Of a stretch of DNA of 64,000 bases, positions 1 to 64,000 are shown piece after piece (positions within the stretch are counted from its first letter, which is position 1; each line of letters starts with the position of its first letter). The notes under the pieces were generated by a model, which was given only the letters and a program-made list of their open reading frames with translations, was not told the DNA's origin and searched no databases. The translations under genes and the position numbers were made by a program. Source of the stretch: Macrostomum hystrix (taxonomy: Eukaryota > Animalia > Platyhelminthes); the NCBI GenBank assembly GCA_950097015.1, contig CATNEN010000031.1, forward strand, positions 2,728,001-2,792,000, written 5' to 3'.

Positions 1-213
1 GATGGATGATAGATAGTTAGATGATAGATATAGATGACAGATAGATAGATAGATGATAGATAGATAGATGGATAGATAGATGATAGATAGATAGATGGAT
101 GATAGATAGTTAGATGATAGATATAGATGATAGATAGATAGATAGATGATAGATAGTTAGATGATAGATATAGATAGATAGATAGATAGATAGCTGGATA
201 GATAGACAGATAG
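1..213. repeat. (GATA)n-type microsatellite, imperfect
   Basis: Runs of gata/gatagat from the window start to about 213. Confidence 0.95.
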
Positions 214-1871
214 CATGTGGCAGTGACACGTAATAGATTGTAATATTCGGTCACTAAAAACTATCTATAATGACAAATGTCAGAGAGTAAAGCCAGCTAG
301 GTGAAAGTGGATTGCGTTGTCAGTTAAGTAAGCAAAACATGTTATGACAATGCTAAAGATAAAGTATAAAGCGAGACATGAAAGAGCAAAGTAGTTGGTA
401 CATGATCCCATGACGGAGAATTTGTAACTAACTAAGAATTTATAAGAGGTCACCCGCGTATGTGAGAAGCAGCTGCAACAATCCGCTTATTAATTATTAA
501 AGCCATTATACTACCCAGAGTGGAATAGCAAAGGTGCGGCAGCTTGAAGCTTGAAGGGGAAATTTATAGATCCTCACGGTGACGCAGGATGTGGTTGCTC
601 TCCTCTGAGCGTCTCAACCCTATGATTTACGCCGGCAAGAACTGCCCGTGGAATGCTTGAGCATGCATTCTGAGCTTGAGTCCATATTCTCTGGGCGCAT
701 CATAAAATGCATCTCGTATTTATCTATTCGACGACTTAGCTTTGATGTCAAAAAATCCGGGACACTTCTAATTATAATAATCACAATCATATAGGCTTGG
801 TAATTAACGAAATCAAATCTGAGCACAGTTATTCTGAGAAGCCTTTGCCAGGCATTGGGCTGTGCAGTAAAGGATGGGATAGGAAGGGAGGATTTCAAGA
901 CAGATAGATATTCAATTAGTTTCCCGCAACCTCGCCTGCAAATGATACATTTTAGGACTATTTCCCGTTGCAGTGCGATAGTCAGAGAGAATAAAAGGAC
1001 TCTGTAGGAGTGGCGCCATCGATTTGGGATTTGGGAAAAAACTGAGACGAACCACAATGCAACAGCCGAGCCGAGCGTGACTTGCCATTTGAGCACGCAA
1101 TTTGAGCACTGCTTGTTTCCATGCTGCCTCTTTGTCCACTTTTTATTCGAGTCTCCGAGCAGATTTCCAGGAATGCTGACAAGTTTTGAGCTAGCTCGCC
1201 TCTATGTTTCTATCATCTAACTCTGCTATGAAGTATTTTAGAGAACTAGTCTGTCTCACCTCCCCATGTCTCCATGACAGAGCCTGGGTGGCTCCTTTTG
1301 AAGCGGCAAACCTCCGCCCCCCGCCATGGAGAAAAGCTACTTTCGCAATGACGAGCCGTCGGCTCATGCGGCATGCAGACAGGCGCCTCGGCAAAACTGT
1401 CAAAGGCAGAGACGGACAGACGGAGAGCCGAGATAAAAAAAAGAAAAAAGGAGAGAATGCGAGATGAGCGTCTCTGACAGGGAGGTGGGGCGCAGTTAAA
1501 GCAGACTATCTGGCATTGGCTGCAGATGGGATGCATTGTGAAACACATGGGTGAGGGTTTAGGGGAGAAGAATTATCCTCTCTCTCTCTCTCTCTACGCT
1601 GGCTGGGACGAGCTGTGAGCGAAGATTGAGATTAGACTAGAAGGGTTGGCGGCTTTGAGGCTGTTTGGCTAGCGATGAGGCGGAGGGATTTATAAATGAT
1701 CCAAGATCGGGCGCGTTGGGATGCGACCGACTGAGCGCAAATAATTGTTTGCAAGCTTTCTTCATCTGTGGCTACTTTCTTTTTTTCTAACCCCGCTGCA
1801 GCCGCTGTGAAATCAATCAACTATAGACTACGCGCACAACAGTACCTACGCGCCCAATACTGCCAACAACA

Positions 1872-3227
1872 ATGTTACTGCCAACCAGCTGTCAGGATAG
1901 AGAGAAAGAGATCAACGACACCGAGAGTCAAAAGTCCGGAAGGAGTCTGCGAAAGGTGAGTCTGATTGCTGAGTCACGTTAAATAATATTTGTGATTATT
2001 GCAGGAGGGCTGCAGGCAACGACACACCATTTGGTGACACTAGACCCGCAGCCAGCGAGGAGGCAATACTGCCCATTTCGCTGACTCCTGAGCACACACG
2101 CACAAGGATACTGTACGCAGGCACACGCTCACACAGGTGTGTACATCTGCCCTGACTTTCTTATCGTCACGCAGTGTACACTTTCACTTGTGTCTTTGAG
2201 GTTGGCTCTCAAGGGCGTCAATTGCACGACAAGCCCCTAAGCCTTCTCTCCGCGGCTGCTTCCCAAATTAAAGTGTCTTCGCCGCGGATTCGAGCTCAGG
2301 GACTTTGGCGCGTCCCTGAACTCAAACTCTCTTAAACGCGTTAACCGCTCTGTCAAACCCCAGTGAGTAATAATGAATCATTTTGAATTGTGTGTTGCGC
2401 ACATTCTGAAAAAAACAATTAAGTAGCAACCTCTACAGAACGTCGAGATATTCAACGATTTTGACATCGTCAAATTTTGAAAAGGCCACATTTTCCCCTA
2501 AGCGCTAAAGGCTTCAGTACACCCCTGTACGCCAATCAGCATCTCAGTACAGTTTTGCAAAGCGTTCAGTTTGTCAATCACATCTACTGCATCATCAGGG
2601 CATTCAAAGTCACTGTAGTGTCCCCTGACCCAGAGGTCCCCTAACGGGCTGTCCCCTCCCCTGATAATAGGCGGAAAAGTAGCTAGTATTCCTACTGTTA
2701 AATTGACATCCAAGAATTGTACAGCAGATTAGCTCCAACAATTCTCCCTTATTCTTTCTGAATATCGGAAAACCCAGGCCATCCTGACAGCGGGCAGGTC
2801 GGCACTGCTCTGCCTACGCGTTGGCAATTCTTCAATACAGCTATCTGATAACGATCGTCAAGAGCTGGTGGTGGCCCATCGCTACCTGTGGATCTGTGCG
2901 GCGGCCCTTACCCTACTGGTGGTGACAGCCGTCAACCTACTGCCGCGCAAGTTCAACTTTCCCATACACCCGTCTGTCATCCTGCTAACTGTGCCTGCAG
3001 CCGTGTGCATCATCGGCATCGTCACCGGCTGCTGCCTGCACGCCAGAGTCTATCAAAGGAACTGTCGCAGAGAGAGCGGCAACTACGGCTTTTACTGCTG
3101 CTGCGGTGGCGGCGGCGTCGGGGGCGGATTAGCAAGAGGACCGGACCAAGACGGCTACCTGCTGCAGCCGATGAATCGGAATAGCGCGGTGCCGCGCGAC
3201 ACACAGGAAAGTCTGGCCGATGTCTGA
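1872..3227 (+). CDS. Putative 156-aa two-transmembrane protein of unknown family, 2 exons
   Basis: Exon 1 is 1872-1955 (acaacaATG...AAG|GTGAGT, 28 codons, phase 0). Exon 2 is 2841-3227 (ttcttcaatacag|CTA, open to TGA). Two hydrophobic segments (YLWICAAALTLLVVTAVNLL; VILLTVPAAVCIIGIVTGCCL) are followed by a Cys/Gly-rich tail. No homologue recognised. Confidence 0.55.
1995..2361 (-). mobile_element. tRNA-derived SINE, family A, copy 1 (intronic)
   Basis: Aligns by eye to 23255-23649 and 37724-38050. The minus strand has a tRNA-like head with a B-box-like GAGCTCGAATCC and an (ATT)-type 3' end. Confidence 0.8.
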
Positions 3228-4225
3228 TATGCAGCCTCTGCTGATTTCTGAATTCAACAAGAAATAATCATTCCAATAGAAAAGTTGACGACGATTCGAA
3301 CGACAACTTTTATGCCTCCTTCGCTGTCTGCCTGTCCGTCTGTCAGTTGTCCATTCATTTACGTCTTGCATATTGCATTGGCCTCTAAAAGATTCATTAT
3401 GCTTTTGTATTTTCATGGCTAACTCAGCGCTCATGCAATGGAATTTGCGTCACTATTGCGCAGCAAGCAGGAGGAATTGTGAAACAGGTCCGGATAAACC
3501 ATTTGTACCTGTGGTACAATTGCATCAAGAACTCATTCTGTGCTCAGTGTAGGGTAAGCCATAGTATAGTTATTATAAGTTGCTTATTTTTTCTTACTAA
3601 ACCTTATTTCTTAACCCGATGCGAAGCCATTGTGCAGCCTGTACCACAGATTGATCTTATATCTGCAACACTTACTTAATCGGAAGAAAATAGATTGCAT
3701 GTATTTTATTTTGACTCTATGTATTCCGATTTCAAATGGGCTTAACCATAGGACTTTGAAGGCCAATCATTTTGTCTATGGCCTAAAGGGGATCTCCGAA
3801 TACTAGTGTATAGTATAGAAATGAGTACACCTTTACTCGCTCTATTTTGTCAAATGTGCAACTAGTATTCGAAAGTGCACGAAAAACAAGCTTGGATAAA
3901 AAACTCACAGACAGTCTATGGCCAAAAGGGTGGGTTTTCGTACCATGTACAATAGCAAGAGCTATGTTCAAAACGGAATGGACTTTTGGAACATCTCTCG
4001 TACATCCACTCAACGCACGAGGCAAAGCAAAGTCTATGGCCAAAGCTACGGCCAAACGTTCGATAAAATTATGCATATGCGAATACTGTCGAATAGGATT
4101 GAAAAGTGTCTGAATTGATTGGACTTATCACAGTCTGAGCTATAGACGAAGTATCCGTACTCGCTTAATCTAGCCCACTGTCGATTGCACATATGACAAA
4201 ATAGAACGAGAAAATGTGTATAATA

Positions 4226-5795
4226 TACCTTTTCAAATTCGGATTCGTCAAAAGTGACTTCGAATTCATCAGCGTATATAAAACTATAGAGCGCTCAAGG
4301 GAATGAGAAGAGGTGTCTATGGTCTATGGTGTCTATGGTGTCTATTCAAGAAAGTGACTTCGAATTCGTCAAAGTAAGTGAAATTCGTCAGTGCAAAAGC
4401 AGCCTGATCAGAAAGTGTCTTCGCTTTGTCTATGGCAAGAAAGCAAAGTGCCCAGTGTAAATTTAAGCGAGAAAGTGAGTGAAATTCGTCTATGTAAAAT
4501 AAGTCAGCAATCTTTCATTACTCATTTCCTGCTCTTGTCAGAGATGCCATATTTGAGAATTTCGTCTGTGGATCGCTCTAGACTCGTGCGATGTTTTCAA
4601 CAGGGACGAGACTGGAGACTTCTCGCAGTTGAACTGGACATCAAGAGGACGACTGCCAATGACATTATCAGAAGATATGTAGATGAAGATAGGATTGATC
4701 TTAACGCGCGTGGAGGTGTGGTGAGACCAAAGTTCACTGAGGAGATGCTCGAGGCATTGACGCGGTACGTGGAGCTTGTGGCAGACTTTCCTGCTGCTCC
4801 TGTCGTGACAACGCAGGCAATTAGTCGTCGGCTTGACTGGACTTTGTGCATTACATTGAAAGATGTACGGCGGGTTCACGGAGATTGGAATAGTGACGTG
4901 ACAAAATAAGCTAGATTACTTTCTACACATGACCTGGATGCTAGAAACTGGACTGCTTGTAAGGAATTTAATCTAAGTAGATGAGTGTGGGTGCAACCTA
5001 TGGACGGCACGAACTAAAGGATGGGCAGATTTTGGCAATCGCGCAGTAATGATTGCGAATTCGCAGCGTGAGCACAATCTGACGGTAGCACTTGCTGTTA
5101 GCCCACAGTTGGGCCTGGTCCACCACCGCATCTTTGTTGGTGGCTTTACAGCAGAGAGGTTTCGTGAGTTTATGATTGAAGTCGGGACCCTTGTTGATGA
5201 CGAGTTCACGGTACTTGCTGACAACGCCAGGGCACATGGAGTCGTGAATTTTGGGCGTCCCGACCAAAGGCTTCAGTTTCTTCCACCTTACTCGCCTTTC
5301 TTGAACGCCACTGAAATGGCAATTTCTTGCATGAAGGCGGCCCTGAAACGGCGCATGACCGACCCTGATGTTGTCTTTGAAGTGCAGGATCGTCAGGCGG
5401 CTGTAGCAGCAGGTGAGACACTTCAGAACCGGCGTCTTCGCATTTTGAGTCGAGAAGTGGAAGATGCGATGGTTGCGATCAAGGAGGAGAAATACCAACA
5501 ATGGCACGAATTCACACTTCGGTACGGACCGCGGTGTCTGCCACACGGAGACATCTTGGACTGATTACAGTGTGTTAACCTGTTCAAGCGACTTTAAAGC
5601 GTGATTTTATGCGTCTGTTTTCCTGTTGTGTTTGTTTAGTTGCTGTTTTACTTCACGATTGACAATATATACTGGTTGCACTTTCTCGAAAGAAATTACC
5701 ACAGACACCCCTTCTCATTCCCTTGAGCGCTCTATAGTTTCATATACGCTGACGAATTCGAAGTCAATTTTGACGAATCCGAAGTTGAAAAGGTA
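4226..5795 (+). mobile_element. IS630-Tc1-mariner DNA transposon, decayed copy
   Basis: Imperfect ~93-bp TIRs (4226-4318 and 5703-5795) flanked by TA on both sides, enclosing a transposase pseudogene. Confidence 0.9.
4544..5564 (+). pseudogene. Tc1/IS630-like DDE transposase pseudogene
   Basis: N-terminal HTH-like region from ATG 4544. A frameshift near 4900-4910 and a TAA at 4974-4976 precede VDECG. The catalytic motifs DNARAH and FLPPYSPFLNATE follow in frame. Confidence 0.85.
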
Positions 5796-6969
5796 TAGTT
5801 AGTTGGGATAGAAATTTGGCTGGGTTCCCAGTCCTAGTTTCTCCACAGACTCAACAGCTGTACACAGCAATGGCTGTGCCACTACCACTAGCTGACCTAC
5901 TACTGACAGGCACCCGAGAATTGGCCCATAGACTATTTTTAAAAGCAAAACAAATCAGCAACAACACACGGTTATTGGAAAGCTACAAAGCAGTTTTCTG
6001 TGTAAGCCAGATTCTGTCACCCGGTAGAGAAACTGTTGATTAGATAGCAGGCAAAACATTCAATAACAGGGCCTAGAAAAAAAAACAGGGAGACAATGTG
6101 ATAAGAGGCAACGACAGAGGGGCGGGAGAAAAATATTTAACATTCCTATCCCATTGAAAGCCCGTTGCCAGCATTGCATTATACAGTTCAGAAGTGCAAA
6201 TGAATAAATAAGCGAAAAGCCTGCATTAAAAAACATGTTTTCCTAGCCGATTGCTTTAGCATTATACTAGCCCAGTTCTCAATTACTGTATAGTCGGTGC
6301 AGGTGCACCAAGGCTAGTGTTTTCATCGGCGCGCTACAATACTTGTTGACAAGCAAGTGCAAATTCATTAGTGTCATACAAGGCAGACACCTGAGCAATG
6401 GGGAGTACAGGAACCACTGCCAATTGCCTCCCCTGTGGCTATCTTGGTAAAAGCAAACACTTGCAGGCAATACCTGTTGTAATACAGACTCACCTGCGGA
6501 TAGAGCGGTACTTTGAGCTGCCCACTCGAGAATCAATTGTACGGGAAGGCCTTGCTTCTATTTATTCTATTTTGTCTCGCCATGTTGGAGTAAAAATCCC
6601 AGAATCTCAACTATGAATTTCGATTCCACACATGTTTCTATCAGGGACTCGGAAAATATATAACCAGAGAATAGAAATGAAACCTAGCCCAGTTGGGCCA
6701 GGTGTAGGCGCCCAACTCGCCCACCTGATTCTGTTACCAATTTTACAGCCGTGTAACTGAAGCAAATATCAAATGCCTTGCTTAATGGACAAAAAAGGCT
6801 ACATTTTTTGGAATTAAGATTCGAACTAAGGAACTCGAATCGGTCAGAAGTCCACACTCTGAAGCTCTAGCTACCGGGGTAAAGACAATCTACCCGAAAA
6901 AAGGAAAATTTAATAAATTATTATTACCCCTCATACAATCCAGCGATCTGATACCAAGTATTCGCCGGG

Positions 6970-7997
6970 ATCCCAATCGGTAAATATATCTGATCCAAAT
7001 CGGTAAACAACCCCGATCCCAATTCATAAAAATATTTGATCCCACTCGATTAACATTCCTCACACCAATAAAAAATATGCCTGATTTCAATCGATAAATA
7101 TCCTTGATCCCAATCGATAAATATCTCAGATCCCAATCGATAAATATCCTTGATCCCAATCGATAAATATCCCTGATCCAATCGATTAATATACTTTATT
7201 CCAATCGATAAATAACCCTGACTCCAATCAATAAATATCCCTGATCCCAATTGATAAATATGCTTGATCCTAATCGATAAATATACATGATCCCAATCGA
7301 TTAAGATACTTTATCCCAATCGATAAATATCCCTGATCAAATTCATAATGTGTCACGCTTAATTTGATCCCTGATCAAATAACACTGATCCCACTTATAA
7401 ATATCCCTTATCCCAATCGATAAATATCCCTGATCCCAATCGATAAATATCCATGATCCCAATCGATAAATATCCATGATCCCAATCGATAAATATCCAT
7501 AATCAAATAACACTGATCCCATTCATAAATATCTCTGATCCTAATCGATAAATATCCCTGATCCCAATCAATAAATATCATAGATCCCAATCGATACATA
7601 TCCCTGATCAAATAACACTGATCCCATTCATAAATATCTCTGATCCCAATCGATAAATATCCCTGATCCCAATCAATAAATATCATAGATCCCAATCGAT
7701 AAATATCCCTGATCAAATAACACTGATCCCATTCATAAATATCTCTGATCCCAATCGATAAATATCCCTGATCCCAATCAAAAATATCTCTGATCCCAAT
7801 CGATTAATATCTCTGATCAAATAACCCTGATCCCATTCATAAATATCTCTGATCCCAATCGATAAATATCCCTTATCCCAATCGATAAATATCCCTGATC
7901 CCAATCGATAAATATCCCTGATCAAATAACACTGATCCCATTCATAAATATCTCTGATCCCAATCGAGAAATATTTCCGATCCCATCAGATAAATAT
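6970..7997. repeat. Degenerate ~23-bp minisatellite (gatcccaatcgataaatatccct)
   Basis: About 40 imperfect copies with interspersed 17-bp variants. It explains the repetitive minus-strand ORFs here. Confidence 0.9.
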
Positions 7998-8375
7998 CCA
8001 GTATATTACTCGTAAGTATCAAAGATGCCCCAATCAAATCAAGGTATCAGGTTTGTAAGACGTGTTCCACTGCTGTAATCTCAACTAATTTCATAAAACA
8101 CAACACGAGCCTAATCTAGGCAACGTCAAAGATGACAAAATTTGAAGCCAAAATAAGTCTGAGAAATGACGTAAAACACGCAAAATATAAGAAGATTAGA
8201 CTCATCAAATAGCCATTGTATTTACCCTTCTGATGAACGCAAAATCATTAATCGTTAATCAAGATTTTGATAGGAGAAAATCGTAAAAAAACGACACACA
8301 AAGGAAAGGGAAATTATACATTTGAGGATAACATCAATTCACTACTACTCAATCTACTCAATTTTCAATCTTAAA

Positions 8376-9146
8376 ATCGCTCTTGTAATCTATCCTTGGA
8401 TTATGAAGGGATAGAGTTTTCTATCTAAAAACCGCTCTTGTAATCTATCCTTGGATAATGAAGGGATAGAGTTTTCTATCTAAAAACCGCTCTTGTAATC
8501 TATCCTTGGATAATGAAGGGATAGAGTTTTCTATCTAAAAACCGCTCTTGTAATCTATCCTTGGATAATGAAGGGATAGAGTTTTCTATCTAAAAACCGC
8601 TCTTGTAATCTATCCTTGGATAATGAAGGGATAGAGTTTTCTATCTAAAAACCGCTCTTGTAATCTATCCTTGGATAATGAAGGGATAGAGTTTTCTATC
8701 TAAAAACCGCTCTTGTAATCTATCCTTGGATAATGAAGGGATAGAGTTTTCTATCTAAAAACCGCTCTTGTAATCTATCCTTGGATAATGAAGGGATAGA
8801 GTTTTCTATCTAAAAACCGCTCTTGTAATCTATCCTTGGATAATGAAGGGATAGAGTTTTCTATCTAAAAACCGCTCTTGTAATCTATCCTTGGAGAATG
8901 AAGGGATAGAGTTTTCTATCTAAAAACCGCTCTTGTAATCTATCCTTGGATAATGAAGGGATAGAGTTTTCTATCTAAAAACCGCTCTTGTAATCTATCC
9001 TTGGATAATGAAGGGATAGAGTTTTCTATCTAAAAACCGCTCTTGTAATCTATCCTTGGAGAATGAAGGGATAGAGTTTTCTATCTAAAAACCGCTCTTG
9101 TAATCTATCCTTGGAGAATGAAGGGATAGAGTTTTCTATCTAAAAT
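8376..9146. repeat. 55-bp minisatellite, ~14 copies
   Basis: Unit accgctcttgtaatctatccttggataatgaagggatagagttttctatctaaaa, near-identical head-to-tail copies with no spacers. Confidence 0.95.
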
Positions 9147-9384
9147 TGTTATTCTCTTAATTGCATTTAAATGAAACTAAATGCGATTAAAAAACAGCGG
9201 GAGTAATTATAACAATCCTTCGGACAGCTGGTTTATGCCTCGTCATCTAAGCAGACCATATGACTCTCTGACATGTCTGTTAGGAAAATGGCTGTCGAAT
9301 TTGTCGGACAAGCTGAAATTGGGTGCAAGAAATACGTGCGTTCTTCGCAAGTTTATATAGAGGCTAGGAAAACCTAAACCTAGG

Positions 9385-9776
9385 ACTAGAAGAAGAAGGA
9401 CGAAACACTTTGTTTCCTGGAAAATTTGTCATTAAATGTAGATTTTCAAGGAAAAATGCACTGGCGAGATAGGAACTTTTTCACTTTCTCAAATTAAAAT
9501 GCTGGTAACTTTTCTATTCTTTTGACATAATTTGACATAAACAAAAATAAAATAAAGAAATATTATTCATGAATGAAGCTTTCTAAAATTCGTTGAAGCA
9601 ACGTGTTTTGCAAGATATCTTAAAAGAACAGCGTTGGATCTGCTTCCAATAAAGGCTATCAAAATTAAAATGTGAAAGGTAGAAAAGTTCCAATCTCGCT
9701 AGTGCATTTTTCTGTGAAAATCAGCCTTTAATACATTTTCCAAGAAACGAAGTGTTCCGTCCTTCTTCTAGTGGTC
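9385..9776. mobile_element. Putative MITE with ~110-bp imperfect terminal inverted repeats
   Basis: The left end (ctagaagaagaaggacgaaacactttgtttcctggaaaat...gcactggcgagataggaactttt) is the imperfect reverse complement of the right end (aaaagttccaatctcgctagtgc...ttttccaagaaacgaagtgttccgtccttcttctag). A related fragment lies near 24606-24680. No clear TSD. Confidence 0.6.
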
Positions 9777-11164
9777 ACTGACCTAAACATGTAGCGAAAA
9801 CATTTCTATGGCCAAGACTGATTGCTGATCCAAATAAGTTTGCTAGGCAAACACAGTACAAAATATCGAAAACTTCTATTGGCTGAGGGTAGTCACGTGA
9901 CCTGGCTTGCAGTTAGTTTAAAATGGAAAAACTTTTCTCTTAATCTAAAATACTGGCTGATATTAGTCACGTGATCGGGTTGGGGTTAGGAAAAGGGGTT
10001 TCCTAAAATCTAAAAATAGAAACAATGAGATTGATTTGCCAACCAAGAATTAAATGTCGGTTACCGACGTTAGAGGTTAATGCTGTATCCTAGTTGAGAA
10101 TTCCATGGGCCGTAGTCGTAGTCATAGTCTTGATTTCCGCAAAACTTGTTTCATCCTAACGAGACATTGGTCGCGAACAAACACAATAGTTTGTACTTGC
10201 ATAAGTCATTTAGTTAGGGGTACTAAAGCATATTACTGCTCGCCGTTGTTTGGTACTGCCTAACTTGGCATTCTATTTAAATTATGATAAAAGTTTCTGT
10301 CTCTAACCAATAGCTTTTTAGTAAAAGAACAATTGAAGTCAAGATAGAACAAAGATTATTACTTTAAACAGAGACACATAAAGTAATACAGCTTTCAATC
10401 GATAAGCATTCATGTAGGTTTTATATTTTCAGCACAGAAAGGAGCTCATATAAAATCAATATATTCAATGATTTGAGTTGAAAGGACTATAGAATAATTA
10501 TTAAACTCTTTCATACGACACTAACAGAATTCTTGACTAGCGAGATTATTTCTTTCAACAAATGAATCGACAAATCAATGTGAAGTACAATTCTCAGATT
10601 TATATGAATACAAAATTAATATGGAATAATGCGAAAAGCTGGGCTTCAAAACGTCAAACTCTCTTAAATCGATTGGTCAACAATGATCCATTCTTGAGCT
10701 CACAAAGAATCTATTTAGTTTTTAATGTGAAACACAACTGATTGCACAACAACAAGAAACTGTCAAGGCTGATTTGTTCGATAATAAAAGTTCATAATAA
10801 ATTGAAGCAAAACAGCGCAACAATGCTTAGATAACAGATCAGGTCTAGGGTTGGAATCCAAGGTCTGGCTCGTCGGGACGCTTGAGGGTCTAGAAGAGTA
10901 GACTCAACTTCCATTTTCACCGATAAGAAAGAGTAGAGAATTAGGAGAGAGAAGCAGAGACGACCGATGAAAGTAGAGAAAAAGAGAGAGGACAGAGTCT
11001 GTTATTTTGTAAAGCAAATACATTTCTACATACAGATAAAACTAATTTCGGACAGTCCTATAAGGACATCTAGCTAAATAGGCTACATTCAATCATCTTA
11101 TTCGATGTAGATAATGTCAAAGATCAGATGCCAATCAGTGCCATTGCTGAAATAAACCTTGGAA

Positions 11165-11384
11165 GGTTGTAGCCTAGTGGTTAGAGCGTAGGACTCACGA
11201 CTAGAGGGTCGGGGGTTCGATTCCCGACTCCACTGGAACACAATGTGTCCCTTAGCAAGGCAATTCACTCTGAATGGGTAACTGAGGGTGGGCGTGGCGT
11301 CCCACATCAGTCCATGGACTGAACAGCCGTACGCAGCCTTTAGCTGCGGTTGTGCTGTCGGCTGCACATCTGACCCAATTAGGA
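11165..11384 (+). mobile_element. tRNA-derived SINE, family B (CORE-like), just 3' of the NKRF-like stop codon
   Basis: A-box tagcctagtggtt and B-box ggttcgattcc, then tgtgtcccttagcaaggcaattcactct (resembles the SINE CORE domain from memory), a 16-bp palindrome, and a 3' end shared with about 14000-14040 and 56730-56815. Confidence 0.75.
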
Positions 11385-11423
11385 ATTTCAGACGAAAAAT
11401 TCGTCAAACACAACACCAGTAAA

Positions 11424-14400
11424 TCACAGTGAACCAATCGGCGATCGATAATATCTGCCAGGCTGAATTAATCGATACCTGTCGCAGTCGCCGAATCGTT
11501 GCAGAGCGGGCACCAGGCTGGCAGCTGATAGCGGCTTGGCAATCAGGGCCAGGGCCGCAGCCTGGCTGCTGCCGCACGGCACGGTCTCCCTAACCAGCCG
11601 CAGCTCCATAGCAGCCTGATAAAGCAGGAGCCGTTCGTTGCGCTGCAGGCCGCAGAACACAAGCGGGCTGGCCACAGCCGCCTGTGCGACATAGGCGGCC
11701 AGGAATCGGCCGAACACGGTTAGCAGGTCCGCTGCGGGCAGCTGCAGGCCGACATTGGCGGCGGCCGACCTGGCGCTGACGAAAATTGGCCGGTCGCACG
11801 GCGGAGGCCGGTCAAAATTAACCGGCTGCTCGGCTAAGGCTAGGAACTGGTCCGGATTCGAGCGCCAGACCTCCTCGGTGCGGCTCACCTGGGGTAGTGA
11901 ATTTGATAGAGATTGCCTTCAGAATGCTTATTGTTGGAGTCGTGTAAAATCTCGCGGCCTAGATTGTAGCCAAGGTGATTGTAGCCAAGGTGATTGTAGC
12001 CAAGGTGATTGTAGCCAAGGTGATTGTAGCCAAGGTGATTGTAGCCAAGGTGATTGTAGCCAAGGTGATTGTAGCCAAGGTGATTGTAGCCAAGGTGATT
12101 GTAGCCAAGGTGATTGTAGCCAAGGTGATTGTAGCCAAGGTGATTGTAGCCAAGTGGTTAGACTCACGACTCGAAGGTTCGATTCCCGATTCCACTAGAA
12201 CAATTCGTGTCAGTTTAGCAAGACCCTTGACTCGACTCCACTAGAACAATTTGTGTCAGTTTAGCAAGACCCTTGACTCGACTCCACTAGAACAATTCGT
12301 GTCAGTTTAGCAAGACCCTTGACTCGACTCCACTAGAATAATTCGTGTCAGTTTAGCAAGACCCATGACTCGACTCCACTAGAATAATTCGTGTCAGTTT
12401 AGCAAGACCCATGACTCGACTCCACTAGAACAATTCGTGTCAGTTTAGCAAGACCCTTGACTCGACTCCACTAGAATAATTCGTGTCAGTTTAGCAAGAC
12501 CCATGACTCGACTCCACTAGAACAATTCGTGTCAGTTTAGCAAGACCCTTGACTCGACTCCACTAGAATAATTCGTGTCAGTTTAGCAAGACCCATGACT
12601 CGACTCCACTAGAATAATTCGTGTCAGTTTAGCAAGACCCTTGACTCGACTCCTCCACTAGAATAATTCGTGTCAGTTTAGCAAGACCCTTGACTCGACT
12701 CCACTAGAATAATTCGTGTCAGTTTAGCAAGACCCTTGACTCGACTCCTCCACTAGAACAATTCGTGTCAGTTTAGCAAGACCCTTGACTCGACTCCACT
12801 AGAATAATTCGTGTCAGTTTAGCAAGACCCTTGACTCGACTCCACTAGAATAATTCGTGTCAGTTTAGCAAGACCCTTGACTCGACTCCACTAGAATAAT
12901 TCGTGTCAGTTTAGCAAGACCCTTGACTCGACTCCACTAGAATAATTCGTGTCAGTTTAGCAAGACCCTTGACTCGACTCCACTAGAATAATTCGTGTCA
13001 GTTTAGCAAGACCCTTGACTCGACTCCACTAGAATAATTCGTGTCAGTTTAGCAAGACCCTTGACTCGACTTCACTAGAATAATTCGTGTCAGTTTAGCA
13101 AGACCCTTGACTCGACTCCACTAGAATAATTCGTGTCAGTTTAGCAAGACCCTTGACTCGACTCCACTAGAATAATTCGTGTCAGTTTAGCAAGACCCAT
13201 GACTCGACTCCACTAGAATAATTCGTGTCAGTTTAGCAAGACCCTTGACTCGACTCCACTAGAATAATTCGTGTCAGTTTAGCAAGACCCTTGACTCGAC
13301 TCCACTAGAATAATTCGTGTCAGTTTAGCAAGACCCATGACTCGACTCCACTAGAATAATTCGTGTCAGTTTAGCAAGACCCTTGACTCGACTCCACTAG
13401 AACAATTCGTGTCAGTTTAGCAAGACCCATGACTCGACTCCACTAGAATAATTCGTGTCAGTTTAGCAAGACCCATGACTCGACTCCACTAGAATAATTC
13501 GTGTCAGTTTAGCAAGACCCTTGACTCGACTCCACTAGAACAATTCGTGTCAGTTTAGCAAGACCCTTGACTCGACTCCACTAGAATAATTCGTGTCAGT
13601 TTAGCAAGACCCATGACTCGACTCCACTAGAATAATTCGTGTCAGTTTAGCAAGACCCTTGACTCGACTCCACTAGAACAATTCGTGTCAGTTTAGCAAG
13701 ACACTTGACTCGACTCCACTAGAACAATTCGTGTCAGTTTAGCAAGACCCTTGACTCGACTCCACTAGAACAATTTGTGTCAGTTTAGCAAGACCCTTGA
13801 CTCGACTCCACTAGAACAATTTGTGTCAGTTTAGCAAGACCCATGACTCGACTCCACTAGAACAATTTGTGTCAGTTTAGCAAGATACGCCAAGGTCCCA
13901 GAGCTCGATTCCACGGCGAGGCCGCATTCATTTGGGGCTCTGCCCCAAGGCACAGCGAGAGTGTACACTGCCTCACGTTGAGAAACCGCACGGAGCCTTT
14001 AGATGCGCCGCGCAATAGCTGTACATCTGACCTAATTAGGGCATGTGTAATAATAATTATTATTAGCAGAACCCACCAACACCAGCGGGTACTTGGCTTG
14101 TACATCGTGTAGCATCTGTTCGGCGGCAGCCGTCTTGGCGTCCAGACGACTGTCTCGGGTCACCGCGATGGTGTAGTCACCAAGGGACAGGGTGCACCTG
14201 CGCGTGTGAGTTGCGTATTGATAATGGCCTGACCTGCTTCTGAGTACGATACCTGCTGATTCAGTGCTCAAGCAACTATTGTAATTGAAAGACTATTGCA
14301 AAACTAAACTTATGATAAGGTTAAGGCGATCTGAGGATCTGGGCATGTGTAATCTGAGGATCTGGGCATGAGTAATCTGAGGATCTGGGCATGAGTAATC

Positions 14401-17400
14401 TGAGGATCTGGGCATGAGTAATCTGAGGATCTGGGCATGTGTAATCTGAGGATCTGGGCATGTGTAATCTGAGGATCTGGGCATGTGTAATCTGAGGATC
14501 TGGGCATGTGTAATCTGAGGATCTGGGCATGAGTAATCTGAGGATCTGGGCATGAGTAATCTGAGGATCTGGGCATGTGTAATCTGAGGATCTGGGCATG
14601 AGTAATCTGAGGATCTGGGCATGAGTAATCTGAGGATCTGGGCATGTGTAATCTGAGGATCTGGGCATGTGTAATCTGAGGATCTGGGCATGTGTAATCT
14701 GAGGATCTGGGCATGTGTAATCTGAGGATCTGGGCATGTGTAATCTGAGGATCTGGGCATGTGTAATCTGAGGATCTGGGCATGTGTAATCTGAGGATCT
14801 GGGCATGTGTAATCTGAGGATCTGGGCATGTGTAATCTGAGGATCTGGGCATGTGTAATCTGAGGATCTGGGCATGTGTAATCTGAGGATCTGGGCATGT
14901 GTAATCTGAGGATCTGGGCATGTGTAATCTGAGGATCTGGGCATGAGTAATCTGAGGATCTGGGAATGTGTAATCTGAGGATCTGAGCATGTGTAATCTG
15001 AGGATCTGGGCATGAGTAATCTGAGGATCTGGGCATGTGTAATCTGAGGATCTGGGAATGTGTAATCTCTGGATCTGGGAAAATGATGATATCCTGATCT
15101 GTAGAATTTAGAGAGTGCGCAGAAGCGGACAAGGATGGGAGCCGTATCAATTTTTTAAAGCTACATAGGATTTATCTGTCTTAGCCCCGTCCTCTACACT
15201 GCTGTTACACAGACGGTGCCTAGATGTGGCCCAGAAGGACAAAGGAAAATCTAAACTGTCCAAGCAGGCGAAAATTGAATTTCCGCCCCAGAGATTATAC
15301 AAAATTGCCACTTGACCTTGAATTTATAGACTCAAGATTCAAAGATCCAATGCCCGTTTTGCATCAATGCGCAACTAAATTAACTTCCTAATCAACAAAA
15401 TCCTAAATCAACTAATAAATTAGAAAACGAATCCCAAGAACTCTTTAAGGCAGATTCTCTATATATTTCTAATAGTGTATCATTTAGCGAAAAAATTCAA
15501 TATTTATAAGGTGATTAATATGTGATAATCTGATGCTCAAACCAACCTCCTAAACAATTAACCACTACCCATCAACTTCCAATCATAAACCTGCTACACC
15601 CAAACCCTCAATCCATCGATCACAAACCAGCTACCCTCCAATCACAAACCAGCTACCCTCCAATCACAAACCAGCTAGCCTCCAATCACAAACCTGCTAC
15701 CCTCCAATCACAAACCAGCTACCCTCCAATCACAAACCAGCTAGCCTCCAATCACAAACCAGCTAGCCTCCAATCACAAACCTGCTACCCTCCAATCACA
15801 AACCTGCTACCCTCCAATCACAAACCAGCTAGCCTCCAATCACAAACCAGCTAGCCTCCAATCACAAACCAGCTGTCCTCCAATCACAAACCAGCTAGCC
15901 TACAATCACAAACCAGCTGTCCTCCAATCACAAACCAGCTAGCCTCCAATCACAAACCAGCTAGCCTCCAATCACAAACCAGCTAGCCTCCAATCACAAA
16001 CCAGCTAGCCTCCAATCACAAACCAGCTAGCCTCCAATCACAAACCAGCTAGCCTCCAATCACAAACCAGCTAGCCTCCAATCACAAACCAGCTAGCCTC
16101 CAATCACAAACCAGCTAGCCTCCAATCACAAACCAGCTAGCCTCCAATCACAAACCAGCTAGCCTCCAATCACAAACCAGCTAGCCTCCAATCACAAACC
16201 AGCTAGCCTCCAATCACAAACCAGCTAGCCTCCAATCACAAACCAGCTAGCCTCCAATCACAAACCAGCTAGCCTCCAATCACAAACCAGCTAGCCTCCA
16301 ATCACAAACCAGCTAGCCTCCAATCACAAACCAGCTAGCCTCCAATCACAAACCAGCTAGCCTCCAATCACAAACCAGCTACCCTCCAATCACAAACCAG
16401 CTAGCCTCCAATCACAAACCAGCTAGCCTCCAATCACAAACCAGCTAGCCTCCAATCACAAACCAGCTAGCCTCCAATCACAAACCAGCTAGCCTCCAAT
16501 CACAAACCAGCTAGCCTCCAATCACAAACCAGCTAGCCTCCAATCACAAACCAGCTGTCCTCCAATCACAAACCAGCTAGCCTCCAATCACAAACCAGCT
16601 AGCCTCCAATCACAAACCAGCTAGCCTCCAATCACAAACCAGCTAGCCTCCAATCACAAACCAGCTAGCCTCCAATCACAAACCAGCTAGCCTCCAATCA
16701 CAAACCAGCTAGCCTCCAATCACAAACCAGCTAGCCTCCAATCACAAACCAGCTAGCCTCCAATCACAAACCAGCTAGCCTCCAATCACAAACCAGCTAG
16801 CCTCCAATCCCAAAGCCACTAATTCGGAGGAAATCCTCTGCACTCACTTGTGTTTCTCTGAGTCCTCCTTCTTCTGCTCCAGCATGTTAAACTCAACCCT
16901 AGAGAAATAGGCGCTCTGCTCCAGTACAGTGAAGGCCAGCCTTCGCTTCTCCTGACCGCCGGAGAACATTACGGCCTCTTCAATCAGATGAAAACCGGCC
17001 AGATCGATGCCGTCAATGAGGTCTGCAGGTGAGGACCGCAGGTGACAGGCGCTGTTAAGCTTCATTATTCTATAGTCTACTAAGTCAATGCAGGGGCAGA
17101 CACGATATAGAAGTTTCAGTGATACTCGAGTAAATGAAAAATTACTATTTCGTGTGTGTAAATAATATTAGAACCACTTGCTACGTGCCGAATCCTAATT
17201 ATGTTATTATAAGGCAAAGTTTATCCTTGGTGAACGCAACTTAAAGCGAAAAAGCATTAGAAACATGCACTACATGCTACTGTCAGTAGACAGACTTTTA
17301 CAAAATGTCGAATATGTTTACTAAAAAGTTTAGGCCATTTTCTACCGGCGATTGCAGATTACAGCTAATCACGGTAATAATCCTATAAAGCTGTTAATTT

Positions 17401-20400
17401 ACATATTTATAGAGCAGCTAAGCGAGCAAGTGCGCGGCACCAAAGAACCCGAGTTAGGCGAAATTGCTAGGTGAATATAAATAATAAAGACGACAAAGGT
17501 TGAGGTCGAGAGAAAAGACGGAATTTTACAGATAAGCATAGTCATGCCCTTAAATACTACTCAAAGTAAGGTAGCGCGAAAAAATGATCCGGTAATGAGG
17601 CATTTAGTCTAAAATAAAATTTCATAATATAATCAACAGCTAGGTACAGAGTAAAGATGATGTGGCGTTGCAAAAAATTTCACACTACTTAAAAGTCGTG
17701 CATCATCGTGACTCAAAATTGTACAAGTGAAATGCACTTCTGTCAAGAGTCAACGGGGATAGATGTCAGGAAAGGGTTGTTGGAAAAAAAAATTTGGCAA
17801 ACTAAATCAATTAATTATACAGCCGACTTTCTATACACAAAGTGTTCTTAAAGAATTTAATTTCTTAAAGAGTTTAAGAGGAAACTAGACACTCTGTTAA
17901 AGTAAAGAAACAGCACACGTGAACTGTTAATCAATAAATGCAATCCGGATGACTACAGTTGGTCTTGGGTGTTATTGGTACAGTGAGGACCTAGTGGCAC
18001 AGTGAGGACCCAGTGGCACAGTGAGGACCTAGTGGCACAGTGAGGACCCAGTGGATAGTGGCACAGTGAGGACCCAGTGGATAGTGGCACGGTGAGGACC
18101 CAGTGGATAGTGGCACAGTGAGGACCCAGTGGATAGTGGCACAGTGAGGACCCAGTGGATAGTGGCACGGTGAGGACCCAGTGGATAGTGGCACAGTGAG
18201 GACCCAGTGGATAGTGGCACAATGAGGGGGTCCAGTGAAACGTGGAACAGTCGATTGGATAGTGGAACAGTCCATTGGATAGTGGAACAGACCATTGGAT
18301 AGTGGAACAGACCATTGGATAGTGGAACAGACCATTGGATAGTGAAACAGTCCATTGGATAGTGGAACAGTCCATTGGATAGTGGAACAGTCCATTGGAT
18401 AGTGGAACAGTCCATTGGATAGTGGAACAGTCCATTGGATAGTGGAACAGTCCATTGGATAGTGGAACAGTCGATTGGATAGTGGAACAGTCCATTGGAT
18501 GGTGGAACAGTCCAAGCCAGGCGTTTCCATTAGCAGCACACAGACAGTTTATAGTGCTGCTAATCAGAACGCATGGATCAAAATTCTTAAAAACTGTTGC
18601 AATTTTAAGCAATCAAGATACACTGCCAACTCTCTATATTCTATTTATATCCAACCAGCCACTTTTGTGCAAGTAGAAAGCTCAGAAAATTGTTGGTGCA
18701 AATCAAACCATAAATGTATTATACATAATATATTATTTCTCTGTCAGAAATGTAACAATGCCATTAGATTGCAGTTTTTTCAGATTGAGTGTACCGCGTT
18801 ACACATTTAAAACTTACGCGAAATTTGAAATTATTGAATACTGAGAAAAGTTTCATTGATTTTTCAGCGGATAGCAAAGACAGCAGTGCGTGTTTCAGGT
18901 GCAAAACTGGATGGGGGGTAGCGGAATGCGGGGGCGTTGGCTGTCCCGCGCGTCAACTCCGCACTTTAGAAACAAAATCCCGAAATGGGATTCCAACGCG
19001 ACTGGGGAAAAATACCGACGACACGAAAAGAGACGTCCAGAGATAGATGAGTCATCAAAATTGTCTGGCGGCGCAGCTCCCATTATTTTCGCATCGAGAT
19101 GAAGCTAGGGAGGGGGGCGCACGCGCAGAGTCCAGTTTTGAGACCATCTGAGCACTGAGCGGAGTAGTCTCCGAGTCTCTTGAGTCGGGGTGCGGGTAGG
19201 GCAGCGGGTAACTGGGGCCAGCTGATTCGTCAGAAGTGAGACAAGGGTATGCGGGACAGAGTACAGACACTCACACCTGGAGATTTCCTGTGAAGCGAGT
19301 TGTGCGGGGCGGAGAGTTACTTGAAGCTTGCTGAGGCGCCTATTGTGAGGCCAAGCTGACATGCTGAGGCTTGGCCGCGTGTGTGCTTGCGTTAGCAAAT
19401 ATAGACGCGGCATTTGAGTGACGGACTCAGAGATCATTACTGACTACTGCAAGTAATAAGCAGCTAACAGTAGGCAGTAAGCCAATCCTCATGCGTTAAA
19501 ATAGAGGATCTTGAATGCATTCGCCAAATATAATTGAAGTTCATTTAGTAGAACAAAAAAATAATTAATCACTTGCAACATAAACAACAAAAAACAGTGG
19601 CATGCCTCACACACTTATAGAGGGTAAACAAAGCATTGGTGATCAAGCATACATAAAGGCGAGTGTTGCTGTGGGCCAAAAATTTCAAATATTACATTTC
19701 TCTTCTTCAACAACATTACATACTGATGTCAAAGTTCATGATTCACCAAGTTCATGATTCACCAAGTTCATGATTCTCTAATTTCATGATTCACTAAGTT
19801 CATGATTCACCAAAATTACGATTCACCAAGTTCATGATTCACCAAGTTCATGATTCACCAAGTTCATGATTCACCAAGTTCATGATTCACCAAGTTCATG
19901 ATTCACCAAGTTCATGATTCACCAAGTTCATGATTCACCAAGTTCATGATTCACCAAGTTCATGATTCACCAAGTTCATGATTCACCAAGTTCATGATTC
20001 ACCAAGTTCATGATTCACCAAGTTCATGATTCACCAAGTTCATGATTCACCAAGTTCATGATTCACCAAGTTCATGATTCACCAAGTTCATGATTCACCA
20101 AGTTCATGATTCACCAAGTTCATGATTCACCAAGTTCATGATTCACCAAGTTCATGATTCACCAAGTTCATGATTCACCAAGTTCATGATTCACCAAGTT
20201 CATGATTTAACAAGTTCATGATTCACCAAGTTCATGATTCACCAAGTTCATGATTCACCAAGTTCATGATTCACCAAGTTCATGATTCACCAAGTTCATG
20301 ATTCACCAAGTTCATGATTCACTAAGTTCATGATTTACCAAGTTCGGGGATTCACCGAGTTCATGATTCACTAAATTCCAGAATCACCACGTTTCCGATT

Positions 20401-22604
20401 CACCAAATTCACAATTTACAATGTATTATTATTTAATACAATTGACCGTATTGAAATCATTTTTTCTAGCTACGAGTAAAACTAAATTTTCCAGATTTAG
20501 CAAAGGTGTTTTCATGCAGAAAGAATTATTAGATAAGCGAGGAATTGGATAATATGGCAGAGCAAAACATAAATTCTTCCCCAAAACTACAGAAAGCAGT
20601 CATCTGCCAAACAACAAAAGGTAATAAGAAAACAAAAAATTAGGTGAATTAGTAAAGTATTTCTATGGGAAAGTACTAGATACTAAGAGCTACTGTGAAA
20701 ACGTAAACACCTCTAGTTTAAAATAAATCATATGGCATATTGTATAGCATTAAAATAGGAAATATTGCGCTATCAACCTCTGACAGTCACTCAAATGCCA
20801 TAGACGAATAAATTAGCAACAGCAAGTTGCACTTTTGTTAACAAATAATAATAATTAATTAACAATCTATATATAGAAACAGCACAGTGTGTAAAGCATG
20901 TGCATACAAAACGATATATAACAGGCAAGCTTAACTAGGGTATGAAACACCTGCTACTTGCTATTAAACTACCCAAATTTGAAACTATCCAAAGATAGTG
21001 GTGCACACAGTTAGGGTTCTGCCATAGACAGGAGCATTATTGCACACTGATGATTCGACAAGCATCATTGTACTCTGACTGTTAATTGTCTATGGTAAAA
21101 TTAGCTGGCGTAGAAATTATGGTGGGTGTGGTAGGCCCCAGACCAAGGACTGAATTAAATACCTGCAACTGTGCCCTGTGATTTCTATCTAAGATGTTTA
21201 TCAATTGCTGACATCTATAGCTACTATAGGTTAAAAAATTATATATAATACCTGTGATTTTAGACTCATAAAAAAGTTACAAAATAGCTAAGCCTAGGGC
21301 TTAAAAAGTGAACCGTTTGAAACTATTTATCATTATTATATAAGACTATAAAATGGCACCATTTTTTATTATAAAACATTATTGTATATACGCAAGTAAA
21401 TAGAAATAGACGATTGGTTGATAAACTGAATAGAATAAGCGAATATACTGAGCAGTGCCTCACCTGGTCGCAGTAGGTCGGGCTTCTCAAACGGATTGCC
21501 GTAGAGCACCTCCTCAGCGGAGTAGCGATCCAGCATGGTGAGGGCCTGGTAGTGCGCCCGATCGATGGCCTTCTGCCTATCCGACGATGTGGCCAAGCCG
21601 ACCCGAACCCCGCTGAGAGTAACGCAGCAGGCAAACTTTTTGCCCGGCTTTACAAGCTCCTCGCGGTATTCTAATGGGGCTCGTTTCACAAACAGCTGGA
21701 GAAAGTGCTTGGGATTTTTTATGACTCTGCCCAAACGCTGGCGGGACCAAGTCATCACGCGGGTTAGTTGGCGCTCAATGAATGCCAGAGGATTGACAAC
21801 GGCGGCGGCGTCTTCTTCCAGAGCGGCAGCTGAGTCAGCGGATGGAATCAGCGAAGGTGGAGTCGCATTCAACGAGTGCCTGCCGGCAGAGTCGATGGAT
21901 TCAGTACGATGAAGCAGTGGCTGGTGAAGCTGCTGCTGCTGCAGATTCTGGGGAGGCAGCTGAGGCGCACCAAGGGTCATTAGCTTCGGTGGCGGCGGAG
22001 GCGTCGGCACGCGGATGTCCATTAGGCTGACAATGCGAGAGCCAGCAGTCGCGGAAGCCAGCTGCTGCTGCTGCTGTTGAAGTTGCTGCAGGTGTTGCTG
22101 ATGTTGCTGATACTGCAGTTGCTGTTGCTTAGCTAAAAAACGAGCAGCAGTATTTTGAGGATTACGTCTTCGACGCCGTCTGTTGCTGTTAGCAACAATA
22201 GCCGCATGGTTACTGCCAATGTGCAGCTTGGTGTTGCTTCTGATGCCCCGATTGGCCGGCTGTGAATGCTGCGAAGGCATCGACGAAGGCAGCGCAGGCG
22301 CGCGATGATTGGACAGCGGTGGCGCGGGCGATCGAGAACGACGCCGTCTCGCAGACGATCGGCCTGCAGCATCCACGACAGTATCGCCGCCAGTTTCGTG
22401 CCGCTTGTGCGGCCGACGCCTGTGGCCGTGCCGCTGATGCCGATGCCGGCTGTTCTGCGTTGCACGGCGGTCGCGAACAGACGAAGTCGAGCTTCGCGAA
22501 CAGGACCGACTACGACTGCGGCTGTCGGCGTCGCGACTGTTGCTGCTGTGGCTCCGACTGCGATGCCTGCGACGATGATGATGACGCTTCAACGGTCGCG
22601 TCAT
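11424..22604 (-). CDS. NKRF: NKRF-like protein (RS/His-rich N-terminus, two dsRBD-like domains, degenerate G-patch, R3H-like C-terminus), 4 coding exons, 645 aa
   Basis: Exons 21464-22604, 16848-17022, 14077-14233 and 11424-11888 have GT-AG boundaries and consistent phases (1,2,0). dsRBD-like segments are NPKHFLQ...ACCVTLSG...AHYQALTML and AFTVLEQSAYFSRV...RCTLSL...AKTAAAEQML. The C-terminus LVFCGLQRNERLLLYQAA...LQRFGDCDRYRLIQP parallels the NKRF end as recalled (LTFSRELTNDERKQIHQIA...LKQEGQVGHYELVMP). Confidence 0.62.
11962..12154 (+). repeat. 15-bp tandem repeat (gattgtagccaaggt) x13, derived from a SINE A-box
   Basis: 13 counted copies run directly into ...gtagccaagtggttagactcacgactcgaaggttcgattccc, the family B SINE head. 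Confidence 0.9.
12192..13885 (+). repeat. 46-bp minisatellite, ~37 copies, derived from SINE sequence downstream of the B-box
   Basis: Unit ccactagaacaattcgtgtcagtttagcaagacccttgactcgact matches ccactggaacacaatgtgtcccttagcaagg of the SINE at 11165. Confidence 0.9.
13886..14064 (+). mobile_element. Chimeric SINE remainder (family A middle plus family B tail)
   Basis: ggtcccagagctcgattccacggcgaggcc...ccaaggcacagcgagagtgtacactgcctcacgttgagaaa matches family A. gcctttagatgcg...gctgtacatctgacctaattagg matches the family B 3' end. An AAT/ATT tail follows. Confidence 0.7.
14326..15078. repeat. 23-bp minisatellite (gtaatctgaggatctgggcatgt), ~32 copies, intronic
   Basis: Head-to-tail copies. All three minus frames give the same 23-aa periodic pseudo-ORF. 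Confidence 0.95.
15590..16810. repeat. 22-bp minisatellite (ccaatcacaaaccagctagcct), ~55 copies, intronic
   Basis: Near-perfect tandem copies starting ~37 nt after the splice donor at 16847. Confidence 0.95.
17986..18512. repeat. Adjacent related minisatellites: 18/26-bp (gtggcacagtgaggacccagtggata) and 20-bp (gtggaacagtccattggata)
   Basis: Two arrays meet at about 18230-18240 and share gtgg(c/a)acagt...tggata. Confidence 0.9.
19735..20405. repeat. 16-bp minisatellite (ttcatgattcaccaag), ~40 copies
   Basis: Perfect core copies with degenerate edges. Confidence 0.95.
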
Positions 22605-23254
22605 AGACAAAGGCTGACGCTGAAAAATGGAATGAGTAGACTTTTTTCATTTCTTATGATATTGCCTACTGACAAATTGAAGCAAATCAAAAGACTTTTT
22701 TTGTATGCATATATTATATTACTGTGAGGCATGCACAATGTTTTCAGAAATCAAAAACTAGTTTTATGAAAAAAAGAAAGTACAAAACAAGTAATACGAT
22801 AGTTGCAAAATTAATCTTTTTAAAGCATCTAAAAGGTAAAAGATAAAAAAAAACAAAGCTATTAAGCCAAAAATGAAAAGGCTTCACAATAATAATTTGT
22901 AGAACATCAGAACACATTGCATTAATTGTTTTGTTAGTCATCTAGGCCTCAGGGTGGTTCTGAATTAAGATGGATACTGAAATCTTATATCTCTTAAATG
23001 TAATTTGGTATAGCTTTAGTGGTTTCTTAGTCATTATGTGCCAATAAGTAGTTTCATTGGTCATCTGCTGTTAAAATACTAAATTATGAGTTTTTCTCAG
23101 AAATTTTCCTTTAAAAATTTTAATAGGCAGAATCAAAAATATTCCAACTACACTTAGAAAGGACAAAAAATTTTTCAACTTCTATAATTAATTTTTTAAC
23201 TAAATTCACAATCTGTTCCTAAAGAAAATTATCAGTCTGGCAATATGTTTGCCC

Positions 23255-23649
23255 TAATAATAATAATAATAATTGCAGGAGGGTTGCGGGCAATGGCACA
23301 TCATTTGGTGATGCTAGACATGCAGCCAGCCAGCGAGGAGGCAATTCTGCCCAGTTTGCTGACTCCTGAGCACACATGCACACAGATACTTTACACAGAC
23401 ATTTGCTCACACACATGTGTACATCTGCCCTGACTTTCTCATTGTCAGGCAGTGTAACCTTCACTGTGCCAAGAGGTTAGCCCTCATGACAAGCATGACA
23501 AGATTATGCAGGGCATAAATTGCATGACAAGCCCCCAAGCATTCTTTCCATGGCTGCACTTTATATAAATGTGGCCTTGTCATGGAATCAAACTTAGGGA
23601 CCATGGTGCGAGAGGCAAACACGTTTAAACTACTCTGTCACCAACCCCC
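23255..23649 (-). mobile_element. tRNA-derived SINE, family A, copy 2
   Basis: Homologous to 1995-2361 and 37724-38050. (AAT)n on the + strand is the 3' tail. Confidence 0.8.
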
Positions 23650-26220
23650 ATGTTTTGCCTAACTTACAGTTTGCTAGTCTAAAGGAGTTACAAAGGACAT
23701 TCTTATCTGATATTTCATAAAAAATTCTCATATTTCTTACACATATCTTCTAGCTGAATAATTTTGGTAAATTTATTATTAGTAGAGATTCAGCTTTGTT
23801 AAAGTGGGTTTTAAACCATTAGGGGCCTAAAGCAATTTTTTGTATATTCTAAATATTATTCCAGGAATAATGCCATGTAGCAAAGCAAACTTTGCTGTTG
23901 ATTGTTTATTTGATACAAACTAATAAACATCCAACTGTCTTTCAGGTTCCCAAAAATTGAAATCTAGGAAGCTTATGATATATATTTCTTTTTAGGTGTT
24001 GTATAATTGTATAATCCATTTCTCGTTTCAATTTACCTTGTTTTATCTTCAGTATTTTGGGTATAATCTGATTCTTCTGAGAAGAAGAATAAGGCCTCTA
24101 CTTATTCTACTCAAGCCTAGTTTGGGTAGGCCTACTAAATTGGCTAGTCATAGAAAAAGAAATGTAAATAAAAAACTATTTAATATTAGCTTTTAACAGA
24201 TTTAGAAAACTTTCGTTAAAGAAATTGTGCACTGAAACCCTCCATTTTTTAGATTTTTCAGCACGCATTGTCCAGGAAAGGAGTTAGGCCCTACAATAGA
24301 AAGAGCTTTTCTTTTCCAGCTTGATCGATAGGCCCTAGGTTATTGGCATTGCAACCACGCAGCAACTGTTTCTTGGAAAGATGCAGCAACGTATGTATTT
24401 CGGCAAACTCCTAGTTTGTTGCGTTAAATTATTTTTCTACTTATTTTTCTGATTTCAGCCCAACTGGTGAACCTGTATTTCAGGGACTAATTCACAATTT
24501 TAATAGTCACTATTAACTTAAACATTTACACTTAATTCTAACATCAAAAGTTTGTCTAAACGCGATATAGCAAATAAGTTTACAGTTTATGCACGATATT
24601 ATCAAGGACCATTAGAAGAAGTCAAGAAGAAAATCTGTCTTTAATAATTTTTTTCCAAGAAACGAAGTGTCCTGTTGTTCTAATACGATATTATTTAGAA
24701 CGGGTTTGCCTTGTGACGATCAGAACAACACAACAAATTTTAAAGGTAGGTGCTAAAAAGGATATTGTAAAATTTTCCTTTAAATACCATTGCCTTATAA
24801 TAAGTAAGTTTCTTTAATCCTAAACGAGGAATTTCGTGCTTTCTAAACGGAGCTAAGCTTTTCTTTTGACTTTTAATTCCGCATCCATTTTTTTCTAAGT
24901 AGGCCCATATTTCTTTTTTTAATATCCGTTTCTTAGTTGTTGTCGATTCTGAATTATTGTTGGCCGATTAAGAATCTTGTTACCTAAAGTAAAATATATA
25001 TTTAATTTTTTAAGTTTATTTTTATTTTATATTTCATGAACGAGCTATATAAATTTTATTCGGCTAAAATTGCCAGTATTGACTAATATGATATTGCTAT
25101 TGCTTAGGTCGGAGAGCACATTGTATGTGAAGTAAATAATTTTATATATTGTCTATGATATTAGTTTATGTGTCTAGTTGATAGATTTACTTTTTGACCT
25201 TCGTAAATATAATCTTAGACTTATTTAATCTAAATAAAATGAATAGCCAGTGAACTTAGGGTCATGCTCAATATGTGCATTTGGCGGGAACTAAAAAAGG
25301 GCATCTAGGCTATATGTGCGATACCTAGACACTTCGTCTTACAACTTCATTATCCAGATGACGATCTGTCCAATATCTCAGAGGATGGATGACGGAGAGA
25401 CTTCGTCAGACTTCGGAGAGATGTGTTGTATGCATTGAGTCTCCTTACAATTCAAAGGTGAGGTCAGTTGGCTCAGCTAGTCAAAATTAACAACATTGTC
25501 TCTCAAACTTTTCTGCTACTAGTATCATTTTTTCACAAGCTATTTGAGTTGCTAATTTCATTAGCTCCTTGGTGATGACTGATGTGAATGAGATTTCAAA
25601 CTAAATAAAGGCACTGTACACAGTTGTATTAAATCAATCCTCTAGAGAGTTAATTGATATCTCAGTGGATTATTTGAGCTTAAGGTTGTTTGCTTTGTGT
25701 TGTTCTCCTGAACAGATTTTACTGTTCAATGGCAATTTATGAGGATATGCTGCATATGGATTGGGCAAGGTAAGCCTTTTGTGGCTTTATCAAAATACTT
25801 AACTAGTGGCTAAAACTGCCTATTTGTTCCAGGGGACTGGAACTGGTCAAGATCTTGAATTGGATGAGCATATGTAAAATGACACACTAATTAGATTCAA
25901 GTGCATGCTTTCTGTAAGACACTTCAATTTAGATATTTCTATTTTGTAACTTTCCACAATATTTCAATTTTAGAAATGTGTGAAATTTGATTTCCATTTT
26001 TATTGAACTTAAGCATTAGCTATACCATGTTATAATACAAACTTTTTGTACTAGCTATCCATACTATCAACACTTTACTTTCATTGAAGTATCCAAGGGG
26101 TCGTTTAATAAATCTCAATGCAAGTATTCAACAAAAAATTTACTAAAGAATTGTATAAGATTTAATGGAAAATGTGTTGATTTTCCTTAATATTTAAGCC
26201 TTTATGTCGCACTTGCATAG

Positions 26221-26501
26221 CATACATGCGCAACACCCGGCCGACCCGGCCGAACCGGCCGGGTTAAACGAGGGCCAAGCAAGGTAAGTCGCAAAAACCA
26301 ATCGACCAAGCACAAAAAAATCAAAGGGGGGACCAAGGGACAAAAAAGGAAGGCGTGAAGAAAAGGAAAAAAGGGAGAGAAAAAGAGAGCAAATGAGAGC
26401 AAACTAAGTCGTAAATAGAGCAATGAAACGAACTAAGTCGCAAATGAGAGTAAAAACTAAGTTGCAAGGCTGGCTAAGATTTGGGAGGTTGCGCATGTAT
26501 G
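26221..26501. mobile_element. hAT-type MITE, 281 bp
   Basis: Perfect 14-bp TIR catacatgcgcaac / gttgcgcatgtatg, flanked by an 8-bp direct repeat ttgcatag (26213-26220 and 26502-26509). No ORF. Confidence 0.85.
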
Positions 26502-26692
26502 TTGCATAGCACTAAGTAGATAGTCAATAAAACGGCATGCAGGAAAATTATTTTTTTGTCTTGACAAAGTTTGAAGATTAGACGAGTGAAATGCTGCAAT
26601 CACTGAGCTACAGTCTCTTTAAATACTCATCCATAAAGGAAATTGCAATAAAATTATTGCAGCTCAATTGGGACATCGATTGCGCTGGTTAG

Positions 26693-30669
<3,977 letters not shown>

Positions 30670-31683
30670 AGTCCAGACGTCTGTTGAATCTGCTCGTGCG
30701 ACAGCTTTCTAACTCACTCGGGCGCCCTTCTTATTCACGACTATTAATCACCCTTCAGCGTCTGTCCTGCTTGTTGATTTGGATAGGGGTGGGCGGCAAA
30801 AACGCATAGCTGACAAAGTTTCGATTCGGAAATAGCTGTTTTGATTAAGTTTCAAATTTGCATGCAACCCTCCAAGCGTAAGATTTGGCTACTGTGATAG
30901 TTTGTCTCGCGCACACACCCTTAATAGATACCATAGAACCAAATCAGCGCAATGGTAAATCGGCCCATATTTTACAAGTAATATTATGAGGCCCGCTTGT
31001 TTGTGTGCGTCTGTGTTCAGTGTTTCTTTCTTGTGTACAGTAGATTCGCTTTCCTGTCAGACGCTAGTGTGGTCAGAAATATAACAAGACCCATTATTTT
31101 TTTAAGGTAGTAGAATAGGCCTTCGCAGCATGCTACTTATCTAGTAGTGTTGGCTGTATAAACGTTTCTTATTTGTCTGTTTGTATGCACCACTAGTTTG
31201 TCACTTTGGCTCTATTAATGTGCGCTCGTTAAAATAGTGCAGAACAATAATCAGAGTCTGTGTTTTAGTGGCACTGTTTCTTTGCAGCCTTCTTTTTGTT
31301 TCCATTCCGTAGGAGTTGACCGTTTTTTTAAGTCCTGTTTTCTGTTTCTGTGAAGTTCATTTTCTTGTCCTGTACTCATCATTATCAATATGTCTGCTTG
31401 AAGTATAGGCAATCATTATCCGCGTTAGTTCTAGCTTGGTCTCGGATAAGGATTTCTATACTGTTTATAAAAATTTTATGGGGATTTTCAGGGGAACAGT
31501 TCTGGTTGCTGAATTACTATCAGTAGTACTTGCCGTTCCTGATTTTTTTCTCTTCTTCTTGTGGTCTATTAGTAATATATTTAGCTTGTTAGCCTAGGGC
31601 CTTGTAGAACAGCTTTCAGTGGTTCTAGATTAGCATCAACAAGTTATCTTTTATTGATGTGGCACTTGTACATTTCTTTGTTT

Positions 31684-31689
31684 AATAAA
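31684..31689 (+). terminator. Candidate polyadenylation signal of GOLPH3
   Basis: AATAAA about 1 kb after the stop codon, followed by T/GT-rich sequence. Position only. Confidence 0.3.
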
Positions 31690-31975
31690 TATATATTTAT
31701 CACCTGCTAACTGGGTTTCTCGCGTCACTGGCACCTGTACTGTATTCCTCCCTATTACATAACTGTGTTTAGTAATTCAAGATTATTGTTTATTTTAATG
31801 AATATGATATACTTTGTCTGGCTAAAACTTTTTGTGAGAACCACTCATTATTTGTTTAATGAGGCCCTATCTACCGCAGCTCTCCCATCACTACCTCTGT
31901 AGCCGGGATTGGCAGCCTGTGGGCTAGATACGGCCCTACTGGCCCCTTTCCAACTCCTACGTGTACTTTCCCCTG

Positions 31976-32710
31976 TGTCATCTCCCCCGTCTCATCTCTC
32001 CCTGTCTCATCTCTCCCTGTCCCATCTGTCCCCTGTCTCATCTCTATCTCTACCCTGTCCCATCTGTCCCCTGTCTCATCTGTCCCCTGTCTCATCTGTC
32101 CCATCTGTCCCCTGTCTCATCTCTTCCCTGTCTCATCTGCCCCCTGTCTTATCTCTTCCCAGTCTCATCTCTCCCCTGTCCCATCTGTCCCCTGTCTCAT
32201 CTCTCCCTGTCCCATCTGTCCCCTGTCTCATCTCTTCCCTGTCTCATCTGCCCCCTGTCTTATCTCTTCCCAGTCTCATCTCTCCCCTGTCCCATCTGTC
32301 CCCTGTCTCATCTCTCCCTGTCCCATCTGTCCCCTGTCTCATCTCTCCCCTGTCCCATCTGTCCCCTGTCTTATCTCTCCCCTGTCTCATCTCTCCCTGT
32401 CTCATCTGTCCCCTGTCTCATCTGTCCCCTGTCTCATCTGTTCCCTGTCTCATCTCTCCCTGTCTCATCTGTCTCATCTGTCCCATCTGTCCCCTGTCTC
32501 AGCTCTCCCCTGTCTCATCTCTCCCTGTCTCATCTGTCCCCTGTCTCATCTGTCCCCTGTCTCATCTGTCCCCTGTCTCATCTGTCCCCTGTCTCATCTG
32601 TCCCCTGTCTCATCTGTCCCCTGTCTCATCTCTCCCCTGTCCCATCTGTCCCCTGTCTTATCTCTCCCCTGTCTCATCTCTCCCCTGTCTCATCTCGCCC
32701 CTGTCTTATT
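31976..32710. repeat. Pyrimidine-rich ~16-bp degenerate repeat (ctgtctcatctgtccc)
   Basis: Low-complexity C/T-biased array. It produces the 327-329 aa Ser/Pro/Leu/Cys pseudo-ORFs. Confidence 0.92.
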
Positions 32711-33487
32711 TCTCCTGTTTCATTGTTATCCTGTCTTATCACATCTTTATTATCACTCCTCTATCCCATCTTAACTTCCTTTTCTCCCGTCTTATCTTCC
32801 CATATTTTCCACCATGTCTCACCTCAGCCTTCTTTTCCCCTTGTCTCATCCACCGCATCTTATCCTATCTGCTATCATCTTATGAATCCTTTTATTGAAT
32901 CCCACAGCCATTCCTCTACTCAAAATTGCTCCCCCAGCAACTAAGGTCCCGCTCCCCACAATCAGCTAGCACTCTCGACAGATCTGTGAACCAGTTTTTT
33001 GTTATTTTTTTCTCAGAGTGACGCGCTGCTATAAAATAATGTGACAAAGCTGTACACGTTATTATATCCTCGCTCTCTGCTTGTGCGTCAGTGTACAACT
33101 GTTTCTTTTGTGGGTTATCTCTTTCGTCTGCAGAATAGATTTGGGATTTCACATTGTGGCCACTTGTCGTAAATAAGTTGTTTGCGTGTGCCAGCTAATT
33201 CATTGAAGTGTTTAACTATTTATTTTTTTGCTTTGAATTTTGAGTAAGACAAAACAGCCCTTACCGTTTTCTTTTTTATTTACCCATCTTTGTGCACAAT
33301 GCGATATGAATTTCTCGATAATAAATAAAAATCTTATATCTTTCTGAGCATTAACGTGTGCCGCTTTATCATTTTAGACACTAACCTGTTAGGGTGGCTT
33401 TGGTTTTTTATCTTGCTTCTTTTCAGCTGCTCTGTTTATACCGAGTGCAGTAGTGTTTATTTTTAGCACTTTCAGTCCTGCCTCACT

Positions 33488-34350
33488 GCATTCTGAGCAC
33501 ACTGAATACCGTTTAACCTCTTTCTGGTCAAACTCTAATCGCATTCTGAGCACACTGAATACCGTTTAACCTCATTCTGGTCAAACTCTAATCGCATTCT
33601 GAGCACACTGAATACCGTTTAACCTCATTCTGGTCAAACTCTAATCGCATTCTGAGCAGACTGAATACCGTTTAACCTCATTCTGGTCAAACTCTAATCG
33701 CATTCTGAGCACACTGAATACCGTTTAACCTCATTCTGGTCAAACTCTAATCGCATTCTGAGCACACTGAATACCGTTTAACCTCATTCTGGTCAAACTC
33801 TAATCGCATTCTGAGCAGACTGAATACCGTTTAACCTCATTCTGGTCAAACTCTAATCGCATTCTGAGCACACTGAATACCGTTTAACCTCATTCTGGTC
33901 AAACTCTAATCGCATTCTGAGCACACTGAATACCGTTTAACCTCATTCTGGTCAAACTCTAATCGCATTCTGAGCAGACTGAATACCGTTTAACCTCATT
34001 CTGGTCAAACTCTAATCGCATTCTGAGCACACTGAATACCGTTTAACCTCATTCTGGTCAAACTCTAATCGCATTCTGAGCACACTGAATACCGTTTAAC
34101 CTCATTCTGGTCAAACTCTAATCGCATTCTGAGCAGACTGAATACCGTTTAACCTCATTCTGGTCAAACTCTAATCGCATTCTGAGCACACTGAATACCG
34201 TTTAACCTCATTCTGGTCAAACTCTAATCGCATTCTGAGCACACTGAATACCGTTTAACCTCATTCTGGTCAAACCCTAATCGCATTCTGAGCAGACTGA
34301 ATACCGTTTAACCTCATTCTGGTCAAACTCTAATCGCATTCTGAGCAGAC
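33488..34350. repeat. 53-bp minisatellite, ~16 copies
   Basis: Unit gcattctgagcacactgaataccgtttaacctcattctggtcaaactctaatc, without spacers. Confidence 0.95.
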
Positions 34351-34765
34351 TCGGCTATTTTAATCACATTCTGAGCATACTTGGCTACTTTAAAAACATT
34401 GTGAGCACACTTGGCTACTTTAAAAACATTGTGAGCACACTCAGCTACTTCAATCATAATCTGAGCATACTCGGCTACTTTAAAAACATACTGAGCACAC
34501 TTGGCTACTTTAAAAACATTGTGAGCACACTCAGCTACTTCAATCATAATCTGAGCATACTCGGCTACTTTAAAAACATACTGAGCACGCTTGGCTACTT
34601 TAAAAACATACTGAGCACACTTGGCTACTTTAAAAACATACTGAGCACACTTGGCTACTTTAAAAACATTGTGAGCACACTCAGCTACTTCAATCATAAT
34701 CTGAGCATACTCGGCTACTTTGAAAACATACTGAGCACACTTGGCTACTTTAACCACATTCTGAA
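34351..34765. repeat. 30-bp minisatellite, ~14 copies
   Basis: Unit ctgagcacacttggctactttaaaaacata abuts the 53-bp array and shares ctgagcacact. Confidence 0.92.
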
Positions 34766-36140
34766 ACTCCTTGACACATTTAATTTGGTCCTACATTAAT
34801 CACGTAAGCGCTGGTGCGATGCCCGTGAGTCTTGAGCAGTTTCTTGAACACCCCACCCCCTAGCATCAGTAACCGTCTGGTCAGGAAGTAGCCAAGAGAC
34901 TGGGATCTGTAAATATCCCAGCACGGGTGCGCCTACACTGGGAACAATTGCTTCTCCCACTTCCGGCTGGCAACTTCTCCTTCCCAGTCTCCCATTCCCT
35001 GAGATTGGAGACCATGGTTCTGAAAGCTGCCTTACAGCAACCCAACCCAATACGGCAGCGATCAAACTTGGTGCATTAAAAGCCTGGCTCCCGATCCTGA
35101 ATGAAACTGGTTGAGCTGGCCAGTGCGAAAGTTTACTGTACATCTGTGCACTTTTCCTAATCTTTTTGAATTCTCGAGACCCGGTGCTGTGCGAACTTAC
35201 GTCGGCTCTGAAACAGCCTGTTCGCAGCTCCTCTGCGATCAGGTTCAGGTGCGTGAATGTGTGACCAAAGCATGTACTTTTGTATTCATGTTGTCAGTAA
35301 TTCAGGCCCACTGGATAAGCTCGCGACTTCCCTGAACACGCACCTTTTAATCTTAGATAGATATAGCTAGCCTAAATTTAGGTGAATCTTAAAGTTGCCG
35401 TTTAATAATCACATTTTCAGTGTATTGAAAATCTGCCAATACTACTCATAGTAGAGTAAAATGAGAAATTGTAAATGAAAATTTGCACTAGTAAAATCGA
35501 TCGATAATTGTCAATCGTAACTGTAAAAAGAAAAGGTTCAAATAATTGTTTCTGCTTGTCCCGATACGACAGTTAAAGTTATCAATCTTAGTTTCACAAC
35601 ATTATTATTCATTTTTTTATCAAAGCACCTCTTATAAAGCTTCTACTACCTTTACTACTACCTACCTAAAATTGCGTGTGTATGAAAGTGTTGGTGAAAG
35701 TCAGATTTACTTTTCTACAAACTCTTCTTACTGTACAAGCATGATTGTAAAAGTAAAAAAACTAAATTTAAAAATTACATAGGACGCATTTGCACATGCG
35801 CGCAATCACCATTTTTAGCTGCTTTATCGGCCCTCTGAAGCAGCGGCAGAAAGTGGAATCTCCCGCGTGGAGTACCACTAGAAGGGCCTGTAGAAGAGGG
35901 CCGTTCTTTGAATTCAGTGAATTTCTGCCACCGGAAATGGAGGTCGCGAGCGGAAGCGACGAGTTCTCGGTGAGCATTCTTTTCATTTCCTGTCAGGGCA
36001 GAAGATCATCTCATGTTACAATAGTAATCAAAGCAATTGCATCAATGCTCACATTATTATTGAATCCATTAAACAATTTACGATATGACTTATTGTGTGG
36101 CACGTCGCACAATAATGCTTTCTGAGTTCTGTGCTCACCC

Positions 36141-36154
36141 GTTGCCATAGCAAC
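36141..36154. promoter_or_regulatory. RFX X-box (GTTGCCATAGCAAC)
   Basis: Full match to the GTYNYY-AT-RRNAAC consensus, ~300 bp upstream of the CNBD2-like ATG. Confidence 0.55.
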
Positions 36155-36451
36155 TAACGCTGGCGTGCAATAGAGCTGCCCTAGCCAGCCCTATTTGTCC
36201 GGATCAAATTTTTGTCACAGCTCCCTCGAGCCATGCTCGCCTGAGACTGCTCAGTCAACACGCGCGTTTGCCGGCAGAGTAAACGTTAATTTTTCCTCTA
36301 GAAAGCTTCCCTGTTTAGCCGTGAGCAGTCTATTATTTTTATCCCAGCGCCGAAAGTTGCTCACTGGATAGGCCGAAGTCAGGTGCAGTGTAGGGAGCGG
36401 CAGATATAAATAGGGTCAGTTCTTCCCAGACTCCCTTCTCCTTTCCCTCCC

Positions 36452-39400
36452 ATGAGCGGACTCAGACCACTGAGCTTCCTGCGCGAGATTCTCCAGTTGT
36501 CTGAGCACCATCAGGAAGCAACAGACGGCATGCCGCGACAGTACAGGCCAAATTGGAAGGCCGCCTCGTCCAGCGTGTTGATTCGCAGCCGGACCAGTGT
36601 CGGAACTGACGGCCCTCAAAACTGTCTCTTCCAGCCGCTGGAGTTGCTCCGCAGGAAGGCGCGCATCGTCCGCCTGCTGTGCCGGGTGAGCCTGGCATTC
36701 AGCCTGGTGGCGCGCGAGGCCGGCGTCTGCTCGCAGCAGCAGCGGCGGGAGGATCAGCCGACAGTGGCACGATTCTACTCGGAGCGTGACGGAGCCGAGC
36801 TGGAGTTCGACCCCGGCGATTACAGGTTCAGCTCGGACGAGGAGCACCGCTGGCCGGTGTCGGCTAGGGGCGCCGTGCTCAAACTGCCCCGCTACAGGCA
36901 ACCAAGCGAATCCGACAGAATTCTGGAACTAATGCGGCAGCTCAAATTCTGCCGCAGACTGCCGGCCACGGTGCAGAGGCGAATGGCTGAGCAGGCTTAC
37001 TACATGCGGTGAGGCTTGCTCAGGATGGGATTCAGAGCTCCCTCAAGTTTGTTGAGTAGAGTCTGAGTAGAGTTTGAGTAGAGTCTGAGTAGAGTTTGAG
37101 TACAGTCTGAGTAGAGTTTGAGTATATTCTGCGTAGAGTTTGAGTACAGTCTGCGTAGAGTTTGAGTACAGTCTTAGTAGAGTTTTAGTACAGTCTGAGC
37201 ATAGTCTGAGGATAGTTTGAGTAGAGTTTGAGTAGATTTTTAGTACAGTCTGAGTATAGTTTGAGTACGGTCTGCGCAGAGTTTGAGTTTAGTTTGAGTA
37301 CAGTCTAAGTAGGATAGAGTATTGTACTAGAATTTCGTGCAACCAAATAAATCCTGTTCCTTTAGACTGGAGCGCGGCCGTGACGTACTCCGTGCGGGAC
37401 ACCCAGGCTACTCATTCTACGTGATCTTCTCTGGCCAGGTGCGAGTGTCGCCGGCTCCGGAGGCGCCAGACGCCGAGCCGGTGCTGCTGCGAAAAGGCGA
37501 CGCGTTCGGCGAGCGGACGTTGCTGTTTGGAACGCCGAGAGATGCCACTGTGACAACCGAGAGGCTGACAGAGTTCCTAATTATCTACGACGACTGCTTC
37601 TTCGATTCTGGCCTGGCTGACTGCCTCAGTGAGCAGTATCGCAGAGTTGAGCGGTTTCTCAGGTGGGGATAATTCTTTATCTACTTCGTAGATCCTTATC
37701 TCCTCATGTCCTGATGAAAATAGAATAATAATAATTGCAGGAGGGCTGCGGCAATGGCACATCATTTGGTGACACTAGACCCGCAGCCAGCGAGGAGGCA
37801 ATTTTTCCCATTTCGCTGACTCCTGAGCACAAACTCACACAGGTGTGTACATCTGCCTTGACTTTCTCATCGTCAGGCAGTGTACACTTTCTCTGTGCCT
37901 TGGAGGTTGGCCCTTAAGTGCGTAAATTGCACGACAAGCCCCTAAACCTTCTCTCCGCGGCTGCGCCAAAAGTTAATTTGGCCTCGCCACGGAATCGAGC
38001 TCAGGGACCATGATGCGAAAGGCAAACGCGTTAGACCGTTCTGCCTCACCCTCCTCGTGTCCCCAGTCAGCTGATACTTATCTCCTGGTGTCCTCAGTCA
38101 GCTGATCCTTATCTCCTGGTGTCCTCAGTCAGCTGATCCTTATCTCCTGGTGTCCTCAGTCAGCTGATCCTTATCTCCTGGTGTCCTCAGTCAGCTGATC
38201 CTTATCTCCTCGTGTCCTCAATCAGCTGATCCTTATCCTCAGTCAGCTGATCCTTATCCTCAGTCAGCTGATCCTTATCCTCAGTCAGCTGATCCTTATC
38301 CTCAGTCAGCTGATCCTTATCCTCAGTCAGCTGATTTCTCCGTTTCCTCATGGCCCGCAGGAGCCTGGCCATATTCTCCGGTCTATCCACTGGAGTTCTG
38401 GCCGGACTGTCCAGACGCTGCGCCCTGCTTGAATACCTTGACGGCTCCGTGATTGTCGGCAACTCGCGTCGCACTCAGCTAGTCTGGTTTGTAATCTCCG
38501 GCTCCGCTGACATACTCGGCCAAGTGGCTCGAACTGACCGAGCTGCATCGGCATCTGCCACCGCCGGAGTTGTCGACAAGCAAGCCCAGGGTCTCCTGCA
38601 GAACTGGCTGGCTGAAGTCGACGCTCGCCTGCCTTCCTCAGGGACGGTGGCGACTGCGGCTGCGGCTAAATTGAACCTGTCAGGCCGTCATCGGTCGCCC
38701 TTCCAGCTGCCCGGAGCTGCCAAAAGCGTCGATGTTGGCCAAGATGGCTGCTACCTGGTGAAGGTCGGTCACCTGACACCCGGGAAGTCTTTTGTAAGTT
38801 TTTCTTCCAGTGTTTTTTTTGCAGCTCACGCGTAATCAACAAACATACTAATATAGAACCTGACGAATCTAGAACCTGACGAATCTAGAACCTGACGAAT
38901 CTAGAATCTGACGAATCTAGAATCTGATTAATCTAGAACCTGACGAATCTAGAATCTGACGAATCTAGAATCTGACGAATCTAGAACCTGACGAATCTAG
39001 AATCTGACGAATCTAGAATCTGACGAATCTAGAATCTGACGAAACAAGAATCTGACGAATCTAGAATCTGATTCGTCAGATTCATCTGATTCATCTGATT
39101 CTAGATTAATCTAAAATCTGATTAATCTAGAACCTGACGAATCTAGAATCAGACGAATCTAGAATCTGACGAATCTAAAATCTGATTAATCTAGAACCTG
39201 ACGAATCTAGAATCAGACGAATCTAGAATCTGACGAATCTAGAATCTGACGAATCTAGAATCTGACGAATCTAGAATCTGACGAATCTAGAATCAGACGA
39301 ATCTAGAATCTGACGAATCTAGAATCTGACGAATCTAGAATCTGACGAATCTAGAATCTGACGAATCTAGAATCTAGGACCACGAACGAAACCAAAGCCT

Positions 39401-39827
39401 TCTTTCTCGTTTCTTCCCCCAGGGCTTGTCCTCCATCTTTGATCCCCAATCGCGCGCCCTCTCGCTGGTCAGCCGCGGTTGCGAGATCGTAGCCCTGTCC
39501 AGCCAGGCCCTGCTTTCGGCGGCCAGTCCAGGCCAGCTCGAGTCGGCGCACCTGCTGTACGAGAGTCTGCCCTCCGACAGGCGGATGCGGCGCCGCTGCG
39601 AGCTGCAGTGCGACTGGATGCTGTACAGGCGGCGCGAGGTGCGGGCCACCGTCAACCGGCTGCGCGTCATGTCCGACCGATTCGACAAGACCCACCTGCC
39701 GACGCAGCCGCCGGCCAACTTTGGGCCAAGGGCGCGGAAGCCGCATCGACAGCAACAGCAGCAGCAGCAGCAGCAACGGATCTGCCGGTCCCACTCCGCC
39801 AAACCTAGTCTAACCCCAAACGGATAA
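36452..39827 (+). CDS. Cyclic nucleotide-binding domain protein, CNBD2-like, 4 exons, ~563 aa
   Basis: Exons 36452-37008, 37366-37662, 38361-38793 and 39423-39827, phases 2,2,0. The first CNB domain has an intact phosphate-binding cassette (GDAFGERTLLFGTPRDATV). The second is degenerate with an insertion (GKSFGLSSIF...LSLVSRGCE), followed by a DW..YRR helix typical of CNBD2-like proteins. The start codon is uncertain. Confidence 0.8.
37053..37312. repeat. 11-bp degenerate repeat (gagtagagttt), CNBD intron 1
   Basis: About 23 imperfect copies. Confidence 0.85.
37724..38050 (-). mobile_element. tRNA-derived SINE, family A, copy 3 (CNBD intron 2)
   Basis: Minus-strand head ggcagaacggtctaacgcg...ggtccctgagctcgattcc with an (ATT)n tail. 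Homologous to the other two copies. Confidence 0.8.
38063..38334. repeat. 31-bp then 21-bp tandem repeat (cagtcagctgatccttatc...)
   Basis: About 5 copies of the 31-bp unit followed by about 5 copies of a 21-bp internal-deletion derivative. Confidence 0.9.
38855..39376. repeat. 16-bp minisatellite (gaatctgacgaatcta) with an internal inverted patch
   Basis: About 30 copies in CNBD intron 3. 39070-39108 reads as the reverse complement of the unit. Confidence 0.92.
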
Positions 39828-40260
39828 AGGTCAAGAGCTCGAATCTTCGCGTAACTAACGTTCTATTACCATTGTTTCTCCAACATTTAATTTATAATGG
39901 ACAGATCATTCTGTAACTTTGATTGTAATAAATGACGAATAAAATATATTTTATTCAGGTAAATAACAAACAGTATGCGAATTTTTCTATCGATTTACTT
40001 GATTAATTTTAGCGTAAACCGCAAAAATAGCGTAATGTACATTGCATGACGATGGGAAAGGCAGGGAATATGTACTGTGATTGCTGTTTCTTCAATTCAG
40101 TGCATGCTCAAATTGTGCTACTCAAAGTAGCAATATTGTTTGAAAATAGTTTTTTATTATTTCTGAAATAACAAGACGGTTTTATAATAATGATTTTAAT
40201 AAATGATACTTCTCAATAAAAAAGTCTAAAGGTTTCAGCCCGTAGTGTCAGCTGGTGACC

Positions 40261-43200
40261 TCAGTCAGAGGGTCTGACCTCCCATGGGATGCTTCCGTCA
40301 GTGTTAAGGATCTAAAATTTTCAACGTAAGACCAGCAGATTTGATTCACGGGATTGCAGGGAATCCCACTGAGGGAATTGTGTAGAGATTGCAGAGAATC
40401 CCACTGAGGGAATCGGGTAGGGATTGCAGGGAATCCCACTGAGGGAATTGGGTAGGGATTGCAGGGAATCCCATTGGGGGAATTGAGTAGGGATTGCAGA
40501 GAATCCCACTGAGGGAATCGGGTAGGGATTGCAGGGAATCCCACTGAGGGAATTGGGTAGGGATTGCAGGTAATCCCATTGAGGGAATTGAGTAGGGATT
40601 ACAGAGAATCCCACTGAGGGAATCGGGTAGGGATTGCAGGGAATCCCACTGAGGGAATTGGGTAGGGATTACAGAGAATCCCACTGAGGGAATCGGGTAG
40701 GGATTGCAGAGAATCCCACTGAGGGAATCGGGTAGGGATTGCAGGGAATCCCACTGAGGGAATTGTGTAGAGATTGCAGATAATCCTATTGAGGGAATTG
40801 AGTAGGGATTGCAGAGAATCCCACTGAGGGAATTGGGTAGGGATTGCAGAGAATCCCACTGAGGGAATTGGGTAGGGATTGCAGAGAATCCCACTGAGGG
40901 AATTGGGTAGGGATTGCAGAGAATCCCACTGAGGAAATTGGGTAGGGATTGCAGAGAATCCCACTGAGGGAATTGGGTAGGGATTGCAGAGAATCCCATT
41001 GAAGGATTGGAACTCACGCAAGCCACCAGTGGACCGCCGCAGCCCAGGCGGATTCGCTCAGAGGTTGCCGGCGAGTGCAGCTGAAAGTTTTCCACATTAG
41101 CGCTTGGCTGCGACGGCAGTCGGGCCGCCAGCACCGCCTGTCTGATGGCGGTGAGCACCGAAGCGGCCAGGTTTAAGGGCGGCTCGCCGACTGCCTTGGA
41201 CGAGTGAACAGCCTTGGGGTGTTCGCACCGGCTGCCGCGAAGCAGGCGGACGTTCAGCACCTCCGGGATGTCGGAGAAGCCGGGCAGCTTGTAGGCACCG
41301 GGCCCGCGTGTCAGCAGGCGACCGTCTGGTGAGCAGCGCAGCTCCTCCAATGTGAAAAGGCCGCAGCCTTGCATGAAGGCGCCCTCCACCTGGCCAATGT
41401 CTACGGCGGGGTTGAGACTGGCGCCGAGGTCCATGACGATGTCGCAGCGGCGCAGCACGTGATCCCCGGTCAGGGCGTCGATTTCGACCTCCGAGCAGGC
41501 GGCGCCGTAGGTGAAGTAGATCGCAGAGTCACCGTGGCTGCTGCGCCGGTCCAAGTCCTCCATGCCCGGGTTGAAGCAGAAGCCATTGGCCGATAGGCTG
41601 ACACCGGCCAGGTAGGCGGCCTTGACCCAGGCCTCCCAGGTGCCGCCGCGGTTGGCATCGACAAACGGTGCCAGACGCCGGCGCAGTTCCAGACATGCAT
41701 TGGCAACCGCCGGGGCGTTAATATCGGTTGTTATGGACGCCGCTGAGGCCGTTGTATTGGGCACCTGTGTTGCGTTAAATTATAGATTTATCGGACAGAA
41801 TTTTAGCAAGCAAATAGCTCGAGAGAGTCTCACCTTGTCTGTAGACGTCTCAGAAATGTACAGCCGCTCAATGGGAAGGTTCAACGCCCTGGCGGCCACC
41901 TGGAGCAGCTTGGTGTGAACGCCCTGGCCCATCTCGACGCCGCCGTGGCAGATCAGCACTGAGCCGTCCAGGTAAATGTTGACGGTTGCTCCGCTTTGCA
42001 TCGGCGATCTGCTGCCCATGCCGATGCCGTACGCGATGGGACACAGGGCGAGGCCGCGCTTCTTGTGCTGGCTGGCCCGGTTGAATGCCTCGAGCTCGCG
42101 CAGGCGGTCGAGATAGTCGGAGGCGGCAATGCACTCCTGCCAGCAGCGCCACAGGTTGTCACTCTTCACCGGCGATCCGTTTAGCGTGGTCTCGCCGGCG
42201 CGGAACAAGTTCACCTCCCTGATCCGATGCTGCTGCATGCCGATGGACTCAGCCAGGTGCGATAGGGCAGTCTCGACTATGGCGCAGGCCTGAGGCGTGC
42301 CGAAAGCGCGGAAGGCCGTGTTGGACGCCAGGCTGGTGCGGCAGAGGCGGATCTCGACGCTGGCGCTGGCAATCCGGTAGGTCTCCAGACAGGCGCGCAG
42401 CATGCGGGCGGCCACGAACTCGGACATGTCCAGGGTGCAGCCGGCGTTCATCAGGATAAGCAGCCGAAGGCCAGTCAGTCGGCCGTCCGCTCCAGCCGCC
42501 AGCTTGTAGCGCGCCTTGACAGGGTGCCGGCCGCCGGACACCACCATGTCGTCCCAGCGATCCAGCACCGCCAGCACAGGTCGGCCGAACTTCAGCGCAG
42601 CCACCGCGGCCGGAGTTGCCAGCATACTCGGCCGCGTCTCTTTGCCACCAAAGCCGCCGCCTACGCGCCGCGTCTTCACAACGATGCGATGTCTGGCAAG
42701 GCCTGTGACCTTCGATAGGTCACACTGCAGGCCGCTGGGGTTCTGGGTGGATGCGTTCACCAGCAGCTCCGAGCAGCCGTCCTTGGGCTGCACCAGGACA
42801 GAGAACGGCTCAAAGTAGAAGTGCTCCTGGCCTCCGATTCTCATCTCACCCTCAACGCTGTGCTCAGCCTCGGCAAAAGCAGCGTCGACGTCGCCAGCAA
42901 CCAGCCGCTTGCAGTTGGCCTCCGGATAGAAACTGCCGGCTGCCTCCGCATCGGAGAGGCTGACCAGCGTCGGGACAGTCGCCGGGCTGTACTCTACGCG
43001 AACGAGTCGGGCAGCTCGCCGAGCAATCGCCCGGTCTGTGGCCAGAACTGCAGCCAGGAACTGGCCGGCAAAGATCACATCAGGGCTGGCGAACACGCGC
43101 TCGTCCAGGTACTCACCACCGTACGAATTGCTGCCAGTCACGTCGCCACTGTCCACTGTGCCAACGACACCGTCCAGCGCGAGAGCCTCCGTGAAGTCCA

Positions 43201-45775
43201 CGGCACGGACGGTCCCGGTGGCTCGGTCACTCATCACCGGTGCGAGGAACAGCTCGCCAACTGTCGGCTCAGCGTCGTCCAAGTACATCGCCTCGCCTGT
43301 CACCTGAGTGATCGCGCCGGTGTGCGCCACTGGTCGCCCAACCAGGTCTTCGATTGGCTGCTCAGCTGGCACCGAATCGAATACCTGAGTCGACGATGTC
43401 GGACGTCTTGAAATTTCGTCCACAGCGGACGCGTCGAATGGCAGGCCAACGTCGCGGCAGACGCGGTGATAGAAGCGGAATAGCATCGAGCAGGCCAAGG
43501 TGGTCCGATATGCGGCCTGCCCGCCCGGGGCGTCCCACGGCACTGCGGCCTCCGTCATCAGCTGGCGCAGCGCGGCCTGCAGAGCGTCGCCGTCCGACCA
43601 TCGACGTCCGATCATCGCGGCGGAGGTCTGGCGCGCCACCAAAACAGTTGGCGCCAGGCCGCCGAAGCAGAATCGTGCGGCGGTCACCCGGTCACTATCG
43701 GGTCCGAGGTCAACCAGCATCGCGGAGTTCACAATGGCGATGTCGTCCTCCTTGCGTCTGGCCTGCTTGAAGGCGTAGCAGTGCTGCCTCTCCGAGCAGA
43801 AAGGTATCTTAAGGCAGCGAAGGACCTCGTCTGGTTGAACCGCGGTTCGCCGGTAACAAACAAAGAAGTCGGAATCGGCTGGCAATGTGCGCTCACCACC
43901 TGCATGGTTTAACAAGATGCACCTGTACTCCACGGGGAGTTCCCTAGTCATTTAGGTTTGGGCTCGAGTCGCGAATAATGAATTAAGGTCACTGAGGTGG
44001 TCAAGGCCTATTCAAACAGTCCTGAGGTGGTCGAGACCAACACAAACAGTCCGGAGGTGGTCGAAACCAACCCAAACAGTCCTGAGGTGGTCGAGACCAA
44101 CTTAAACAGTCCTGAGGTGGTCGAGACCAACACAAACAGTCCTGAGGTGGTCGAGACCAATCCAAACAGTCCTGAGGTGGTCGAGAACAGTCGATCCAAA
44201 CCAACCTACCAACCCAAAACAACCTACCAACCCAAACCAACCTACCAACCCAAACCAACCTACCAACCCAAACAGTCCTGAGGTGGTCGAGACCAACCCA
44301 AACAGTCCTGAGGTGGTCGAGACCAACCCAAACAGTCCTGAGGTGGTCGAGACCAACCCAAACAGTCCTGAGGTGGTCGAGACCAACCCAAACAGTCCTG
44401 AGGTGGTCGAGACCAACCCAAACAGTCCTGATATGACGGTGAAAACCCGAATGTTCATGCATGCATAGTAGAGTTTCCACTTACGCACAGAAGCCAGTGT
44501 TAGCTCTGCACCCAGGGCCACAAGTAGTGGAATCAAGTCCGAAATCGGACTAGCCGTCATCAGGTTGCCGCCGATCGCCTGAAACAGAGGAGACCCAAAA
44601 TGCTGAATCACAGTTTCGTAACGGAATGTGCTATATTAAGAGGCCTGAGCTCCGCCTTACCGCCACATTCCTGATCTGCGGCCCAGCGAACTGGTTCAGC
44701 ATGTCCAGAAGGGCGCGGCAGCCACGCTTTCGATGCTCCTCTAGCGAGCCGCCAATGCCTTCCTGACTGTCGGAGCACAGACGCCGGCACAGCTGCATGA
44801 GCTGGGTCAGGCTGACACTGGCTCCGACAACAAGGCCGGTGGGTGTTACCTCCAGTGTCAGCAGCTCCGGCAGGTTGGCTATGTAGATCAGATGCGAGTA
44901 GCTGGCCCCCTTCTGCTTGGTTTCTATGCCTGGAGTTGAGCGAAGCGCATGCTGGATTGTCGAATAAGTATTGAGACCTTCAAGATTGCAACTTTCTGGA
45001 TTGCAACTTTCTGGATTGCAACTTTCTGGATTGCAATTTTCTGGATTGCAATTTTCTGGATTGCAACTTTCTGGATTGCAACTTTCTGGATTGCAACTTT
45101 CTGGATTGCAACTTTCTGGATTGCAACTTTCTGGATTGCAACTTTCTGGATTGCAACTTTCTGGATTGCAACTTTCTGGATTGCAACTTTCTGGATTGCA
45201 ACTTTCTGGATTGCAACTTTCTAGACTGCAACATTCTAGATTTTAACCTTCTATATTTCAGCCTTCTAGATTTCAACCTTCTAGATTTTAAACTTCTGGA
45301 TTATTTCTTTGCCCTTTTTTGACTAAATAGACAGCTAGACCAATCCACAAGCAGTCTCACCGATTTCACTATTGCCAACCAATAGCTTGGCCTTGGGCAA
45401 CTCAGCTTTTAGCTCCAGCAAGCGCGCCAGGCTGGTTGGCCTGTACCACGTGACTCGATCCGACGTGAATCGCAACTCGCTCGCATCATATTGTGTAGTT
45501 AGCTAGAATGATTTTTAGAAAAAAAAACATTGTTTAAAAAATGTCACTCTGCTCAAACATAAAACTATCAGTAGATTTGCCCTGACTGACCCGCAGCTCG
45601 CTTGGAAACACCGGCTCCTGACTAGGATCGTAGGGTTCTAGATCCTCCATGTTGAACAGCGACATCTGAGTCCTTCCAACCATGCTCGCGTCCATGCAGC
45701 AGCCAGAGGAGCCGCCGCAGCCGCCGCCTCCGCCGCCACGGCAGCACAAAGTCCGCAGTCCGTCTAGAATGGGCC

Positions 45776-45809
<34 letters not shown>

Positions 45810-46910
45810 GCTGGCTAGCAGCTCAGTCTCTTTGGGCTTGGGCTGGGACTGCAGCAGGCTGTAGGCAGACATGAGCACGCCAGGTGTGCAGAAGCCGCAC
45901 TGGGAGCCGTGCGCCCGAGCCAGGCGCTCTTGGACGGCGTGCAGCGCACCGCTGCGCCCGATGCCCTCGATGGTGGTGACGGAAGCGCCGTGCACCGAGC
46001 AGACGGGCGCCAAGCAGGCATTCACGGCCAGGTGTTTGGCTGAGCCCGACTGCCGGTCCCATCGGGACACCATCACGGTGCAGGCGCCGCAGCCGCCCTC
46101 GCCGCAAGCCAGCTTTGTGCCAGTAAGGAGCACTAGGGAGGGGCGATTAATGTACGTTTGATAGCTGTGACAAGCCCTGATGTACGATGTACATCTAAGA
46201 TTCTGGGGTTCTGGAGCACGTTGTGAGGCGCCCGAGTCAATGTAAATTTAAGACGAAATGTTTTTGCTTGTGGCTGTTGTTGGGAGATGCCACAAGTCTA
46301 CGTATTTTTAAGATCGAAGCTTATGTAGCAGGTTGTCAGGCGCCACGAGTCAATGTACATTTAGGAGCGGAGAGTTTTGTAGCAGGTTGTGAGGCGCCCC
46401 CAGTCAATGTACATTTAGGAGCGGAGGGTTGTGTAGCAGGTTGTGAGGCGCCCCCAGTCAATGTACATTTAGGAGCGGAGGGTTGTGTAGCAGGTTGTGA
46501 GGCGCCCCGAGTCAATGTACATTTAGGATCGGAGGGTTGTGTAGCAGGTTGTGAGGCGCCCCGAGTCAATGTACATCTGATATCGGAGAGTTGCGGAGTG
46601 AAAGCATTCTGTCTTACGCTTTCGACGCAGATAGGAGATTAGTGTCTCTTCGGGGTCCGGTGAAAGCTCCACAATCTGAAATATTGTTTTAATACATATA
46701 GTCAGGGCCACTTGAACACACAGAGCGTATCTGATCCTTTTAAATATTAAATAATCTCACTTTAGATTATCTTAAATAATCTAAAATGCCTATCTCAACG
46801 ACTTGGCCTAAAACAAGAAAGGTGAAGTCGCGACACAAGAAACGTGATACATTTCGTTTTTAATTAACTACCTTTCGCTGATTGACGTAGAATACTAAAG
46901 AAGTCTCCAT
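40261..46910 (-). CDS. XDH: Xanthine dehydrogenase-family molybdo-flavoenzyme, 9 exons, 1335 aa
   Basis: Exons 46872-46910, 46618-46675, 45591-46132, 45361-45502, 44661-44929, 44485-44578, 41834-43899, 41018-41764 and 40261-40311 are all GT-AG and in phase (4008 nt). Fe-S motifs: [30 protein letters not shown] domain: [19 protein letters not shown]. Moco domain: [30 protein letters not shown]-terminus IPWEVRP. Confidence 0.93.
40369..41005. repeat. 35-bp minisatellite in the last XDH intron, ~18 copies
   Basis: Unit gggattgcagagaatcccactgagggaattgggta contains the hairpin gggatt...aatccc. Confidence 0.93.
43993..44430. repeat. 30-bp minisatellite interrupted by a 19-bp repeat (XDH intron)
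   Basis: aaacagtcctgaggtggtcgagaccaaccc x~11, with ccaacctaccaacccaaa(a/c) x4 inserted at about 44200-44270. Confidence 0.9.
44984..45300. repeat. 15-bp minisatellite (gattgcaactttctg) (XDH intron)
   Basis: About 17 good copies plus a degenerate flank. Confidence 0.93.
46310..46590. repeat. 54-bp minisatellite, ~5 copies (XDH intron 2)
   Basis: Unit gtagcaggttgtgaggcgcccccagtcaatgtacatttaggagcggagggttgt. Confidence 0.9.
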
Positions 46911-47292
46911 CCAAAGGCTCTGATATTTGAAGTTCGATTTTTGCTGTTGTTTTATGATATTTGGCAAAGTACAGATTGAACAGACAAAAACCGTTTAAGT
47001 TGGTCGACGATACGTTTAAATTAGTTTTCATTGCGTGTAGATTTCTTATCTTTCAAGTGCTGACACATTTTCTTAGCCAATAAAATTTGAGGCCTGGTAC
47101 TCGTAGATAAATCTCTGCTAGAGTGTGTGCCAACTTTCGTTTTTATGATTTGTTTGGTGCACCGTGAGACAGTTTGTAAACTTGCACCTGTTACTGCTTA
47201 CAATCAAGTGCAAGCAGTTAAAAATACTGCAATCTTATGATTGCACTTAAAAATTAATTTTAAAGCGCCAGCGATTATGTAGCTGGCGCTTA

Positions 47293-47900
47293 AATAAGTA
47301 AACTGGCTCTTCAATTAGTAAACTGGCACTTCAATTAGTAAACTGGCACTTCAATTACTAAACTGGCACTTCAATTAGTAAAGTGGCACTTCAATTAGTA
47401 AACTGGCACTTCAATTACTAAACTGGCACTTCAATTAGTAAACTGGCTCTTCAATTAGTAAACTGGCACTTCTATTACTAAACTGGCACTTCAATTAGTA
47501 AACTGGCACTTCAATTAGTAAACTGGGACTTCAATTACTAAACTGGCACTTCAATTAGTAAACTGGCACTTCAATCAGTAAACTGGCACTTCAATTAGTA
47601 AACTGGCATTTCAATTACTAAACTGGCACTTCAATTAGTAAACTGGCACTTCAATTAGTAAACTGGCACTTCAATTACTAAACTGGCACTTCAAATAGTA
47701 AAGTGGCACTTCAATTAGAAAACTGGCACTTCAATTAGTCAACTGGCACTTCAATTAGTAAACTGGCACTTCAATTACTAAACTGGCACTTCAATTAGTA
47801 AACTGGTGCCTGAATTAGTAAACTGGCACTTTAATTAGGAAACTGGCGCCTGAATTAGTATGGTGGCACTTCAATTAGTAATCGGGCACTTCGATTATGA
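47293..47900. repeat. 20-bp minisatellite (aattagtaaactggcacttc), ~30 copies
   Basis: Intergenic between the XDH start and the dynein stop. Confidence 0.93.
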
Positions 47901-48339
47901 ACATTTGTTACATTCTTTATTCATTTATTGCTGCCATCCCAGCAGCTAATTTTCAATTAGATTCCAAATGCACTGAACTTGCAAATAAAATTTCGCAGCT
48001 CTCTCTCTGTGCCCCTCAATCAGTCGCTAAATTATCAGCAGTTTATCGGTGCTGTTTACTCTAGATCAGAAATACAGGCTAGTATATAGCGCGGTGTAAT
48101 GCAGAGAAAAGTTAAGGCACCACCATATCAGAGACTTCCTGCCGATTCCGATACGAGTATCATGTGACACATTCCAGCCGAAAGATTTCAAAAAGCCAAT
48201 GTCAGCCAATTAGAAAATTCCTGTGCAATTTTTATCTTGTCTATTTGAAGCTGTCACTTTTAGTCAAGCATTTTGCAAGCATTTTGCTATTATTTCGATA
48301 AACCGACGCGACTATGCGGTCTGTGATCTGATAAAATGT

Positions 48340-49105
48340 AGATTATCTGAGATCTAGATGATCTGGGAACTATATGATCTGAGATCTAGATGATCTGGGA
48401 TCTAGATGAATAGAGATCTAGATGATCTGGGATCTAGATGATCTGGGATCTAGATGATCTGGGATCTAGATGAATAGAGATCTAGATGATCTGGGATCTA
48501 GATGAGTAGAGATCTAGATGATCTGGGATCTAGATGAGTAGAGATCTAGATTATCTGAGATCTAGATGATCTGGGAACTATATGATCTGAGATCTAGATG
48601 ATCTGGGATCTAGATGATCTGGGATCTAGATGATCTGGGATCTAGATGATCTGGGATCTAGATGATCTGGGATCTAGATGATCTGAGATCTAGATGATCT
48701 GGGATCTAGATGAATAGAGATCTAGATGATCTGGGATCTAGATGATCTGGGATCTAGATGAATAGAGATCTAGATGATCTGGGATCTAGATGATCTGGGA
48801 TCTAGATGATCTGGGATCTAGATGATCTGGGATCTAGATGATCTGGGATCTAGATGATCTGGGATCTAGATGATCTGAGATCTAGATGATCTGGGATCTA
48901 GATGAATAGAGATCTAGATGATCTGGGATCTAGATGATCTGGGATCTAGATGATCTGGGATCTAGATGATCTGGGATCTAGATGATCTGGGATCTAGATG
49001 ATCTGGGATCTAGATGATCTGGGATCTAGATGATCTGGGATCTAGATGATCTGGGATCTACATGAATAGAGATCTACATGAATAGAGATCTAGATGAATA
49101 GATCT
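48340..49105. repeat. 16-bp minisatellite (gatctagatgatctgg), ~48 copies
   Basis: Intergenic array rich in AGATCT/TCTAGA palindromes. Confidence 0.93.
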
Positions 49106-49654
49106 GATATCTAGCTATAGCTGTAGAATTTGTTAGAACGAGTATTTAAACTTGTACTCAAAAACAAAGAATAAAACCTAGTTTATAGTTTTCAGTGAAG
49201 TTAAACAAAAACTTTCAATATCACAATCGTAGGTTTATTTTAACAAGGAAAAAAATATTTTTTCGTGAACCAAACTTATCTAAAATCATTTAACTCAGTA
49301 CGAGCCAGAATTTAGTCTTGTAGCAAAATTAACTTTCACAATAAGGATTTCGCATTTTTATCTATTCAACTTAAAGCCTTTTCATAAATGTGTTTTGTTG
49401 CTTGTTGATATATAAAAATCAATAGGTTGTTTAGAATTGTTACTGTCGAGTACACTTCTTTTGTAGATTTTCATAATGGAAATTATCTTTGAGCTCAAAT
49501 TTGGTCAACAAGCAACACGATCTCGAGCAGTTCAATCACGCCAGGCGTAGCGCGTATGATATACTGATATTCTAATCTGTAAGGAATAACTTTGGAAAAA
49601 TAGGGGAGAGTGCAAAACAGTGCAGTTAAAAGTCACACCAGAGAGTCGACGCAC

Positions 49655-52600
49655 TCAGTCGTCCAGTTGGCAGAGCAGGGCGCAGCCGCGCTTCACCCAG
49701 TGCGACGGCTTCTCGTTGCAATTGAGCAGTATCGGCAGCACGAAGTTGGTGCTGTGACCCGTGGTCGACAGGACACCGCGCCGCTCTGAGGTCTTGTACA
49801 CCGGGCAGGTGTACCTGTTGGACTTCTCGTCAATCTCGTTGCGCTTCATTGGCCGGAGCCAAATTACTGGCACGTGATCGTACAGTATCTTCGGCAGCTG
49901 CTCGCCCAGGCAGTTCCTGTGGATTTTTTGTTAAAATAGAACTTTCCAAAGAGCCACTATGGGAGTAGAAATGGAAACCACGTTTCTTAGAAAATGTTTA
50001 GGAGGCTGGTTTTCACCGAAAAATACACACAGATCCAAAGCTCGTCTTTTGATGTTTTAAATCATGATTCTTGTAAAGTCTACTGGCGAGTAGAAAGTGA
50101 AGAATGTGAAGAATCACGTGATAGTCACTTCGTCCAATAGCGACGACCTTAGAAAAGGAAACTGTTCAGAAACAAGAGACAAACAAAGACTACGTTCTAT
50201 TTAGAAGGTATTCAGTCTGATCTTTGGTTGCTCACCTGTCCCGATCCCACCTGGCGCCGTCCAAGTACAGGCCGATGACGTAGGCGCCATCCTTCGGCGC
50301 GGTTGACATGCTGTCCACAGCCAGCACCTGGAAGTCGAAGCCCAGCAGGTCGATGGGGATGGTGTACTTCCTGGCGTAGTTCTGCGTCACGCCAGTCAGG
50401 AAGGCCTGCGTGAAGAAGAAGCCGGAGATCCAGAACACGGGAGGCTTGTCTTCGTCGTACCATTTCTGCAGGAATTTCAGCCGCTCGAGCAGGTCGTTGA
50501 TGTAGCTGCCCAGCGGCTTCAGGCTGGGATAGGAGTTGCGCATCCAGAGTGCCGGCACCCTGCCCACCGCCAGGCTGCCACCGAGGGCCTCGAGATCCGC
50601 GTTCATCACCACCAGGCCCTTGATGGCCTTCTCCAGCGACTGCAGCGAGGAGCGGACGGTGCCGACCAGCTTGTTGAAGCGCTCCATCTCCTGGGTGAGC
50701 ACGGTGTTCATGCTCTCAGTGTAGACAACCGGGAACTTCCGGATGGCGGCCTCGAGGTCGAAATTCTTTGGCAGCTTCTTCAGAATGTCGCTGGCGATCT
50801 CGTTCAGGTAGGAGTCGCTCTGGCCGGACTTGCTGGTGCCGGCCTGGCCCAGGGTCAGCAGCACGGAGTCGAACAGGCCGCGAGTGTCCTGCAGCTCCCG
50901 GCTGATGTCCACGTTTTCGTGCATGCCGAACACCTCCGGGTGCTGGTAGGCCGGCAGCTTCTTGATGAACTCCAAATAGTCGGCGTACTCCATCTTGTTG
51001 GGGATGTAGTAGGCGCCGGACGGGCTCAGCTTGAACTTCTGCTCGGTGACAACGCCGGGATTATAGAAGTCAGCCAGGATGGTCATGAGGCAGCGCCTGT
51101 CTCTGTCGTCGGTGACTCGGCCGCCGTAGTTACACTCGCCAGTCAGGTAGGTGATGGCGTCGTACGGCACCTGCTCGTACTCGTTCACGAACATGCGCAG
51201 CTGGCGCACCGAGATGCTTAAGTCGGAGTCGTTGAAGCCGTAGGGGATGTTCCAGCCCATCGGGCCGAACTTGCGTCGCTCCTGCACCAGGGCGTGGAAG
51301 AAGCACAGGCTGTAGAGCAGCTTCTCGAATGTGGCCTCCTTGCCTGGGCAGCCGTTGAAGAAGGACGGATCCGAGATGGGATCATTCAGGTAGGACTGCA
51401 GCAGATTCTGGCGCAGGCCGGTGGGCGGCTCGTTGGTCATCTTGACGCCGTTCTGCAGCACCGTCACTGGAAACTTGGCGCTGGGGTAGCTGGTCAGCCA
51501 CAAGCGGAAGTCCTGGTGCGTGGTCTCCTTGGCCAGCCACTCCTCACAGATCTTCTCCAGCTCGCCCATCCAGCTAACGGCCAGGTGGCAGTTCTGCAGC
51601 ATAATCCAGCTGCCGTCCTCCATGGCCTTCTCGATCTTCCTGGCCGCGATGGGTCCCTGGCCCTGGCCCAGCGAGATCGAGTCGAACTTGTTCCCGCTGA
51701 AGCCCATGTCGTCGACAAACTTCAGCAAGGCCATGGTCGGGTCGGCACCCGGCGACAGCACAAAGATCAGCGGCACATCGCGGCGCGAGTCCTGATAGGA
51801 GCGGCTCAGATCAAACGGTGGCGGCTCCACAAACTTCGGGCCGAGCTTCTCCTTGACGTACTGTGTCACCATCGGGATGATCTTGTCCGGCCGGATGCAG
51901 CGGACCACAATGATCCGCTTGAACTCGTCCAGTTTCGTCTGCCAAGGGTCCGGCAGCGGGGCCTCGTGCGGATCCTTGCTCTCGTAGAACTGCTTCCAGT
52001 CCGAGATGTGGTCGCAGAAGTGCTGCCTGCATTTTTGAGGGGGCATTGTCAAGCGCCGGTAGTCTATTGGTCAGTCGAAAGACATTTTTCCCACGTCAGT
52101 CTCCTATTCTGAAGGCCATTTTGAACCAATATCCGATTCTGGAGATTGTCCCGCACCAATGTGCAATTCTGGATATTGTCCCGCACCAATGTCCAATTCT
52201 GGAGGTTGTCCTGCAATGGGGATCAAATAGACCGCAGCAGCGCATCTCACCTGAAGCCCTTAAACGCTGAAAGGTCGGACAGGCGGCAGATCTCGTCCCA
52301 GCTCTTGTCGGACAGCCATGACGGGTCCGGGTTGGCGAGCTTGTTCTCCAGGCCCACGCCGCCAGTCAGGAGGAACAGCAGCTCGGTTTCGTCCAATTCT
52401 CCGCGAGCGCTAAAATCGTGATCCGATTTTTTTAAATTGGTGCTTAAATTGTTTGTTTTAGTGTGCAGATAAATTCAAATTTCTAATAGCACGACATTTA
52501 AAATCGTGATAGAACTGCACTATTTCAATTGAACTTATTGAATTTGGTGAATAACATCAACAAATCTACATAGTATTTGTTTTTAAAACATATAACAACA

Positions 52601-55600
52601 ATAAGATACGAGTGGTAAAGGAAGTTAAGGAAACAGAAGTTAGAAAATATTCAAAGTATGCATTTTAGAGCAGATCTCACAGTTTAGCGTTATAGTGGCA
52701 AGTTGGATACGTGTGGCAGGGACAGTGGCTGAAGCAGTTAAAGTGCAGATATAGATATAGCACTAAGACAAAGTTACTCCAGACATCATAGAAGGCCGAA
52801 CCCATTTCTGTACATACCAGAGGCTCAGGGATTACTTGAATAGGAATCGCGCAACACTCCAACTTATAGAAAATGTATTCAATGTTTCATTGGCTGAGAT
52901 CGGTCACGTGACTGAGTTTAATGGGGTGTCTAAAAGGAACTCCCCGAAGCGTTAGCTAAATTTAGAAACAATTCAATCCTTCCTCGACCAATTAAAACTT
53001 TTCACTAAATTTGGAGTGCTGCGCTCTCTGTAATTCCAGTAGTCCTTGGCGAGGAACTATTCGACAGCAGATCGAAATGGCTGAGTGAGTAGCCATCTCA
53101 GAGAACTTACGACATGAGCTGGGTTGTCATTAGAAAGGAGAAAAGCAGTTTGTCTTTGGCAAACAGCGACCGACAAACGTTGGTGTAGAGCGATATGGTG
53201 AAGTGCTCGATCAGGTAGCGAATGCGTTTGTCCAAAATGCGGCTCTTGTTGCTAAAATCCGGCGTCATTGCAGCAGGGAAACAACAGGCGGCGAATGATT
53301 AGCGAGCGAAATCTACTACTGACTACTAACAGTAATATTAGTAGGTTTTTAATCAATATATTCAATCAAAGTTAATAGCTAAAAATTCGCACGATTGGTT
53401 AATTATTTGTAAGGCAGTGTTAGTTGCTAGCCAATTTATGTTGAGCATTATTTCGCAGGCGAAAATCGCAACTTCCAATGCTTTCCGAGCTACTTTGATT
53501 CTTCCTACAATGACTGCCAACTCACATCACCAGATTTGTACAGAGTTTGAATGAGAACAGCAGCTTGTCCTTGGCGAACAAGGAGCGGCAGACATTTTCG
53601 TACAGGTTGTACTGAAAATGATCCTTCAGGTATCGAATTCGCCGGTCCAGAATCTTTGACTTGTTGCTGGAATAATTTCGCCAATCAACATCAACACCGA
53701 TTAGTGCTTTGAGCACACTGATTGACATGTGAGTTCATTCATGCTGCTCATACTCAGGCACACATTAGCTTCTTGTGAGCTTATATAAAATGTGACTTGA
53801 TTAGTTCCATTAACAGTAGGACTACCAAGCCATTTTGCCGCCCGTTTTTATACCAAGGGGGATTTTTCCAATTTGACAATTTTTTTGGCAGCGCCCGAAT
53901 GCTAATAGCGTTGGGTGGTGACTGATTGGTTGACAGACTAGGCGATGGTGTCCTGTGGTTGAGCTGCGCCAAATATTTTTTGGCTTGAGCATTGAAATTT
54001 GAGAAATTCGCGTCAGGGTGTCCATAGTAGCTTAGTTCCACCTGTTGTAGCCCTTGAAGGTCCAGCAGTCTGTCTAGATAAAGGTAGGTGACCACCGAAG
54101 ACGGAGATGATGCAGGCACACTCGGGTGACATGCTGACAAATTTTGAAGGCCTGGCAAGGCCGCACTGAACTGCAGTGCAAATTCGTGTATAGGGGTGTA
54201 TGAAATACACTAGCTCTTATGGGAAAAATCGGACCTTCGGCCAGAAACATTGAATATCTCGACGGCCTGAAGAGCTGGCAACTTTTTTCTTGTTTCAGAA
54301 GATGCGCAACAAAAAGTTGGCCCGTGTTCTTGAGTTTCGTGTGCTTGCATTGTTCCGTTCGGGTGCAGCAAAAAAAATTGTACAGTACAGTAGAACAAAA
54401 CAACTGTAAAATGGGGGTAAAAAACAGTAGAACTACCAAGGGGGGAATTCCCCCCTGACAATTTTTTTGCTGCACCCGAAAGGAACAATGCAAGCACACG
54501 AAACTCAAGAACCAGGGCCAACTTTTTGCTGCACCTTGTTACACCTTGGTATAAAAACGGGCGGCAAAATGGCTTGGTGGTCCTACTGTTAAAGTGGTCT
54601 CAAGTTGGTCTCACTCCATTAAGGCCGTACTCGTCCTTTATAGTCTAAGTCAGCAGTCTCATCTTATTCTCATAGCGATTTTGTGTTTTGAGTTATCAAG
54701 TGCCTGCATTATATATTATAGTTTAACTTGTGACCATTTTTAAGTGAGTCAAACAATACGAGTGAAAAAAAACTTTTGTCAAATTAATCAAATTTTCCTA
54801 TAAAATTACTGTATTAATAAGGCAAAATTCTGGGCATGGTATTGGAGATGCACCGCGAAATTAAGAATGCTTCAATGTTATGATATTTAATAATTATAAT
54901 TACAAGTTACTAATGCGTGTCTTGGGGTGGGCAATCAGCAAGGAGTGAGGTTGGTGGCCTATGGGGTAGGAAGCGAATTATCTCCAGCCAATGGGGAACA
55001 TGGAAAGCAAATGAGCTTCTTATCGGACCCATATCTAGCCAATAGAATTTTCTGGGAGTGAGGTGGTTGTCCAGTGGAAAAGGCCTTGAAAAAGTTTTAC
55101 GTCAACGCTGTTGCACGTCACTCACCTGTCATTGATGGAGTTAATGTAGAGATTGACAAACCAAGTCAGCGAGTACTGATACATCGGATCAATGTTAGGC
55201 AAGTCGGTGATGGAGAAGAACAGGATCGATGAGTGATTGGCGATCGGCGCATAGTCCATGCGAGCGGCGTCGATCTTCTCCTGGGTTTTCTCGGCCACCT
55301 GTGGCCCAGTGATTGGCAGCGCTTGTTCTTAATTTGCTTGTCTACTATCGTATCAGAAGAAATGCTTAGAATTTGTCCTCATACTTACCTTCTGCTTCTT
55401 CTGAATGTCATCGGATAGAATCTTTGAGGAGTCCAAGATCTGGATAGCGCTCTCATTCTCCAGGATGTTGCCCTCAGACTCTGCCAGCGTGGCCAGGATC
55501 TTGTCTTCGATTTCCTTCAGCTGCTTGCGGTTCTGCGCTGTCATCTTGATCAGCGACTGGCGCTCCTCTTCCAGGTCGGGCCTGAAGAGTGCGAGTGAAG

Positions 55601-58600
55601 CTTGGAAGAAATTTACGCCACGAAAATAGTTACAAATGTTGTCATCCCTACTTACAGTAAGCCAGTAAGCTAGTGAAGCTGAAATTATAAAATTAAAGAT
55701 TTGCATTTTCAAGAGCAAGGACACTCACTTCTCCTTGGCAACCACGATGCCGAGCAGCTGATCCTCCAAGCCCTCAGGAGTGATCATGAAGTTGAGCAGA
55801 GACACCTTCACGGCAATCTCAGGTAGGTAGTGCGGATTCCTCAGCTTGGTGGTGATGAAGAATTTAAAGTCCTTCGAATACTCGATGGTTGTCTCGCCGA
55901 GACGAATCATGTCAACTCCGCCTGTTGGTGCATCGTACACAATGAGGTCATTGACAGAATGGGTATTTTTTTAGAAAACAATAATGAAATTGTTTAAAAT
56001 TGGCCATTAAGTGTGAAAAAAAATAAAACTTTTTGAAAAAAGCTGGTGCAACTCGAAGTTTAATCTGTGATTGTGAAAATGAGAAGTATAAATGTTTTTT
56101 TAGCGAAGGAAATGGATTTAACTATTTTCTGTGATTTTGTCCCAGCAGCATTCGTTGATGGACTCCTTTTAATCATGCCCCTCAAGCTTCATACAGGTAG
56201 GCCTTTTGTTTATCTGGAAGAAAGTCGTAAGTTTCAAGCCGTTGCGAGCACGTGAGACGCTCATGCCCCAAATGCAACCGAGCAAATTTGAGTAGACATC
56301 CTGCCAAGCAGTTGCTGAACTCATGCGGCTGCTCACAACTGTACTCACTGGAGCCCGTCAGACTGGAGGCCGACGCCGAGATGTCGTATCGGCTGCTGCT
56401 AGCTCGAGATTCATCTAATTCGCACAAACAATGCGATTCAAGGTTTCGGACATCGAGTTTGTTGAAATCCCAAATTATCCCTGTTCTAAATTTCACTCAT
56501 GTTATCAGTGATCATGGAGTGTACTCACTATTTCGGATAAAACTAATGTTATATGGCTCAGACAAAGAACAAACCGAACTGATGTGACGAAAATTGCACG
56601 AAAACTATTTAATTTGAGCAGTCTTACTCTGTCCTCTTGCTGAAATGATAGATTTTTTTCAGAATCAGTTTTATTGATTTGTTATTGATCTACTTGTAAT
56701 CTACGATCTTAAGAAAACTTTTGGTGCTTTTGGGTGGCGGCCTCCTCAGTCCATGGACTGAACAAGTGGTACACAGGCTTTGGAAGCCACTGGCTATGCA
56801 TTTGGCCCAACTGGGCCAGTTGAAATTTCTACCTATTTTTTTGTATTGCTTCTGTGTAGCCTCTGCGATCAAACTCACTCTGCTTGAAGGTCTGCTTGAG
56901 CAGCACCGGCTCCAGGCTGGGGTCCAGCTCCTCGCCGACATTCTCCAGCAGCAGCGGATTGCCGTAGCTGATGGCCATCTCCATCTGGCGCATGTAGTTC
57001 GAGTCGCTCAGCTTGATTACGGCGAAGCCGGGCGTCGATTTGTACGTGTTCTTGACCCACTTGTTCGCCTGGCCTTGCGGATCGATCATCAGCGGCCTGG
57101 AAAGTAAAATTGTCTCCTAACTGTGAGGCTTGGTATCGAGTCAGTGTGGCATCACCATTGTATCATTTGAGACCAACGAAGGCCAATTGTTACACGCCTT
57201 TTCGAGTCTATGGCCACGGCTGGCTATATCTGTCCTGCCATAACTTTGGGCCATAGACATTTGGAGTGTGCAAATGTGTTGTATTGCTCTTGAAACGTCT
57301 ATGGGTCAGAGGCGCCCAAAGTCATACAATGCCAGTGGAGAATGGATATGATTACAGAAACGAGCTTAAATTTCCGAGTGCTTAACTTACCAGCGCCTGG
57401 AGTTGGACACAATGACCGAGTTGTCTATGGAGAAGGCGTCCCTAGGCAGGCCGGCGATGTTCCAGGCTTGGATCTGCACCGGGTCGCCCAGGCAGACGGT
57501 CAGAGAGAAATTCTCTGAACAGGGAATCTTCTTTTCCTTGCACAGCTTCACCCACTCGCTGGTGGTCTGAGCCCGGTAGATCATAGTGAAGGGGCCAAGG
57601 TAGGCGATCACACCAGCAGAGATCAGCACATCGCCGAGTAGGTTATCGTAGATAGCCTGCAGGTTCTTTGCCGCCTGGTCCCAGCGGTCCTTCTCGCCGC
57701 CAAGGCCGCCAATGAGCTTCTTGGCCCTGTCCAGCTTCTTCCCGCATAGGTCGACCTCCAGTTCAAGGCGAGCCTTCTCATTCTGCGCATCCTCCAGCCG
57801 CTGCTTCAGCTGGGACAGCTTGTCCTGCACAGCGCGCAGCTCGCCCTGCTTCTGCGCCAGAATCGCCATGTTGCTCCGCAGCTCGGACTCGGCCTCGGCT
57901 AGCTTCGCCTTCTTCGGCGCCACCACCTTGGCCACTCGATCGTAGACCTCCATGGCCAGGATCCACTTGCACAGGCCTTCTGCCGCGGATGAGGCGCGGG
58001 CCACTTTGCTTGGCTCGAACTCTGGATTCGGTATGTACTCCTTGCGGATTTTGGTCATCACAGCCACTGGGATGTTATCCTTGTCGTACTCCTTCAGGTA
58101 GTTCAGGAAGTTCATGTCGGTAATGAGCTTCTTGGACGGGCCCCAGTAATCCAGAACTTTCTTGGGGCCGCCTGCCGGGTCCTGGACCTTGTCAGGCTGC
58201 ACCTGACGCATCACGCAAACCGCTGCCATGACAATTTTCACACCCTCTGGTGGATTCTGCATCGTCTTCACAATACCGATGTCGCTCGGCTTCAACGTGT
58301 TCAGCGCCTCCAAAGCAGCTTCGAGAGCTGGCAGGGCTTCGGCGAGATCTGCCTCACATTCATCCTTCAGAGCGCGCGAGGAGGCCGCCTTCTCGTTGAC
58401 CATGGCCTCCTCTTTAGTGACTTTGTCTTCCTGCTCAGCAACAACCACAGACTCGTGCTCGATCACCTTCATGAGCTCGATGTTCTCCTGGCTGGCCTGC
58501 ACCAGCTGCGGCTGCAGAGCTTCGAGCTTCTCCTGCATGTCCTTCACTTGTTCGCCGGCGAAGGCCAGCTTGTCCAGACCGTTGACGTAGCGCCGCTTCT

Positions 58601-61600
58601 GCCGCATTGTTTCCTCCTGCTTGGCGTTGATGAGGCCTCGGAAGCTGAGAATAAGCTCCAGGTAAGAGGTGGGTGTTACGTAGGTCTTGCGTCCCATTTC
58701 GTTCAGGAACTTGTCCGACAACAGCCGGATGCTGGTGTGGAAGTGCTGCACGATTTTCACAACATCGGCGCGATGCTCGTCCTCCATCTCCACGTTCTCA
58801 AAGGACTTCATGGCCACGCGCTCAAGAGCATCTGGCGGCCAGGGCTGGAACCAGTCAATTGTGCAACAGTTGATCAGGCTCGGAAACTTGCGTAGCCGGT
58901 TTCTGAATGCGTCGCCAATTGGAGAGAAGGCAATCACAATGTGCAGGTTTTCACGGACGCGGTTCACAAAGAAAGCGTACAGGGCAAGTGGTGAGAAGTC
59001 CGCGTTCTTGTCGCCAGCCTGCGCGAACGGCCGCACCGTTTCCATGATCTCAACCTTCTCGTCATTGGGAAACAGGTTGGGAATTTCGCCAGTGTTCAGC
59101 AGGTTGTCAATGTCTTCTAGGAAGGTCTCCTCTTTGATCTGAGTGTCGGCCATCAGGAAGACGGTCTTCTTTCCCTCGGCGCCAGCTTTCTTCATCATCT
59201 TCTTGACGTCCTCGCGCCACTCTGTCATGCCGTAGTTCTTTGAGATCTCAGGCTGGCATATGATGTAGCCAGCCATGGAAGTGGCCAGGCGGGTCAGCGA
59301 CTGACGACCAGAGCCACCGACGCCGACTAAAAGGGCGTGGCCACCAGGCGTCCTGAGGATGCGGCAGATTCTGGACAGATGCTCCAAAACGTAACGGAAG
59401 ATAACCAAGTGCATTTTGTTCTTCTGGATGTTGTTGTACTCGTCCAGCGCTTGCTCCACAATCGGGTACAAGTCGTCGATGCTCTTTGCTTCCTCATACA
59501 CCCGTTCATCTGGCTCGAGGTCAGGGTTCATAAAGTCACCGAAGATTAGTGACCGTACGTCTTCCTCCGACACCGCACCCTGGCCAGTGCCGCCGCCAGC
59601 CAAGTGTTCAAACACCGATTCGAAACTGTCCTTGAAGTGGTTCTTGACAGAATCCTGCAGCAGCTTGAACAACCACTTCCTGTCCACGTCGTCTGTCAGA
59701 CGATCGTAGAAGACGCGCATGACCTCGTGGCACCAGAGCCGGGTGAAGACGCGCTTCTCTGTCACCTGCTCGCGCTTGATAAGGCAGACGCCTAGGATGA
59801 TGCGGCTAAAGTCGCGCAGGTTGAACACGTAGTGACTCTTGGCTGGCGTCGGCAGCAGATTCTTGATAGCCGCCTTGTAAACCTCCATTGTTGAGTGCAC
59901 AATGGTGCTGCCGATGGCCAGGAAGTCCGAAGTGAAGCCCTGCGTCTTCATGTACGTGTTCATCAGAGCAGTGAAAATGCGAATCATTGTGTCATCGTTG
60001 AAAGGAGTCATGGACACAATATTGAAGTGGCGCATGAAGCGCGGCGTCACGTCGTTGCGGCCGCCACCAGGTGGTCCCATGGCCACGATGAAATAGACAT
60101 CCTGCAAGATAATCTTGGACGTGTCCTTCAGATCGTACCAGTTGCCATGGTCGAAGTACTGACGAAGCAGCTCGATCGGAGGCTGCGCACCGTAAATCTC
60201 CTTCTGCGGCATGTTAATATCGTCAACGAAAACGACAGCCTGCTTGTTGATTGGCGGCCCGAAGACTCCCTTGCGGCGCCTGTCCAGCTTCGACATGATG
60301 ACGTTTTGTGTCTGATTAGCGCTCGTCTGAGCGCTGAAATTCACAAAATGAGGCACAAATTTTTCCTTCGAGAGTTCGTTCATCATTTTGTCCTGCACGT
60401 AGACGGACTTTCCAGTGCCGGTTGGTCCGACGAACATGAGTGGCCGAGACTTTTCAATGCACAGGTCCATGATGAACTTGTAGCGTGCGGTGTCCATGGT
60501 TGGCACCAGGATCTCGCGAATCTTCTTGCCAGCGAAGAGGTCCGCGCCTCGAATCAGATCGTTCCAGTGACGCCACTGGCCACGGGCCTTAGTCTGTAAG
60601 GGAATGCAAGGCAAGGAATTGGCATTTATGGGATTTTAAGAATTTCTGTGAGTTTCTTGCTGAATCTAGTGCATGTGATTTAAAAGAAACTAAAATGCGT
60701 CGCCTCCACTTTACTTTTTCCTTTTCAGAAGTCAGGGTTGTGACATGCCTGTACAGATGGCGTCCGGAACCGTGATAGTCTTGATTCATTGTGATGAAAA
60801 ATTAAATACCAAGAACTGCACGAAAATGAAAGTGCGACACATGACGCGAATCAAAAAACTATTTTTTCAAATTTCTTGCTGCATTCGTTAACTTACGACC
60901 AGATTAAGTCTATTAAACTGCCAATTTGAGAAAACAGTGGTGTAAGATATGTAATTGTTCATTCAGATAAGTCAATGACAAAGCAAAGACTGATCTAAGG
61001 ATTTACCTCGTACATGTAGTCGTAAACCATCCCATTCTCGGGGAACACAGTCTCAATTTTGCCGATCTCCTTGGGCACCGGGTGAGCCTCATTCCTGCCA
61101 ATGACCAAGTCTCGGAAGAACTTGTCGAACTTCTCGCGGCTGTCAACGTCCAAAATGCCACCGATGGACCATGGCACTGCGAACAGCCAGGCGGCTACAA
61201 TCCACGTCTTCAGGTGCTTGTTGTCCTTGGCGTTCTCGGCGTTCACATGCTCGTCCATTAGCATGTCGACGAAGAACATGCAGGACCGAACCAAGTTAGT
61301 CTGGCTGCTGTGGACGTACTCCCGGCAGTTCTTTCTCACAAATTCCAAGCAAGGGTCGATCGCCCACTCCATCAGGTGCGTCATCACCTCCTGGCTTCCA
61401 TCCTTGACTAGCACCTCTGGGAAGTTCTCGATCCACGACTTGACGAGTGGACGCCAGCCGAGGGTGCTGGGCTCGAGATAGATCATGCCGCAGCGGCTGA
61501 CTGTGGCCGGCGACGCCTGCGACAAGTCCATCGTCTCGAAGATCAGGCTCATGACGCGGCTCATCTGAATGATTTCTCCTGACATCAGACAGAGCTTCTT

Positions 61601-63438
61601 GTTGTCATCTGAAATGCGGTTTGAAATTCAAAGTCTACTCAACTGAGGGTTGGTTGAACACATAGACAGCTAATGTAATGCAGATAATAGCAGTTTTTCT
61701 AACCCAGAACTGTATTCATGGACTCGATCCACAGAGTGTCGATGGGTCCATCAAAGATCACCCACTTGCGATCGGGCGTGTCGTTGGACGCGAACTCTCT
61801 GAAAGTGTTCGCCGTAATGCCGTCTGTCCACTCGTGCGACACAGGGTCGAACTGGCCAAACAGCTGGCCCATGGTGATGGCCTTCGGGTTAATGGTTCGG
61901 TACATGACCTTCTCGTACTCGTCCGTGTGTCCGGCTTCGTTCAGATTAGTCATCGTCTCGGCCAGCACGTGCAGCACGCTGGTCTTGCCACCGAAGGGCT
62001 CTCCCACAAGCATAAAGCTAAAAGAGTGAATTTTCAAGTGAGTTTTGGGAAGCTAGAAGATAAAATGCAAGGGTAAAAACGAAAAACGAATGTACTGAAA
62101 GCTCTTCTGAGTAACTCACCCATGTCGCACAATCATCATCTCGTAGGTCTGAATGATCTTCTCCGTAAAGAAGTCAACGCTCTGAAGTTTGCGGGCCTCA
62201 CAAACGCGCCGGATTTCGTCGAGGAAGATCTTGTAGTCTGCCTCGGGCCTCTGAACTCCGGGAAACAGGTCGCTGATAATACCTTCGAACAAGGGGATGT
62301 CATGCGATAGGAACTTCGGCAAGTTGACGTCCAGGATGGAACGAAGCAACAGGATGTTTTCGTCGTCGTCTGGAAACTTCAGCTTCAGATTTCCAGCAGC
62401 TGAGAGCACCGCCTTCACGGCTCGCATTCCGTAGTCGTAGTGGCTCTGGGAACTGAGCAGCTCGGAGCTCAGTCGGTAGGTGGTGACAATCTTCACGGCG
62501 AGATTGCGAGCATCCATGAAACCGAAAGAGTAGAGAGAGATCTCGCCGATCATGGCATAGTCTGGCACCATCATGGCTACTGGCCGGAACAGCACCTTCA
62601 GGTTGTCAGGCAGCTCCGAGCGACCTGCGTATCCGGGATTCATCGTGATGCACACGTAGCAGTTGGGGTTGAGCCGGAGTAGCGTTCCCTCGAAGTCGAA
62701 CTCAACTGCTTTGCCGCGCACAGCGATGATAATGCTGAGGATCTGCTGCGCAACCACAGACAGCACTTCCAGCTCGATGCGGTTGAACTCGTCGAAGCAG
62801 GCCCAGGCACCGCTGGAGGCGAGGCCTTTGAAGAACTTTCCCATGGCGATGTAGTCGAGACCGTCTGAACAGTTGAACACGACGCACTGCACAGCCAGAG
62901 CCTTCGCTAAGTCCTTCGTAGTCTCGGTTTTGCCTGTACCGGCCGGACCCTCGGGGGCGCCGTTCAGGTTTAGGTGGTACGCACCAATCAGGGTGCGATA
63001 GCAGCGATCAGTGAGAGGAGTGATCACAAGCCGCGGCGAGTTGCCCAGGTACTCGTAGGCGTAGCGCACCTTGGCGTTGGTCAACCTGATGAAGACGTTT
63101 TCTTCCTCCCAGTAGTAGCGCATCTGGGCCAGCCAGTTAAAGTCGTTTTCGTCGGACACTCCCTTCTTCACCATGTCCTCAACCACGTCGCGCGAGTGCA
63201 CATCAATAACGACCAGTGCGCCGAGGGTGATGCGCTGCTGTGCGTTCAACTTGCCGCGCACCAGCACGACGATGTCGGCCAGCTGGTCCGACAGTTTCTT
63301 GTAGTAGTCCTTCAGGCCCTGGACGCCTGCGCTCAAGGCGTCGTGCACCTCCGCTGTCCAGTAGATCTGGGAGACGCAGAGAACTACCTGTCCGGGCCAG
63401 TCGCACACCCACTTCTTGCGGGCCTCAATGGCGTAGGC
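49655..63438 (-). CDS. DNAH12: Axonemal inner-arm dynein heavy chain, DNAH12-like; 3' portion (AAA1-AAA6, stalk, C-terminal domain), 5' end outside the window
   Basis: Exons 62120-63438, 61704-62017, 61007-61608, 57391-60593, 56879-57096, 55729-55921, 55389-55581, 55126-55298, [53526-53666 or 53111-53251], 52251-52409, 50236-52026 and 49655-49916 are all in phase. P-loops: [33 protein letters not shown]. The DNAH12-type signatures, as recalled, are [43 protein letters not shown] and the end LCQLDD*. Confidence 0.9.
52131..52215. repeat. 30-bp unit x3 in a dynein intron
   Basis: (c/g)aattctgga(g/t)attgtcccgcaccaatgt repeated three times. This is the only tandem array seen in the dynein locus. 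Confidence 0.75.
53111..53251 (-). CDS. DNAH12: Dynein alternative exon B (141 nt), paralogue of exon A
   Basis: ggattttag|C AAC AAG AGC...CTC ATG TC|GTAAGT encodes (S)[46 protein letters not shown](S). It is not in the ORF track. Confidence 0.85.
53526..53666 (-). CDS. DNAH12: Dynein alternative exon A (141 nt)
   Basis: aattattccag|C AAC AAG TCA...CTG GTG AT|GTGAGT encodes (S)[46 protein letters not shown](I). Confidence 0.88.
53814..54588. mobile_element. Non-autonomous TIR element (MITE), 775 bp, TTAA-flanked
   Basis: 45-bp TIRs with one mismatch (cagtaggactaccaagccattttgccgcccgtttttataccaagg and its reverse complement at 54544-54588). TTAA on both sides (53810-53813, 54589-54592). Internal ~70-bp inverted repeat. 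Confidence 0.88.
56730..56815 (+). mobile_element. Diverged 3' fragment of the family B SINE in a dynein intron
   Basis: gggtggcggcctcctcagtccatggactgaaca...gcatttggcccaact aligns to 11287-11380. Confidence 0.55.
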
Positions 63439-64000
63439 CTGTAGGGAAAAATGTCAGGTGGTTCGCAATGCCAGAGATATTTGAAATGGTGAATCATGGC
63501 ATTGCTGGTTTAACAGTACACATAACTATGGCTAGCTCTGACGGAGCTCATTGCAAGGCTAACTCAGGGATCAGGGATAACTTTTAAGGGCGTCATAGCC
63601 TCCGGTCACGTCTCCCGACCTTAGAGTATGAGGGAATAGTGTCTTATTCTGGATCATATTTTATTTTCTCTTTAAAGCACCTAAAATCTAAATATACGAG
63701 TAGTATTGATGTTACATTATAATTAAAGGTAGTTGAACAACAAAAGGAAAATGTGAAGCTTGTTTTTGGATTCAAATCGGGTCATTAAGTTAATAGGTCC
63801 GAAAATATCTATTGTGAAAGGAAATACGGCATTTGGCATAGTGAATCGATGCCCATGGTAATAGAATGTTAATAATTGTACAGGGATCACAAAACTTCGG
63901 GTTGAAAATTTCACACTTATGTCTAATCGAATTCCGGGACTCAGACGACACCAACAAGCACTTATAATATTTCCACAGTCTTTGCCTCGTATTTACATGC

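What the first reader, a model, noticed from the sequence alone, without database searches (positions are those of the whole stretch)
53111..53666. Tandem duplicated, probably mutually exclusive exon pair in the DNAH12-like motor domain
Seen: two exons of identical length (141 nt) and identical phase (2/2), 274 nt apart, each with canonical AG/GT sites and an open frame. Both keep the block [16 protein letters not shown] while differing at many synonymous positions and at specific residues (KDHFQYN vs IEHFTIS; KLCTNLV vs LMTTQLM). Established: same-length, same-phase paralogous neighbours are the signature of mutually exclusive exons. The segment lies just after the buttress coiled coil, between AAA5 and AAA6. 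Inference: one gene encodes two inner-arm motor isoforms that differ in an allosterically important region, possibly for different cilium types (epidermal, protonephridial, sperm). Conserved protein with diverged silent sites argues that both exons are under selection.
Basis: partly seen in the sequence, partly recalled or inferred. Interest (0 to 1): 0.78.

Follow-up and report, generated by a model that had tools for sequence, protein, structure and literature searches.

The report
Ancient alternative exon pair in dynein
A flatworm gene for a cilium motor (DNAH12-type inner-arm dynein) has two interchangeable versions of one 141-base exon, and the same pair occurs in molluscs, a ribbon worm, a lamp shell and tapeworms, where it is annotated as used one at a time.

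Summary
Exon A (53666..53526) and exon B (53251..53111) lie on the minus strand. Both are 141 nt, in the same phase, with AG/GT sites, and they are 274 nt apart. They are 72% identical in protein, and their silent sites are saturated.

The gene is a collinear, intact DNAH12-type axonemal dynein heavy chain. This is its only duplicated segment.

The same exon, with the same length, phase and intron positions, is duplicated in Mercenaria (three copies), Lingula and Taenia. In 17 of 19 same-length isoform pairs the two proteins differ only in this segment. These pairs come from 15 species: 13 molluscs, the ribbon worm Lineus and the tapeworm Spirometra. A clam cDNA contig joins the upstream exon to the first copy and then to the downstream exon, skipping the other copies.

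Exon A is 40/46 identical to the Lineus "alpha" exon and falls in the alpha clade. Exon B resembles tapeworm "beta" exons.

The best reading is therefore an old, selectively kept, mutually exclusive alpha/beta pair in the AAA5 small domain, next to the buttress.

A lineage-specific duplication is not statistically rejected. No selector RNA pairing was found. I found no paper describing this pair. Earlier notes of this scan report other mutually exclusive exon clusters in this genome, but none in this gene.

The parts
49658..63474 (-). Part of the DNAH12-type axonemal dynein heavy chain gene that lies in the window (from about AAA1 to the C-terminus)
   Evidence: tblastn of Lineus DNAH12-like X1 (P0451) gives collinear minus-strand blocks for residues 1139-4002. 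Only residues 3220-3267 hit twice. The best solved relative is human DNAH12, 8j07_g1.
55126..55298 (-). Constitutive upstream exon (end of the buttress return helix, then ...[20 protein letters not shown], ending with 2 bases AG of a split Ser codon)
   Evidence: The donor is GAC AG|GTGAGT. The same split codon and donor position occur in Mercenaria. The start at 55298 is my reading of the AG at 55300-55299 and is not RNA-verified.
53667..55125 (-). Intron 1 (1459 nt), which carries a transposon-like insert
53526..53666 (-). Exon A, 141 nt, the 'alpha'-type alternative exon
   Evidence: It is 40/46 identical to the Lineus alpha exon, including a 29-residue identical run with K14, Q18, E23 and A31. 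It falls in the alpha clade with support 85/90 and 96/92*.
53252..53525 (-). Intron 2 between the two alternative exons (274 nt)
   Evidence: It is too long for steric exclusion. Its GT-AG ends look like those of the constitutive introns.
53111..53251 (-). Exon B, 141 nt, the 'beta'-type (canonical-type) alternative exon
   Evidence: It has beta states T18, S20 and T23, and shares K8, I14, Q44 and M46 with tapeworm and fluke beta exons. It groups with cestode beta at 88/89 but is unresolved.
52410..53110 (-). Intron 3 (701 nt)
52251..52409 (-). Constitutive downstream exon (its first base completes ATC Ile after exon A or TCC Ser after exon B; then [17 protein letters not shown]...)
   Evidence: Mercenaria, Taenia and Lingula have an intron at the homologous position after the alternative exons.

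Best explanation
Exons A and B are two functional, alternative versions of one exon of a DNAH12-type single-headed inner-arm dynein heavy chain. Each mRNA is expected to carry one of them. The result is two motors that differ in 13 of 46 residues, plus the junction codon (Ile or Ser). The segment is a helix-loop-helix of the AAA5 small domain directly after the buttress. That part of the ring moves with AAA6L and pulls the buttress against the stalk, which sets microtubule affinity. The pair is most likely not a Macrostomum invention. A is the counterpart of the 5' 'alpha' exon and B of the 3' 'beta' exon found in molluscs, a brachiopod, a nemertean and tapeworms. On that reading the duplication dates to an early lophotrochozoan ancestor and both copies have been kept since. 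Shown here: the anatomy, purifying selection, homologous duplicated exons with identical boundaries in other phyla, and one-at-a-time use in annotated isoforms and one cDNA of other species. Inferred: one-at-a-time use in Macrostomum, a functional difference between the two motors, and a single ancient origin. How exclusion is enforced is unknown. Double inclusion stays in frame, so nonsense-mediated decay cannot police it. The 274-nt intron is too long for steric hindrance. I found no competing RNA pairing. My guess is regulated splice-site choice by trans-acting factors.
For: Anatomy and selection: the exons are equal in length and phase, with canonical sites like those of the gene's constitutive exons. 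pS is 0.84 (saturated) against dN 0.32, and 30 of the 54 differences are at third codon positions. Both copies keep every near-invariant family residue. The gene is otherwise collinear and intact. Homology of the cluster: Mercenaria has three 141-nt copies between the same split codons. Taenia solium and Lingula each have two separate 141-nt AG|C...|GT exons. Use one at a time elsewhere: 17 of 19 same-length isoform pairs differ only inside this segment. They cover Mercenaria, Mya, Dreissena, Ostrea, Magallana, Mytilus, Mizuhopecten, Pecten, Argopecten, Liolophura, Biomphalaria, Littorina, Lineus and Spirometra. The intron-less Logan contig L001 joins upstream exon, alpha and downstream exon, skipping both beta exons of the Mercenaria locus. 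Orthology: A vs Lineus alpha is 40/46. The alpha clade including A has support 85/90 and 96/92*. The divergent copy lies 5' of the canonical one in every locus or tandem model seen. Location: the segment equals human DNAH12 residues 3179-3224. It lies between Pfam AAA_9 and the D6 P-loop domain. The buttress emerges from AAA5s, and AAA5s/AAA6L pull it relative to the stalk (PMC6600642).
Against: AU tests do not reject A and B being each other's closest relatives (p 0.33 and 0.41), since 46 columns give little power. Both Macrostomum exons have Ala31, an alpha state, which fits a local duplication or an old conversion. Tapeworm first copies and the Schistosoma exon do not join the alpha clade in the larger tree. 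Many gene models string both copies in tandem, and this keeps the frame. These include Echinococcus, Taenia, Schistocephalus, Lingula and several snails. They look like ab initio errors, but I cannot prove that. Inter-intron RNA duplexes are no stronger than in shuffled controls.
Confidence: 0.78

Rival explanations
1. The pair is a functional mutually exclusive pair, but it arose by a duplication within the flatworm or Macrostomum lineage. Its resemblance to the alpha and beta exons of other phyla is convergence.
For: AU tests do not reject A+B as sisters (p 0.33 and 0.41). A is the single most similar sequence to B (33/46). Both share Ala31, Ile10 and Asp7. Extra lineage-specific copies do arise, for example a second beta exon in Mercenaria and Dreissena.
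Against: A shares four derived states (K14, Q18, E23, A31) and a 29-residue identical run with Lineus alpha. B shares K8, I14, T18, S20, Q44 and M46 with neodermatan beta exons. The ML trees separate A from B. The order with the divergent copy 5' is the same in all taxa seen. Silent sites are saturated, so the duplication is old in any case.
Confidence: 0.15
2. Only one of the two exons is used, and the other is an unused relic in the intron.
For: There is no transcript evidence in this species. Opisthorchis has only a beta copy in its 99-kb locus, so one copy can be lost. Exon A has an odd Lys40 and exon B a long branch of 0.53.
Against: With saturated silent divergence, a neutral copy should have lost its frame, splice sites and invariant residues. 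Both exons keep all of them, and aa identity of 33/46 was never reached by random placement of the differences. Only a very recent loss of use would escape this test.
Confidence: 0.05
3. Both exons are included together, giving a motor with a tandem 47-residue repeat in AAA5s.
For: 141 is a multiple of 3, so the frame is kept. More than ten public gene models in flatworms, Lingula and snails contain both copies in tandem.
Against: RefSeq isoforms and the Spirometra isoforms carry one copy each. The clam cDNA carries one. Solved DNAH12 and the DNAH12 models from deuterostomes and cnidarians have a single copy.
Confidence: 0.03
4. The duplication is an assembly artefact.
For: None was found.
Against: The copies are only 60% identical in DNA. 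Homologous pairs exist in independent assemblies of other phyla.
Confidence: 0.005

Closest known systems
DNAH12-like alternative isoforms annotated in RefSeq or GenBank for molluscs, Lineus longissimus and Spirometra (e.g. Mercenaria XP_053377920/21/22; Lineus XP_064633434/35)
   Same: It is the same gene family and the same exon. In the loci checked (Mercenaria, Taenia, Lingula) the exon has the same 141-nt length, split codons and intron positions. There is a divergent 5' copy and a canonical 3' copy, and isoforms of equal length differ only here.
   Different: Venerid and dreissenid clams have three copies. Mollusc alpha exons are much more derived (H33, V36, D23). In Macrostomum the beta-type copy is the more diverged one and carries Ala31. 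These isoforms exist only as database records; I found no paper describing them.
Mutually exclusive exon in the Schistosoma mansoni cytoplasmic dynein heavy chain DHC1 (Pillmann et al. 2011, PMC3228551; noted again in Kollmar 2016, PMC5100056)
   Same: It is a flatworm dynein heavy chain with two equal-length, homologous exons with split codons inside the motor region, predicted to be mutually exclusive.
   Different: That gene is cytoplasmic dynein-1, not an axonemal inner-arm dynein. [quoted passage not shown] That case rests on prediction, and I did not compare the sequences.
Mutually exclusive exon clusters of muscle myosin heavy chain (Drosophila Mhc), cited as a test case in PMC3228551
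   Same: The principle is the same: one motor gene makes kinetically different motors by swapping homologous exons in the motor domain. This is established knowledge; only the citation was checked here.
   Different: It is a different motor superfamily. No functional data exist for the dynein pair.
Dscam1-type docking-site/selector RNA competition, reported by earlier agents of this scan for other Macrostomum genes
   Same: It involves tandem homologous exons in the same genome.
   Different: No inter-intron pairing above shuffled controls was found here, so there is no sign that this mechanism applies.

Membership tests
Mutually exclusive exon cluster (criteria of Pillmann et al. 2011, PMC3228551) | Candidate exons of about the same length | tested here: met
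   Both are 141 nt.
Mutually exclusive exon cluster (criteria of Pillmann et al. 2011, PMC3228551) | Same reading phase and conserved splice sites | tested here: met
   Both have 1 base, 46 codons and 2 bases, with AG|C ... |GT(A/G)AGT sites.
Mutually exclusive exon cluster (criteria of Pillmann et al. 2011, PMC3228551) | [quoted passage not shown] | tested here: met
   They are 33/46 aa identical. Both align without gaps to human DNAH12 3179-3224 and to the homologs collected.
Mutually exclusive exon cluster (criteria of Pillmann et al. 2011, PMC3228551) | Neighbouring exons between the same constitutive exons | tested here: met
   They are 274 nt apart, between the exons ending at 55126 and starting at 52409.
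Mutually exclusive exon cluster (criteria of Pillmann et al. 2011, PMC3228551) | Exactly one of the exons in each mature transcript | not testable with these tools
The feature is met in other species: 17 of 19 isoform pairs and clam cDNA L001.
Mutually exclusive exon cluster, frame-policed subtype | Joint inclusion or joint skipping breaks the frame, so nonsense-mediated decay removes such transcripts | tested here: not met
   141 = 47 x 3, so the frame is kept either way. This is a subtype feature, not a requirement of the family.
Docking-site/selector RNA competition (Dscam1 type) | One intronic site complementary to a site next to each alternative exon, stronger than chance | tested here: inconclusive
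   The best RNAduplex energies were -27.9 and -20.5 kcal/mol. Shuffled controls gave -27.0 +/- 1.3 and -23.3 +/- 3.8. This is a single sequence with no related species to test for conservation.
DNAH12-type (DNAH3/7/12 group) single-headed inner-arm dynein heavy chain | Best similarity to DNAH12 over other dynein heavy chain classes | tested here: met
   The C-terminal 606 aa score 959.6 bits to human DNAH12, against 848 for DNAH7 and 801 for DNAH3. For exon A, DNAH12 is also best.
DNAH12-type (DNAH3/7/12 group) single-headed inner-arm dynein heavy chain | Collinear motor domain: AAA1-AAA4, stalk, AAA5 with buttress, AAA6, C-terminal domain | tested here: met
   Residues 1139-4002 of the Lineus orthologue map collinearly to the window. 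The Pfam domain order was checked on the clam orthologue. The N-terminal tail lies outside the window.
Lophotrochozoan DNAH12 alpha/beta exon pair (defined in this report) | 5' copy groups with alpha exons and 3' copy with beta exons of other phyla | tested here: inconclusive
   A falls in the alpha clade at 85/90 and 96/92*. B groups with cestode beta at 88/89 in one tree and is unresolved in the other. AU tests do not reject A+B together.

The most novel reading that the evidence does not exclude
An alpha/beta exon switch in the AAA5 small domain of the DNAH12-type inner-arm dynein arose once in an early lophotrochozoan. It has been kept for over half a billion years in flatworms, molluscs, nemerteans and brachiopods because the two versions couple the ATPase ring to the buttress and stalk differently. 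One gene would then supply two mechanically distinct motors for different cilia, or for different positions along an axoneme. Other organisms achieve this with separate 'minor dynein' genes.
Probability: 0.3. Interest if true: 0.75.

Novelty: new member of a known kind. Interest (0 to 1): 0.55.

Why it matters
Alternative splicing inside a dynein motor domain is barely documented. The papers I found give one predicted case, in a cytoplasmic dynein.

Here a specific helix-loop-helix next to the buttress exists in two selected versions across at least four phyla. The beta version is almost invariant from cnidarians to vertebrates, while the alpha version evolves more freely.

This gives a natural pair of variants for testing how the AAA5s-buttress-stalk connection tunes an axonemal motor. 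It also suggests that cilia diversity in spiralians may be produced partly by exon choice.

On the practical side, more than ten public gene models in flatworms, Lingula and snails string both exons together. These are probably wrong by 47 residues.

Tried and rejected
- **Same-species transcripts in the protein database.** None appeared. The best hits to the 606-aa C-terminal exon are 69-74% identical, and no Macrostomum model appeared in the region searches.
- **Docking/selector RNA pairing between the three introns.** It was no better than in shuffled controls. A first, finer scan timed out. The short inverted repeats that link introns are at chance level.
- **Steric, U12-type or frame-based exclusion.** All were rejected from the anatomy: a 274-nt intron, GT-AG ends throughout, and an exon length of 3n.
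- **Structure.** An AlphaFold2 model of the Lineus alpha fragment, built from a 45-sequence alignment, had pLDDT under 50 over the first helix of the exon. I took only a rough helix-loop-helix layout from it and ran no fold search.
- **Loci that could not be fetched.** These were Owenia, Ptychodera, Lineus, Spirometra and Mercenaria X2 (no record) and S. mansoni (gene too long).
- **Naive alpha/beta log-odds classifier.** It is dominated by the highly derived mollusc alpha exons and scores Lineus alpha near zero, so I do not lean on it.
- **Big representative-protein search.** I did not run it. Isoforms collapse at 50% identity, so it could not test for the presence or absence of alpha exons.
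- **Joined models.** I built no joined (spliced) Macrostomum protein. All searches were exon by exon by reference, or used natural database proteins.
- **Earlier findings.** Look-ups near this place and by sequence were blank.

Full report
**Observation.**
On the minus strand, exon A (53666..53526) and exon B (53251..53111) are each 141 nt. Each starts with one base that completes an AG|C serine codon begun in the exon ending at 55126. Each then holds 46 codons and ends with two bases that are completed by the first base of the exon starting at 52409. Both have AG acceptors and GTGAGT or GTAAGT donors, and they are 274 nt apart. Identity is 85/141 nt and 33/46 residues. 23 codons differ only silently and 13 change the residue. 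The splice sites look like those of the other introns of the gene. Because 141 = 47 x 3, including both exons or neither would keep the frame.

**More than chance, and under selection.**
By the Nei-Gojobori method, pS is 0.84 (beyond saturation) and dN is 0.32. 30 of the 54 coding differences are at third positions. In the 16-residue identical block, 12 of 48 bases differ. Placing 54 differences at random gives a mean of 15/46 identical residues, never reached 33 in 100,000 trials, and left no stop codon only 14% of the time. Both copies keep every near-invariant residue of the family. The copies are too diverged to be an assembly artefact.

**The gene.**
The 606-residue C-terminal exon matches human DNAH12 best: 959.6 bits, against 848 for DNAH7 and 801 for DNAH3. 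Residues 1139-4002 of a full-length orthologue map collinearly to window 63474..49658, and only the segment encoded by A and B is hit twice. The exon equals human DNAH12 residues 3179-3224. On a clam orthologue the segment lies between Pfam AAA_9 and the D6 P-loop domain. The preceding exons encode the buttress coiled coil, identified by me from its sequence pattern. [quoted passage not shown] A low-confidence model suggests that the exon encodes a helix (about positions 3-24), the invariant V-C-R-S-L-F loop, and a second helix (about position 31 onward). That the genome is a Macrostomum flatworm comes from earlier notes of this scan. I did not verify it independently.

**The same exon is duplicated elsewhere.**
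- A search with the C-terminal exon led to a Logan protein whose 90% cluster holds three Mercenaria mercenaria RefSeq isoforms of 4016 residues. They differ only at residues 3234-3277.
- The Mercenaria locus has three 141-nt exons at 69027-69167, 71606-71746 and 71850-71990. They lie between the same split codons as in the window.
- A region search then brought up gene models with two copies exactly 47 residues apart. These are in Sinanodonta, Plakobranchus, Biomphalaria, Lingula, Pomacea, Nucella, Schistocephalus and Taenia, and later in Echinococcus and Hydatigera.
- In the Taenia solium and Lingula loci these are separate 141-nt exons with AG|C...|GT ends.
- Nematostella has a single copy in its 32-kb locus and lacks the 3' intron.
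- Opisthorchis has only one copy in 99 kb.

**One at a time in other species.**
I examined 19 isoform pairs of equal length. 17 differ only inside this segment; the other two have 1 and 7 differences elsewhere. The pairs come from Mercenaria, Mya, Dreissena, Ostrea, Magallana, Mytilus, Mizuhopecten, Pecten, Argopecten, the chiton Liolophura, Biomphalaria, Littorina, the nemertean Lineus and the tapeworm Spirometra. The Logan contig L001 aligns to 13 successive Mercenaria exons at 82-92% identity. It joins the upstream exon to the first copy and then directly to the downstream exon, skipping both other copies. That makes it a spliced cDNA carrying one version. The starfish and acorn-worm isoforms, and all vertebrate, tunicate, amphioxus, cnidarian and arthropod models seen, carry only the canonical type. 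Among the 371 segments scored, all alpha-like ones are lophotrochozoan.

**Two types.**
- The 3' copy ("beta", [23 protein letters not shown]) is nearly invariant from cnidarians to vertebrates.
- The 5' copy ("alpha") differs mainly at positions 14, 18, 20, 23, 26, 31, 33, 36 and 43-46. These positions sit on both sides of the invariant loop.
- Exon A is 40/46 identical to the Lineus alpha exon. This includes a 29-residue identical run containing K14, Q18, E23 and A31.
- Exon B has T18, S20 and T23, and shares K8, I14, Q44 and M46 with tapeworm and fluke beta exons.
- ML trees put A in a clade of alpha exons, with support 85/90 and then 96/92* for 17 exons. One tree puts B with cestode beta at 88/89.

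**Limits on the two-type reading.**
With 46 columns the AU test does not reject A and B as sisters (p 0.33 and 0.41). Tapeworm first copies and the Schistosoma exon form their own group. Both Macrostomum exons carry Ala31. I therefore hold a single ancient origin as the better-supported reading (about 0.65-0.7), not as shown.

**Mechanism.**
I commit to mutually exclusive use that gives two motors. This rests on selection on both copies and on the behaviour of the homologous cluster elsewhere. How exclusion is enforced is open:
- The frame is kept on double inclusion, so decay cannot police it.
- The intron is too long for steric hindrance.
- All ends are GT-AG.
- Inter-intron RNA duplexes are no stronger than in shuffled controls.

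A functional effect through the AAA5s-buttress-stalk connection is inference from the location alone.

**Literature.**
Pillmann et al. 2011 (PMC3228551) predicted a mutually exclusive exon in the S. mansoni cytoplasmic DHC1. Kollmar 2016 (PMC5100056) states that some DHC genes have alternative splice forms in the motor domain. Four further searches found no description of this DNAH12 exon pair. The library does not cover all journals.

**Not done.**
Exons were searched by reference one at a time, and natural database proteins were used for alignment, trees and the fold.
- The big representative-protein search was not run.

Noticed in passing
window 53810-54592: A 783-bp transposon-like insert sits in the intron upstream of exon A. 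It has 49-nt terminal inverted repeats that are 98% complementary, with TTAA at both ends, and a nested 71-nt hairpin at 54306-54376 / 54462-54532. In the pre-mRNA the arms could pair and loop out most of the intron. The 35-nt core of the terminal repeat has only these two matches, one per arm, in the window.
   Followed up: partly
P0138 (Lingula XP_013387188), P0146 (Taenia solium), P0467/P0471 (Echinococcus), P0141 (Schistocephalus), P0139 (Pomacea), P0140 (Nucella), P0135 (Sinanodonta), P0136 (Plakobranchus), P0137/P0327 (Biomphalaria GenBank): These public gene models contain both alternative exons back to back, 47 residues apart. They are probably annotation errors that add 47 residues. 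The Nucella model is also split exactly after the exon cluster: P0140 ends there and P0001 starts after it.
   Followed up: partly
L002 71606-71746 and 71850-71990; Dreissena isoforms P0144 and P0262: Venerid and dreissenid clams have a third copy, a second beta-type exon, only 103 nt from the other in Mercenaria. The Mercenaria and Dreissena extra copies group together (99/92*). This marks a further duplication that predates the split of the two bivalve lineages.
   Followed up: partly
window 53526-53666 and 53111-53251, exon positions 31 and 40: Both Macrostomum exons have Ala31, which is otherwise an alpha-only state. Exon A has Lys40 where the other copies tabulated have mostly L, I or V and none has Lys. 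Neither is explained.
   Followed up: partly
P0361, P0362, P0369 and other Schistosoma models; L006 (Opisthorchis): All Schistosoma and Trichobilharzia models carry an alpha-like exon (YLKDHFEYNLY...NIV), while opisthorchiid models and the Opisthorchis locus carry only a beta-type exon. Different flukes may have kept different copies. The S. mansoni locus could not be fetched to check.
   Followed up: partly
P0150 (Acipenser sinensis, marked UNVERIFIED_CONTAM): This protein has two nearly identical DNAH3-like copies of the segment 188 residues apart. That looks like an assembly or model duplication and is unrelated to the alpha/beta pair.
   Followed up: no
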